Source of the DNA: an uncultured Verrucomicrobiae bacterium
Lineage (GTDB): Bacteria > Verrucomicrobiota > Verrucomicrobiia > Chthoniobacterales > Chthoniobacteraceae
NCBI GenBank assembly: GCA_963769025.1
Contig: CAVYKI010000009.1
Span: 160,001 to 224,000, forward strand
Direction: 5' to 3'
Length of the DNA stretch: 64,000 bases
A program made the translations under genes and the position numbers. Under the pieces are notes generated by a model. That model saw only the letters and a list, made by a program, of their open reading frames with translations. It was not told the origin of the DNA and ran no database searches. Positions 1-64,000 of this stretch are shown in pieces (the first letter of the stretch is position 1; each line of letters starts with the position of its first letter).

Positions 1-860
1 TGGGCAGCCCCGAGAATGAGAAGGGCCGGGCCGCGGACGAGGGGCCGGTGCATGACGTGGAGGTTGCGCCATTCTGGATGGGGAAGACGGAGGTGACGTG
101 GAACGAGTTTCAGCTTTTCATGTATCCCGAGGAGGAGAAGAAGGCGCGCGTCGTGAAGAATCTGAGCGCCGACCTGAACAAGCTGACCGACGCCGTCTCG
201 CACCCGACGCAGCCGTATGTGGAGATGAGCTTCGGCATGGGCACGGATGGCTTTCCCGCCATCTCGATGACGCAGCACGCTGCAAACAAATACTGCCAGT
301 GGCTGAGCGCGAAGACCGGTCACTTTTACCGCCTGCCGACCGAGGCGGAGTGGGAATACGCGGCTCGTGCGGGCACGGCGACACCCTATTTCTGGGGCGA
401 TGACGCGACGAAAATCGGCGAGTACTGCTGGTGGGGCAAGAACAGCGATTTCAAATACCAGAAGGTCGGCAAGAAGAAGGCGAACCCTTGGGGGCTCCAT
501 GACATCCTGGGCAATGTCGCCGAGTGGACGCTCGATCAATACGATCCCGCGTTTTACAAATCCTCGCCCGCTGCGAATCCATGGAACAAGGCGACGAAGC
601 CGTACCCGCACGTGGCCCGCGGCGGTTCATGGGACGACGAGGAGCCGGCCCAACTCCGCGCCGCCGTACGGAAGGCTTCCTCGGCGGAGTGGAAACGTCA
701 GGACCCGCAACTCCCGAAGAGCATCTGGTATCACACGGACGCGCAGTTCCTCGGGTTCCGCGTTGTCCGCCCGCTGAAAGTCCCCGCAGCCGCCGAGATG
801 CAGGCCTACTGGAACAGCGGAGTGGAGAAGGACGACGCGCGCCTGAACAGGGCGGAGTAG
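1..860 (+). CDS. Formylglycine-generating enzyme (FGE/SUMF1)-like domain protein, 5'-truncated by window edge
   Basis: Motifs F.MGKTEVT, YRLPTEAEWEYAARAG, NPWGLHDILGNVAEW, RGGSW and GFRVV; frame is open back to the window start; no catalytic Cys pair after RGGSW. Confidence 0.85.
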   Translation, partial: GSPENEKGRAADEGPVHDVEVAPFWMGKTEVTWNEFQLFMYPEEEKKARVVKNLSADLNKLTDAVSHPTQPYVEMSFGMGTDGFPAISMTQHAANKYCQWLSAKTGHFYRLPTEAEWEYAARAGTATPYFWGDDATKIGEYCWWGKNSDFKYQKVGKKKANPWGLHDILGNVAEWTLDQYDPAFYKSSPAANPWNKATKPYPHVARGGSWDDEEPAQLRAAVRKASSAEWKRQDPQLPKSIWYHTDAQFLGFRVVRPLKVPAAAEMQAYWNSGVEKDDARLNRAE

Positions 861-911
861 GGGGCTCCCGCGCCCCGGTGCTGTGGACGCTGAACGCCGC
901 CGGGTGGGCGG

Positions 912-1250
912 CTACTGCCGCCGCGGGGTGAGGCGGAAGATGGTCTCGCCAGGCTTCATGTAGCCGGGGTCGACCCCATCCCGCGCAAAAAGGCTGAGGT
1001 ATTCGCTGTCGTTCCGGAGCAGCGTGACTTCGCGGCTCAGGCGGCTGTTGATCATCCGCGCCTCGTCCAAGTGCGCTTCCATCTCAGCGAGCATCTTATC
1101 CTGGCTGGCCTTCTCGCTGACGCCTGGCAGCACACGGTAGGTCAGCGGAACTACCGCAGCCGCAACGATCAGGGCGATGAGAACCTTGTTGAGCCGGGAG
1201 AGGAACCGTGCCGGCGATGCGTGTTGAAAGTGGGAGGGTGCGTCCTTCAC
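912..1250 (-). CDS. ftsB: Septum formation initiator (FtsB/DivIC family)
   Basis: Single TM, coiled coil and C-terminal AR..GYMKPGETIF; lies directly downstream of eno, a conserved synteny. Confidence 0.75.
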   Translation of the reverse strand: MKDAPSHFQHASPARFLSRLNKVLIALIVAAAVVPLTYRVLPGVSEKASQDKMLAEMEAHLDEARMINSRLSREVTLLRNDSEYLSLFARDGVDPGYMKPGETIFRLTPRRQ

Positions 1251-2636
<1,386 letters not shown>

Positions 2637-2760
2637 TCATTATCGCGGAAAATCTGCGCGCAGCGTCGCCCGGGCCGAAACGCGACCGTCGCGAAAGTTC
2701 CGCTTGTCATCCAAACCAAGCCGGGCATGTTCGGCCCCTTTTTCCGGCGGAGATCTTTCC

Positions 2761-3688
2761 ATGCAACACCTTCTTTCCCTCGAAGCCGCCACCCGTGATG
2801 AAATCCTCGCGGTGCTCGAGCTTGCGGTGAAGATGAAGGCCACGCGCGGACGGCTCGAAGCGCATCCGCTGCGGCACCAGTGCTGGGCGCTCATGTTTTC
2901 GAAGTCGTCCACGCGCACGCGCGTCAGCTTCGAGGTCGGCATCCGTGAACTCGGCGGCGACGTGATTTTCCTCGCAGCGGACGACATCCAGCTCGGCCGC
3001 GGCGAGCCGATTCAGGACACGGCGCGCGTCATCGGCCGGATGTGCCACGGCGCGGTCATCCGGACTTTCGGGCAGGATGAAGTGGAGGATTTTGCGAAGT
3101 TCAGCGGCATTCCGACGATCAACGCGCTCACCGACGACGAGCACCCGTGCCAGATCCTCGCCGACCTGCAGACGATCTCGGAGAAGCGCGGCGGGTTTTC
3201 CGGCAAGGTGGTCACCTACGTCGGCGACGGTGCGTGCAACGTGCCGCGCTCGTGGCTCTGGGCCGCGTCGAAGCTCGGCTTCGAACTGCGCATCGCAGCG
3301 CCCGCGCCGTATCAGCCCGATCCCGCCATCGTCGCGGCTGCCTTTCCGTCTGGAAAAACCGGCGGCGGCAAAATCGTGCTCACCGACGATCTCCAAGCCG
3401 CGGCCCGCGGTGCGGACGTTCTCTACACGGACGTTTGGGTGAGCATGGGCAAGGAAAAGGAGGCGGAGTACCGCCTCGCGCAACTCGGTGCATACCAGAT
3501 CGACGAGGCGCTCGTGACAGCTCGCAAAGCCCGGCGCGCTCGTGATGCACTGCCTTCCTGCCTATCGCGGCAAGGAAATCACCGCGGACGTTTTTGAGGC
3601 GCACAGCGAGACGATCTTTACGCAGGCCGAGAACCGCCTCCACGCGCAAAAGGCGGTCCTTTCCCTGCTCGCCGCAGCGAGGGTCTAG
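2761..3688 (+). CDS. argF: Ornithine carbamoyltransferase (one frameshift near 3520-3540, probably a sequencing error)
   Basis: [35 protein letters not shown]...[11 protein letters not shown] continues in another frame to TAG at 3686-3688. Confidence 0.93.
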
Positions 3689-3734
3689 CGGCAGCGGGCG
3701 GCGGCAGCGGGTGGCAGGCGCGGCAAAACGCCGC

Positions 3735-3762
3735 TTGCCAGATACCGGTAAATTTCTATTCT
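3735..3762 (+). promoter_or_regulatory. Candidate sigma70-type promoter for hppA
   Basis: TTGCCA-16 nt-TATTCT about 30 bp upstream of the ATG, in an AT-rich patch. Confidence 0.35.
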
Positions 3763-3792
3763 CCGCCGCCCTTCAGCCCCCCGCTTACATTT

Positions 3793-5886
3793 ATGGTTCT
3801 GACACTGGCTTCCCTTATTGAAAACGGCATCCCGATTTCGCTCGGTTGCGCCGTCGTAGGGTTGGTCTTTGCGCTGTGGCTCATCAAGTCGCTCCTCTCA
3901 ATCTCCTCGGGCACGGAGAAGATGCGCTTCATCGCAAATGCCATCGAGCAAGGGGCGAAGGCGTATCTTCGCCGGCAACTCGCGTCGATCTCGGTCATCG
4001 GGGTGGTCATCGTGGCGTTGCTCCTTTGGAAAAAGGACGCACCCACCGCGATCGGCTTCGTCCTCGGTGCGGTCTGCTCGCTTGCGGCCGGTTTCATCGG
4101 GATGCGGATCGCAGTGAAAGCAAACGTCCGCACGGCTGAAGGGGCCCGCACGAGTGCGAAGAAGGCGTTGCAGGCGGCGTTCAGCGGCGGTGCCGTCACG
4201 GGCTTGCTCGTGGTCGCGCTCGCGCTGCTTTCGACGGGAACCTTTTACATGGTGATGGCGAAGTGCCAGCCGGACAAAGCCGTGAGCAGCCTCATCGGCC
4301 TCGCGCTCGGCGCGTCGCTCATCTCGGTCTTCGCGCGCCTCGGCGGCGGCATTTACACAAAGGCCGCGGACGTCGGCGCGGACCTGGTCGGCAAGGTGGA
4401 ACAGGACCTCGACGAAGATGATCCGCGCAATCCCGCGACCATTGCGGACAACGTGGGCGACAATGTCGGCGACTGCGCGGGCATGGCTGCGGATGTCTTT
4501 GAGACGTACGCGGTGTCGCTCATCGGCGCGGTGCTCGTCGGTGCTCTCACCGCGGCCACGGGCGCGAGTGCGGCGGCGGTTGTATATCCATTCCTGCTCG
4601 GCGGCGTCTCGATCATCACGAGCATCATCGGCGTCCTTTTTGTGAACAGCTACGGCGGCAAGGCCGACAAGGCGCTCATGGGCGGCGTGCTCATCAGCAG
4701 CGTGATTTCGGCGGCGGCCTTTTACCCGCTCACGACGTGGATTTTCCCGGCGGGCCTCGCGCTGAAGAACGGATCCGTGCATTCCGCGAACGAGCTCTTC
4801 TTCTCCGCCGTCATCGGCCTCGTGATGACGGGCATCACGGTCGCCATCACGAACTACTACACCTCCACCGCGTACGCCCCCGTGCGGAAAATCGCGAAGG
4901 CCAGCGAAACCGGCCACGCCACGAACATCATCGCCGGACTCGCCATCGGCCAGCGCGCGACCGCGCTGCCGGTCATTTTCATCGGTGCGGCGATCTGGTT
5001 CAGCTACCACTGCGCGGGGCTCTACGGCACGGCCATCGCTGTCATGGCCATGCTCTCGATGGCCGGCATCATCATCTCGCTCGATGCCTTCGGCCCCATC
5101 ACTGACAACGCCGGCGGTATCGCCGTGATGAGCGGGCTCCCGCCCGAGGTGCGCAAGACCACGGACGAACTCGACGCCGTCGGTAACACCATGAAGGCCG
5201 TCACCAAAGGCTACGCCATCGCGAGTGCGGGCCTCGCCGCGGTCGTCCTCTTTGGCAGCTACGTCGTGGACTTGAAGGATCACCTCCTCAAGACCATGGC
5301 CGCCGTCGACGTGGAGAAAATGCTCACCTTCTCGCTCAACGAGCCAAAGGTGATCATCGGCCTCTTCATCGGCGGCCTGCTGCCATATCTGTTCAGCGCG
5401 TTTTCCATGGACGCCGTCGGCAAGGCCGCCGGCGCCATCGTGAGCGAAGTGCGCCGCCAGATTGCCGAGAAACCCGGCATCCTCAAGGGCACCGACACGC
5501 CCGAATACGGAACCTGCGTGGACATCGTCACCAAGGCGGCGCTGAAGGAAATGATCATCCCGGCGCTCCTGCCGCTGCTCGCCGTCATCCTCGTCGCCGC
5601 CATTCCTGCGCTCGGCATGATCGCGCTCGGCGGTGTGCTCGTCGGCAGTATCGTCACCGGGCTTTTCATGGGCATCTCGATGACCAGCAGCGGCGGCGCG
5701 TGGGACAACGCGAAAAAATACATCGAGGAAGGCCACCACGGCGGGAAGCACAGCGAGGCGCACAAGGCCAGCATCACCGGCGACACCGTCGGAGATCCTT
5801 ACAAGGACACCAGCGGCCCGGCGATCAACCCGATGATCAAAGTGGTGAACATCGTCGCCATCCTGATCATCCCGATCTTTTTCTAG
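3793..5886 (+). CDS. hppA: Membrane-bound ion-translocating pyrophosphatase, probably K+-independent H+-PPase
   Basis: [49 protein letters not shown] has Lys at the K+-dependence position. Confidence 0.96.
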
Positions 5887-7238
5887 GCCGGAGGCACGGA
5901 CGCCGACGGAGGATTCCGCAGGTTCTCGCGCAGCGTCGCGGGCGAGACTTCGTTTTCCCAGCGGCTGATTGCCATCGTGGCGACGCCGTTGCCGATGAAG
6001 TTCGTCACGGCGCGGCATTCGCTCATGAAGCGGTCGATGCCCACTAGCAGCGCGAGCGACGCGATGGGGATGGACGGAACCGCCGCAAGGGTCGCGGCGA
6101 GCGTCACGAAGCCCGCGCCGGTCACTCCGCTCGCGCCTTTCGATGTGATCATCGCGATCAGCAGCAGTCCGATCTGGTGCTTCAGATCGAGCGGCGTGTT
6201 CGTGGCCTGGGCGAGGAAGACCGCGGCCATCGCCATGTAGATGTTTGTCCCGTCGAGATTGAAGCTGTAGCCCGTCGGCACCACGAGCCCGACCGTGGAA
6301 TGAGAGCAGCCGAGCCGCTGCATTTTCTCGATGAGCCCCGGCAGCGCGGTCTCGGAGGAACTCGTCCCCAGCACCAGTAGGAGCTCGTCCTTGATGTACA
6401 CGAGGAAGCGGAAAATCGAGACACCGCACCACAGCGCGATCCCGCCGAGCACGACGACCACGAAGACACCCGCTGTAAGATAGAAGCCGAGCATCAGCGC
6501 GAGCAGTTTGTTCAGCGACTCCAGCCCGTAGCTGCCCACGGTGAACGCCATCGCGCCGAATGCCCCGATGGGTGCGGCCTTCACGACGATGCGCATCACG
6601 CCGAAAAAAAGCTGCGAGCCGTATTCCACGGCGTTCAGGATCGGCCGCGCCTTTCCTCCCAAAGCCGTGAGGGCAAACGCCGTGAGCAGCGAGATGAAGA
6701 GCACCTGCAGCAAGTCGCCCGAGACGAATGCACCCAGGAAAGTGTCCGGAATGATGTTCAGCAAAAAATCCTTCGTGCTCAGCGCATGCGCCTTCGTGGC
6801 GTATTCCTGCGCGAGCTTCAGATCGAGCGTCGCCGGGTCGATGTTAAACCCCGCGCCCGGCTTCAGCACATTCACCACGACGAGCCCGATGATGAGCGCG
6901 AGCGTCGAGACCACCTCGAAATACACCAGCGATTTCAGCCCGACGCGCCCGAGTTTTTTCAAGTCACCCATCGACGCGATGCCATGGACGACCGTGCAGA
7001 AAATGATCGGCCCGATCATCATCTTCACGAGCTTGATGAAGCCGTCCCCCAGCGGCTTCAGCACATTCTTCACATCCGGCCACACATAGTCCGCGCCGAA
7101 GATGCCGCTCCACACCACCCCGCGTCCTATCGCCGTCCAGTAATGCCCAATCAAGATTCCAAGTGCCACGGCGATGAGCACCTGGATGTAAAGGACGCGA
7201 TACCACGGTTTGCGGGGCAAAGGAGCGGACATGGACAT
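5883..7238 (-). CDS. dctA: C4-dicarboxylate:cation symporter
   Basis: [47 protein letters not shown]; start chosen at the Met cluster 7232-7241. Confidence 0.93.
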
Positions 7239-7335
7239 CATTTGTGCCCGCCTCTGTCTGCGCGGGCGAGAGGGAACATGCACATCCGTCTTGCCGCAAA
7301 CGCGGCGCTTGGGGATGACTGACGTGATTCCTCCC

Positions 7336-8403
7336 ATGTCCAAATTCCGAATCGCCGGCATCAACTTCGATCACTTCCACATGGGCGACCTGCTGCGAAT
7401 GGTGCACGAGCACCCGGATGCGGAACTCGCCGGCATCTGTGATGAGCAGGCCGCGCGGATGCGAGAGGCGGAGAAGAATTTCGGCATCCCGGCGGAACGG
7501 GTTTTTACCGACGTGGATGCCTGCATGGAAACGGCGCGGCCGGATTTGGTGATCCTCTGTCCGGCGGCGGCGCGGCATGGCGAGTACGTGGCGCGCGTCG
7601 CGAAATACGGCGCGCATGTGCTCGTGGAAAAGCCGTTCGCGGCATCGCTCGCCGAGGCGGATGCGATGGTCGCGGCGATGCCGAAGGGGAAGCTGCTCGC
7701 GATCAACTGGCCGCTCCGCTGGGCGGAGTGCGCGGTGACTGCGAAGCGGATCATTGACGAGGGGATGATCGGCGAAGTGCGCGGGTTTCACCACTACGGT
7801 GGCAACCGAGGCCCGCTCTGCCACGGTGCGGACAAAACGGAGAAGGAACCGACGGCGGCGGAAAAAGCAGCGAGCTGGTTTTACAAAAGGAGCGCGGGCG
7901 GCGGCTCGCTGCTCGACTACCTCGGCTACGGCACGACGCTCGGCACATGGTTCATGGGCGGACGCGTGCCGATCGAGGTGACAGCGGTGACGGATGAGCC
8001 GCCCGGCCTCGAGGTGGACGAGCACAGCGTGGTGATTATCCGGTACGATTCGGGCCTCTCGAAATGCGAGACGCGCTGGGGGACGTTCACCGATCCGTGG
8101 ACGCATCAGCCGCAGCCGAAGTGCGGCTTCGCCATCTGGGGCACAGGGGGGACGGTGAGCTGCTACGACTACGAGCCGACCGTGCGCGTGCAGACGCGGA
8201 CAACGCCGGAAGGCTTCGACGTGCCGTGCGACACGCTTCGCGCGCCGGAGCGGAATCCCATCGAATATTTCCTGCACTGCATCGCGACGGGCGCACCACT
8301 GAGCGGCCCGCTCTCGCCGGAGATTTCGCGCATCGGCCAGCAGATCGTGGATGGTGCCGTACGGAGCGCGAGGGAAAAGCGGACGGTGAAACTGCCCGCC
8401 TAG
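7336..8403 (+). CDS. Gfo/Idh/MocA family oxidoreductase, first gene of the sialic-acid cluster
   Basis: Rossmann-like N-terminus, [19 protein letters not shown]. Confidence 0.85.
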
Positions 8404-8406
8404 CGC

Positions 8407-9606
8407 ATGGCGATGCCCGCGCTCGTTTCTGCGGAAGGGCGTGCTGCGCTCGCCGCGCAGTACCGCGATGCCCTGCTCGGGGATGTGATTCCATTCTGGC
8501 TGCGGCACGGGATGGATGCGGAGCACGGCGGGATCATCACCTCGCTGGATCGCGACGGTACGGTGACGGACACGGACAAGTCGGTCTGGTTCCAGGGACG
8601 CGCGGCATGGATGTTGGCGACGCTCTGCAATACGGTCGGGCAGAGCGGCGAATGGCTCGACGCGGCGAGGAGTTGCATCGGTTTCAGCCGCCGCCACTGC
8701 TTTGCGCCGGACGGGAAAATGTATTTCAGCGTGACGCGCGAAGGCCGTCCTCTCCGGATGCGGCGCTACGTGTTCAGCGAGTCTTTTGCGGCAATCGGGA
8801 ATGCGGCCTATGCGAAGGCGAGCGGCGATGCGCGTGCGGCGGAGGATGCGGTGAAATGCTTCGCGGCCTACCTCCGGTTTTCATTCGAGCCGGGTGCGAT
8901 GCTGCCGAAGTTCGAGCCGACGCGGCCGATGAAGGGAATCGGCGCGCACATGATCGCCATCGCCACCGCGCAGGAATTGCGCGCGAATCTCGGCGATGTC
9001 GCTGTCTCGGGGCGGACTTGCACGGAGTGGATCGATGCGAGCATCGCGGCGATCGAGCGCGATTTTCTAAAGCCGGATCACGCGGCGCTGATGGAAACCG
9101 TCGGTCTGCACGGCGAGATGATCGAACACGCGGATGGGCGCACCCTGAACCCCGGCCACGCCATCGAGTGCGCGTGGTTCCTCATGCACGAGGGAGTGCT
9201 GCGCAAGGAACCGCGGCTCATCCGGCTTGGCACGACCATTCTCGACTGGATGTGGAAGCGTGGGTGGGATGGGGAGCACGGCGGGCTGCTTTACTTCACC
9301 GACCTTCGCGGGCTGCCGGTGCAGGAATACTGGCACGACATGAAATTCTGGTGGCCGCACAACGAGGCCATCATCGCGACGCTGCTCGCGTGGAAGCTCA
9401 CCGGCGAGGCGCGCTACGCGGAGATGCACCGGCTCGTCCACGACTGGAGTTTTACGCATTTTCCCGACGCGGAACATGGGGAGTGGTACGGCTGGCTGCA
9501 GCGCGACGGCAGTGTGTCCTCCCGCGCAAAGGGCAGCATGTGGAAGGGACCGTTCCATTTGCCGCGAAGTCTGTGGTATTGCTGGCGGCTGCTCGCTGCG
9601 GAATAG
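8407..9606 (+). CDS. N-acylglucosamine 2-epimerase (AGE/renin-binding family)
   Basis: IPFW, DTDKSVWFQGR, NPGHAIECAWF, MKFWWPHNE, WKGPFHLPR. Confidence 0.92.
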   Translation: MAMPALVSAEGRAALAAQYRDALLGDVIPFWLRHGMDAEHGGIITSLDRDGTVTDTDKSVWFQGRAAWMLATLCNTVGQSGEWLDAARSCIGFSRRHCFAPDGKMYFSVTREGRPLRMRRYVFSESFAAIGNAAYAKASGDARAAEDAVKCFAAYLRFSFEPGAMLPKFEPTRPMKGIGAHMIAIATAQELRANLGDVAVSGRTCTEWIDASIAAIERDFLKPDHAALMETVGLHGEMIEHADGRTLNPGHAIECAWFLMHEGVLRKEPRLIRLGTTILDWMWKRGWDGEHGGLLYFTDLRGLPVQEYWHDMKFWWPHNEAIIATLLAWKLTGEARYAEMHRLVHDWSFTHFPDAEHGEWYGWLQRDGSVSSRAKGSMWKGPFHLPRSLWYCWRLLAAE

Positions 9607-9640
9607 AAATGCCATGCCCTTCCCGAACTGTCCGGTGACC

Positions 9641-10708
9641 ATGGAAACCCTGTGCGGCCTTGCGCGGTTCGCGCTGTGGGCAGGGTGTCTTTTCGCAGGG
9701 GTTTCCTGCGCGACGCGCAGCGGTGCGGATGAGCCCATGCGCTGGGAAAAGCTTCCGGCGATCCCGGATGCGGAGGGTTTTGCAGGCGCGTTCGCCGGGG
9801 TGAGCAATGGCGTGCTGATCGTGGGCGGCGGGGCAAACATCACGGGGGACAAGTGGGCGGAGCCGCTTCGCAAGCATTGGTATGATTCTGTGTTCGTGCT
9901 GGAAAAGCCCGATGGCATGTGGCGCGGAGGATTCCGGCTCCCTCGTCCGCTCGGGTACGGGGTGTCGGTGACGACGGAGCGCGGCATTGTGTGCATCGGC
10001 GGCAGCGATTCGCAGCGGCACCACGCGGATGTCTTCCGGATCGAGTGGCGGGACGGACGCACCGTGATTACTGCGCTCCCCGCGCTGCCGAAGCCGTGCG
10101 CGAATGCGTGCGGCGCGCTTGTAGGCAATGCGATCTACGTCGCTGGCGGAATCGAAACGCCCGATGCGGCGACTGCGATGAAGACATTTTGGAAGCTCGA
10201 TCTCGCCGCAACCGAACCGCGATGGGAAACACTCGAACCGTGGCCCGGTCCGGAGCGGATGCTCTCAGCGGCCGGAGTCCTCGGGGAGTCGTTCTGCATT
10301 TTCAGCGGGGCAAAGCTGAAGCCCGGCCCGGATGGAAAACCGGTGCGCGAGTTTTTGTCGGACGCGTATCGCTTCACGCCGGGGAAAGGGTGGACGCGCC
10401 TCGCGGACATGCCGCGTGCCGCGGTCGCCGCGCCTTCGCCCGTGCTCACGACTGGCGCTAAGGTCCGCATTTTCACGGGTGATGACGGCACGCTCGTGGA
10501 TTTCACCCCGGTGCGCGAACACCCCGGCTTTCCCCGCGACGTGCTCGAATACGATGCGGCGAGCGACACGTGGAGCAGGGCGGGGGAGGTGCCATTTTCG
10601 CGGGCGACCGCGACCACGGTAATGTGGCACGGGCGGTATGTGATTCCCAATGGCGAGGTGCGACCGCGTGTGCGGACGCCCGAGGTGTGGGCGAACCGGG
10701 TTAAGTGA
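9641..10708 (+). CDS. Kelch-repeat protein, NanM-like N-acetylneuraminate mutarotase
   Basis: Signal/lipoprotein-like N-terminus; Kelch repeats VGGGAN, CIGGSD, YVAGG; C-terminal GEVRPRVRTP; lies between AGE and the lyase. Confidence 0.75.
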   Translation: METLCGLARFALWAGCLFAGVSCATRSGADEPMRWEKLPAIPDAEGFAGAFAGVSNGVLIVGGGANITGDKWAEPLRKHWYDSVFVLEKPDGMWRGGFRLPRPLGYGVSVTTERGIVCIGGSDSQRHHADVFRIEWRDGRTVITALPALPKPCANACGALVGNAIYVAGGIETPDAATAMKTFWKLDLAATEPRWETLEPWPGPERMLSAAGVLGESFCIFSGAKLKPGPDGKPVREFLSDAYRFTPGKGWTRLADMPRAAVAAPSPVLTTGAKVRIFTGDDGTLVDFTPVREHPGFPRDVLEYDAASDTWSRAGEVPFSRATATTVMWHGRYVIPNGEVRPRVRTPEVWANRVK

Positions 10709-10829
10709 TGCCTTCGCGTGCCTCGCGCGGGAGTCGGATTGCCGCCGTGGCGCGCCGCCCGGCTGCCCTGCCGGAGATAACGCCATTTCGCGATGGACGC
10801 GCCGAAGCGGCTCCAGCTTTCTTCCAAGC

Positions 10830-11753
10830 ATGAAACTCCAGGACCAGCAGCGTCTCCGCGGACTCGTCGCAGCGACGCACACGCCTTTTCATCCGGACGG
10901 TTCGCTGAACCTTGCCGTCGTCGAACGGCAGGCCGCGCACCTGCTCGCCAACCAGGTCACCACCGTGTTCATCGGGGGCACCACGGGCGAGAGCAGTTCG
11001 CTCCCGCTCGATGAACGCCTCTCGCTCGCACATCGCTGGACGGAAGTGGCGAAGGGCACGCCGTTGCGCATCGTCGTTCACGTCGGGGCAAATTCGATCG
11101 CCGATGCGCGCATCCTCGCAGCGGATGCGGAGAAACTCGGCGCGCCTGCGATCGCCGCGCTCGCGCCGAGCTATTTCAAGCCGCGCTCGCTCGATTCGCT
11201 CATCGCCTGCGCGGCGGAGATCGCCGCCGCCGCGCCTGCGACGCCGTTCTATTTTTACGACATCCCGTCAATGACGGCGGTGAGCTTCCCCATGTGCGAT
11301 TTTCTCGCGCAGGCACCCGTGCGCATTCCGACTTTGGTGGGGCTCAAGTTTACAAATCCCGACCTGATGTCCTTCCAGCTCTGTCTGCACGCGGACGGCG
11401 GTGCGTGGGACGTGCCCTTCGGCTGCGATGAGTTTCTCCTCGCCGCGCTTGCGCTCGGGGCGACCGGCGCGGTGGGCAGCACGTACAATTTCGCCGCGCC
11501 GATCTATCACCGCCTCATGCGCGCATTTGCCGCCGGTGACATGGCGACGGCACGCAAGGAGCAATTCCGCTCGGTGCAACTCGTGCAGCTCCTCGCGGGT
11601 GTCGGCTTCATGGGCGCGGCAAAAGCCGTGATGGGCATGATTGGCGTGAAAGTCGGCCCGGCGCGTCTGCCGAACGGGACGCCGACCACGGAGCAGGTGA
11701 AGAAGCTGCGCGCCGATCTGGAACAACTCGGCTTTTTCGACTGGGTGAAATGA
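10830..11753 (+). CDS. nanA: N-acetylneuraminate lyase (DHDPS family)
   Basis: GGTTGE, FYFYDIP, GLKFT (Schiff-base Lys), GAVGSTYN; sialic-acid operon context. Confidence 0.88.
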   Translation: MKLQDQQRLRGLVAATHTPFHPDGSLNLAVVERQAAHLLANQVTTVFIGGTTGESSSLPLDERLSLAHRWTEVAKGTPLRIVVHVGANSIADARILAADAEKLGAPAIAALAPSYFKPRSLDSLIACAAEIAAAAPATPFYFYDIPSMTAVSFPMCDFLAQAPVRIPTLVGLKFTNPDLMSFQLCLHADGGAWDVPFGCDEFLLAALALGATGAVGSTYNFAAPIYHRLMRAFAAGDMATARKEQFRSVQLVQLLAGVGFMGAAKAVMGMIGVKVGPARLPNGTPTTEQVKKLRADLEQLGFFDWVK

Positions 11754-14167
11754 GAGCGTTCCTGCGCTGCCTCACGGTCGTCGTCGCGCTGGTCTGTGCA
11801 GCGGATGCTGCCGGGCCGGATGCCGGGAAAGTGTACGCGTGGTATCGTGCCGAGGGGGTGAAGGCGGACGGTGCAAGTATTGCAGAATGGGGGAATGCGG
11901 CGTCTTCGGGCGCGCCCCGATCGCTCACACGCATGGCGGGCAAGCCGCAGGCGTTGCGTGTGAACACACCCCGAGGCGAGCGGACGGTCGTCCGTCTCGA
12001 TGGCAAATCCGCGCTGTGGCAGCCGGTGAGTTCGTGGGGAACGTTGCCGGGCGCGCGCACCGTCGTGGCATTCGTACGGCTTGCGCCGGATGCTGCGGGC
12101 TTTCTTTTCGATGGCAGCACAAAGTCGGGCAGCGCGCCTGCGCAGCTCGTCGCGGGGAAATGGGAGACGAGTGCGGTTGCGTCGCCGCCCGGAAGGGCCG
12201 GTGGGTGGCAGGTGCAGACGTTTGTCTTTGCAAAACCCGCGGGACCGCTCGGCGGATTCATCCTCGGCGCCAATGTCTCGACCAACGTCGGCCTCGCCTG
12301 CGACGTGGCTGAGGTGCTCGTGTATGATCGCGCTCTCGGCGAAAAGGAAATTGCGGAGGCCGGCGATTACCTCCGGGAAAAGTGGGGCTCTCCGACGGAA
12401 CTTCCACCGGACCGGCAACCGAAGGCCCTGAGCCTGCCCGACGATCCGCGCATTTTTCGCACGACCTTGCGCAAGCATGGGGACGATGGCGTCCACACCT
12501 ATCGCATCCCCGGCCTCGCCACGACGCCGAAGGGGACGCTCATCGCGGTCTTCGACATCCGGCACACGAGCGCGGGGGATCTGCCGGCGGACATCGATGT
12601 CGGCATGATGCGCTCCACCGACGACGGCGCGACATGGAGCGCGATGCAGCGAATCGCAGACTACGACGCGGGCGTGCCCGGTTCGATGGGGAACGGCGTC
12701 GGCGACCCGAGCGTGCTCGTGGATGCAAAGACGGGCACGATTTTCGTCGCTGCGCTCTGGTCGAAAGGCGCGCGAGGCTGGGCGGGCAGCGGACCGGGGC
12801 TCACGCCGGAGGAGACCGCGCAATTCGTCATCGTGAAAAGCACGGACGACGGAGTGACGTGGTCGAAGCCCGTGAACATCACCGAGCAGGTGAAGCAGCC
12901 CGCCTGGCGGATGTGCTTCCAGGGCCCTGGCAACGGCATCCAGACTCGCGACGGCACGCTCGTCTTTCCCGCGCAATACAAGGGCGCGGACAACGTGCCG
13001 CACTCCTGTTTCATCGCGAGCACGGACCACGGTGCGACATGGAAAATTTCCCCCGCTGCCGCGGAAAAACCGCCGACGAGCGAGGCGCAGATCGCGGAAC
13101 TCGCAGACGGATCGCTGCTGCTCTCGATGCGGAACGAAGCGCGCGGCGGCCAGCGCGTGTGGTCGAGGTGGGAGTGGAAAGGCGGCATCTGCGCGGGCAA
13201 ATGGAGTGAGCCGTGGCTCGCAGTCACGGACCCGACCTGCATGGCGAGCCTCATCCGGCATCCGCACGGTGAACTGATTCTCTCCAACCCCAACAATGCC
13301 GCACGCCGCGTCGCGCTCACCGTCCGTTCGAGTGCAGATGGCGGGAAATCCTGGAGCAACGGCAGGCTGCTCGATGCCGGCACGGCGATGTATTCGTGCA
13401 TGACGGTGCTGCGCGACGGACGCATCGGCATCCTCTACGAATCCGGCGACGCTGCGGACCTGGTGTTCGCGCGGTTTCCGATCGAGTGGGTGCTGGAAGG
13501 CGCGAGTTCGCCGGATGTCCCCGAGGCGCGCACGGAGACGACGGGCAAGTTTGGGTGGTGGCCTGCGCGGCACACGGAGAAGGTGGCGCTGTCGAAAATG
13601 GGCGGCGTGGAACTGGCCTTCCTCGGCGATTCCATCACGCACAACTGGGAGAAGGCGGGCGCAGCCACATGGGAGAAATTTTACGCGCAGCGCAAGGCTG
13701 CCAATTACGGATTTGGCGGTGACTCGACGCAGCATGTGCTGTGGCGGATCGAGCACGGCGAATTCGACGGCATCGCACCGAAGGCCATCGTGCTGATGAT
13801 CGGAACGAACAACGCGAGGCACGGAGATTTCACCCCGGTGCAAATCGCGGATGGCATCCGCGCAATCCTCGGCAGGCTCACGCAAAAATGCCCCGGATCG
13901 AAGGTGCTCCTGCTGGCGGTGTTCCCGCGTGGCGCGACCGCCGACGATGCGATGCGACGGAAATGCGGCGAGGTGAATGCACTCCTGCCCGCGCTTGCCG
14001 ACGGGAAGCGCGTGCATTTCCTCGACATCAATTCCTCATTCCTCCGATCCGACGGGACTCTCGCGAAGGACATCATGCCCGATCTGCTCCACCCGAACGC
14101 AAAAGGCTACGAGCTCTGGGCCGAGGCAATGGAACCGAAGCTCAGGCAACTGCTCGGCGGGAAATGA
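11750..14167 (+). CDS. Secreted multidomain sialidase: LamG/ConA-like domain, GH33 sialidase and SGNH/GDSL esterase
   Basis: Signal peptide; YRIP motif; four Asp boxes (STDDGATW, STDDGVTW, STDHGATW, SADGGKSW); C-terminal FLGDSIT, IGTNN, DLLHP. Confidence 0.9.
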   Translation: MRAFLRCLTVVVALVCAADAAGPDAGKVYAWYRAEGVKADGASIAEWGNAASSGAPRSLTRMAGKPQALRVNTPRGERTVVRLDGKSALWQPVSSWGTLPGARTVVAFVRLAPDAAGFLFDGSTKSGSAPAQLVAGKWETSAVASPPGRAGGWQVQTFVFAKPAGPLGGFILGANVSTNVGLACDVAEVLVYDRALGEKEIAEAGDYLREKWGSPTELPPDRQPKALSLPDDPRIFRTTLRKHGDDGVHTYRIPGLATTPKGTLIAVFDIRHTSAGDLPADIDVGMMRSTDDGATWSAMQRIADYDAGVPGSMGNGVGDPSVLVDAKTGTIFVAALWSKGARGWAGSGPGLTPEETAQFVIVKSTDDGVTWSKPVNITEQVKQPAWRMCFQGPGNGIQTRDGTLVFPAQYKGADNVPHSCFIASTDHGATWKISPAAAEKPPTSEAQIAELADGSLLLSMRNEARGGQRVWSRWEWKGGICAGKWSEPWLAVTDPTCMASLIRHPHGELILSNPNNAARRVALTVRSSADGGKSWSNGRLLDAGTAMYSCMTVLRDGRIGILYESGDAADLVFARFPIEWVLEGASSPDVPEARTETTGKFGWWPARHTEKVALSKMGGVELAFLGDSITHNWEKAGAATWEKFYAQRKAANYGFGGDSTQHVLWRIEHGEFDGIAPKAIVLMIGTNNARHGDFTPVQIADGIRAILGRLTQKCPGSKVLLLAVFPRGATADDAMRRKCGEVNALLPALADGKRVHFLDINSSFLRSDGTLAKDIMPDLLHPNAKGYELWAEAMEPKLRQLLGGK

Positions 14168-15057
14168 ACCCTCTGAAACGCATGCTTAGGATTTCTTTCG
14201 CGCTCTGCGCGTGGTCATCCGCAAGTCTCACCGCATTCGCCGCGGAACTGCCCGACGTCGCAACATTGCCCGAGGATGTGAAGGTGCCCGCCATTGCCGG
14301 GGCTGCTCCCGGTGCGGGGCTGCGCGTGCGCGGGACGACCACGGGGTGGGAGGGGACGGCTGTGCATCACACGATCTACCTGCCAGTGAATTGGAAGCCG
14401 GGCGGAAAATATCCGGTGCTCGTCGAGTACATGGGGAATGGCGGATACAAGAACGCATTTGGCGACGTGTGTGATGGGACGGTGGAGGGTGGCAGCCTGG
14501 GCTACGGCATCTCGGGCGGCGCGGACTACATCTGCATCGGCATGCCGTTTGTGAAAGTGGCCGGTGGCCGCAAGGAGAACGCCGCGAATTGGTGGGGCGA
14601 TGCCGATGAGACGGCGGCGTATTGCGTGACGACAGTGCGGGAGGTATGCCGCGATTTTGGCGGCGACGAAAAGGCGGTCGTGCTCTGCGGATTTTCGCGC
14701 GGGTCGATCGCATGCAACTACATCGGCCTCCGCAATGAAACCATCGCTCCGCTCTGGCGCGCATTCATCTGCCACAGTCACTATGATGGCGTGCGGACCA
14801 CATGGCCTTATGCGGACGCCGATCGCGTCTCCGCTCTGGCGCGGCTGCGAAGGCTGGACGGGCGTCCGCAATTCATCAGCCACGAGGGGTCGGTGGATGA
14901 GACGCGGCGACATCTCGATGCGACTGGCGTGCGCGGTGCGTTCGAATTTTCCGCACTGCCTTTTCGCAATCACACTGACCGTTGGGCGCTGCGAGACTGC
15001 GAGCATCGGCGGAAGGTCCGCGCGTGGTTGCACAGCCTCGGTCTCCCTGCTCAGTAG
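14164..15057 (+). CDS. Secreted alpha/beta-hydrolase-like protein
   Basis: ATGA overlap with the sialidase; signal peptide; IYLP.NWKPGGKYPVLVEY; GFSRG nucleophile elbow; late His (NHTD). Confidence 0.6.
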   Translation: MNPLKRMLRISFALCAWSSASLTAFAAELPDVATLPEDVKVPAIAGAAPGAGLRVRGTTTGWEGTAVHHTIYLPVNWKPGGKYPVLVEYMGNGGYKNAFGDVCDGTVEGGSLGYGISGGADYICIGMPFVKVAGGRKENAANWWGDADETAAYCVTTVREVCRDFGGDEKAVVLCGFSRGSIACNYIGLRNETIAPLWRAFICHSHYDGVRTTWPYADADRVSALARLRRLDGRPQFISHEGSVDETRRHLDATGVRGAFEFSALPFRNHTDRWALRDCEHRRKVRAWLHSLGLPAQ

Positions 15058-15439
15058 CGGGTGCTGCTGGAGCGTCGGACCTCGCGGCTGTGCCCGACTG
15101 CGGAGGAGTCCACACCTCTCGCCGCAGCCTCGCAAACCGCACGCGGCGCGATTGGGAATGCAATTGATGGTGAATCTTGTCCAAGCAACGGTGAGCGCGT
15201 TTCGGCGAGGGTGGGCACGGTGCGCCCACGATGGAACAAACAGTAAACTCCAAGCCTGACACCGGCTCTTGCGGCAGGTGCGAGCATTGCCGCTGCGGTG
15301 AAAAGCATGCGGAGGCGCGCTGGAAGGATGCAGCATCCCATGCTGCCCGCGCAACCGGTTCACCCGCCCCTTCCGGCGCGGCGATGCCTGCCTTGGATGA
15401 CGCTGAACACCGTCTCTCCCCGGCGACTGGAGCCGGGCC

Positions 15440-15610
15440 ATGAACGTTCTCGCACTGACCATTTTCGTGGGCCTGCTGCTCGTGGGTTCGTTTGTGATCC
15501 TATGGATCGCGGCGGCATGCGACCCGCGCAGTTTCAACGAGCGTGACGCGCTCATGCCTCTGGAGGCTGACGCTCCCGAGGCGCCTCGTTTGCCAAAAAA
15601 CAAACCATGA
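15440..15610 (+). CDS. ccoS: cbb3 oxidase assembly protein, CcoS/FixS-like (56 aa, absent from ORF track)
   Basis: MNVLALTIFVGLLLVGSFVILWIAAACDPRSFNERDALMPLE...; single TM; ATGA overlap with ccoNO. Confidence 0.7.
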   Translation: MNVLALTIFVGLLLVGSFVILWIAAACDPRSFNERDALMPLEADAPEAPRLPKNKP

Positions 15611-17943
15611 GTAACGCACCAGCCGGCGCTTTGCCGGCCACCAAAACCCGCATCGAATACGACGACACGCCCGTCCGCCAGTTCATGATTGCCTCCGTGT
15701 TTTGGGGCATCATCGGAATGCTTGCGGGTGTGCTCATCGCCGCGCAACTCGGGGTGTGGCAGGCGAATTTCAAAACGTCGTGGCTGACCTTTGGGCGTCT
15801 CCGCCCGCTGCATACGAACGCCGTCATATTCGCCTTTGTCGGCAACATGATGTTTGCCGGCATCTACTACTCCACCCAGCGCCTCGTGAAGGCGCGGACG
15901 GCGTCGAAGCTCCTTTCGCAGATCCATTTCTGGGGCTGGCAGCTCATCATCACCGCGGCTGCGATCACGCTCCCGCTCGGTCTGACGCGCGGGAAGGAGT
16001 ACGCGGAGTTGATCTGGCCAATCGACATCGCTGTCGCGGTCATCTGGGTCGTCTTCGCGGCCAACTTCTTCTGGACGCTCGCGCGCCGCAACGAGCCAAG
16101 CCTTTACGTCGCGATCTGGTTCTATATCGCGACCATCGTCACCGTGGCGATGCTCTATATCGTCAACCACCTCTCGATTCCGACGAGTTGGACGCACAGC
16201 TACCCGATTTTCGGCGGCGTGCAGGATGCGCTCGTGCAGTGGTGGTACGGGCACAACGCCGTGGCGTTCTTCCTCACCACTCCGATCCTCGGCATCATGT
16301 ATTACTTCCTGCCGAAGGCGGCGGAGCGGCCCGTGTATTCGTACCGGCTGAGCATCGTTCACTTTTGGTCGCTCGTGTTCATCTACATCTGGGCGGGCCC
16401 GCATCATCTGCTGAACACCTCGCTTCCCGTATGGCTTCAGTCGCTGGGAATGATCTTCTCCCTCATGCTCTGGGCACCGAGTTGGGGTGGCATGCTCAAC
16501 GGCCTGCTCACACTGCGCGGTGCGTGGCACAAGCTCCGCACGGATCACGTGCTGAAGTTTTTCGTCGCCGGCGTGACCTTTTACGGCATGGCGACCTTCG
16601 AGGGACCGCTCATGTCCATCCGCTCGGTGAATGCGCTCTCGCACTACACCGATTGGGGCATCGCGCACGTCCACGGCGGCGCGCTCGGCTGGAACGGATT
16701 CATGGCCGCCGGAATGTTCTACTGGCTCGCTCCGCGGCTCTGGAAAAGGCCGCTGCACTCACCCGCCGCCGCGAACATGCACTTCTGGCTCGGGACCGTG
16801 GGAATCCTCATCTACATGCTGTCGATGTATGTCTCCGGCATCACGCAGGGCCTCATGCTCAGCGCGACGAGGGAAGGCGGGACGGTGCTTACTTATCCGA
16901 ATTTCCTCGATGCAGTGACCTCGACGAAAGTGCTGATGCACGTCCGCGCACTCGGTGGCCTGATGTATCTCGTCGGGTTCGTGATGCTCGCCTGGAACCT
17001 CTGGAAAACAGCGCGCGGCGCGGAAGCGGTGAATGGCAGCACGGAGGTGTACATTCCGGAAAAGGAAAAAGGCATGGGCATCGTGGCTGGATTCCTGAAT
17101 GCGCCGGTCATCTATACCACGTTGCTGTTCGTTTTTGCGGCCGGCTGGGCGGCGTTGCCGGGCGCGGCCGGCGCGCTCTGCATCGTCGGTTTCATCGCGG
17201 CGATGGCGATGATGAGCATGAACTTGGAATTCTCGAAAAATGGCTGGTCCGGCTGGTATGAGCGCCTGCTGGCCAATGCCCTGCCGTTCACGATGCTCAC
17301 CGTGGTTGCGGTTTTCATCGGCGGGCTCGTGCAGATCATCCCGACCGTGATGGTGAACACCGGGAAGAGCATCGAGGGAGTGCGGCAGATTCCCTACACG
17401 CCGCTCGAACTCGCCGGGCGCGACATCTACATCCGCGAAGGCTGCTACACGTGCCACTCGCAGCAAATCCGCACGCTCGTCGGCGACGTCCTCCGCTACG
17501 GCGACTACTCGAAGATCGGCGAATCCATCTACGACCATCCTTACCAGTGGGGATCGAAACGCATCGGTCCCGACCTCGCCCGCCAAGGCGGCAAGTATCC
17601 GAATTCATGGCACTACTTCCACATGCGCGATCCCCGGCAGATCAGTCCCGGTTCGACCATGCCGGCGTATCCGTGGCTTTTCACTGACAGGACCGATACC
17701 GCGGCCCTGCCGAACAAGCTCGCCGTTCAGCGGAGGATAGGCATCCCGTATCCACCGATGACCGATGCGCAAATCCAGCAGGACTGTGAGCGGCAGGCGG
17801 CGGCAATGGTCGCGGATCTCAAGACCGCCGGCGCGGAAATCCCGCCCGACCGCGAGATCGTCGCGCTGATTTCCTATCTTCAAAAGCTCGGCAAGTCCGA
17901 AAAGGCCATCCCTGCCGAGACTCCGAAAACCGCAGTCAGGTAG
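15607..17943 (+). CDS. ccoN: cbb3-type cytochrome c oxidase, fused subunits I/II (CcoNO)
   Basis: FGRLRPLHTN, WWYGHNAV, WAGPHHL, HVH; C-terminal YIREGCYTCHSQ, WGSKRIGPDLAR. Confidence 0.97.
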   Translation: MSNAPAGALPATKTRIEYDDTPVRQFMIASVFWGIIGMLAGVLIAAQLGVWQANFKTSWLTFGRLRPLHTNAVIFAFVGNMMFAGIYYSTQRLVKARTASKLLSQIHFWGWQLIITAAAITLPLGLTRGKEYAELIWPIDIAVAVIWVVFAANFFWTLARRNEPSLYVAIWFYIATIVTVAMLYIVNHLSIPTSWTHSYPIFGGVQDALVQWWYGHNAVAFFLTTPILGIMYYFLPKAAERPVYSYRLSIVHFWSLVFIYIWAGPHHLLNTSLPVWLQSLGMIFSLMLWAPSWGGMLNGLLTLRGAWHKLRTDHVLKFFVAGVTFYGMATFEGPLMSIRSVNALSHYTDWGIAHVHGGALGWNGFMAAGMFYWLAPRLWKRPLHSPAAANMHFWLGTVGILIYMLSMYVSGITQGLMLSATREGGTVLTYPNFLDAVTSTKVLMHVRALGGLMYLVGFVMLAWNLWKTARGAEAVNGSTEVYIPEKEKGMGIVAGFLNAPVIYTTLLFVFAAGWAALPGAAGALCIVGFIAAMAMMSMNLEFSKNGWSGWYERLLANALPFTMLTVVAVFIGGLVQIIPTVMVNTGKSIEGVRQIPYTPLELAGRDIYIREGCYTCHSQQIRTLVGDVLRYGDYSKIGESIYDHPYQWGSKRIGPDLARQGGKYPNSWHYFHMRDPRQISPGSTMPAYPWLFTDRTDTAALPNKLAVQRRIGIPYPPMTDAQIQQDCERQAAAMVADLKTAGAEIPPDREIVALISYLQKLGKSEKAIPAETPKTAVR

Positions 17944-17949
17944 CACGCC

Positions 17950-18117
17950 ATGTTTCACCGCATCATCGTCGAGGAATGGCAGCGGGTGCTCAGCATCATG
18001 AGCATCGCGCTCTTCTTCGCAGTCTTCGTCATCCACTTCATCCGTGTCCGGCGCATCCCGCGCGAAACCATCGCACACATGGAAAAACTCCCGCTCGAAT
18101 ACGACGAACATGAATAG
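17950..18117 (+). CDS. ccoQ: cbb3 oxidase small subunit, CcoQ-like (55 aa, absent from ORF track)
   Basis: MFHRIIVEEWQRVLSIMSIALFFAVFVIHFIRV...MEKLPLEYDE; TM plus xLPLE ending; lies between ccoO and ccoP. Confidence 0.75.
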   Translation: MFHRIIVEEWQRVLSIMSIALFFAVFVIHFIRVRRIPRETIAHMEKLPLEYDEHE

Positions 18118-18727
18118 GCCCGCCGACCAGTCGCCCGACGCGCAGCACGATGGCGAACTGCGTGCGCACAGCTATGACGGCATCCAGGAGTACGACAAGC
18201 GCCTGCCTCGCTGGTGGCTGCTCACCCTGTACGGTGCGATCGCCTTCTCCGTGGTCTACTGGGCCTATTACCACGCGTACAGCTTTGGGACATCGCCTGC
18301 GCTCGCGCTCGAGAAGGAAATGGCGGAGAACGCCGCCAGAGCCGCTCAGAGGTCCGGCATCATCGATGACGAAATGCTGTGGAGACTGAGCCTCAACCCT
18401 CAGGCGTTGTCCGCGGGCAAGACCGTCTTCGACACCACCTGCGCCGCCTGCCACAAGCCCGACATGACGGGCCTCATCGGTCCGAATCTCGTGGACAGGG
18501 AATGGATTCACGGGGGCAAGCCCATGGATTCATTCAAGACGATCGACGAAGGTGTGCTCGCGAAGGGAATGCCCGCGTGGGGGCCGATGCTTGGCCGCCA
18601 GAAAATCAGCGAGGTCGTCGCGTATATCTTTTCGCATCACAAACCCGGCGAGGAGGTGATCATCGTTCCCGGTTGGACGCTGCCTGCCGGCATCGCGCCC
18701 ATTCCCACTCCGGCGCCAGCACGATGA
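18110..18727 (+). CDS. ccoP: cbb3 oxidase subunit III (monoheme CcoP)
   Basis: HSYDGIQEYDKRLPRWW, a single CAACH, GPNL, KGMPAW. Confidence 0.92.
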   Translation: MNRPADQSPDAQHDGELRAHSYDGIQEYDKRLPRWWLLTLYGAIAFSVVYWAYYHAYSFGTSPALALEKEMAENAARAAQRSGIIDDEMLWRLSLNPQALSAGKTVFDTTCAACHKPDMTGLIGPNLVDREWIHGGKPMDSFKTIDEGVLAKGMPAWGPMLGRQKISEVVAYIFSHHKPGEEVIIVPGWTLPAGIAPIPTPAPAR

Positions 18728-20106
18728 CCACGACACCGCAACGCCCCTCGCTCGACTCCGTCGCGACGATCAACGAGGACGGCTCGCGGCGCTTCGTCCA
18801 CGCGGCCTTGGCGCACGGTCGTTTTGCGCGCTGGCGCACCGTCCTCGCCGTCGCGCTCACCGCCCTTTACGTGGCGATGCCGTGGATCCGGATCAATGGC
18901 AACCCGGCGCTCTTCCTGGATATCGCACATGGGCAGTTCCATTACTTCGGACTCACCTTCGTCAGTCAGGACATCTGGATCGCCTTCTTTGTGATGAGCG
19001 GCATCGGATTCTGCCTCTTCTTCCTCACCGCGCTGCTCGGCCGAGTGTGGTGCGGCTGGGCCTGCCCGCAGACGATCTTTCTCGATTTCGCGCGCTGCAT
19101 CGAGCGCTGGTGCGAGGGCGATGCCCCGGAAAGGCGAAGGCTCGATTGCTCGCCATGGACCCTGAGCAAGTCCGTTCGCCGCGGCGCCAAGCACGTCTTC
19201 TACGGGCTCTTCTCCCTGCTGCTTGCCCACGTGCTCCTCTCCTACTTCGTGTCGCTGCCCCGCCTTTACGCGATGATGAGGCACGCACCCGCTGAAAACC
19301 TCGGGTCATTTGCATTCGTCTTCCTCACCGCCGCCGCGCTGTGGTTCAACCTCGCGTGGTTTCGCGAGCAGTTCTGCATCGTGCTTTGCCCGTATGGACG
19401 CCTGCAGTCCGCACTCATCGACAGCGACTCGCTCGTGGTCGGCTACGACACGAAACGCGGGGAGCCACGGGGCCGGAAAGGCACGCAGGGCGCCGGAGAC
19501 TGCGTCGATTGCCTGCGCTGCGTGCAGGTGTGCCCGACCGGCATCGACATCCGGCAGGGCCAGCAACTCGAATGCATCGGCTGCACCGCGTGCATCGACG
19601 CGTGCGATGCCGTCATGTCGAAGCTCGTTCGCGAGCCCGGCCTCATCCGTTACGATTCGCGGCACGGCTTTGAGGGAAAACGCACACGCTGGCTGCGGCC
19701 CCGCACACTGCTCTACACCGCGCTCGCGGTCCTCGGTGCCATCGCGCTGACGTTTGAGACCGCGTCCCTCAAGTCTGCCACCGTGAGCCTCACGCGCGTC
19801 ACGGGCATTCCGTATGTGGTCGAGGGCGGTGTCGTGCGAAACCAGTTCCTCGTGCGCTTGCTGAACAAGCGCAATGCCGCCGTCACCTTCCGGGTGGAGG
19901 TCGCAGACGGCCCTCCGAGCCTTCGGACAATCGGCGTGGAGGGCGGCATCGTCGTCGCTCCGCTCGGTGAGGAAATCCGCACGGTGGCGCTCACGCTCCC
20001 GCGCGCCGATCTGAAGGCCGAGCTTCCGTTGCGCTTCGTCGTAAAGTCGGGCGACGGCACGGTCATCGAAAGGGCGGCTACCTTTCTCGGGCCAATCATC
20101 CCATGA
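18724..20106 (+). CDS. ccoG: Cytochrome c oxidase accessory protein CcoG/FixG
   Basis: GRVWCGWACPQT, REQFCIVLCPY, CVDCLRCVQVCPTGIDIR, CIGCTACIDAC. Confidence 0.95.
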   Translation: MTTTPQRPSLDSVATINEDGSRRFVHAALAHGRFARWRTVLAVALTALYVAMPWIRINGNPALFLDIAHGQFHYFGLTFVSQDIWIAFFVMSGIGFCLFFLTALLGRVWCGWACPQTIFLDFARCIERWCEGDAPERRRLDCSPWTLSKSVRRGAKHVFYGLFSLLLAHVLLSYFVSLPRLYAMMRHAPAENLGSFAFVFLTAAALWFNLAWFREQFCIVLCPYGRLQSALIDSDSLVVGYDTKRGEPRGRKGTQGAGDCVDCLRCVQVCPTGIDIRQGQQLECIGCTACIDACDAVMSKLVREPGLIRYDSRHGFEGKRTRWLRPRTLLYTALAVLGAIALTFETASLKSATVSLTRVTGIPYVVEGGVVRNQFLVRLLNKRNAAVTFRVEVADGPPSLRTIGVEGGIVVAPLGEEIRTVALTLPRADLKAELPLRFVVKSGDGTVIERAATFLGPIIP

Positions 20107-20228
20107 AAGACCGTCCTTGGATCTGGCTCATCATTGCCAATGTCGTCTTCATCGCCGGCATGATCACGATGGTCGTGATCGCCGTTCGCAACAAGGAGCC
20201 AGACGTGCCGATTGCACATGGACGCTAG
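20103..20228 (+). CDS. 41-aa single-TM protein in the CcoH/FixH position
   Basis: MKDRPWIWLIIANVVFIAGMITMVVIAVRNKEPDVPIAHGR; overlaps both neighbours. Confidence 0.6.
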   Translation: MKDRPWIWLIIANVVFIAGMITMVVIAVRNKEPDVPIAHGR

Positions 20229-20826
20229 TGTGGCCACGCCCATCGCCGCCCTGGTCGCAGGACTCGCGACGGGCGTGCATTGCACCGTGATGTGCGGTCC
20301 GCTCGCATGCGCGATGCGTGTGCGACCCGCCGAGTATCACGCCTCGCGCCTTGTCTCCTACTCGCTGGCCGGTGCGCTGTGCGGCACGGCGGGGCAGACG
20401 GTTGCATCCTTTCTCCAAGGCACCACCGCCCGCATCGTCCCGTGGGCGTTTGTCATCGTGCTCATCGTGCTTGGATTCGGGCTGGAGAAGCGAATCCCGC
20501 AGCCGCGCTTCGTTGCGAAATTGCTCTTCCGCGCGCGCCTGAACCGTTCGCTGGGATGGCTCACGCCGCTGCTCCCGTGCGGTCCCCTGTGGCTCATGCT
20601 GGGTGCAGCCGCGGTCACCGGTTCGTGGATGAGTGGGGCGGTGCACATGGCGGCATTTGCGATCGGCACCGTCCCGCTTCCGGTCCTGCTGCAGATCCAG
20701 GCATTGCGGATGCAGCATGGCATTTCCCACCGGATGGCGCGTTGGATGCAGCAAGGGCTGGCATTGATCTCCGCCGGCCTGCTCATCTGGCGCGCCGCTC
20801 TCCCTCCCCATGCGAGCTGCCATTGA
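20218..20826 (+). CDS. DsbD_2/TauE-like membrane protein of cco clusters
   Basis: HCTVMCGP, LLPCGPL, AFAIGTVP. Confidence 0.85.
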   Translation: MDASVATPIAALVAGLATGVHCTVMCGPLACAMRVRPAEYHASRLVSYSLAGALCGTAGQTVASFLQGTTARIVPWAFVIVLIVLGFGLEKRIPQPRFVAKLLFRARLNRSLGWLTPLLPCGPLWLMLGAAAVTGSWMSGAVHMAAFAIGTVPLPVLLQIQALRMQHGISHRMARWMQQGLALISAGLLIWRAALPPHASCH

Positions 20827-23134
20827 ACAGCACGTCTGCATCCACTGCGGCACGCCGTTCCGCCAGACTGCGCACCGTCCGGATTTCTGCTGCGCGGGCT
20901 GCCAGTTTGTCCACGGCCTGATCGCAAAGAACGGCCTCGGGCAATTCTACGATCTGCAGGAGGGAGGCGTGCCGCCTGTGCAGTCGCTCGTGTTTCAAAA
21001 GCGCGACTATGCATGGCTCGACGATCTCGCCCGTGTCTCGGACGGCAGGCTCCAACTCGACGTGCAAGGCCTTTCGTGCATCGGCTGTGCGTGGCTGATC
21101 GAGAGGCTTTTCACACGCAAGCCGGGCGCGCTCGCCATCCATGTCGATCCCACCCTCGGGCAATTCACGCTCCGCTGGCAGCCGGAGGTGTTCAATGTGG
21201 CGGCCTTCGCCCGCGAACTGCAGACCTTCGGCTACCTCGTCGGTCCGCCGGGAGAACAGGCCGCGCCTGCGAGTCGCGCATTGAATCTGCGACTTGGCCT
21301 TTGCGGTGCGCTGGCGCTGAACACGATGCTCTTCACGCTGCCGAGGTACCTCGGGATGGAGAGCGACTTCGAGTTTGCGGAGCTTTTTCACCGCCTCACG
21401 CTCATCCTAGGCACGCTCAGTTTTCTGATTGGCGGCAGCTATTTTTTTGTCCGCTCGTGGCACAGCATCCGTCAGCGCGTGCTGCACATCGACCTCCCGA
21501 TTTCGATCGGCCTCGTCGCCGCGTATGCAGGCTCCGTGTTCGCATGGAGGCGCGGCGCCCATGGTTTCGTCTATTTCGATTTCGTCTCCGCATTCACCTT
21601 CCTCATGCTCGCCGGGCGCTGGCTGCAGCAAAAGGCCGTCGAGCGAAACCGGAACCAGCTCCTCGCCGCGCAATCCGAACCTCCGCCGGTGCGGCTCGCG
21701 ACCGGGGAGAAAGTCCCCGTGGCGCGCCTCACCGCGGGCGATGTCTTCGCCGTCGATCCCGGTCACATCGTGCCGGTGCTCGGCCGCCTTTGCTCGGACG
21801 GTGCGACCCTTGGAATGGAATGGATCAGCGGTGAAAGCGAGGTGGCAAGTGCGCGGCGCGGACGCCTCGTGCCCGCCGGCGCCGTGAACTGCGGCCAGTC
21901 CGTAATCGAACTCGAGGCCCGCGAGTCGTGGGGCGATTCCCTCCTCGCGAAGCTGCTCCTCATCGTGCCAGCCGGCACTGCGCGCGACGCTGCATTGGAG
22001 CGGTTTCTCCGTGGCTATATCGCCGTTGTGCTCGGTCTTGCGGTTGGGGGATTCTGCGCCTGGTGGATCTCCACGGGTGCGTTGCTGCCGGCGTTGCAGG
22101 TGCTCATCTCGGTGCTCGTCGTCTCATGTCCGTGCGCGTCCGGCGTCGCGCTTCCGTTGTGCCGGGATCTCGCGGCGTCGCGGATGCGCCGGCACGGCGT
22201 TTTCATCCGCGACGGCGAGCTGTGGGCAAAGCTGGATCGCGTCCGCAAAATCATCTTCGACAAGACGGGCACGCTCACGCTCGAAGCCATGTCGCTGCTG
22301 AATCCCGGGGCGCTGCGCCGCCTTCACGCCGACGAGCGAGCGGTGCTCCTCGCCATGGTGAATGACAGCCTGCATCCCGTGAGCGGATGCCTGCGCGAAC
22401 AACTCCTCGCCGACCGGGTCGAACCGGCGGCTGGCGGACCCGTGCGTGAGACCGTCGGTTTCGGGCTCGAAATGGAACGCGAAGCCGCAACCTGGCGCCT
22501 GGGTCGCGCCGAATGGGCGGCACCCGGGGTGCCGGTGGCGGACTGTGTCTTCGCCCGTGACGGCGAGCCTCTCGCGGCATTCCGCTTCGGTGAATCCGCC
22601 CGCGACGATGCCCGGGAAGAAGTTGCGGCCCTGCGCGAGCGTGGCTGCGAAGTTTTCATCCTGAGTGGCGACCGTCGTGCGAAAGTGGACGCGATGGCGG
22701 AACGACTTCAGCTCCCGCGCGAGCGCTGCCTGGGTGAACTTTCGCCCGATGAGAAGGCGACGCGCGTCCGCGAGATCGACGCGCACGACACGCTCTATCT
22801 TGGCGACGGGGCGAATGACTCCCTTGCATTTGATGCCGCGTGGGTCAGCGGAACGCCTGCGATCGATCGCGGTCTCCTCGAGCGGAAGGCCGGATTCTAT
22901 TTCCTCGGCCGCGGACTCAGCGGCGTGCGCGAGCTCCTGGCGACCGCCGCGCTTCGGCGGCGCACTGCGCGCGGCGTGGTGGCATTTGCCATCGCGTACA
23001 ATGTCGTGGCCGTGGTCCTTTGCCTTGCCGGGATCATGAGTCCATTGCTCGCCGCCATCCTCATGCCCGCCAGTTCACTGATCTCGCTGGCGATCGTTTT
23101 CACCGGCTTCGCACGCGCGGCTGGGAAAGCGTGA
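20810..23134 (+). CDS. ccoI: Heavy-metal (Cu) P1B-type ATPase CcoI/FixI
   Basis: N-terminal CIHCG...FCCAGC, HMA CIGC, SCPC, FDKTGTLT, HP, GDGAND. Confidence 0.92.
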   Translation: MRAAIEQHVCIHCGTPFRQTAHRPDFCCAGCQFVHGLIAKNGLGQFYDLQEGGVPPVQSLVFQKRDYAWLDDLARVSDGRLQLDVQGLSCIGCAWLIERLFTRKPGALAIHVDPTLGQFTLRWQPEVFNVAAFARELQTFGYLVGPPGEQAAPASRALNLRLGLCGALALNTMLFTLPRYLGMESDFEFAELFHRLTLILGTLSFLIGGSYFFVRSWHSIRQRVLHIDLPISIGLVAAYAGSVFAWRRGAHGFVYFDFVSAFTFLMLAGRWLQQKAVERNRNQLLAAQSEPPPVRLATGEKVPVARLTAGDVFAVDPGHIVPVLGRLCSDGATLGMEWISGESEVASARRGRLVPAGAVNCGQSVIELEARESWGDSLLAKLLLIVPAGTARDAALERFLRGYIAVVLGLAVGGFCAWWISTGALLPALQVLISVLVVSCPCASGVALPLCRDLAASRMRRHGVFIRDGELWAKLDRVRKIIFDKTGTLTLEAMSLLNPGALRRLHADERAVLLAMVNDSLHPVSGCLREQLLADRVEPAAGGPVRETVGFGLEMEREAATWRLGRAEWAAPGVPVADCVFARDGEPLAAFRFGESARDDAREEVAALRERGCEVFILSGDRRAKVDAMAERLQLPRERCLGELSPDEKATRVREIDAHDTLYLGDGANDSLAFDAAWVSGTPAIDRGLLERKAGFYFLGRGLSGVRELLATAALRRRTARGVVAFAIAYNVVAVVLCLAGIMSPLLAAILMPASSLISLAIVFTGFARAAGKA

Positions 23135-23293
23135 ATTCGGGTTTCGCGGCATTGATTGCGCAGTGGGAACTCGGTCAACTTCCCGGCCGCGTTTCCTCAT
23201 GAAGTCCTCCCGCATGCTCCAAACACTTTGGATGGATAGGAAGGCGCTTCCGTGAGGCTCCAGACCGTCGAGGGCGGCATGAGCGTCGCGTGT

Positions 23294-24391
23294 TTACATC
23301 AGCGCCTCTGCCGCCGCGAGGGCGCGGAGGTAGATGCCGTGGCGGCTGCCGCGGGAGAGTTCCTCGTCGAGGATGTCGGCGAGCGCGGTGGAGTCGGCGG
23401 GGACGAGGTGGCGCGCGAGGCGGCCGTCCTTCCACGCGAGGGTGAGGTTCAGGTATTCGGCGCCCGTGGGATGGTCCACCGTGATGCTCACATCGTCGTG
23501 GACGAGGACGACGCGGTGGATGGGGGCGCCGGACGATTCGCTGAGTTCGCAGGCGACTTTTCCGCCCTCGGGTGTCGTGAAGGTGACCCGATTCGCGACA
23601 CCGGTCGCTGCCTCGATGCGCGCTGGCGCGTGGCCCTTGCTCCAGCCGAGCAGGGCGGCAAACCAGCCGAGGAGAAGGAGGGCTGTCGTGCGGGAACCGG
23701 GCGCGTGGGTGATGGCGAGGCTGCGCAGGGCGCGGATGCGCGCGGCGCCGTCGGGCGTGTCGTACATTTGCGCGATGGCCTGGCGGAGGTTTGCGCTGCG
23801 GACCCAGTTCAGGTCGCCGAGCACGGTGCGGCTGGCGGCGAATGCGGAGCTGTTCGTGGCGAGCGCGGCGTGCATGGCGGCAAACTGGCTGCGCGGGTCC
23901 GTCCACGCGCCGCTGTCGAAGATGAGGCGGTCCACCCAGCGCCAGATTTCGGCGTCCACCTGCTCGGGGCATTCGCAGCGCCACCAGAGGGTGAGCGGGA
24001 GATCGTAGTCGAGCTGGGAGAAAAGGAGGTTCGGCAGGAGTTCGCGCACCTTTCCCTGCACGAAGATGGACACCTGCTCGCAGCACACATGCTTCGCGCC
24101 GGCCTTCGGAAGGTAGCAGTTCGCATTCACCCACGCCTTCACCGAGGTCTCGGCGGCGTGCGGGTCGATGCCGATGAGGAGCGCGTGGAAGGAGTGGTTC
24201 CGCACGAAACGCGAGAGCAGTTCACTGCTGTCGCGCATGGCGGCCTCGCCTTCGCAGATGATGGCGAAATTGATCAGCGATGCGCGCGTCCGTGTCTTGT
24301 CGGCCTGCCAGAGCTTCTTCAGCTCGCGGGAGATGGCGGAGATTTCGACAGGCGTGCCGAAGTTCGCGCTGGGTGCGGGCTCGGTCGGCAT
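23294..24391 (-). CDS. opcA: Glucose-6-phosphate dehydrogenase assembly protein OpcA
   Basis: LKKLW, RASLIN, VCCEQV, DLPLTLWW, RLIFDS, DLNW.R; directly follows zwf. Confidence 0.88.
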   Translation of the reverse strand: MPTEPAPSANFGTPVEISAISRELKKLWQADKTRTRASLINFAIICEGEAAMRDSSELLSRFVRNHSFHALLIGIDPHAAETSVKAWVNANCYLPKAGAKHVCCEQVSIFVQGKVRELLPNLLFSQLDYDLPLTLWWRCECPEQVDAEIWRWVDRLIFDSGAWTDPRSQFAAMHAALATNSSAFAASRTVLGDLNWVRSANLRQAIAQMYDTPDGAARIRALRSLAITHAPGSRTTALLLLGWFAALLGWSKGHAPARIEAATGVANRVTFTTPEGGKVACELSESSGAPIHRVVLVHDDVSITVDHPTGAEYLNLTLAWKDGRLARHLVPADSTALADILDEELSRGSRHGIYLRALAAAEALM

Positions 24392-24393
24392 GG

Positions 24394-25938
24394 CTACATC
24401 CTCCGCCAGGCGTGGCCGTCGCGCGCGAGCAGTTCGTCGGCTTCCTTCGGGCCCCAGGTGCCGGCGGCGTATTCGCAGAGCGCGGACTTCGTGCCTTCCG
24501 CGTGCCACGCGTTCTCGATGGCGTCCACGAACTTCCACGCCTCCTGCACCTCGTCGCGCCGGGCGAAGAGCGTCGCGTCGCCGCTCATCGCGTCGAGGAT
24601 GAGACGTTCGTAGGCCTCGGGGCTCTGTTTTCCAAAGCTCGCGCCGTAGTGGAAATCCATCTTCACCGGCTCGATGCGGAGCACGCTGCCCGGGACTCTT
24701 GATTGGAGCCGCAGCGAGATGCCCTCGTCCGGCTGGATGCGGATGACGAGCTGGTTCGGCCCGAGCGGCGAGTCGGCGTCGGTGTTGAAAAGCACGCGCG
24801 GCGCTTCCTTGAACTGCACGGCGATCTCCGCGCCGCCCTTCGCGAGCCGCTTGCCGACGCGCATGTAGAAGGGCACGCCGTGCCAGCGCCAGTTGTCGAT
24901 GTGGAGCTTCAGCGCGACATACGTCTCGGTCATTGAGGTCGGGCTCACCCGTTCCTCCTCGCGGTAGGCGGGGACGGCCTTGCCGTTGATCGCGCCCGCG
25001 GCGTACTGCCCGCGAACGACGTCGCGCGCGACATCCTCCGGCGAAAGACGGCGGAGCGAACGGACGACCTTGGCCTTTTCATCGCGCACGGCGTCGGCGG
25101 TGAGGCTCGTCGGCGGCTCCATCGCGGTGAGGCACACGAGCTGGAGCAGATGGCTCTGCACCATGTCGCGCAGCGCGCCCGCCTTTTCATAATACGGCCC
25201 GCGCCCCTCGACGCCGAGCGTCTCCGCCGAGGTGATCTGCACGTGGTCGATGTAGCGGTTGTTCCACTGGTTCTCGAAGATCTGGTTCGCGAACCGCAGC
25301 ACCATGATGTTCTGCGCGGTCTCCTTGCCGAGATAGTGGTCGATGCGGAAGGTGTCGCGCTCGGCGAATGCGTGCGCGATCGATTCGTTCAGCTCCTCCG
25401 CGCTGGCGAGGTCGGTGCCAAACGGCTTCTCGACGATCACGCGCGTCCACGCTCCCGCGCGCGGCTTGTTCAGCCCGCTCGCGGCGAGCTGTCGCAGGAT
25501 GAGATCGTAGTCCGTCGGCGAGACGGAGAGGTAGAAAAGGCGGTTGCCGGCCGCACTGCCCGCGGAGTCGATGGCGTCGAGCTTTTCGCGCAGAGCGCGG
25601 TAGCCCTCGGCATTCGTGAAATCGCTGCACTGGTAGTGGATCCGCTTCGAGAAGCCCGACCACACGTCCTCGTTGATTCCCGAGCGCGAGCATTTCGCGG
25701 TCGTCTCCTTGAGCTCCGTGCGCCACGATTCGTCCGTCTTTTCGCGCCGCGCAAAGCCCACGATGTTCGTCGCCGCCGGGAGGTCGCCGTCGGCGGCGAG
25801 ATTGTAGAGCGCCGGGATCAGTTTGCGGAAAGTGAGATCCCCGGACGCGCCGAAGATCACCACGTTGCACGGCTGCGGCATGGGCCTGCTGGCAAGCCCC
25901 TCGCGGAGCGGATTGGATGGATTTTGTTCGTTGCTCAC
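24394..25938 (-). CDS. zwf: Glucose-6-phosphate 1-dehydrogenase
   Basis: IFGASGDL, VEKPFG, RIDHYLGKE, RWHGVPFY, IRIQPDEG; GTG start inferred. Confidence 0.97.
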   Translation of the reverse strand: MSNEQNPSNPLREGLASRPMPQPCNVVIFGASGDLTFRKLIPALYNLAADGDLPAATNIVGFARREKTDESWRTELKETTAKCSRSGINEDVWSGFSKRIHYQCSDFTNAEGYRALREKLDAIDSAGSAAGNRLFYLSVSPTDYDLILRQLAASGLNKPRAGAWTRVIVEKPFGTDLASAEELNESIAHAFAERDTFRIDHYLGKETAQNIMVLRFANQIFENQWNNRYIDHVQITSAETLGVEGRGPYYEKAGALRDMVQSHLLQLVCLTAMEPPTSLTADAVRDEKAKVVRSLRRLSPEDVARDVVRGQYAAGAINGKAVPAYREEERVSPTSMTETYVALKLHIDNWRWHGVPFYMRVGKRLAKGGAEIAVQFKEAPRVLFNTDADSPLGPNQLVIRIQPDEGISLRLQSRVPGSVLRIEPVKMDFHYGASFGKQSPEAYERLILDAMSGDATLFARRDEVQEAWKFVDAIENAWHAEGTKSALCEYAAGTWGPKEADELLARDGHAWRRM

Positions 25939-26047
25939 TGGTGTCACCTTGCCTCCGACAATGTGGACGCGCGCGAAGCGGTTCAATCGGAAACATCTTT
26001 TCGTTTGCGCGTCGCGCGATGGCACGGCAGAAAGCGCGCAGGGAATT

Positions 26048-28823
26048 ATGCAGGGAACCACCAAGCCGGATTATCTGGCCATTGGCTTCGAGCAGATTGA
26101 CCGCGATCTGGGGCTCCTCATGGAGTCCTTCGCGGACGTGCTGCGCGGGCTGGGGCACACTGAACTAGCGGACCATCTGCCGTGGACCGGCCGGTCATTG
26201 CCGCAATGGGATCCGGAGCGTTTGCCGGAGCGCCTCGACCTCGCGTACTCGGTGGCATTCCAGCTCCTGAACATGGTCGAGGAAAATGCCGCCGGCACCA
26301 TGCGTGAGCTGCGCGAGGAGCACGAGGGGCTCACGGCGGAGCACGGTCTGTGGGGCAGCCAGCTCGCGCGGCTCAAGGAATGCGGCGTGTCCGCCGATGA
26401 CATCGCGGCCCTGCTCCCGCGCATCCGCGTGGAGCCGGTGCTCACGGCGCATCCCACCGAGGCAAAGCGCCTGTCGGTGCTCGATCATCACCGGATGCTT
26501 TTCGCGCTGCTCCAGCGCTCCGGGAGCGAGCCGCGGACTGCGACCGGCGTGCGCCGCATCGCGGACGAACTGCGCGCGGCGCTCGAGCGGCTGTGGCGGA
26601 CGGGCGAGATCCTTTTGGAAAAGCCGACGCTCACCGACGAACGCCGCAACGTGATGCACTACCTGCGCGACGTGTTCCCATCCGTGCTGCCGGTGCTCGA
26701 CGAACGGCTGCGCATCGCGTGGGAAAGCGCGGGATTCGACGTCGCGCCGCTGCGCAAGCCGGGCGCGATGCCGCGGCTGTGCTTCGGCACGTGGGTCGGC
26801 GGCGATCGCGACGGACATCCCGGCGTGACGGCGGAAGTGACGCGGGAAAATCTCGAACGGCTGCGGACGAATGCGCTGCTCGTGCATCACCGGAGCCTCG
26901 CCGCGCTCGCGCAAAAGCTCACGCTCACGACGTGGATGCAGCCGCCGCCCGAGGCGCTGACCGGGGGAATCGCACGCCTCGCGGAACTGCTCGGCGAGTC
27001 CGCGAAGCCGCTCCTCGCGAGCCACGCCGAGGAACCGTGGAGGCAGTTCGTGGAGCTGATGCTCGCGCGCATCCCGATCGGAATCGCTCAGGGCCAGGCG
27101 GCGCAGATCCGGCAGGGTGCGACGTTTTACCGTGAACGCAGCGAATTCGCGGCGGACCTCGCCATTCTCCACGACTCACTCGTGGAGGCGGGTGCCCGCC
27201 GGCTCGCGGAATCGGACATCGAGCCGATCCAGCGCGCACTGGAGGTTTTCGGCTTTCACCTCGCTCATCTCGACATCCGGCAAAACTCCGCATTCCACGC
27301 AAAGGCGCTCGGCCAACTCATGTCCGCCTCGGGCATCGACGGCAGCCAGTGGGAGGACTGGACCGAGACCGAGCGGCTGCGTTTCCTCGAGCGGGAACTG
27401 CGCTCGCCGCGTCCATTCCTGCATCCCGCCGCGAGCGCCGGGCCGGAGGCGGATGCCGTGCTCGGCTGCTATCGCGTCCTCGCGCAGCACCTCGCAAATT
27501 TCGGCCCGGACGGAATCGGCGCGCTCATCGTGAGCATGACGCGCCGCCTTTCCGATCTGCTCGTCGTGTACGTGCTCGCGCGCGAAGCGGGGCTGCTGCG
27601 GAGTCTCCCCGAGGGGATCGTCTGCCTGCTGCCGGTCGTGCCGCTCTTTGAAACGGCGGACGATCTCGAGGCCGGCCCGGACATGTTGCGGAAATTCATC
27701 GAGCAGCCCGTCACGCGGCGCAGCCTGGAATTCCACGCCGCGCGCGACGGGCGCCCCGGCGAGATGGTGCAGCAGGTGATGGTCGGCTACAGCGACAGCA
27801 ACAAGGACGCGGGCATCATCGCGAGCCAATGGGCGCTGCATTGCGCGCAGGCTCAACTCGCCGCGGTCGGTGCGCACACGGGCGTGGGCATCCGCTTTTT
27901 CCACGGCCGCGGCGGCACCGTGAGCCGCGGCGCGGGACCGACGCATCGCTTTCTCGACGCACTGCCGCAGGGCTCGCTCGGCGGCGACATCCGGCTCACC
28001 GAGCAGGGCGAGACCATCGCGCAGAAATTCGCGAACCTCTCGACCGCCGCCTACAACCTCGAACTGCTCATGGCCGGCGTGACCGCCACGACCTGCCGCA
28101 CGCAGCCGGCCCGCCGGCTCGCCGCATCCGCTCGCGCCGATCGTTGCGAAGCTCTCCACGGCGAGCCGCAAGGCCTACCGCGCGCTCGTCGAGCACGAGG
28201 GCTTCCTCCCGTTTTACCGCGAGGCGACGCCGATCGACGCGCTCGAGCAGAGCCGCATCGGCTCGCGCCCGTCGCGCCGGACCGGGCAGGCGAGCCTCGC
28301 GGATCTGCGCGCGATTCCGTGGGTGTTTTCGTGGAACCAGGCGCGCTTCTACCTGCCCGGCTGGTACGGCGCGGGCACCGCGCTCGCGTCGCTCGATGAG
28401 GATGAATTTGCACGCCTCGGCGCCGATGTGCGCGGCTGGCCCTTCCTCCATTACCTGCTCACGAATGTGGAATCCTCGCTCGCCAGCAGCGACCGCGAAC
28501 TGATGCTCGCCTACGCCTCGCTCGTCACGGATGAGGCAATCCGCGAGCAGGTTTCCGGCATCATCCTCGCGGAATGGGAACTCACGCGCGAGATGATCGA
28601 CCGGCTGCGCGGCCGCGCGATGGAAGTGCGCCGCCCGCGGATGTCGAAGACGCTCAACCTCCGCGCCGAGGCGCTGCGCATCCTGCACGGCCAGCAGATC
28701 GCCCTGCTGCGGCGCTGGCGCGGGTTGCTCGCCGCCGGGGATGAAACCGCCGCCGGCGCGATGCTTCCCGACCTGCTGCTGAGCATCAACGCCATCGCCA
28801 GCGGACTGCGCACCACGGGCTGA
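26048..28823 (+). CDS. ppc: Phosphoenolpyruvate carboxylase (frameshift near 28090-28120)
   Basis: VLTAHPTE, GGDRDG, QVMVGYSDSNKD, FHGRGGTVSRG; second frame has IGSRP, LRAIPWVFSW, GLRTTG. Confidence 0.93.
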
Positions 28824-28880
28824 GTTGCGCGCAATTCCCGCGTTGCGCCTGCGGGCGGCATCTGGCGAAGCTCGCAGGAC

Positions 28881-30512
28881 ATGCTCATCCAGCGACTCCA
28901 CCCCGACGACGACGCCATCGTGGCCCTGCGCGATTTGCGCGCGGGCGAAACCGTTTCACTCGACGGGACGCAGTGGACGCTGCGGACGGACATCGCGGCG
29001 AAGCACAAGTTTGCCGCGCGGGATTTTGCCGCGGGCGAACTGGTGAAAATGTACGGCACGGTCGTCGGGCAGGCGCGCGGCGCGATTGCGTGCGGCGAGC
29101 TGCTGTCGCAGGCAAATGTCGCGCACGCCGTGGCTCCGGCCGCGGTGCGCAGCTCCGGTTTTCAATGGACTCCGCCGGACGTGAAGCGCTGGGCCGGCCG
29201 GACGTTCGACGGCTACCGGCGCGCGGACGGGCGCTGCGGAACGGCGAACCACTGGCTCGTGGTGCCGCTGGTGTTTTGCGAAAACAGAAACCTCGAGGTG
29301 ATGCGCGAGGCGCTCACGAAGGGACTCGGCTACGACGTGACCACGCCGTACGCGGACTTCGTCGGCAGGCTTGCGGGCGCGATGCGCGGCGGTGCGTCGC
29401 TCGATGAAATTCACCTGCATGGCGGAGACGCGGCGACGCGCGTTTTCCCGCATGTGGATGGCGTGAAATTTTTGCAGCACAGCATGGGCTGCGGCGGCAC
29501 GCGGCAGGATGCGCGCGCGCTGTGCGGATTGCTTGCCGGATACATTTCGCATCCGAATGTCGCAGGCGCGACGGTCCTCAGCCTCGGCTGCCAGAACGCG
29601 GAGGTGAAGACGCTGATGGAGGAGCTCGCGAAGCGCAGCCCGGACAATGCGAAGCCGCTGCTGGTTTTCGAGCAGCAGAAGAGCACGTCCGAGCGCGACC
29701 TGATGGAGCGCGCGCTGCGCGAGACGTTTCGCGGGATCGCCGCCGCAAACGAACTGCGCCGCGAACCGCTGCCGCTCAGCGAACTCGTGCTCGGGCTGAA
29801 ATGCGGCGGTTCGGATGGCTTCTCGGGCATCTCGGCGAATCCCGCGCTGGGCCACTGCGCAGACCTGCTCGCCGCGCTCGGAGGCTCGTCGGTGCTCTGC
29901 GAATTTCCCGAGCTGTGCGGCGCGGAACAATGGCTGTGCGACCGCTGCGAGGATCCCGCGCTCGCGGAACGCTTCCTGGATCTCATGCGCCGCTATGCCG
30001 AGCGGGCGCACGCGGTCGGCTCGGGCTTCGACATGAATCCCTCGCCCGGCAACATCCGCGACGGGCTGATCACCGACGCGATGAAGAGCCTCGGCGCCGC
30101 GCGAAAGGGCGGGGGAGCGCCCGTCGTGGATGTGCTCGATTATCCGGAACCCGTCACGAGACGCAGCGGCCTCACCTTGCTCTGCACGCCCGGCAGCGAT
30201 GTCGAGGCGACGAGCGCGCTCACGGGAAGCGGTTGCAATGTGATCGTCTTCACGACCGGCCTCGGCACGCCGACGGGAAATCCCGTCTGCCCCGTGATCA
30301 AAATGGCGACGAACACCGAGCTCGCGACGCGCATGGCGGACATCATCGATTTCGACGCCGGCGGAATCGTCGGCGGCGCGAAGACAATCCCCGATGTCGG
30401 CGCGGAACTGCTCGACCACATCATCGAAGTCGCCAGCGGTCGCGCGATTCCCGCAGCCGTGCGGCTCGGGCAGGACGACTTCATCCCGTGGAAGCGCGGC
30501 GTTTCGCTCTGA
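28881..30512 (+). CDS. uxaA: Altronate dehydratase (UxaA/GarD family)
   Basis: N-terminal SAF domain, GYRRADG, H.MGCGG, LKCGGSDGFSG, NPSPGN, FTTGLGTP. Confidence 0.9.
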   Translation: MLIQRLHPDDDAIVALRDLRAGETVSLDGTQWTLRTDIAAKHKFAARDFAAGELVKMYGTVVGQARGAIACGELLSQANVAHAVAPAAVRSSGFQWTPPDVKRWAGRTFDGYRRADGRCGTANHWLVVPLVFCENRNLEVMREALTKGLGYDVTTPYADFVGRLAGAMRGGASLDEIHLHGGDAATRVFPHVDGVKFLQHSMGCGGTRQDARALCGLLAGYISHPNVAGATVLSLGCQNAEVKTLMEELAKRSPDNAKPLLVFEQQKSTSERDLMERALRETFRGIAAANELRREPLPLSELVLGLKCGGSDGFSGISANPALGHCADLLAALGGSSVLCEFPELCGAEQWLCDRCEDPALAERFLDLMRRYAERAHAVGSGFDMNPSPGNIRDGLITDAMKSLGAARKGGGAPVVDVLDYPEPVTRRSGLTLLCTPGSDVEATSALTGSGCNVIVFTTGLGTPTGNPVCPVIKMATNTELATRMADIIDFDAGGIVGGAKTIPDVGAELLDHIIEVASGRAIPAAVRLGQDDFIPWKRGVSL

Positions 30513-30520
30513 GGCAAGGC

Positions 30521-30583
30521 ATCCGCAGATTGGAGCAGATTTTCAGGCATCTCCCGCTGCGAAAATCTGCGCAATCTGCGGAT
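30521..30583. repeat. REP-like imperfect inverted repeat
   Basis: ATCCGCAGATTGGAGCAGATTTTC ... GAAAATCTGCGCAATCTGCGGAT. Confidence 0.7.
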
Positions 30584-30642
30584 TCGACTTCCGGCGAATC
30601 GCAGTTGGCACGGAGCGGGAAGTGAGTGCTATCTTGAGGCCA

Positions 30643-31833
30643 ATGATCCGAATCCTTGCTTCCTTCCTGTTTGCCGCAGCCTTGAGCGCGAATGCCGCCG
30701 TCGAGCTCGGGATCGATGTCCTCAAATCCCAGGGCTTCGCGTCGCTCGAGGGAAAGCGCGTGGGCCTGGTGACCAACCAGACGGGCGTCGATTCGTCCGG
30801 GACGAAGACGCGGATGATTTTCCACAAGGCGAAGAATGTCCAACTGGTCGCGCTTTACTCGCCCGAGCACGGCATCGATGGCACCGCGCTCGCGGGGAAA
30901 TACGTGGCCACCCGCAAGGACCCGGCGACCGGACTCACCGTCCATTCGCTGTACGGCCCGACGCGGAAGCCGACGGCGGAGATGCTGCGCGGCGTCGATG
31001 TGCTCGTGTATGACATGCAGGACATCGGCGTGCGCAGCTACACCTACGTCTCGACGATGGGGCGGTGCATGGAGGCATGCGGCGAGCAGAAGATCCCCTT
31101 CATGGTGCTCGACCGTCCGAACCCGCTCGGCGGGCTGCGGGTCGAGGGCCCTGGCATTGAAGACAGTTGGAAGAGCTTCGTGGGCCAGTTCCCTGTGCCG
31201 TACGTGCACGGGCTTACCGCCGGCGAACTCGCGAAAATGGCGAACGCCCGCGGCTGGATGGAGAGCCGCTGCCAGCTCACCGTCGTGCCGATGCAGGGAT
31301 GGAGCCGCGACATGACGTGGAGCCGCACCGGCCTCCGCTGGGTGCAGACTTCGCCGAACATCCCGCGTTCCGGTTCGGTGGCGTATTATGCCGCGACGAG
31401 CATTTTCGGCTCCCTCGAAGGGGCGGCGCTCGATGTGGGAATCGGCTCCGCCGAGCCATTTCAGATCGCGGGAAAGGCGCGGATGAATCCCGTTGCCTTC
31501 GTGCGCGAGCTTCGTGCGATCGGGCTGCAAAGCCTGAGCGTGGACCCGTATCTCCGGAAGGATTTTGGCGGCGCGCGCCTCAGCCTCACGGCGGACAGCG
31601 ACGTGAACCTTGCCGCGATCAACGTCCAGCTGCTTGCCGTCGCGCAGAAGCTTTCCAACGGGAGCATCTTCGCGCGCTACAAGGACAAGGACGACCTCTT
31701 TTGGAAGATCTACGGCAGCACGGGCATCCGCTCGCAGATCGAGAAAGGCGTGAGCCCGGCGACGATTGTCGCGAGCTGGCAAGCCGGCGTTGCGCGCTTC
31801 CGGGAGGCGCGCCAGTCGTACCTGCTTTACTGA
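30643..31833 (+). CDS. DUF1343 / NamZ-like exo-beta-N-acetylmuramidase
   Basis: Signal peptide; RVGLVTNQTG, PEHG, SLYG, DMQDIGVRSYTY, LDRPNP, TSPNIP. Confidence 0.9.
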   Translation: MIRILASFLFAAALSANAAVELGIDVLKSQGFASLEGKRVGLVTNQTGVDSSGTKTRMIFHKAKNVQLVALYSPEHGIDGTALAGKYVATRKDPATGLTVHSLYGPTRKPTAEMLRGVDVLVYDMQDIGVRSYTYVSTMGRCMEACGEQKIPFMVLDRPNPLGGLRVEGPGIEDSWKSFVGQFPVPYVHGLTAGELAKMANARGWMESRCQLTVVPMQGWSRDMTWSRTGLRWVQTSPNIPRSGSVAYYAATSIFGSLEGAALDVGIGSAEPFQIAGKARMNPVAFVRELRAIGLQSLSVDPYLRKDFGGARLSLTADSDVNLAAINVQLLAVAQKLSNGSIFARYKDKDDLFWKIYGSTGIRSQIEKGVSPATIVASWQAGVARFREARQSYLLY

Positions 31834-31845
31834 CCGCGACACGCG

Positions 31846-32412
31846 ATGCGAACGGCCCTTTATGGCGGCAGCTTTGATCCGGTCCACCACGGGCATCTCA
31901 TCCTCGCGCGCGAGGCGATGGAGCAGCTTTCGCTCGACCGCGTCGTCTTCATCCCCGCGAGGCGCTCGCCCCACAAGCTCACGCGCACGCCGGCCTCGCC
32001 GCGGCTCCGCCTCGCCATGCTGAAGCTGGCGATCGCGGGCGAGCCGGGCTTTGAATGCGATTCGTCGGAGGTGGAAAGGAAGGGGCCGAGCTATTCCGTC
32101 GAGACCGTCGAGGCGTGGCGTGCGAAGGCTCCGGGCGACGAATTCTTCTATCTCATCGGCGAGGACAATGTGCGCGAACTGCACACCTGGCGGCGCTACG
32201 AGGAGCTGCGCGGCATGGTGCAGTTCGTCGTCTTCGGGCGCGACACCTCCGCGCATCCGCACGACTTCCCCTGCGTGAAACGCCGCGTGGATATTTCCGC
32301 CACCGAGGTGCGCAAGCGCGTTGCGGAAGGCCGCAGCATCCGCTATCTCGTCCCGGAGTCGGTGCACGAAATCATCGAATCGCACCATCTTTACCAAGGA
32401 GACACCCATTAA
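31846..32412 (+). CDS. nadD: Nicotinate-nucleotide adenylyltransferase
   Basis: GGSFDPVHHGH, SPHK, LIGED, ISATEVR. Confidence 0.95.
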   Translation: MRTALYGGSFDPVHHGHLILAREAMEQLSLDRVVFIPARRSPHKLTRTPASPRLRLAMLKLAIAGEPGFECDSSEVERKGPSYSVETVEAWRAKAPGDEFFYLIGEDNVRELHTWRRYEELRGMVQFVVFGRDTSAHPHDFPCVKRRVDISATEVRKRVAEGRSIRYLVPESVHEIIESHHLYQGDTH

Positions 32413-32749
32413 ATCAGACAAACTCGCCAAGCTCTGTGCCAGCATCGCCGCCGACAAAAAGGCGGAGAACATCGTCATTCTCGACCTGCGCAAGCTTTCC
32501 TCTTTCACCGATTTCTTCGTCATTTGCACCGGCGCCTCGGAGCCGCAGCTCAAGGCCATCGCGAACGAAATCGAGGACCGCATCAAGACCGATCACAAGC
32601 GCAGCCCGCTCAATACCGACGGCTTCCCGCTCAGCCAGTGGATCATCGCGGATTACGGCGACGTGGTCGTGCACATCTTCCATCCTTCGAAGCGCGAGGT
32701 GTATCGCCTCGAGGATTTGTGGAATGACGCGCCGCGGCTGAAGGTCTGA
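32408..32749 (+). CDS. rsfS: Ribosome silencing factor, with apparent ATT start
   Basis: DKKAENIVILDL, DFFVICTG, WIIADYGDVVVHIF, YRLEDLW; follows nadD; AAGGAG lies 6 nt before an in-frame ATT. Confidence 0.93.
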   Translation: MKSDKLAKLCASIAADKKAENIVILDLRKLSSFTDFFVICTGASEPQLKAIANEIEDRIKTDHKRSPLNTDGFPLSQWIIADYGDVVVHIFHPSKREVYRLEDLWNDAPRLKV

Positions 32750-32758
32750 CGCTCGCGG

Positions 32759-32944
32759 ATGAACTATATCGTCGAGACGGATGTGGTCTGCCCGTACTGC
32801 GGTGAGGAGTTTTCGATGGCGGTGGACACCTCGGAGGGCGAAGTGAGCACGATCGAGGACTGCACGGTCTGCTGCCGGCCGATCGCGCTGGTGTTTGAGT
32901 GCGCGCCGGGCGAAGTCATCTCGGTTGATTCCTCGCGCGCGTAA
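32759..32944 (+). CDS. CPXCG-motif cysteine-rich small protein
   Basis: CPYCGE ... IEDCTVCCRPI. Confidence 0.85.
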   Translation: MNYIVETDVVCPYCGEEFSMAVDTSEGEVSTIEDCTVCCRPIALVFECAPGEVISVDSSRA

Positions 32945-32967
32945 CGCCGGACTTTCGCGCGACGCGT

Positions 32968-33627
32968 TCAGCGCTCGCGCACTCCGGCGGGCGGGCAGAA
33001 GTTCAGCAGGCTGACCTCGGTGGCGGGCGTGTTTTCCACGGGGACCAGCACGGAGGTCACGCTGCCGTAGTCCATCCGGAAACAGCCGATCTTGGAAAAC
33101 GGAAGCTCCATGAGGATGGCGAGGATCGCGCGGACAATGCCGCCATGGCAAAAGACGGCGGCGTTCGCGTAGCCGGGCGTGGCGAGGATCCGCGCCACGC
33201 AGGGGCGCACGCGATCGAGAAGACCCGCGGCGGATTCGCCATTCGGCAGGCCGGGATGGTCGAGGACGTGCAGCCAGTTCATGGCGGTGATGCCGAGGCG
33301 TTCGCGAACCTGTTCCCAGCGGAGACCGGTGAGGTCGCCAAAGTCCACCTCGCGCAACCCGTCGAGGAACATCGGCTCGATCGGCTGGCGCTCGAGCAGC
33401 GGCGCCATGGTCTGCCGCACGCGGCGCATGGGGCTGGAAAAGATGGTGTCGATTCTCCTCCCGCCGAGCCAGTCGGCGAGCGCGGCGGCCTGCGCGTGGC
33501 CCGCGGGCGACAGCTCCATGTCCACCCGCGAACCCCCGAAGACGCCCTTCCATCCATCCTCGACTTCGCCATGGCGGATGAGGTGGAGGCGGACGGTGCG
33601 GAGCGGTTTCGTGTTCAAGCGGCGCAT
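32968..33627 (-). CDS. Histidine phosphatase (CobC/PhoE-like)
   Basis: LIRHGE, SSPMRR, LREVDFG, GES, CHGG. Confidence 0.88.
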   Translation of the reverse strand: MRRLNTKPLRTVRLHLIRHGEVEDGWKGVFGGSRVDMELSPAGHAQAAALADWLGGRRIDTIFSSPMRRVRQTMAPLLERQPIEPMFLDGLREVDFGDLTGLRWEQVRERLGITAMNWLHVLDHPGLPNGESAAGLLDRVRPCVARILATPGYANAAVFCHGGIVRAILAILMELPFSKIGCFRMDYGSVTSVLVPVENTPATEVSLLNFCPPAGVRER

Positions 33628-33811
33628 TTGATGAGCGAGCAGGCGAGCGCCTGTCCAGCACGGCGTCGGATGTTGCGCGACTCACGCTGCACAGAGTTTC
33701 ACATCGGAGATCGGACGCCTCCGCGGAAAGCGAGGCGCAGTTGCCATTCGCGCCGGCTTTCGTGCTATCTGTCCCTCCTTCCTGTTTCAGCTTCTCCACC
33801 TCGCATCGCGT

Positions 33812-34519
33812 ATGACTCCATTCACCCCGGCCTCCGGCTCCGACTCCATCAGGCTGGTGAAGAGCTTCCATGAACTGCTCACGACGCCGTTTCGCGACGG
33901 CGTGAATGCCCTCTGCTGGGAGCGCGCGCTGGCGGGCGATTTTGCCGAAGTGGTCCGGCAGCTCGGCGCGGGCGAGGGGATCGTCGCGCTCGATGAGGCG
34001 CGCCTCCGCAGTCTCCCGGTGAGCGTGGCGGGAAAGGCGGCCATCGGCATCCTCCTCGAAGACCAGCGGCTGCTCCGCGAGCGGGAACTCGACCCCGTCC
34101 TCAACTGCATCCACGCCTATCCGCGCGACGACGAGGGACCCGTGCCCACCGACGTCTTTTCCTTCCACGTGGACAGCGCCCCGGTGGAGGCGGACACGTG
34201 GCTCTGCACCTACCACGGCCCGCCGAGCGAAGGCCTGCGCAACCACGAGGCGCAGCGCCGCGTGGACATGCCCGCCACCCGCGCCGAACTGCTCCGCCGT
34301 TTCGGCGGAAAGGATGACGCCGCCTTTCTCGAATACCTCGGCGAGAATTGCTACGACCTCCACTACGCGCCGCTTCCGGACGCGCGGCCCTATTCCTTTG
34401 GCATCGGACACCTCTGGCGCATCGCCACGGAATGGCCCGGCAGTCCCGTCCCGCCCTGCATCCACCGCGCCCCCGCGACCGGCCCCGGTGACCCGCCGCG
34501 GCTGCTGCTCATCAGCTAG
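33812..34519 (+). CDS. DUF1826-like protein
   Basis: NALCWER, SFHVDS, LCTYHG, CIHRAP, RLLLI pattern. Confidence 0.65.
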   Translation: MTPFTPASGSDSIRLVKSFHELLTTPFRDGVNALCWERALAGDFAEVVRQLGAGEGIVALDEARLRSLPVSVAGKAAIGILLEDQRLLRERELDPVLNCIHAYPRDDEGPVPTDVFSFHVDSAPVEADTWLCTYHGPPSEGLRNHEAQRRVDMPATRAELLRRFGGKDDAAFLEYLGENCYDLHYAPLPDARPYSFGIGHLWRIATEWPGSPVPPCIHRAPATGPGDPPRLLLIS

Positions 34520-34596
34520 CAACGCGGACGCAAGGGGGAGTGGACGGCAGCGGTTTCCGTCTACAGAGCGATTTCAAAAAGCCTCGTCCTGAGAGC

Positions 34597-34670
34597 GCTT
34601 AGGAAGGCGGAAAGGCAGGAAGCCACTTTTGGGAACTTCGGGATTTTCCTGCCTTCCCGCCTTCCCAAGC
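34597..34670. repeat. Long inverted repeat between convergent genes (REP-like or bidirectional terminator)
   Basis: GCTTAGGAAGGCGGAAAGGCAGGAA ... TTCCTGCCTTCCCGCCTTCCCAAGC; 25-bp arms with 2 mismatches. Confidence 0.75.
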
Positions 34671-34689
34671 GGCCTTTTCAACATTCCTC

Positions 34690-35934
34690 TCAATGCCTGC
34701 GCCCGCGCCTTTCCGCATACATGGTCAAGGCCACCGCGATGGAGGAGCCGATCACCGCGAGGCCCATGTCCCATTGCGCATCCCACACGTCGCCCTGCGT
34801 GCCGAGGTAGGCCTGTCCGAGTTCCGGATGCACGAGCTGCGCGACGATCGCCTCGATCACTTCAAAAAACCCGCTCCACGCCACGATCACCATCGCCGGG
34901 AGAAACCCCGCCCAGAACGTCCGCAGCCGATCCATGCGCGTGATATCGCGCAGCGGATACGTGATCAGCAGTCCCCACGATAAGTGCACGATGCGGTCAA
35001 AGTGATTCCGCTCCATGCCGAGGACGTCCTTCAGCCAGTAGCCCAGCGGCACTTCCGAATAGGTGTAGTGCGCCCCGGCGGCGTGCATCAGCAGGAAGAC
35101 CAGGATGAGCCCGTAGGAGACATCCGACATGGGACGCTTCCGGTAGGTCAGCACCAGGAAGGGCAGCCATGCGAAGACGAGGAGATTTTCCAGCAGCCAG
35201 TCCGCACGCGACACCGGCCCGATCGCCGCGATCACCCACGCGACCGCGTAGACCACGCACATCGCATGGAGCAGCCGCCGCTGGCGGAAAGGCCGCGCCT
35301 GTCCTGCGGGCGGAGGAGCGGCCGGCGCAGTGCCGCGCTCGCGCCACCATGCCACCAGCAGCGTGAAGCCCGCGCCCACGGTCGCCATCAGCATGTCCTG
35401 CTGCGCGTCCCATTCGTCGCCCTGCGCGCCGAGCCAGTCCGGGCCGGTGCCCGCGCTCACGGTTTCCGCCACGATGGATTCCACGACCTCGAACACCGAG
35501 CTGGCCGCCATCACCAGCGCCCACGCCAGCCACCCTGCCGCCTTGCGGCTCACGCCCGCCCCGCGCAGCAGCATCTCGCGCATCGGATACACCAGCAGCA
35601 GCCCGAACGCGCAGTGGATCACCCGGTCGAAATAGTTCCGCCGGAGGTCAAACGCCGCCTTCGCCCAGTCGCCCGCCGGGGTGTGCGCATAGCCATACCG
35701 CGCGCCGTACGCGTGCAGCCCGAGGAAAATCGCGATGAACAGATACGAGGCGTTGGAAAATGGAAACCGCCGGTGCGTCGCCACGAGGATGGCGACTGCG
35801 GCGACCACCAGCAGGTTCTCGAGCGCCCACGTCGGCCAGTCGCGCACCCCGATTGCCATCACTGCCCAAAGCGCCCCATAGATGCCGAGCAGCCAGAGCG
35901 GAAAGCGATTTGCAGCCGGGGGAGCAGTGGCCAT
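34690..35934 (-). CDS. Membrane protein with two tandem DUF2238 (YjdF-like) domains
   Basis: Each half has W.LEN, H..GA.Y.Y...P.G, RN.FDR..H, FEV.E, LG.QGD.WDAQ.DM. Confidence 0.85.
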   Translation of the reverse strand: MATAPPAANRFPLWLLGIYGALWAVMAIGVRDWPTWALENLLVVAAVAILVATHRRFPFSNASYLFIAIFLGLHAYGARYGYAHTPAGDWAKAAFDLRRNYFDRVIHCAFGLLLVYPMREMLLRGAGVSRKAAGWLAWALVMAASSVFEVVESIVAETVSAGTGPDWLGAQGDEWDAQQDMLMATVGAGFTLLVAWWRERGTAPAAPPPAGQARPFRQRRLLHAMCVVYAVAWVIAAIGPVSRADWLLENLLVFAWLPFLVLTYRKRPMSDVSYGLILVFLLMHAAGAHYTYSEVPLGYWLKDVLGMERNHFDRIVHLSWGLLITYPLRDITRMDRLRTFWAGFLPAMVIVAWSGFFEVIEAIVAQLVHPELGQAYLGTQGDVWDAQWDMGLAVIGSSIAVALTMYAERRGRRH

Positions 35935-36210
35935 CGGGCCGGGACTATGCGCCCGCACGTGGGAGACAGAGAAGCGAATTTGTCCCCCGGCATCCGCTTC
36001 GGGAAAAATGTCATCCGCGTTTCGGCCCGCGGGATCGTCCCGTTCCCATGCGGACCGTCGGCGCGGGCGCATTGCTCGGCGAGGAATCCCGGAACCGGGG
36101 CGCCGCGATTCCGACACTCCCGGGAAGTCAGTCGTTTTCGGCCACTCGAGGGCTATGCGGCTTTCGGGTTGATCCGCGCCATTCGCGTTGGCAGATGCTT
36201 TTGCAATCCC

Positions 36211-37784
36211 ATGAACCTCCGTCCCCCTTCATTGCTGATCGTTCTCGCGGCTTGCGGTTTTTGCCTGGGCCTTGTGCCTGCGCGGGCAGGGGAGCGGGTG
36301 CTGTTTGCGTTCGATGACCACGGCATCCCGTGGCAGCACAATCTGAAGGTGACGCTGGTGCCGGCGACGAAGCATCCGGGGAATCCGGTGCTGCGACGCG
36401 GGGCGGAGGGGACGCCGGATCAGGGGCATGCGATTCTGTACGGCACGGTGATCAAGGTCGGGGACACTTTCCGGATGTGGTATCTGGGGATGTTCGAGGC
36501 GGAGATCGTGAAAGGGCCAGGCACCGGGGATGTGGCGGCCGATGTGTTATGCGGAGAGCAAGGATGGCATCCACTGGACGAAGCCGGAGCTCGGGCTGGT
36601 GGAGTTCCGCGGCAGCAGGAAGAACAACATCTGCCTGATCGAGGGCGAGCCGTTCTCGCTGACGCGGGTGAATGACTTCCTCTCGGTGCTGCATGAGCCG
36701 GAGGATCCGGATCCGGCGCGGCGCTTCAAGGTGGCCTACATCGCGCACGTGCCGGTGACCGAAATCCCCGGCGGGATGAGCAAGCTGGGCACGAAGGAAC
36801 GGCTCATCTGCTCGACGATTTGCGCGACGAGCGCGGATGGGCTGACGTGGAAGGTGGACGGGGATCGTCCGGCGAATGCGGGCGGGGAACGCTTTGAGGT
36901 GAGCGCGCTGTACCGCTTCGGTGACTTCTACTACACGACGGGGCAGCTCCTCTCGCCGTGGTCGTGGCTCGCGGATGGGAGCAAGGCGGGGCGCGTGATG
37001 CTGGCTTACCGGTCGCCGGATTTCAAAACGTGGTCGCAGGCGAAGGCGTTCGCATTTGCGCGGCCGGGGCAGCTCGCGAACCCGCCGGTGAAGGGTCAGC
37101 AGACGCACATGGGCGCGGGGATGTGGAATCGCGGCAACGTGCTCGTGGGGCTGTACGGCATGTGGCAGGACGCGGCGGAGCCGCCGGCGAAAGGGGAGTC
37201 CTTCAACAAGGGCGTGCATGTGGATCTGGGGCTGATCGTGAGCAACGACGGCATCCATTTCCGCGAGCCGGTGCCGGGATTCAAGGTGATCGAGCGCGGA
37301 CCGGAAGGGGCGTGGGATGACACGGCGCTGCTGCAGGGGCATGCCTTCGTGAACGAAGGGGACAGGACGATGATCTGGTATTCGCACTGGGACACGGGCG
37401 GGAAGATGAAGACGATGGAGATCGGGCTGGCCACGCTGCGGCGCGACGGCTTCGGCTATCTGTCGGCGATGAAGGAGGACAATGACGCGCATTTCGTGAC
37501 CGCGCCGCTCACGGCCGGCGAAGGGCGGCAGGCTGTGGATCAATGTCGATGGCATCACGCCCGAGGCGCCGCTCACGGTGGAACTGCTCGACGGGCGGGA
37601 CCAGCCGCTGGCGGGTTATTCCGGGGCGGACGCGGCGAAGGTCTCGGTGAGCGGAATCCGGCAGGAGATCGTGTGGCCGGGGACCGGGACGGCGTCGGTG
37701 CCGGCGGAGCAACCGATCGAGATCCGGGTGAAGCTGCCGGCAAACAGCAAGGCGCGGGTGTTTGCGATATATCTCGAGGATTAG
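36211..37784 (+). CDS. Secreted hypothetical protein, glycoside-hydrolase-like beta-propeller (frameshifts near 36515 and 37525)
   Basis: Signal peptide; KHPGNPVL, FRMWY, CYAESKDGIHWTKPELG, SADGLTW, SNDGIHF, IGLATLRRDGF spread across three frames. Confidence 0.65.
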
Positions 37785-37864
37785 CGTGGAAGGGACGGCC
37801 GGAGCGTTCTTAGATCCCGCGAACTTGAGACAGCCGGGCTGTCGCAGGAGCCGATTCAGTCGAT

Positions 37865-38185
37865 ATGAATACACATCCTTTTTCGCGGAAAGTCCTGATG
37901 ACCGCCGCTGTGGCGGGCCTTGCCGCGCCGTCGTCCTGCCTGCCGCCTCCGCCGCCCGGACCTCCGGGAAGCAGGGCGGTCGTTCATGGGCCTGGGTTCT
38001 ATCACAGGCTGCCGCCCCGCTATGCTGGCGAATACTATTTGCACGGGGGGCGCTATTACTACGGCGGGCGGCATGAGCTGGGGCGTTTCCGTTACGAAGG
38101 CCGCTACTATCCGAGCCGCTACTCGCACGGCGGGAGGTACTACTACGGAGGACTTTTCTCCCCGCCGCCGCCCCCGCGTCCGTAG
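37865..38185 (+). CDS. Small Gly/Tyr/Arg/Pro-rich putative lipoprotein
   Basis: Signal peptide ending in SSC; HGGRYYYGG twice; poly-Pro at both ends. Confidence 0.6.
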   Translation: MNTHPFSRKVLMTAAVAGLAAPSSCLPPPPPGPPGSRAVVHGPGFYHRLPPRYAGEYYLHGGRYYYGGRHELGRFRYEGRYYPSRYSHGGRYYYGGLFSPPPPPRP

Positions 38186-38382
38186 TGGGAAAGGCCGTGC
38201 GGGAGACGAGTTGGGGGACTTTCGTATTTGCCGGTGGCGATTCGAAGAGGCGCGCCCGGCGGACACCTTCCCACCCGGCGGGGAAGTGGGCGCGGGGCGG
38301 GAGATGAGGCGATCTGCGGCACAGGATTTGCATTACAAGGGCCCGCAACAATGTCTATCAGCCCAAGCCCGCAAGCCAACTC

Positions 38383-40266
38383 GTGGTGAACCCATCCATC
38401 CAACCGGTGGCTGGCTCGGAATCAGGCTTTCCGGATGATGCCTGCGAGCTGTTCCGCGCCATTGCGGATGCGGGGGAGGAAGCTATCCCGAAGCCGGCGG
38501 CTGTCCCTGTAACGCGCACGGGACGGGCGTTGTTGATCGAGGCGAATCCGTTTTTCCGCGAGACGATCAAGGAGGCGCTGGTAGAGCACGGCTACACCGT
38601 CATCGCTGTGTCGGACTGCCAGGAGGCGTTGAGGGAATTGATGATCGGCGATTTCACGCTGGTGCTTTACGATCCGACGGTGCCGGGCATGCGGGGAGAC
38701 ATGTTCTACAGCGCCGCGGAACGGATCGATCCTGAGGTTTGCGAGCACTTCGTGTTCATGTGCGGCAGCCGCGTGGATGCGAATACTCAGGAATTCATCA
38801 GGAGCATCAACGGGCTCATGGTGAGAAAGCCCTTTGAGGTGGATGATCTGCTGGCTGCGCTGGTTCGGATCGGGCCGCACGACGCGTCGCAAAGTGCTCG
38901 TCGCACCGGGCGGATGAACCCGGCTCTTGCCGGTGTTTTCCGGCCGGAAGAGGATCAGCCGGTGGAGAACCTCCCAGCCGAAAATGCCGCCGGCATCCTT
39001 GTGCGACCTCAGGCCGATCTTTCTGATGATGGTTTCGCGGCTTCGTTCGAGGAATCGGACGCGGCGAGGGAAATCCAGCCGGATCTGGAGACTGCTGCCA
39101 CGCTGCAACGGGGGCGGCTCTTGTTGCTCGAGGCCGAGCCTTCCCAGCGGGAAAATCTCGCCGGGTGCCTGGTCAGGAATGGCTATACGGTCGTGGCGGT
39201 CCGCGACGCGGCGGAAGCCCTCCGGGAACTGCTGAGCGGCGATTTCGCGCTCGTTCTTTACGATCCCCGGATGGCCGGGATGTCGGCGGCGAAATTTTTC
39301 CATTCGCTCAAGCGGATCGAACCGGACCTCTGTGAACGCTTCCTGTTCATGATCGATGAGGGCCTTTCCCGGAGCACGAATCACTTCATCCGCAAGGTCG
39401 ATGGGTTCGTCCTCCGGAAGCCGTTTGAGCCGATGGATCTTCTCGATGCGCTCTTCTCGGCCGAGACCCGTGGCTCATTTCAGGACACCATCGGACGTGC
39501 CTCCGCCGATCCGATCCTTTCGCAACTGTCGCCGCACTTGGAGGATTTTCCGGAGGAGGAGAACCATGCCCCGCAGCCGTCCGGCGTTGTGGAAAAAGAG
39601 CCGGCGAACGGCCAGGCAGTCGTCGCACCGCTCCTGTTCCGCCGGATCGAGGCGCAGGAGGAAAGTGAGGCGCCGGCCGGCGCGGGCGGATTCATGCGGG
39701 CGCTTGCGCTTGCGGCGCTCATTCTCATCGTCGCCATGGTGACCGGGCTGTGGACGCGGCATGCGGATGCGCGGGATCGGTTCGAGGCCGCGTCGGCGAG
39801 GCGTTCCGCGCTGGTCACGGAATGGACGGCCATTTCGCGGAACCTGGAGGAAGCCATCTCCCTGCGCGCGAATCTCGATCTTCCCGAGATGCTCTGGAAG
39901 CGAATCTCGGCATTCCAAACGCAGGAGCGGTGGACGCCTGTCCTTTCCTCCCTCATCCCGAACGACTCCATGATCGAGCCTCTCGAGATCGAGGCGCGCG
40001 GAGAGACGGAAAATTCGGGCGCGTGGGAAGTGCGCATCCACGGCCTGGCCGGCGGGCCTTCGCCGAAGGAGACTGTCGATCGGTTCCGGATGGAGCTGGA
40101 GAAAGCGCTGAGAAGGAAGGCGAACGGACGCACCGTGAGCACGCGGTTTGAACAGATCGGGAACAAGGACGCGAAGCCTCCGGCGGGGGAGCGACATCGG
40201 TTTACGCTGATCGCCACGCTCGGCCTGCCCGAGTCGTCCGTGGCTGCAGCGAAGGAGGAACGCTGA
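38383..40266 (+). CDS. Two atypical receiver domains, TM helix and PilN-like C-terminal domain
   Basis: Two copies of LL.E...GYTV.AV.D..EAL.EL..GDF.LVLYD...G....RKPF; hydrophobic ALALAALILIVAMVTGLW; coiled coil, WTPVLSSL, VRIHGLA, FTLIATL. Confidence 0.7.
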   Translation: MVNPSIQPVAGSESGFPDDACELFRAIADAGEEAIPKPAAVPVTRTGRALLIEANPFFRETIKEALVEHGYTVIAVSDCQEALRELMIGDFTLVLYDPTVPGMRGDMFYSAAERIDPEVCEHFVFMCGSRVDANTQEFIRSINGLMVRKPFEVDDLLAALVRIGPHDASQSARRTGRMNPALAGVFRPEEDQPVENLPAENAAGILVRPQADLSDDGFAASFEESDAAREIQPDLETAATLQRGRLLLLEAEPSQRENLAGCLVRNGYTVVAVRDAAEALRELLSGDFALVLYDPRMAGMSAAKFFHSLKRIEPDLCERFLFMIDEGLSRSTNHFIRKVDGFVLRKPFEPMDLLDALFSAETRGSFQDTIGRASADPILSQLSPHLEDFPEEENHAPQPSGVVEKEPANGQAVVAPLLFRRIEAQEESEAPAGAGGFMRALALAALILIVAMVTGLWTRHADARDRFEAASARRSALVTEWTAISRNLEEAISLRANLDLPEMLWKRISAFQTQERWTPVLSSLIPNDSMIEPLEIEARGETENSGAWEVRIHGLAGGPSPKETVDRFRMELEKALRRKANGRTVSTRFEQIGNKDAKPPAGERHRFTLIATLGLPESSVAAAKEER

Positions 40267-40268
40267 AT

Positions 40269-40844
40269 ATGGGAACCACGAAGAGCTGGATGTTGTTTCG
40301 CGGGCTCGCAGCCTGCGGCCTCGCGCTGATGGCCGGGCGGGAATTTTACAAGCGGTCGATCGTTTCGTTGCGGGAGCAGGAACAGGAGGTTCTCCGGGAC
40401 ATTGGGGATCTGCCTGAGCGCGTCGAGAGCGCCAAAGGGAAGCTTGCGGAGATTCATGCGCAGGGAAGACAGGAAGGGGCTGCCGCGAACGAAACGGAAC
40501 TGGATGGACTTCCGCAAGGCCTGATGCCGACTGCCGTGCCGGCGCTTGTGAGCGGGCACTTCGCGAAGTTCGGACTCGCTGCGCCGACGATCGTGAATAC
40601 TGCAACGGCGGAGGCCCCCGGGGTTCCACACTACGAGATCAGTTCCTGGCGGCTGACCGTGCCGGTCGCGAAGGACGTCCAGAATTTCGCGTCGCTGCTG
40701 CGTGCGGCGGAGGCCCTCGGTCCGGGAGGTTCGGACATTCAGGTCCGCGATTTTGTCCTCTGGCCTGACCCGGAGGATTCCGCGCGGCAACGCGCGACGA
40801 TCCGTTTTGACGTCCTCGCGAAGCGAACGGAAGCCGCCCGGTAA
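40269..40844 (+). CDS. Hypothetical protein with PilO/GspM-like architecture
   Basis: N-terminal TM, coiled coil and short alpha/beta domain; starts 2 bp after the PilN-like gene. Confidence 0.5.
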   Translation: MGTTKSWMLFRGLAACGLALMAGREFYKRSIVSLREQEQEVLRDIGDLPERVESAKGKLAEIHAQGRQEGAAANETELDGLPQGLMPTAVPALVSGHFAKFGLAAPTIVNTATAEAPGVPHYEISSWRLTVPVAKDVQNFASLLRAAEALGPGGSDIQVRDFVLWPDPEDSARQRATIRFDVLAKRTEAAR

Positions 40845-40849
40845 TCTAC

Positions 40850-40910
40850 GGGCACGGCGGGGGTGATGGGCCCGGAAGGGAGCGTTCGTCCGTCCCTTCG
40901 CCCCGTGCCC
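40850..40910. terminator. Hairpin between convergent genes
   Basis: GGGCACGG...GAAGGGA-loop-TCCCTTC...CCGTGCCC. Confidence 0.4.
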
Positions 40911-40955
40911 TCGAAGCACGGCGGAGCGATGCGTTCCGCCTTTTGGAAAGCCGCG

Positions 40956-42485
40956 CTACAGGTCTCCGCGGGAGTCTTCCAGATAGCTGGCGATATCCCA
41001 ACCGGCGATTCCGGCGTTGTTCCCGAGGGCTTCGTCGTAGTGGAAGCCTCCGTTGCCGCCTCCGTTGATGCGGAAATTCTTCACCACAAAGGATCCTGTA
41101 GTGTCCACGGTTCCGCTGAGCGTGGCCGTGTAGGCGGGGCCGTTGAAGTTCAGAATCTGGACGGCATTGCCCGATGCCGAGTAGGTCGCCGTGCTGGAGG
41201 TGGACACGCCGAAGATCGAGAGACGGGAGGCTACTTTGCTGCTGGTGGCGCCCGAGTTGATGTTGCCGTTGCCGAAGTCGATGTTCCCGTTCACCCAGAT
41301 GTTTGCATAGACGTTCGGCGGAATGGTGATCCCCGCGTTGCCGCCGTTGCCGGTGGCGAGGTTGCCGCTGACGATGATATCGATGTAGCCCGTCGTCGTA
41401 GCGAGCGGAGCGGTCACGGCGAAGGTGCCCAGGTTTCCCGTGATGGCGTAGCGCGTCGGGTTCGCCTTGGTCCCGGTGAGAAATGCCGCAGGACCACTCC
41501 CCGTGTAGGTCGTGGAAGTCCACGTCGGCGCCACGGGCACCGGGATTTCTTCGTCGAAGTCGCTCTTGATCCGGCTTTGGTCGATGCCGCTGTTTCCGGA
41601 GACGTTTTCGTGGGCGGCTGTCGCCGGATCGTCGCCGCCGTTCGTCGTCACCTCGCCTTTGACGACTGCGCCGTTGGCGGCGATCAAGGGCCCGTACGGT
41701 GACGAGGCGGGATTCTCCTTGGCGGTGGCGACATTGCCGTTCGATTGAATCTTGCTGCTGCCCGATCCGGGGTAAATGCCGCCCGCAGTGGTTCCCGGGC
41801 TCGACTTTAACAGGTCCTGCGAGTCGAAGCTGTCCACTTCCCAGTTGGAACTGTTGCCGAGGACGATGTCATTGACCGAGGTGATGGCGCGGCTGGAACG
41901 ATAGCGGGGGCGGACGACGATTTCGACCGTCCGGGTGACGTGCGGGTCCGGGAGCCCGGCGGAGGTTTTCGCGCCGAGCTTCATGCGGCGCAATTCCGTA
42001 TCGCGCGGGTCCTCGGAGACAAACCTGCCGGGAAGGTCGGCCCTTGCCGTGGAGCGGATGCGGTACCACGGATTGGCGGTGGGCGTGAGTCCCGTTCCTT
42101 CGCGGGTGAGGACATCCACGGCGATTTTCGTGACGCGAACATTATTCGGGCCGCCGATGACGGGCAGGTTCGCGGCGGCGAGCGTACGTTCGCCATTGGT
42201 CGCGAAATTCACGGGATCGGTGAGCGTCCACCCACTCGCCGTCCAAGGATAGGCATCCGGAACCGACGTGCTGGCAGTCCAGCTGTTGAGCGTGTTGATG
42301 ACCGTGTCCGCCCCGGCTTCCGCGCCATGCAGCGCTTCCTGCCATGCGACGGCCTGGTGGGTGCCGCGCAGTTTCGGGACGATGCCTTGGAAGTACGCCG
42401 CGACGGAGGCGGCGAGGCAGGCGGTGATCAGCAGGACGACAATCAGCGTGCTGCCCTGGTTTTTTGGGAATGTGCGCATTTTCAT
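40956..42485 (-). CDS. PilX-like protein with a Gly/Asn/Thr-rich beta-strand C-terminal domain
   Basis: KNQG|STLIVVLLI leader lacking E5; A...AEAG motif; C-terminal GFHYDEAL...W. Confidence 0.7.
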   Translation of the reverse strand: MKMRTFPKNQGSTLIVVLLITACLAASVAAYFQGIVPKLRGTHQAVAWQEALHGAEAGADTVINTLNSWTASTSVPDAYPWTASGWTLTDPVNFATNGERTLAAANLPVIGGPNNVRVTKIAVDVLTREGTGLTPTANPWYRIRSTARADLPGRFVSEDPRDTELRRMKLGAKTSAGLPDPHVTRTVEIVVRPRYRSSRAITSVNDIVLGNSSNWEVDSFDSQDLLKSSPGTTAGGIYPGSGSSKIQSNGNVATAKENPASSPYGPLIAANGAVVKGEVTTNGGDDPATAAHENVSGNSGIDQSRIKSDFDEEIPVPVAPTWTSTTYTGSGPAAFLTGTKANPTRYAITGNLGTFAVTAPLATTTGYIDIIVSGNLATGNGGNAGITIPPNVYANIWVNGNIDFGNGNINSGATSSKVASRLSIFGVSTSSTATYSASGNAVQILNFNGPAYTATLSGTVDTTGSFVVKNFRINGGGNGGFHYDEALGNNAGIAGWDIASYLEDSRGDL

Positions 42486-42486
42486 G

Positions 42487-43302
42487 TCAGTCGCGGCGGG
42501 GGTTGCGGATTTTCACCTCCACCACGGCGGTGGTCGGTGCGGTGGTGGCTCCGGTGAGGCGGAACCGGGGGGTGAATGAGGACTCCAGGCGGATGGTCTT
42601 GCCGCCATTGAGGCCGCTGACCGCCACGGTGCATGTGGACGTGCTGTCGGTGATGCGCTCGGCGATCTCCCGTGTGGAACTCGGGCTCGTGGCGCCCGAC
42701 GGGTATTCGCTGCGGAGGAAGCACTGGGTCGCATCGGTCGTGGACCGCTGCCCGGTGTAATAGCGGATCTGAAGTTCCCCGGTGCCCGCGCTCACGGGCG
42801 CAAACCGCGTGACGGCCTTGCCGCTGACGGTGGTCTGGGCTTCAGACCACGGGACGATGCCGTTGAGCAGCGGATTGGCGTTGAGGTTGAAAAGCGAGGA
42901 CGTATTGAGCGTGGCCCGCGAGTAGCGCGAGGACTTGTAGGTCGAACCGCCGCTGTTGTTCGGAGTGTTTGATCCGTAGGAATCCGGGACGTGGATGACC
43001 AGGATCGTGGAGCCGCTCACGGTGTAGGCCGTGGCACCGGTGTCCTTGATCGGGGTCGCGGTGCCGCCGGTGAGAACGCTCACGCGCAACGCGCGGCGGA
43101 GATCGACGGTGATCGCGTCAATCATGCGATTCGTGTTGGCCACGCCGACCATGTACTGATCGGTGGCGGTGATGTTTTTGCCGATGCTCATGGACGAGTA
43201 AACGAGCACGCCCATCGCGGTCAGCGCGATGGGAAGGGCGGCCATCAGGTCCACGAGGAGGGCACCGCTCTCCTTCCGGGACTTCAATTTCATGAGTTTC
43301 AT
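42487..43302 (-). CDS. PilW-like minor pilin
   Basis: RKESG|ALLVDLMAAL hydrophobic helix, DLRRA, C-terminal KIRN. Confidence 0.65.
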   Translation of the reverse strand: MKLMKLKSRKESGALLVDLMAALPIALTAMGVLVYSSMSIGKNITATDQYMVGVANTNRMIDAITVDLRRALRVSVLTGGTATPIKDTGATAYTVSGSTILVIHVPDSYGSNTPNNSGGSTYKSSRYSRATLNTSSLFNLNANPLLNGIVPWSEAQTTVSGKAVTRFAPVSAGTGELQIRYYTGQRSTTDATQCFLRSEYPSGATSPSSTREIAERITDSTSTCTVAVSGLNGGKTIRLESSFTPRFRLTGATTAPTTAVVEVKIRNPRRD

Positions 43303-43305
43303 GTG

Positions 43306-43794
43306 CTACAGGCCTCCTTTTGCGATGATGGTGGAAAGCTGCTTGGTGCTCTGCGCCGTGGCGCTGGTCGGCCATGTCGCGGTGACGGTCACTTTCACAA
43401 GGGTGACGATCGGCAGCGTCACGCCGTTGTTGGTGATGCTCCCCGACGCGGAACGGGTGACCACCAGTGCGCTCCCAGTCGGGTAAGGCTGCACCGTGAA
43501 GACTTCCACGGCCCCCGGGAAATTTGCGGCGACCGCACTCGCGGAGCTCATGAGCGATGCGATCCCCGCCGAGGTGGTGATATTGGTCCACGCAGTCGCC
43601 TGCCGGAAAGTCTCGATGCGCTGCTGGACCATCTGACTGGCGGATGAGACCGCCTTGCCTGATCGCGCAATCTTCGTTGCCTGATTGACCGAGGTCGTGA
43701 GGCCGGCGAGGGAAGCGACCGTGACACCCACGGCGACGACGGTCTCCACGAGTGAGATGCCCGCCTGACGGCGGCGGCTGAAGAGCGGTTTCAT
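43306..43794 (-). CDS. PilV-like prepilin
   Basis: RRRQAG|ISLVETVVAV class III signal with E5; VTVTATW. Confidence 0.8.
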   Translation of the reverse strand: MKPLFSRRRQAGISLVETVVAVGVTVASLAGLTTSVNQATKIARSGKAVSSASQMVQQRIETFRQATAWTNITTSAGIASLMSSASAVAANFPGAVEVFTVQPYPTGSALVVTRSASGSITNNGVTLPIVTLVKVTVTATWPTSATAQSTKQLSTIIAKGGL

Positions 43795-44499
43795 AGGACG
43801 GTAATTGAGGTATGCGGTGATCTCAGGGGCCGGTCGGTCCCATGGGGTGCGTTGTTGGGACGGTAAACATAATCATTTTATAGCAGCTATAATGCCAGTG
43901 GGCTGCGCGAGCGCCTGCCCTCTCGGCCCCGTTTTGACGGAGGCCGTTTGCCGGGCTGTGGATTGCGCCCGTCGCAAGGGAAAGCCAAAGCCTGCGGACG
44001 CTGCGAGGGACGCCGGAAAGAATGGCAGCAGCGATGCTTGGCGTGACGCAGCAGCGAGCCGCTTCCCCGAGGACGGGATGGGTCAAATCTCAACGACCGT
44101 TACTGGGTCAGTTTTGCACGAGCGTTGATACCGCCGACCCCGAAATGGGGCGAACTGGATGCTCTCTATTACGTTATCCCGCCGCATTTCCGCGCAGCCC
44201 CGGTGTTTGTCCTTCTGTCTTGCCACCTCGGGCAGGAGGAAAAGCGCGTTGCCAAAGCGGTGCTGTGCGGGACGGTTCTCGCCAGGACATTCAGGTAGCA
44301 CTGTCCCCTGTGCCGGAGTGATAGCAGCTAAGGGTGTTGCCGGAGGGCGGATTCGCTCCGTCCGCTTGTTGGGGGGAAATTGCAGTTCGCAGACAGTGGC
44401 GGACAAGTACGGAAAACAGCGGATGAGTTTGACTTCCGTTTCGAACTCCAGCCGTTTTCTAGGTTCTTTTATTCGTAAGTCCCTCTGGCGGAGGAGGGG

Positions 44500-44570
44500 A
44501 GCGGGTAGAGGGAATCGAACCCTCGTATGCAGCTTGGGAAGCTGCCGTTCTACCATTGAACTACACCCGC
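44500..44570 (-). tRNA. tRNA-Gly (CCC)
   Basis: GCGGGTGTAGTTCAATGGTAGAACGGCAGCTTCCCAAGCTGCATACGAGGGTTCGATTCCCTCTACCCGCT; CCA not encoded. Confidence 0.97.
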
Positions 44571-44589
44571 ATTTTGCGCCTGATTCGCA

Positions 44590-45294
44590 CTATTGCCAGG
44601 AAACGATGTCGTCCGGTGCTTCGCCGGAGCTGGGTTTGCGGAACTGGCCTTCGTAGCCTTTTCCGCCACGCTTGTTGTCCTTACCCATGGAAAAAGATGC
44701 GGCTGCGACGCGAATGACAGACTGGCTCCCAGCGAGGTCCGAGTAAAACTTGCTCATGTCGATCGTCCCGGCGTCGGCGGCGTCGAGGATGATGCAGTAT
44801 TGCGCGCCCCACGGGTCCATCAGCTGGCCTTGGTTCTTGGTAAACTCATTGCCGTCCACGAAGCCATCGCGCGGATTGCTGGGGTCTTTCGCCTTGCCCA
44901 TTTCGAAATATTTTTGCTGACGCTTGTTCATCGCGTACAGGTTGTTCACGCCGCGGTTGATGGAGCGGAGGATGTCGAAAAGGTTGTCGTTCGTGACCGC
45001 GCAGCCTCCTGCGCTGGTGTCCCCGTAGGCGTAGTAACCGCTGGCATTCACGTTTCCGACAAGCGCGGACTGCACGGGCGGGAACTTGCCGTAGTCGTTG
45101 TAGTAGCTCTTGGAGGCGTTGACGATATTGCGGACGGCGGTGCTTGCAGCGGCGCGGCGCGCTTGTTCCTTGGCTCCTGAAAGCGCGGGAAAAAGGAGGC
45201 CCATGAGGATCGCGATGATGGCGATCACCGTCAGCAGTTCGATGAGGGTGAATGCAGCAAGCGGCGACTGGCGGTGGGAGGTGCGGGCGCTCAT
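44590..45294 (-). CDS. Prepilin-type N-methylation domain protein (GspG-like)
   Basis: AFTLIELLTVIAIIAILMGLLFPAL, YYNDYGKFP, DPWG..Y, DDIVSW. Confidence 0.9.
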   Translation of the reverse strand: MSARTSHRQSPLAAFTLIELLTVIAIIAILMGLLFPALSGAKEQARRAAASTAVRNIVNASKSYYNDYGKFPPVQSALVGNVNASGYYAYGDTSAGGCAVTNDNLFDILRSINRGVNNLYAMNKRQQKYFEMGKAKDPSNPRDGFVDGNEFTKNQGQLMDPWGAQYCIILDAADAGTIDMSKFYSDLAGSQSVIRVAAASFSMGKDNKRGGKGYEGQFRKPSSGEAPDDIVSWQ

Positions 45295-45387
45295 GGTGGG
45301 TTCGGACGGAGCAAGCTACCGGGGTGGCCGGTCGTGACAACTAAAATTCCGGCGGTCAACGGAATGTCATCTGCCGGAAGAATCCGC

Positions 45388-45415
45388 TTGCGCACGCGGG
45401 ACGGCGCGATAGCTT
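45388..45415 (+). promoter_or_regulatory. Candidate sigma70-type promoter for the small basic protein
   Basis: TTGCGC-16 nt-TAGCTT about 35 bp upstream of the ATG. Confidence 0.3.
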
Positions 45416-45449
45416 CGCGGCCCTTTTTCCAAATACCCGACCCTTTCCC

Positions 45450-45605
45450 ATGTCTCAACATCGCAGTCTCAAAGGTGCCGCCACGATCGCGGCAAAGCGT
45501 AATGTCCTCAAGCGTTTCGAACGCGTGGAAGTGCTCAAGAAGCGCGGCCAGTGGAAGGCGGGCGACAAGGTGATCGCCCTCCGGAAGACGAAGCCGGACG
45601 CGTAG
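45450..45605 (+). CDS. Small basic protein of the PVC signature type (51 aa, absent from ORF track)
   Basis: MSQHRSLKGAATIAAKRNVLKRFERVEVLKKRGQWKAGDKVIALRKTKPDA fits the MS.H.SL...RNVL.R.ER pattern. Confidence 0.88.
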   Translation: MSQHRSLKGAATIAAKRNVLKRFERVEVLKKRGQWKAGDKVIALRKTKPDA

Positions 45606-45635
45606 GCGAAACCGCACGGAGAATCGAGGCCGGGC

Positions 45636-46685
45636 TCAGCCTGCCCGGCATGCCCAGCGGAGCTTTGCAGCGCTGGAACGCGGATTGGAATGCTGCTCGG
45701 CTGGCGTCGGGCGGATGACTCCGTCGCTCACGGCGGCGTAGGTCCCTTCGCGGAGCCCGCCGTCGAAGGCTTTCTTCACGCGGCGATCCTCGCCCGAGTG
45801 AAAGGTCAGGATCGCGGCGCGACCGCCGGGTTTCAGGCAATCCGGCAGATGGCGCAGGAGCGTGTCGAGCGCGGAAAATTCGTCATTCACCGCGATGCGG
45901 AGCGCCTGGAACACGCGGCGGACCGAAGGCGTCACATCGGCGGGAATGACTCCCGAAAGTGCGGCGCGGATCGCGTGCGCAAGGCGGAGGGTGCGGGTGA
46001 TGTTCTTTCCGGCGAGGGCCGAGGCAAGCGCGGCAGCATGGGGCTCGTCGGCGTTTTCGGTGAGCAGCGTGGCGAGCGCTGCGGGGTTGATCTTTTCCAG
46101 CATCGCGGATGCGGGTTGTCCACGATGGGGATTCATCCGCATGTCGAGCGGGCCGTCGAGTTTCACGGAAAAGCCGCGCTCCGGATCGTCGATCTGCATC
46201 GACGAAACGCCCAGGTCCGCGAACACGATATCCGCGCCTGCGATGCCGTGGTCGGCCAGCGCCTGCGCGAGGCCGGCGAAGTTGCTTCGTTTCGCGATGA
46301 ATGATCCCGGGCCAAAACCCAGCTCGCGCAGCCGGGCCTCGGTCTTCGGAAGTTCAACGGGATCGGCGTCGAGCCCGAGCAGCAATCCTCCCGGCTGGAT
46401 GCGCGCGAGGAACTCCTGCGCGTGTCCGCCGTGCCCGAGCGTGCAATCCACCACGACATCGCCGTTTCGTGGCGCAAGCACATCGAGGATTTCCGCGACC
46501 ATGATCGGACGATGGGTGCCGGCGGGAGTTTTCCCGGAAGCGATCACTTTCGCGATGGTGTCCGCGTAGCGCTGCGGGTCGCGCTCTTTGTATTTGTCTT
46601 CGAAACGGCGCGGATTTTTCCCGGAGTAGCGTTTGCGGCGCTTGTGCGGAGTCGCCGGCGATTCGGGCGGGTCGTGTTCGGGCAT
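45636..46685 (-). CDS. rsmH: 16S rRNA m4C1402 methyltransferase RsmH-like, with a basic N-terminal extension
   Basis: H.PIMV.E, VDCTLGHGGH, DLGVSSMQID, PLDMRM, FQALRIAVN, TFHSGEDR, NPRSSAAKLR. Confidence 0.9.
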   Translation of the reverse strand: MPEHDPPESPATPHKRRKRYSGKNPRRFEDKYKERDPQRYADTIAKVIASGKTPAGTHRPIMVAEILDVLAPRNGDVVVDCTLGHGGHAQEFLARIQPGGLLLGLDADPVELPKTEARLRELGFGPGSFIAKRSNFAGLAQALADHGIAGADIVFADLGVSSMQIDDPERGFSVKLDGPLDMRMNPHRGQPASAMLEKINPAALATLLTENADEPHAAALASALAGKNITRTLRLAHAIRAALSGVIPADVTPSVRRVFQALRIAVNDEFSALDTLLRHLPDCLKPGGRAAILTFHSGEDRRVKKAFDGGLREGTYAAVSDGVIRPTPAEQHSNPRSSAAKLRWACRAG

Positions 46686-46867
46686 CGCGGTGAAGTGGAA
46701 GGGTGACCGAACGTAGGGCGGGAGACTGGTGAATCAATTCCGAGTGTCACGGCGGATTGTGTCCCTCCGGATGGGAACCGGATGAACACGCAAGTCCGAG
46801 GCGCATCTACGACGCAGCGTCGCGGCTCACGGATGCGGTCCCGCGACGCAGGGCTGACGGAACCTGC

Positions 46868-47383
46868 TCAGGAAACCTGCATCTGAGTCGCCAGCCACAG
46901 CACCGCGACCGCGGCGAGCGTCGCGACGATTCCGAGCGCGAGGACTGCGATGCCGGCGGTGTCCTTCTTCGCGACGCTCTTCTGAAAGGGCGACGCGTTC
47001 ATGAAGTTCGACGGCTTGATGCTCTTCGACGCCGCGGCGATCGCGCGGTCTTCATTCGATGGCAGTTCCTGCGCGCCAGCCTCCGCATGTTCAGGGTCGA
47101 AAATCGAGTCCACCTTTCCAAAGCGGATTTTGTCGCCGGGTTTCAATGTGTATTCGGTGTCCGGCTGGAGTTCACTGCCGTTGACCTTGGTGCCGTTTGT
47201 CGATCCCAGATCCTTGAGGAGAAAGATCCCTGCGGACGGTGCGATTTGCGCGTGGTGGCTCGAGACGCTCACGTCATCGATCGGGAAGACATTGTCCGGC
47301 GCGCGCCCGATCGTGAGGGTTTCTTCGGTCAGTTCGTGGTCAGTTTGCGAACCGTCGGGGCGAACGATCTGGAGCTTCGGCAT
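46868..47383 (-). CDS. FHA domain protein with C-terminal TM anchor
   Basis: [26 protein letters not shown]. Confidence 0.9.
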
Positions 47384-47434
47384 GGGAGGGAGATACTGCG
47401 GGGGTGACTTTCAGGAAAGGAGAAATCCGCGGCG

Positions 47435-48607
47435 CTATTTCACGCGGTCGATCAGCTCGGCGAACTGGCGGAAGAAATACGTCGCGTCGTTCGGGCCGGG
47501 CGCGGCCTCGGGGTGGTACTGCACGCTGAAAACCGGCAGCGACTTGTGCGCGCAGTCCCTCGACGGTCTGGTCGTTGAGGTTGATGTGCGTGACCTCGAC
47601 ATCCTGCGGCAGCGACTCGGCATCCACCGCGAAGCCGTGATTCTGCGAGGTGATCGTGACCTTGCCCGTGCGCGAGATCCTTCACCGGCTGGTTGCCGCC
47701 GCGGTGGCCAAACTTCAGCTTGAACGTCTTTCCGCCGACCGCGTAGCCGAGCATCTGGTGCCCGAGGCAGATGCCGAAGATCGGCGTGCGGCCCATGAGC
47801 TTGCGGATGTTTTCGTGGACGTAGGTGAGCGCCGCGGGATCGCCGGGGCCGTTGGAAAGGAAGACGCCGTCGGGCTTCAGCGCGAGCACGTCCTCGGCGG
47901 ACGAAATTCGCGGGCACGACGCTGCACCTGGAAACCTTCCTGCCGCAGCCGGCGCAGGATGTTCGTCTTCATTCCGAAATCATACGCGACGATTTTGTGA
48001 CGCACCGGCGGGAGCTTCTTGAAGACCTCGTTGCCCTCGCGGATTTCCACGCCCGAGCCGTCGCCCTTCACGATCGTCCACTCCGGCGACAGCGTGTCCG
48101 TCCGGATCCCAATCGAATGCTGCCGCGGGCGTCACCTCTTTCACAAAATCCGAGCCCGCCATCGGCGGCGCGCCCTTGGCCCGCGCGATGGCCGCGTCCG
48201 ACATCGAGTCTCGCTCGTGAGGCACGCCTGCATCGCGCCGCGCGAGCGCAGGTGCTTGGTCAGCGCGCGGGTGTCGACGCCCTGGATGCCGGGGATTTTC
48301 CACTTCGCAGATAGTCGTGAGGTCGCCGGTCGAGCGCCAGTTGCTCGGGATGGCGGACAGTTCCTCGATCACAAAGCCGCGCACGTGCGGCTGCAGCGCT
48401 CTCGTCGTCGAGCGCATTGATGCCGTAGTTGCCGATCTGCGGCGCAGTCATCGCGACGATCTGTCCGCGATACGAGGGATCGGTGAGCACCTCCTGGTAT
48501 CCGGTCATCGAGGTGTTGAAACAGACCTCGCCGACCGCGGTCCCGGGAGCACCAAAGGATTCACCGATAAAGTGACGGCCATCTTCGAGAGCAAGGACAG
48601 AGCGCAT
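47435..48607 (-). CDS. carA: Carbamoyl-phosphate synthase small subunit (multiple frameshifts)
   Basis: [68 protein letters not shown] across several frames. Confidence 0.93.
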
Positions 48608-48737
48608 GAGCGCGCGGAACATGCGCAGCCGTGCGGAAAGTGCGAAGAAAAAACTCGCGGAAAATTTGCAGCCCTCGCGCGGGTGCGTAGCGCGGGCAAT
48701 CCTGCCCGCCGGGGGAGGTCGCGTTCGTGGTCACCCT

Positions 48738-48977
48738 CTACCCCTTGTTCGCCACGATCCAGTCGAGCGCCTTCTGGTAGCTCTGCCGCTGGAGATAGTG
48801 CGCGAAGTCGCCCGGAACGGGGCGGGGGAGCGCGGCACCGAGCTGCGTGATCCTCTCCGACACCGCCTTCAGCTTTTCCAAATGCGCCGCCGGATCGCGC
48901 TCGTAAAAGGCGCGGTCGGCGATCACCGCGAGGCGTTCGCGCAGCGCGTCGGCGAGTTCGTCGTAGAGGTCGGGCAT
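48738..48977 (-). CDS. Small hypothetical protein (79 aa)
   Basis: Helical composition, tight coupling to the upstream oxidoreductase, HYLQRQSYQKAL ending. Confidence 0.65.
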   Translation of the reverse strand: MPDLYDELADALRERLAVIADRAFYERDPAAHLEKLKAVSERITQLGAALPRPVPGDFAHYLQRQSYQKALDWIVANKG

Positions 48978-48983
48978 GGTGTG

Positions 48984-50063
48984 TTATTCGATTTGGATCG
49001 CCGCGGCCTGCGCCTGCAACGACAGCTCGGCGGCGAGGAATGCGTGCTCCTGCGTCATCGCATTCTCGGTGCGGTTCAGGCAGTCGAGGATGAGCTGGCC
49101 GAAATACGGGAAGCCCACTTCGCCGTGGCAGCGGATGTGATGCTCGCCCTTGTTGTCCACGAGGAAAAGGTGATCGCCCTCCGCCTCCGTCGCGACGTTC
49201 AGATACTTCCGCACCTCGATGTAGCCCTCGGTGCCGAGGATGAACGTCCGCCCGTCGCCCCACGTGCGCAGGCCCTGCGGATTCAGCCAGTCCACGCGCA
49301 CGTAATTCGTCGCCCCGTTGTCCGCGATGAGGTTCGCCTGCCCCCAGTCCTCGAACTCCGCGTATTGCTTGTGGTGATAATTCGCCACCGCCGCATGCAC
49401 GATGCGCGCGCTCTTCGCCCCCGTGTAGGTGAGGAACTGCTCGAACTGATGGCTCCCGAGATCGATCAGGATGCCGCCGCATTTCTCGCGGCTCCAAAAC
49501 CACGGCGGGCGCGTGCCCGGATTGCTCCGGTGCGGCCCCATGCCCATCACCTGCACCACGCGGCCGATCGCCCCCTGCTCGATGAGCTGCCCCGCGCGGA
49601 TGCTCGCCTCCACGTGCAGCCGTTCCGAAAAATACACCGCATACTTTTTCCCCGTGCGTTTCACCGCCGCACGCGCCCCGTCGAGCTGCGCCAACGTCGT
49701 GAACGGTGCCTTGTCGGTAAAGTAATCCTTCCCCGCCTCCAGCACGCGGCATCCCAGCGGCCCGCGATCGCTCGGCACCGCCGCCGAAGCCACGAGCTGC
49801 ACGTCGCGTTGCGCGAGCACCTCGTCCATCGAGCGAAGCGCCTTCGCCGCCGGATATTTTTCCCGGAATTTCTCCACCTTCGCCGCATCCGGATCGAACA
49901 CATACCGGCACTCGCCGCCCGCCTCCGTGAGCCCCTGGCATTGCCCGTAGATGTGCCCGTGGTCGAGCGCCGCCGCCGCGAAGACAAACTCCCCCGGCTT
50001 CACCACCGGCGAAGGTTTCCCCACCGGCGCGTAATTCATTCCGTCTGATTTTTGGTGTGCCAT
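48984..50063 (-). CDS. Gfo/Idh/MocA family oxidoreductase
   Basis: LDHGHIY, GKDYFTDKAP, GGILIDLGSHQ, GTEGYIE. Confidence 0.88.
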   Translation of the reverse strand: MAHQKSDGMNYAPVGKPSPVVKPGEFVFAAAALDHGHIYGQCQGLTEAGGECRYVFDPDAAKVEKFREKYPAAKALRSMDEVLAQRDVQLVASAAVPSDRGPLGCRVLEAGKDYFTDKAPFTTLAQLDGARAAVKRTGKKYAVYFSERLHVEASIRAGQLIEQGAIGRVVQVMGMGPHRSNPGTRPPWFWSREKCGGILIDLGSHQFEQFLTYTGAKSARIVHAAVANYHHKQYAEFEDWGQANLIADNGATNYVRVDWLNPQGLRTWGDGRTFILGTEGYIEVRKYLNVATEAEGDHLFLVDNKGEHHIRCHGEVGFPYFGQLILDCLNRTENAMTQEHAFLAAELSLQAQAAAIQIE

Positions 50064-50353
50064 GTCGTGCCGCGGAAAATGAACGCCCCTCCCGCGAATT
50101 GCAACGCGGCGCTGCGGCAGTCCGGCATTCGTAAAAAGCTGGCCCGTCGCAAACCCGCCCGACCCATCCCGTCCCGGATGCCGCCCTCTCCACCTCATCC
50201 CGACGCATTTCGGCATCGTCAAATCGGGGAGCCGGATGGTCACGGGAAGGTGCGAAACCATCCCGCCCCGCTTCGACACGAATCCGTGGCGAAACTGGAT
50301 GGCTTTGATGACGAACCGAATCATCCAGTCGTGGAATGGGATGTTTCAGACAG

Positions 50354-50707
50354 GGAACTGGATCGTTCAGTCGCGGAACTGGATCGTTCAGTCGTGGAAC
50401 TGAATCGTTCAGTCGTGGAACTGGATCGTTCAGTCGCGGAACTGAATCGTTCAGTCGTGGAACTGGATCGTTCAGTCGCGGAACTGGATCGTTCAGTCGT
50501 GGAACTGAATCGTTCAGTCGCGGAACTGGATCGTTCAGTCGCGGAACTGGATCGTTCAGTCGCGGAACTGGAATCGTTCAGTCGCGGAACTGGATCGTTC
50601 AGTCGCGGAACTGGATCGTTCAGTCGCGGAACTGAATCGTTCAGTCGCGGAACTGGATCGTTCAGTCGCGGAACTGGATCGTTCGGTCGCGGAACTGGAT
50701 CGTTCGG
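50354..50707. repeat. Tandem array of about 17 x 21-bp units GGAACTGRATCGTTCAGTCGY
   Basis: 16 full units and one partial, counted directly; unit 11 has one extra base; degenerate units extend upstream to about 50285. Confidence 0.97.
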
Positions 50708-50727
50708 ACAAGGAGCCAAATGACCGG

Positions 50728-50773
50728 GAAAAGGGGCAAAAACGCCCATTTTCGCGGAAAATGCGGCCTTTTC
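50728..50773. terminator. Nested hairpin between the array and the 3' end of the MmeI-like gene
   Basis: CATTTTC-GCG-GAAAATG inside GAAAAGG...CCTTTTC. Confidence 0.45.
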
Positions 50774-50872
50774 ACACGGCGGATCACTCCTGCGAAGCCG
50801 AAGCTCGCTCCCGATGGGGCCTCAGAACGCCTCCGCAGCGACCGCGGGATCGGCCCATTCAGACCGCGCGTA

Positions 50873-53848
50873 TCAGGCACCCGGGCGGATGCAATCGTCG
50901 GTGAGAAGGCTTTCCGGATTCGGGAAGCCGGCAGGGATGCCGGGCGCGGTGACGGGTTCGCCGTGTTGCGATGCGGGCGGCGACCTGTTGGTTCAGGGCG
51001 AGGAGTTGGGCGAGGAGGTCGGCCTTGGCGGTGAAGCCGTAGGCGGCGAGGACGGCGGCATCGAGGGCGGCGTGGGCGTCCTTGAGCGGGTTGGCGCCGG
51101 GGAGTTCGAGCGTGCGGTAGAGCGCCCTCAGCCCGCCCTTGAGCTTCGGCAACGCCTCCGCACGGATGCGCCGCACCTCCCGCCCGGCGGCGGCGACGGC
51201 GCTCACCGCTTTCGCCTCCGGGCTCTGCGGCCAGGGGAAGGTGTCGAAGACGGATGGCGGCGTGTAGCGGAAGTCTGACTTGAGCTTGCTGCACTTGGTC
51301 ACGAACCACAGCCAGTGCGCGTGCGATTGGAGAATGCCGAAGCTGTAGTCGTCCGCGAATGCGAAACACGTCGAGCGTGTGATCGGGCGAATCGTCCGAG
51401 CGAGAAATGCAAAGATCGGGCGCTTGGTGACGTCGGAGCACGCGATGTAGCGCGGCATCGTTGCGAGATCGCGATCGAGCATTCGCGGCGTCGACCGCAC
51501 GAGCTGCCACCAAGTATCGAGGAATCGGCTTGTGGTGCGCGCGCTTTCGCCTTCCGCAGATCCTTGCTCTGCTCGGCTTTCTTCTCGCCGATCGGGCAGG
51601 ACGCGCTGTTGCACGACAGCGCAACGGGCTTGGATAGCTGACGCCTCGAGCATGTTCCGCGTGCTGGAAGTCGATGACGCACTCGCTCTGGCGAGCCGTC
51701 GCCAGTGAGCAAGTCCGCGCCCGATGAGAAAGGATGAATGACCTCGGCGGTTGCGGGATCGCGCTTGATCAATTCCGCGCGCTCATGCGGCGCTGAGACG
51801 GAAGCCTTCATGCCCGGAGCTCTGACCCTTGAAGCAACGCTTGCGGCTTCGTATTGCATCGCAACGACCTGTGCACCGCCACGTCCGTTTGGTCGGACAG
51901 CGCGGAGTTGATTTGCGCTACGTCGCGGAAGCTCAGTTCGTATTCCTTCGCCGCGCTTTTCCCCTGCGACTTCCACAGCTTCTTCATCGCGGCAGTCGGC
52001 TCGACCTTGAACCACAGCCGCCGCGTCTTCGGCAGCAGCGCGGCGTCCTGCGTCTTCACCCAATTGGCGATGGAGACGTGGACGTTCGCCTCGCCGCTCC
52101 ACGGCTGGTTGTCCACGGCTTCGACGATGGTGCCGTCCTTCACGACGTGATCGAGGCCGCCGACGCGGGATTGGTTGTTGCGGATGTTCTGCGTGCCGAC
52201 GAGGCCCGCGCGCCCGGCCACGGGATCGGCGGCGGTGCAGGTCGCGAGGTGGTCGTGCGCGCGGCGAATCCAATAGACGCAGAAGTCCGCCATGCCGGGC
52301 ACCTCGGGGTAGAGCTTGCGCAGCGTGTTCACGTAGTCGGGGCCGCGCTCGGGCTTGAGCAGCTTCGCGCCGAGGAAGGGCGGATTGCCGATGATGACAT
52401 CGGCCTGCGGCCACGGGGTGCGTGACGGGCTCGCGCCGTCGGGGTCCGGTGGTCGCAGCAGCGCGTCGGTCGGCGCTGAAGTTCTCGTCGAGATTGTCGA
52501 GCGGCAGGGCCTGCTCGGCGATGTGCAGCTCGTCGATGGCGAGCTTGCGGGCGATCATCATCGTGACCTTCGCGAGCTCGACGGCGAAGGGGTTGATGTC
52601 CAGGCCGAAGAAGTTCTGCGCGGTGAGGAAGGAGAGGCGCATCTGGCCCTCGCCCTCGCTGGCGTGCTTCGGGAACTCGGTGTCGATGCGCTCGCAGATG
52701 CGGGCCTCCAGCCGCTTCATCTCGCGGTAGGCGATGTAGAGGAAGTTGCCGCGAGCCGCAGGCGGGGTCGAGCACGCGGAAGTCGTGCAGCCGGTCGCGG
52801 AGTTCGCGCAGGCGCTTGACGGTCTTCGCGCCTTCGATCTGCTCGCGCCACGGCTCGGACGATGGTCGGCCCGACGATCTTCATGATGTCGACCGGGATG
52901 GGTGAAGTGCGCGCCGAAGGCGTGGCGTTCATCGCGCGTGCCTTCCATGCCGCTCGAGCATGCTCGAAGAGGGTGCCGAAGATTTCCGGCTGCACCTTCG
53001 ACCAGTCGAAGCGTGGCGGCCTTGCGCAGGGCGACGAGCTCGTCGGTCGTGCAGCTCCAGCCGCGCGGGCTCGGCGAAGAGGCCGCCATTGAAGTAGGCG
53101 ACGCCCTTGAACCGCCCGCCGGTGGCGCGGCCTTGGTGTTCATCGCCTCGAAGAGGCCGCCGAGCAGGTCGTAGCTGTCGGCGGGCGATGTGCAGTCGTC
53201 GAGGAGCTGGGTGACGAAGTATTTCGGGAGCAGGTCGATGTCCTCGGCGAAGAGGGCGACGAGCATTTGCAGGATGAAGCGCTGGGCGGTGGGCGGTCCA
53301 CGCCGCGCTTGCGGAACTTGCGGAAGCACGTCGGCGAGGCAGTCGGCGGCTTCGCGGGTGACGGCGACGCGGTCGTTGTCGAAGACGGGCTTGGGCTGGC
53401 CGGGGAAGAGGAAAGCCAGCGGGCCGTAGTGCCCGGCGAGGCTGTCGAGCTTCGCGATGCCGACGGGCGAGTCCATCTGCGTCTCGAAGTCGTAGACCTG
53501 GAACTCGTCGAAGTTGCAGAGGACGACGTAGCGCGGGCGGCCGGGGACGAGGCGCGTCCAGTAGTCGAAGGCCTGGCGGTAGTGCTTCGAGAGCACCGCG
53601 CCGCGCTTCTTCATTTCGATGAGGACGACGGGCTTCCAGACGTAGTCGGCGAAGCTGGTGCCGCCGCCGTCCTCGGTGGCCTTGCGGACGCGGAACTCGG
53701 GCTCGCCGCCGACGTCGAGCGAGCCCGCGTGGCCGAAGGCGAGGAAGAGGCGGTCGAGGAAGATCTGCGCCTGGCCTTTTTCGTCGCCGGTGATGTGGGC
53801 CTGCGCCCATGCGGTGAAGGCGGCGAGTTTGTCCGTGGGGCTGTTCAT
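50873..53848 (-). CDS. MmeI-like (type IIG/IIL) fused restriction endonuclease-N6 adenine methyltransferase (many frameshifts)
   Basis: EKGQAQIF, ADYVWK.VVLIEMKKRG nuclease motif, YVVLCNFDEF, YFNGGLF, PEIFGTLFE, LDPACGS, IIGNPPFLG, FRYTPPSVFDTFPWP, HAALDAAVLAAYG. Confidence 0.88.
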
Positions 53849-53945
53849 GGTTCCAGTGGCGCGGGCTGTAGCAGCGGCGCGGGAAGTTGGCGAGCGCCGC
53901 TTGCCTTGATTGGGGTGGGGGGATAACGACTGCGCTCCGCTTTTC

Positions 53946-56900
53946 ATGAATCCCACCCGCACCGCGCTCCGCCGACCGATGACCGTCCTGGTCGCTGGTG
54001 ATCGCGGTGTGCCTCGGCGGCGTGGCTCGCGATCCAGCGGATGACGCGCGACATCTTCCCGCCGCTCGGCATCCCGACGATCTATGTGGCGCAGCCGTAC
54101 GGCGGCATGGACCCGGCGCAGATGGAGGGCTACCTGACCTACCGCTACGAGTATCACTTTCTCTACATCGCGAACATCGAGCACGTGGAGTCGAAGTCCA
54201 TCCAGGGCGCTTCGATCATGAAGCTGCAGTTTCATCCCGGCACGGACATGTGCCAGGCGATGTCGGAGACGGTCGCGCAGGTGAATCGCTCGCGCGCCTT
54301 CATGCCGCCGGGCACGGTCGCGCCGTTCATCATGCGGTTCGATGCGGGCAGCGTCGCGGTCGGCTATCTCGTCTTCTCCACGGAGGATCCGAACATCACG
54401 CTCGAACCAGATGCAGGACCAGGCGCTGAACCGCGTGCGTCCCGCGTTTGCCACGCTGCCGGGCGTGTCGGCGCCGCCGCCGTTCGGCGGCAGCTCGCGC
54501 GGCATCATGGTGAATGTGAACCCGGACCGGATGCAGGCCTACGGGCTCTCGCCGGACGACATCGTGAAGGCGCTCGCGCAGGGCAACCTCGATCAGCCCG
54601 TCGGGCAACATGAATCTCGGCGGGCAAATATCCCATCGTGGCGATGAACGCGATCGTCACGAATCGTGAAGGACCTCGAGGCGGTGCCGCTGAAGCAGAC
54701 GGCGAACGGCGCGGTCTTCGTGCGCGACGTGGCGACGGTCGCGGACGCGCGCGGACGTGACCACTTCCTACGCGCTCGCGAATGGCAAGCGCACCGTCTA
54801 TCTGCCGGTCACGAAGCGCGCCGAGGCCTCGACGCTCGCGGTCGTGGAGACTGGTGAAGAAGAACATCCCGGAATTCCAGAAGCTGCTGCCGGACGGCAT
54901 CAAGGTGAGCTACGAGTTCGACCAGTCGCCGGTGGTGAACCGCTCGCATCAAGGATCTGCTGAAGGAAGGCGGGCTCGGCGCGATCCTCACCGGCACTGA
55001 TGGTGCTGCTGTTCCTGCGCGACTGGCGCACGCGCGTTCATCGTGGTGATCAACATCCCGCTCTCGCTGCTCGCCGCGGCGTTCGCGCTGTGGATCAGCG
55101 GGCAGAACATCCACCTCATGACGCTCGGCGGCCTCGCGCTCGCGGTCGGCATCCTCGTGGATGAGGCGACGGTCGCGGTGGAAAACATCCACGCGCACCT
55201 CGCGCGCGGCACGTCCGCTCGCGCGCGCGGCGCTCGACGGCACGCTGCGAGACGGCGCTGCCGCGTTTGCTCGCGATGCTGTGCATTCTCGCGGTGTTCA
55301 TCCCGGCGTTCTTCATGGTCGGCGCGGCGCAGGCGCTCTTCGTGCCGATGGCGCTGGCGGTCGGCTTCGCGATGGTCGCGTCGTTCATCCTGTCGAGCAC
55401 GCTGGTGCCGATCCTCAGCGTGTGGTTTCTCCGCGGACACGACGAAGGCAGTCCACGATGCGTCCGTCTGTCGGCAGGCTGCAGTCGCGTCTACGCGGGC
55501 GTGCTCCGCGGCGTGGTCGCGGTGCGCTGGCCGCTGGTGCTGATCTATCTGGTCGCTGCGGGTGCGGCGGTCTGGATCATCGGCGGCCGGCTCGGCACGG
55601 AGATTTTCCCGAAGACGGACACCGGGCAGTTTGCGCTGCGCTTCCGCGCGCCGAGCGGCACGCAGGTCGGCATGACGGAGAGCAATCGCGCAGCAGATCC
55701 TCGCCATCATCGCCCGCGAGGCCGGCGGCGCGGACAAGGTCGAGATGACCATCGGCATGGTCGGCGTGCACAATTCCAGCTTCCCCGTGAATCTCGTCCA
55801 TCTCTGGAACGGCGGCCCCGAGGAAGGCTGGCTCGCGGTGCAGCTCAAGCGCGGCACCGGCGTGCAGATCGAGGCATTCAAGGAGCGGCTGCGCGGCGTG
55901 CTCGCGAAGGAGCTGCCCGACGTGCGCCTGTCCTTCGAGCCGCAGGACATCGTCACGCGCGTGATGAGCTTCGGCTCGCCGACGCCCATCGAGATCGCCG
56001 TCAGCGGCCCGAGCCTCGCCGGCGAGCAAGGACGCACGCGGAGAAGATTGCTCGCGAAGCTGCAAGAAGCTCCCCTTCCTGCGCGATGTGCAGATCGCGC
56101 AGACGCTCGATTTCCCGACCGTGAATGTGAAGATCAACCGCGAGCGCGCCGGCCTGCTCGGCGTGAATGTCGAGGACGTCACGCGCTCGCTCGTCGCCGC
56201 GACGACATCGAGCCGCTTCACCATCGCCGAATCTACTGGGCCGATCCCGGCACGGGCATCAGCTTCAATCTGCAGGTGCAGATTCCCGAGGAGCGCACGC
56301 AGACGCATCGAGGACCTGAAGAACGTGCCGGTCACCGCCGAGCGGCGGCAAGACCGTGCTGCTGCGCAACCTCGCGGACATCGACGACCGGCACCGCCGT
56401 CGGCACCTACGAGCGCTACAACATGGCGCGCGTCGTCAGCATCACCGCGAACATTCACGGCACGGATCTCGGCACCGCGATCGCGCGAAATCCGCAAGGC
56501 GATCGCCGAGGTCGGACCTGCGCCCGACGGCAAGACGAAGGTGGATGTGCGCGGCCAGGTCGTGCCGCTGCGAGCAGCTGCATGGACGGCTTCCGCTCCG
56601 GGCTCATCATCGCGGTGCTCGTGATCTTCCTGATGCTCATGGCGAATTTCCAATCCGTGCGCCTCGCGCTCGCCGTCGTCTCCACGGTGCCCGCCGTGCT
56701 CGCCGGCGTGGTGCTCGCGCTGTGGCTCACGGGCACGACGCTGAACATCCAGTCCGCGATGGGCGCGATCATGGCCGTCGGCGTCGCGGTCGCGAATGCG
56801 ATCCTGCTCGTGACCTTCGCGGAAAAGGCGCGCGTCGCGCAGCGCCGATCCGCAGCGCCGCCGCCATCGAGGGCGCGCGCAGCCGCCTGCGGCCGATCCT

Positions 56901-57154
56901 GATGACCAGCTTCGCGATGATCGCCGGCATGATGCCGCTCGCGCTCGGCCTCGGCGAAGGCGGCGACCAGACCGCGCCGCTCGGCCGCGCCGTGGTCGGC
57001 GGCCTCGCTGCGGCCACGCTCGCCACGCTCTTCATCCTGCCCTGCGTCTTCGCCCTTCTCACGACACGCAAGGTCCGCTCCGCCTCGCTCGATCCCGGAT
57101 GATTCGGAGAGCGCGCATCACGCAATCAGCCAACTCCAAGTCCAGACACCATGA
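53946..57154 (+). CDS. RND efflux permease (AcrB/CusA family; many frameshifts; end 57101-57154 uncertain)
   Basis: [59 protein letters not shown]. Confidence 0.9.
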
Positions 57155-58184
57155 AATCTCTCTCGAGCGCCATCTTTTGCATCGCCGTCGCCGCGCACGC
57201 GGCGGATCCGGTGCCGGTGAAATTTGCGAGCGCGAAGCGCGGGGACATCCATCGCTGGATCACGCTGCCGGGCACGCTGAAGGCGAACCAGCAGGCGACG
57301 CTCTATGCGAAGGTCGCGGGCTACCTCGCCAATGTCGCCGTGGACCGCGGCGACACCGTGAAGGCCGGGCAGCTGCTCGGCGAACTCGAAGTGCCCGAGT
57401 TGCTCGCCGACGCGAAGAAATTCGAGGCGGATGTGAAGGTCGCGGAGGTGGAGCTTTCGCGCCTCGTGGAGGCGCAGAAAAAGGCGCCCGACCTCGTCCT
57501 GCCGCAGGCGCTCGACAAGGCGCGCGGCGCGGCGGACGTGGCCCGCGCGACGCTCGAACGCACGAACACGCTGCTCGAATTTTGCGAAAATCACCGCGCC
57601 ATTCGCGGGCATCGATCACGGGGCGCTTTGTGGACAACGGCGCATTCGTCCCGTCCGCGACCGGCGGCAGCGCGGCGCAGAATGCGGCGATTTTCACGCT
57701 CATGGATTTCACCACCATCCGCGCGCAGGTCGCCGTGCCGGAGATCGAGGTGCCGCTCATCCGTCCGGGACTGCCGGTGAAGTTCACGCTGGAGGCGGTG
57801 CCCGGGAAAACATTCGAGGCCACGGTCTCGCGCTCGAACGGCGCGCTCGATGAGGCGACCCGCACGATGCTCGTCGAGGCCGATCTGCCGAATCCCGACG
57901 CGGTGCTGCGCCCCGGCATGTATGCAAATATCCGCATCGCCGTGGAGAAGCACACGGGCGTGATCACGGTCCCCGTCGAGGCGCTGCTCATGGAAAAGGC
58001 GAACGCGTTCGTGTTCAAAGTCGTCGACGGCAAGGCGAAGAAGACCGCGGTGAAGCTCGGCTTCAACGACGGCACGAATGTGGAGATGCTCGAAGGAGCT
58101 CGCCGATGGCGAGGGACTGATCGTGCCGGGAAAGGTGCCGCCTGCGGATGGACAGCCTGTGAAACCGGAGACCGCGCAAAGTAA
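57151..58184 (+). CDS. RND periplasmic adaptor subunit (frameshifted)
   Basis: LYAKVAGYL..V.VDRGD.VKAGQLL, ITAPF, TRTMLVEADLPN, LRPGMY. Confidence 0.88.
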
Positions 58185-58199
58185 GCTGATCCATCCATC

Positions 58200-59551
58200 A
58201 TGAAAACCGCCCCCATTTTCCTCCTCGCACTCGGCGGTGTCGCACTCGCGGCAAGATGCCCCGCGCAGAAAGAATCGAATCTGCCCGCAGCCGCGTGAAC
58301 CTCGCCGCCGTCATGCGGCTCGCGGGTGCGCGGAATCTCGACATCCGCATCGCGGACGCGCGGCTCGCCGAGGCCTGGGCGCAGCACGAGGCGGCGCGGA
58401 TGCAGTTTTTTCCGTATCTCACGCCGGGCTTCTCATTTCGGCGGCACGAGGGGAACATCCAGACCGTGGAAGGGCCGATCATCGACGCGGACAAGGAGAG
58501 CATCGGCTTTGGTGTCGGGAGTGACGCTCCAGGTCGAACTCGGCGAGGCGTACTACAAGGCGCTGACGACGAAAACGCTCGCGGGTGCCGCCGAGCATTG
58601 CGGTCGAGGTGCAGCGGCGCGAGAGCATCTGGCAGGCGGTGTCGGCGTATCTTGAACTCGTGCGCGCAAAGGCCGCGGTCGCGTGGCGGCGGATGCCGTC
58701 GGCATTTCGGAGGACTACACGCGGCAGGTGAAGCAGGCGGTGGATGCGGGCATCGCTTTCAAAGGCGACGCATTTCGCGCGACGGCGCAGGTGGAGCGGA
58801 ATCAGCTCACGAAAAGCCAGGCGCGCGGGCAGCAACGGATCGCAGCCGCGCGGCTCGCGCAGATCCTGCACCTTCCGGCGAAGATCGAACTTCTCCCCGG
58901 CGACGATGCGGTGACGTTCAGCTTCGGCGATTCGCGGCGCAGCCTCGATTCGCTCATCGCCGCGGCGCATCGCCGCGCGCCCGGAGATGGCCATGAGCGC
59001 GGAGCAGCTCGAGGCCGCGATGAAGAACAGCGAAGCCGCGCGATGGGCGCCGGTGGTGCCGACGTTGAAGGCGGAGTATTACGAGGGCGGGCTTGGCGGC
59101 GGCACATTCAGCGATGGCACCGGCTCGTACAACACCACGAGGGAATACGGCATCGGCCTCACGTGGCGCATCGGGCCGGGCGGACTTTTCGATCCTTCGC
59201 GGACACATCTCGCCGATGCGCGGCAGCGCGGCACCGCCATCGAGCGGGACAAGCTGCGCGAGGAAATCGCGCGGCAGGTCGTGGAGGCGTACACGCTCGT
59301 CCATTCGCTCCAGGATCAGCTCGCCCATGCGCGCGCGGCCCTCGGTGCCGCGGAGAAAACCTCGGAACTCGCACGCGAGCGCCGCGCATTTGCCGTCGGC
59401 GAAGTGCTGGAAAGCATCCTCGCCGAAGCAGGAGCTTTCCCGCGCACGGCTCGACCACCTCACGATCGTGACCGAGCACAACCGCGCGCAATTCCTCCTG
59501 CGCCGCGCGATCGGTGCGGATGCCGGCGAATACGCGCAGCGGAAAAAATAA
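58200..59551 (+). CDS. TolC-family outer membrane efflux protein (frameshifted)
   Basis: Signal peptide, NLDIRIA, long helical repeats, V.EAY; third gene of the RND operon. Confidence 0.8.
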
Positions 59552-59590
59552 TCACGCGCACGGTCTGCGGTGCTGCGTATCGTCGCGCGC

Positions 59591-61377
<1,787 letters not shown>

Positions 61378-61483
61378 GGGCGCGTTGACTACCGATGTGT
61401 ACTGCGCATCTCAAGATATATATGTGGGTGCCGGATAATTTGCCTTCCAAGCCGTTGCGCTTCAGGACACTGTTGCGCCCGCT

Positions 61484-62167
61484 ATGAAATCTCTCCTCCT
61501 CATCGTCCCCCTCATTTTTGCCGCAGCGTTCGCACGCGCGGACATCATCATCGAACAGAAAATGGAGTCCGCCATCATCAATGGCAACGTCACCATGAAA
61601 GTGAAGGGTGACCAGGCTCGCATGGACATGCCGAGCCCGCTCGGCGGAAATGTCACCACGCTCATGAATTTCAAGACCGGGGACATGGTCACGCTGATGC
61701 ATCAGCAAAAGATGGCGATGAAGATGAATCTCTCCGATGTGAAGAAGCAGCAGGAGGCCGGGCAGAAGGCGCTCGGCGTGGACCCGACGAAGATCGAGAA
61801 GCCGAAGTCCACGGGACAAAAGGAGAAGGTCGGCGACTACGACACCGAGATTTTTGAAATGAACCAGGGTTCGCTGCAGGCGAAGATGTGGATCGCGAAG
61901 GATTTTCCCAACGCGCAGGCCATCAAGGACCAGATGATGAAGTTGAGCAGCAGCATGGGTGGCGCGGGGTTTGACCCGAGCAAAGTGGACGTGCCCGGCA
62001 TGGTCGTGAAAAGCGAGGTCAGCACGCCCGTGGGCAAGATGACCATCACCCTCGTGAAGGCCAAGGAAGAGGCGGTGGACGAGGCGGAATTCAAGCAACC
62101 CGAGGGCTATCAGGAAATGAAGATGCCCACGCTGCCAGGAGCCCCGGCGCCCGCCGCGCCGAAATAG
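61484..62167 (+). CDS. Secreted DUF4412-like protein
   Basis: Signal peptide; KVKGDQARMDM, TGQKEKVGDY.TE, MWIAKD, EFKQPEGYQEM. Confidence 0.75.
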   Translation: MKSLLLIVPLIFAAAFARADIIIEQKMESAIINGNVTMKVKGDQARMDMPSPLGGNVTTLMNFKTGDMVTLMHQQKMAMKMNLSDVKKQQEAGQKALGVDPTKIEKPKSTGQKEKVGDYDTEIFEMNQGSLQAKMWIAKDFPNAQAIKDQMMKLSSSMGGAGFDPSKVDVPGMVVKSEVSTPVGKMTITLVKAKEEAVDEAEFKQPEGYQEMKMPTLPGAPAPAAPK

Positions 62168-62286
62168 CTGCGGGCTGGACCGGACGCGCGTCCGGTTTCC
62201 CCGAAAGTTTGGCCGCAAGCGCGCCGGAATTCCCGGGCAGCCATGCGGGAGCTTGACCCGGTCGCGATTGTGCTGTCTGCAACGGC

Positions 62287-63216
62287 ATGACTTCGCTTCT
62301 TACGGGCACGACACCTGAACTCGACGTTACGGTGCGCGTGGGCTGCAGCCTCGCCTACGAGGCCACGGGTCCGGCCTGGCTGCTTCTGCACTTGAAACCC
62401 CGGCCGGATCGCCGGCATGCCGTGGTCTTCGAGGCGCTGACTCTCGGCAACAATCTTCCCGCCGAGGAATTCACCGACAGCCACGGGAATCAGGTTTACC
62501 GCGTGGCCCTCGCACCCGGCACGAATTGCTTCCGGCACGACGCCATCGTCTCCGTCTCCTCGCAGCCGGACAATCATGATCTCCCTCCGTCCGCGCCGCT
62601 GTCGCCCGGCGAACTGCCGCTCGATGTGCTGCGCTACACGCTGCCCAGCCGCTATTGCGACTCCGACAAGCTGACCAACTTTGCGTGGGAAAAATTCGGC
62701 CAGGTGGAGCACGGCCTGCCGCGCGTGCAGGCCATCAGCGAGTGGCTGCATGAAAACATCGAATACCGCTACTGCTCCGGACGCTCCGACATCTCCGCAT
62801 GGGATGTCCTCCAACGCGGGTACGGCGTGTGCCGTGATTTTGCGCACCTCGCCATTTCGCTCAATCGCACCTTCAACGTCCCGGCGCGCTACGTGACCGG
62901 CCACCTGCCCGACATCGGTTTTCCGGATCCGGAAAACCACATGGATTTCCACGCCTACGCCGAGGTGTATCTCGGCGGTCAATGGTTCACTACGGACGCG
63001 CGCTTCCACGTGCCGCGCATCGGCCGGATCAAAGTCGCCTGCGGCCAGGACGCCGTGGACGGCGCGTTCTCGACGATCTATGGCGGCGCGACGCTCAGCT
63101 ACTTCCAAGTCTGGGCCTACCAGGTCGCGCGCGGCACCGTCGGCGTCGGTGATCCGCTGGATTTTTCCAAGCGTCTCGACAACCAGTGGAAGGTGGTCAC
63201 GGACCCGCCGCAGTGA
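62287..63216 (+). CDS. Transglutaminase-like family protein
   Basis: YTLPSRYC.SD, GVCRDFAHL, PARYVTG, DFHAYAEVY, D.R. Confidence 0.9.
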   Translation: MTSLLTGTTPELDVTVRVGCSLAYEATGPAWLLLHLKPRPDRRHAVVFEALTLGNNLPAEEFTDSHGNQVYRVALAPGTNCFRHDAIVSVSSQPDNHDLPPSAPLSPGELPLDVLRYTLPSRYCDSDKLTNFAWEKFGQVEHGLPRVQAISEWLHENIEYRYCSGRSDISAWDVLQRGYGVCRDFAHLAISLNRTFNVPARYVTGHLPDIGFPDPENHMDFHAYAEVYLGGQWFTTDARFHVPRIGRIKVACGQDAVDGAFSTIYGGATLSYFQVWAYQVARGTVGVGDPLDFSKRLDNQWKVVTDPPQ

Positions 63217-64000
63217 CGCTGAGCACGAGCCCCGGCGGGAGCGATTCGCCGAAGAGGCCCGCCTGATCTGCACCTTCCATCGGCGTGAATGTGCGGAGTT
63301 TTTCCGCCTTCAGCGGCGCAACGCCGGCCTTCTCCAGACGCGAGGCGATTTTTTCACGCAACGCTTTCGGAACATCCCGCGCGCGGTCATCGACCACACG
63401 TGCGGCTCGCAGGAAGAGCGTCTGGATTTCCGCGAGTTCGGGCGCGGCCCAGTCGAGATTTTGCAATGCCTCGCAAGCCTCTCCGACGTGCGCGGGCGGC
63501 AGGACGGCGGCAGGCCCGGCGTAGAGCGGCGCGCGATTGAGCAGGAGCCCGAGGGCGACGAGGAATGGAGCGCAATGCTGCGCACGTGCCGCGAGATCCG
63601 CGGCGGCACCGGTGAAGTTTTCGGCAAGCTCAGCTTTCAGGTCGAGGCCGAGACGTTCGAGCGCGCCGGCGAGGCGGACGAGTTCGGGCGGCGCCTTTTG
63701 CGCGCGGAGTTTCGGCAGTTCAGGAGCAATGAGCGCCTCCTGCCGTTCGCGACTCAGCCCGCCTGCAACGCGCCGCCACGTGATGTATTGCTGGAGCTGG
63801 ATGCGCTTGCCGGCGTTCGCCTGGCCAGCGGTGTGCATCTGCCAAAGCTCATCGATGCGCGCGGCATCGCGCGCCGCGCCGAAGCCAGGGCGCAAAAGGA
63901 AGCCCGCCATGATGAGCCACGTCTCCTCGTGATCGGCGGACTCCGCGCGGCGGTCGAAGCACCCGAAAAGCGCCGGCCACAGTGAGCGGATGAGCGTCCC
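63197..64000 (-). CDS. C-terminal part of an Hsp70/DnaK-related protein (DUF3731-like domain), 5'-truncated by window edge
   Basis: HEETWLIMAGFLLRPGFG...D..RI..LW, WRRVAGGL...Q, FGESLPPGL. Confidence 0.7.
   Translation of the reverse strand, partial: GTLIRSLWPALFGCFDRRAESADHEETWLIMAGFLLRPGFGAARDAARIDELWQMHTAGQANAGKRIQLQQYITWRRVAGGLSRERQEALIAPELPKLRAQKAPPELVRLAGALERLGLDLKAELAENFTGAAADLAARAQHCAPFLVALGLLLNRAPLYAGPAAVLPPAHVGEACEALQNLDWAAPELAEIQTLFLRAARVVDDRARDVPKALREKIASRLEKAGVAPLKAEKLRTFTPMEGADQAGLFGESLPPGLVLSVTAAGP

Follow-up and report, generated by a model that had tools for sequence, protein, structure and literature searches.

An intergenic array of 21-bp palindromic units and related arrays in genomes of the Chthoniobacteraceae

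Introduction

In the Chthoniobacteraceae genome studied here (labelled G000; C6, C9, C10 and C13 are contigs of it) an 800-bp spacer between two minus-strand genes holds a tandem array of 21-bp units, each with a palindromic core. The question raised by this locus is what keeps such an array regular, whether a function of its transcript, a protein that binds the DNA or the dynamics of the repeat itself. A preliminary description of the window, by which the whole analysed stretch of 64,000 nucleotides is meant, reported that the variants of the array preserve an RNA hairpin, and offered as explanations either a sponge or antitoxin RNA or phased binding sites for a dimer.

Structure and position of the array

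The array is non-coding DNA (50354-50711) and comprises 17 head-to-tail units, 16 of them 21 bp and one 22 bp long. That it is real is clear from its being by far the strongest of the 35 rows returned by Tandem Repeats Finder for the window (50326-50705, period 21, 18.0 copies, 92% matches, score 632). Moreover, the degenerate unit pattern of the preliminary description matched 15 times in register against 0.01 expected, a number reached by none of 100 shuffles. When the units were laid out in register the count of 17 recognisable units held, with a 22-bp unit that had been missed, and the three variant classes that had been named were all correct. These are G/A at unit position 8 (A in 4 units), C/T at position 21 (T in 4 units) and A>G at position 16, the latter confined to the last two units; the last unit has 4 mismatches. 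The 22-bp unit is unit 11 (50564-50585), which carries a 1-base insertion, and since the assembly holds many frameshifted genes the extra base may be a sequencing error. The reported decay towards the left is seen in three units that precede the array (Table 1), and the units abut, in agreement with the statement that an array with no spacers is not a CRISPR.

Table 1. Positions in the window of the array and of the features surrounding it
Feature	Position	Strand	Basis and remarks
GFO/IDH/MocA-family oxidoreductase gene	48984..50063	-	Pfam; array begins 228 bp upstream of the gene
Three decayed units, left edge of the array	50291..50353	none	Register listing; one core-like match, 3 mismatches, at 50315
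Main array	50354..50711	none	Unit of a 15-bp imperfect palindrome (7-1-7) and a 6-bp linker
Example of a 15-bp near-palindromic core	50357..50371	none	Five Watson-Crick pairs and two G-T pairs on the + strand
Imperfect hairpin, right flank	50724..50757	none	A-run on one side, T-run on the other; ~100 nt beyond the stop codon of the MmeI-family gene (minus strand)
MmeI-family restriction-modification gene	50859..54508	-	Pfam; split over several frames; 3' end faces the array

The palindrome of a single unit is modest. Its perfect arms reach 4 bp only, a length matched by 144 of 300 shuffled units; if G-U pairs are counted the arms reach 7 bp, which is equalled by 39 of 300 shuffles. In the sister array on contig C13, two units have the core in a fully symmetric form. 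The array is poorer in GC (0.52-0.57) than the genes that flank it (0.62-0.70). The common unit contains GATC, and the main variants (unit positions 8-10) of all three sister arrays each destroy this site.

The oxidoreductase gene probably starts at 50063, because its first nine codons are conserved in relatives. The split MmeI-family gene on the other side is either a pseudogene or a product of assembly indel errors. Between 45000 and 58000 of the window carA (47452-48622), the MmeI-family gene and AcrB-type fragments (54342-56902) are all split over frames, from which indel-prone long-read sequencing can be inferred behind the G000 assembly (13 contigs, 83% completeness). As the split genes suggest assembly indel errors, single-base indels in the repeats are not to be trusted. 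Among named records the nearest are MAGs that carry the label Chthoniobacteraceae, Chthoniobacter or Chthoniobacterales. On C9 the GC skew turns from positive to negative near 650 kb, as would be expected if this contig carried an origin or terminus of replication.

The hairpin that had been placed at 50728-50773, to the right of the array, folds at 50724-50757 instead. It resembles a bidirectional terminator; it failed the terminator scan, in which the sole terminator-like site (50155-50141, minus strand) was outside the array. An A/T-run palindrome at 50752-50768 has exact matches of 13-15 nt at about 30 other places in the genome, several-fold above the number estimated for chance, and may be a common intergenic signal.

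MmeI-family enzymes cut about 20 nt from their site, and the only gene of this family in G000 abuts the array. A link between the two was considered and dropped: the MTase domain is found in 28 of the 30 genomes of the genus and arrays in 8 of the 30 (G000 included), a comparison that cannot discriminate, and a domain so widespread does not account for arrays of patchy occurrence.

Related arrays in the genome

The preliminary description had proposed a search of the genome and of relatives for the unit, and this gave sister arrays on C13 and C10 as well as the arrays of other genomes described below. With up to 4 mismatches the unit is found 39 times in G000, that is 16 times in the main array, 18 times on C13, three times on C10 and twice probably by chance. 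The array on C13 (22037-22428) is composed of the main-array unit in 18.7 copies, while the 17.5-copy array on C10 (337034-337400) has a 15-bp core identical to that of the main array and a different 6-bp linker. A BLAST search of G000 with the unit returned the sister arrays only, and all three loci with the main-array unit are intergenic. Nothing common to the three sister loci was found by BLAST of their 600-bp flanks. Local alignment gave two weak similarities, between the flanks of the window locus and of C10 only (28/36 bases, z = 5.7, and 22/27 bases, z = 3.4), and these segments are not repeated elsewhere; as sequence similarities they are a hint of a possible composite element.

Many further arrays of G000 have units unrelated to the main-array unit. 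Eighteen non-overlapping arrays have a period of 19-100 bp and 3.5 copies or more; in 13 of them the period is exactly 21 bp (7 arrays) or 42 bp (6 arrays), and palindrome-bearing arrays are present with both periods. The arrays are located between ORFs that carry the codon signature of the genome and are thus intergenic.

Arrays in related genomes

Relatives were scanned for a 9-nt centre motif occurring three times in a row, with controls. At a fixed spacing of 21 bp there were matches in 3 of 301 genomes of the order, all of one family. With the spacing left free between 18 and 24 bp, 10 of the 151 genomes in this family matched, from 3 of 29 genera; neither scan gave a control match. Among the matches listed from the 18-24-bp scan, all were 51 nt long (21 + 21) except five of 52 nt, which had one extra base each. 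Since a scan that admitted 18-24 bp still gave 21-bp matches, the period is held even where linkers and outer arms differ completely. The repeat class is confined to a few related soil and sediment Verrucomicrobia, and the exact two-core pattern had no match in the species-representative genome collection or in metagenome contigs. Counts of array presence and absence are lower bounds, because most relatives are represented by MAGs built from short reads, and these recover long arrays poorly. Such arrays are also under-counted in MAG collections because they are located at synteny breakpoints and break short-read assemblies.

The core itself is found in 4 of the 30 genomes of the genus, with 45 copies in G000 and one in each of the three others. 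In two relatives, G004 and G014, it lies within 2.4-2.5 copies of a near-identical unit (19/21 bases), and these copies directly adjoin another 21-bp array with changed arms that has 17.8 copies in G004 and 3.6 copies in G014 at the orthologous position. The site corresponds to about 25978-25994 of the window (C9:185978-185994), where G000 has no array. The product of the gene downstream of the G004 and G014 arrays begins with MQGT. The site lies 24 kb from the main array and is cleanly polymorphic for the presence or absence of arrays.

No array or core-like sequence was found upstream of the oxidoreductase orthologue in 7 loci of the genus or in 14 named Chthoniobacteraceae loci, and the gene upstream of this orthologue is different in each of the three relatives examined. 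The absence of the array and the differing upstream neighbour in relatives indicate that the main array marks a break in synteny and is a young feature of the locus. In one of the 7 genus loci, that of G014, a decayed 22-bp array of unrelated sequence (L006 817-974; 7.2 copies, 61% matches) precedes the oxidoreductase orthologue by about 600 bp.

Contigs of other metagenomes span both junctions of the main array with an identity of at least 93%. The left junction and about nine units are covered over 339 nt with 23 differences in two runs of one study, and the right junction is covered by contigs from a third run belonging to another study. As both junctions are covered by contigs of other metagenomes, the array is real in related strains and is not an assembly artefact.

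Compensatory changes in the palindrome

Symmetry was assessed in 16 distinct arrays from the family scan, at three arm positions that the search motif did not include. Averaged per array, the positions 5, 6 and 7 steps away from the centre formed Watson-Crick pairs in 66%, 75% and 62% of units, respectively, against 9-47% when the partners were slid. Fourteen representative units were aligned without gaps, with the phase set by likeness to the main-array unit; here 91.7% of the cells of a six-pair helix were paired against 80.0 +/- 2.9 in shuffles, and 10 cells had a double change against 4.3 +/- 1.7; neither value was reached in 500 shuffles. The rows of both covariation tests were chosen by us, and the shuffle tests are inflated because the arrays are related to one another. 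One helix pair appears across the 14 units as AU (6), UA (3), GC (2), GU (2) and UG (1). Three columns are invariant in these units and the centre is near-palindromic. Across arrays, compensatory changes thus preserve the dyad symmetry. Centre motifs that occur in isolation have arms paired at random level only, with 198, 240, 77 and 16 sites having 0, 1, 2 and 3 paired positions.

Origin and maintenance of the arrays

The features observed above, i.e. the structure of the array, its spread over several loci, gain and loss between species, difference in copy number, covariation of the arms and fixed period, are best explained if the array is a member of a DNA-level minisatellite family that is prone to form hairpins, expands and contracts, and is restricted to one lineage. 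We hold this explanation with moderate confidence. The mechanism that we infer is hairpin slippage, in which the palindromic cores would fold when the DNA is single-stranded during replication or repair, and the folded cores would promote out-of-register re-pairing in steps of one unit, so that arrays could grow and shrink. Repeated exchange from unit to unit would keep the interior of an array uniform while its edges decay. Arm complementarity might be kept by repair templated within the hairpin, or because only units that form a hairpin keep expanding, and from time to time a copy would start a new array elsewhere, at another intergenic site or at the junction of a rearrangement. The promoter of the neighbouring oxidoreductase gene would be affected only incidentally, if at all.

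The unit length of 21 bp (and 42 bp), 21 bp being two helical turns, is held exactly, for which the minisatellite reading offers no reason. Slippage alone does not account for 21 bp in about 20 arrays with different linkers, although single 22-bp units do arise. Moreover, the compensatory changes of the arms and the common centre could equally reflect selection by a protein or RNA function.

The fixed length of 21 or 42 bp is the feature that, tentatively, keeps alive a reading by a protein or a 'ruler'. The cores might be phased sites, each occupied by a dimeric DNA-binding protein (nucleoid-associated, partition-type or regulatory), which would line up on one face of the helix and form a cooperative filament or loop. 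This was one of the two options of the preliminary description, and its spacing of two helical turns has gained strong support, since the period was still 21 bp when 18-24 bp was admitted and is exact across arrays with differing linkers. The near-palindromic centre with its three invariant columns and the constant intergenic position of the arrays are also consistent with bound sites. However, several arm sequences coexist in one genome and the outer arms covary, which a single protein that reads double-stranded DNA does not need. With arm pairing at random level in the isolated centre motifs, single sites form no regulon; a Pfam scan of flanks showed no gene for partition or replication, and the array is absent at the orthologous loci of sister species. 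Phased protein sites are therefore possible but doubtful.

A further reading, for which we have equally little confidence, is that a few Chthoniobacteraceae lineages have a length-measuring system, by which intergenic arrays would be built or kept in exact quanta of two turns (21 bp, or 42 bp in other units). A trans-acting factor would recognise the small folded hairpin with its conserved centre and set the unit length, either during the copying of units or by selection of arrays that fit a nucleoprotein scaffold. If true, this would be a length-measuring repeat mechanism of a kind that is not known to have been described for bacteria.

It is unlikely that the array is a purely neutral VNTR, in which a local 21-mer expanded by chance and neither sequence nor symmetry nor length is constrained. 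Such a VNTR would agree with copy numbers that differ between species (17.8 and 3.6), with arrays present or absent at orthologous sites, with the decayed edges and the stem-breaking changes in a related strain described below, and with a palindrome that in one unit is not significant alone. It does not agree with the main-array unit being at three unrelated loci, with a period that stays at 21 bp in 10 genomes of 3 genera, with arm covariation above both the shuffled and the slid controls, or with the 2.4-2.5 near-identical unit copies that persist beside another array in G004 and G014.

The other option of the preliminary description, in which a transcript of the + strand folds into many small hairpins and serves as a protein sponge or is processed into a repeat RNA, fared worse and we regard it as very unlikely. 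The claim that the variants are tolerated on the + strand stands for G000 itself, where every variant in the three arrays keeps standard pairs: among 48 unit pairs, 100% of cells pair in the hairpin formed across the unit junction and 99.2% in the hairpin within the unit. The claim has little force, as each of the three variable pairs is altered on a single side and the observed pairing is equalled by 500 of 500 shuffles, which leaves the test powerless. Moreover, by our count 7 of the 12 possible stem transitions are tolerated on the + strand, so that three tolerated variants mean little (about 0.16-0.2 by chance). The covariation had already been called weak for want of variant sites, and rightly, since within G000 there are 0 double changes. 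Stem-breaking substitutions in relatives had been named as a sign against the RNA hairpin, and four of them (50368, 50401, 50413 and 50429) are present in units 1-5 of a contig from a related strain, together with one tolerated change at 50403 and further changes in the loop and the linker; this contig has a depth of about 3.5 and its register within the repeat may be ambiguous.

Folding of the array, a check that had been proposed, gave a divided result. The fold is more stable on the + strand (-215.5 kcal/mol) than on the - strand (-169.9 kcal/mol), yet the minimum-energy structure is a long fold-back and not a row of hairpins with GGA loops, and a single junction hairpin has -5.5 kcal/mol with z = -0.36. 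GGA lies in the loop of the junction hairpin of the main array, which is one of two hairpin registers, and the C10 array and the related arrays have linkers other than the GGA linker. A search for csrA, also proposed, gave no PF02599 match in G000, which is 83% complete, whereas the control genomes responded. Rfam returned one match far below threshold (BSR0602, 17.9 bits, gathering score 191), the promoter scan gave no sigma-70-like site, and there is no toxin-like ORF downstream of the array, the flanking genes being the oxidoreductase and MmeI-family genes, both on the minus strand. In favour of an RNA, a hairpin with a U-run does come after the array. The orientation of the arrays towards their downstream neighbour is mixed: array and gene share a strand in 8 cases and are on opposite strands in 5, and in 4 there is no neighbour.

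The departures from symmetry in the helix of the 14 units are mostly G-U on one strand (by our count 17 G-U against 3 A-C of 84 cells), which would favour an RNA. This excess of G-T over A-C may be mutational, because the G-rich strand of both C9 arrays is the leading strand (skew switch at about 650 kb). The strand bias was for this reason, and because of the shared descent of the arrays, rejected as an RNA signal.

Finally, it is extremely improbable that the array is an assembly artefact, given the independent contigs from other runs at both junctions, or the coding sequence of a heptad-repeat (coiled-coil) protein: the + frame does give a 7-residue repeat with hydrophobic residues three and four apart and many weak matches to coiled-coil families, but there is no Pfam match at the curated cut-off, the + frame is broken after 10 units by the 1-base insertion, the openness of all six frames follows only from the lack of stop codons in the unit, G or C occupies 3 of the 7 third-codon positions of the unit (our count) against at least 74% in the accepted genes of the ORF screen, most unit variants would change an amino acid, and the flanks of the three loci have no common ORF.

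Similar repeats in other bacteria

As in bacterial VNTRs and minisatellites, the units are arranged head-to-tail and their copy number or presence varies between close relatives. A narrow full-text search of the literature gave no description of 21-bp arrays in Verrucomicrobia. The closest published analogue is the minisatellite-MITE BrickBuilt of Porphyromonas gingivalis, which has 23-nt units in 1-22.8 copies at 19 intergenic loci and, at most of these, a conserved leader and tail with inverted-repeat ends (PMC4596501). Like the G000 arrays, BrickBuilt is spacer-less, has imperfect units of about two helical turns in 1 to about 23 copies, is present at several intergenic loci of one genome and is restricted to one lineage (PMC4596501). 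The arrays of the main unit differ from BrickBuilt in being at three loci only and in having a covarying palindrome in the unit; their flanks have nothing in common by BLAST, and local alignment gives the two weak similarities of 27-36 nt between two of the loci.

Transposed non-coding satellites are rare in prokaryotes and, according to the survey of Subirana and Messeguer (2019, PMC6749651), were found among 261 genomes only in Leptospira interrogans and Methanocella conradii. This source also indicates that non-coding satellites are rare in bacteria and that one unit at several sites is rarer still (PMC6749651). These satellites resemble the present arrays in being non-coding and in having one unit at several genomic sites; the families have long repeats, and period lock or palindrome covariation is not mentioned in the part of PMC6749651 covered. 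In the Chthoniobacteraceae a hairpin core and an exact two-turn unit length are kept across genera while the rest of the unit changes. This means either that DNA is measured by the helical turn, by a protein or an enzyme, or that repeat dynamics driven by hairpins are under tighter constraint than has been assumed.

The arrays share with plasmid and phage iterons and with sopC of the F plasmid the phasing of direct repeats at helical turns. In iterons and sopC this amounts to two or four turns, and some of these repeats contain internal inverted repeats bound by dimers. Unlike them, the arrays described here are many, of different sequence in one chromosome, and have covarying arms. The ORFs flanking the window locus and the C13 array were scanned with Pfam and PHROGs, and neither a rep or par gene (ParB/SopB-type) nor a plasmid or phage context was found. 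The contigs that bear arrays are chromosomal in size except for C13 (37.6 kb). A phage or plasmid origin of this contig was considered and rejected, its only content of this kind being a collagen-like protein (weak minor-tail match) and glycosyltransferases, and its ends have no overlap.

Short hairpin-capable units are also repeated in the sponge RNAs CsrB and RsmZ and in antitoxin RNAs of the ToxI type, and the GGA in the loop of one hairpin register adds to the likeness with the main array. The difference is that no CsrA gene was found in G000 (83% complete), that the array has no Rfam match near threshold and no adjacent toxin gene, and that the linkers of the related arrays differ from the GGA linker.

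REP elements and BIME-2 of Enterobacteria and Pseudomonas occur as hundreds of dispersed single or paired copies, and the RAYT gene is flanked by REP elements. Among the repeats compared here their clusters are the closest in hairpin content, being regular, made of extragenic palindromic units with hairpin potential and restricted to a lineage. Unlike REP and BIME, the units of the present arrays occur in arrays only, are not dispersed and have no link to a transposase. The only PF01797 (IS200/Y1-type transposase) gene of G000 (C9:554682-555725, 347 aa) is bracketed (C9:554646-555801) by 33-nt inverted repeats that are 88% complementary and found nowhere else in the genome. A REP/RAYT link was rejected, since the units are not dispersed and the inverted repeats of the Y1 gene are unrelated to any array.

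Two of the 42-bp arrays of G000, outside the window at C9:552487-552906 (10 copies) and C9:1246839-1247204 (8.7 copies), have a common 15-bp G/C palindrome. Each is located directly upstream of a member of a paralogous gene pair (76% identical), whose products have no Pfam match and contain a Trp/Asp-rich N-terminal stretch, and a sequence like a third 42-bp unit is found upstream of another paralogue on C6 near 654 kb.
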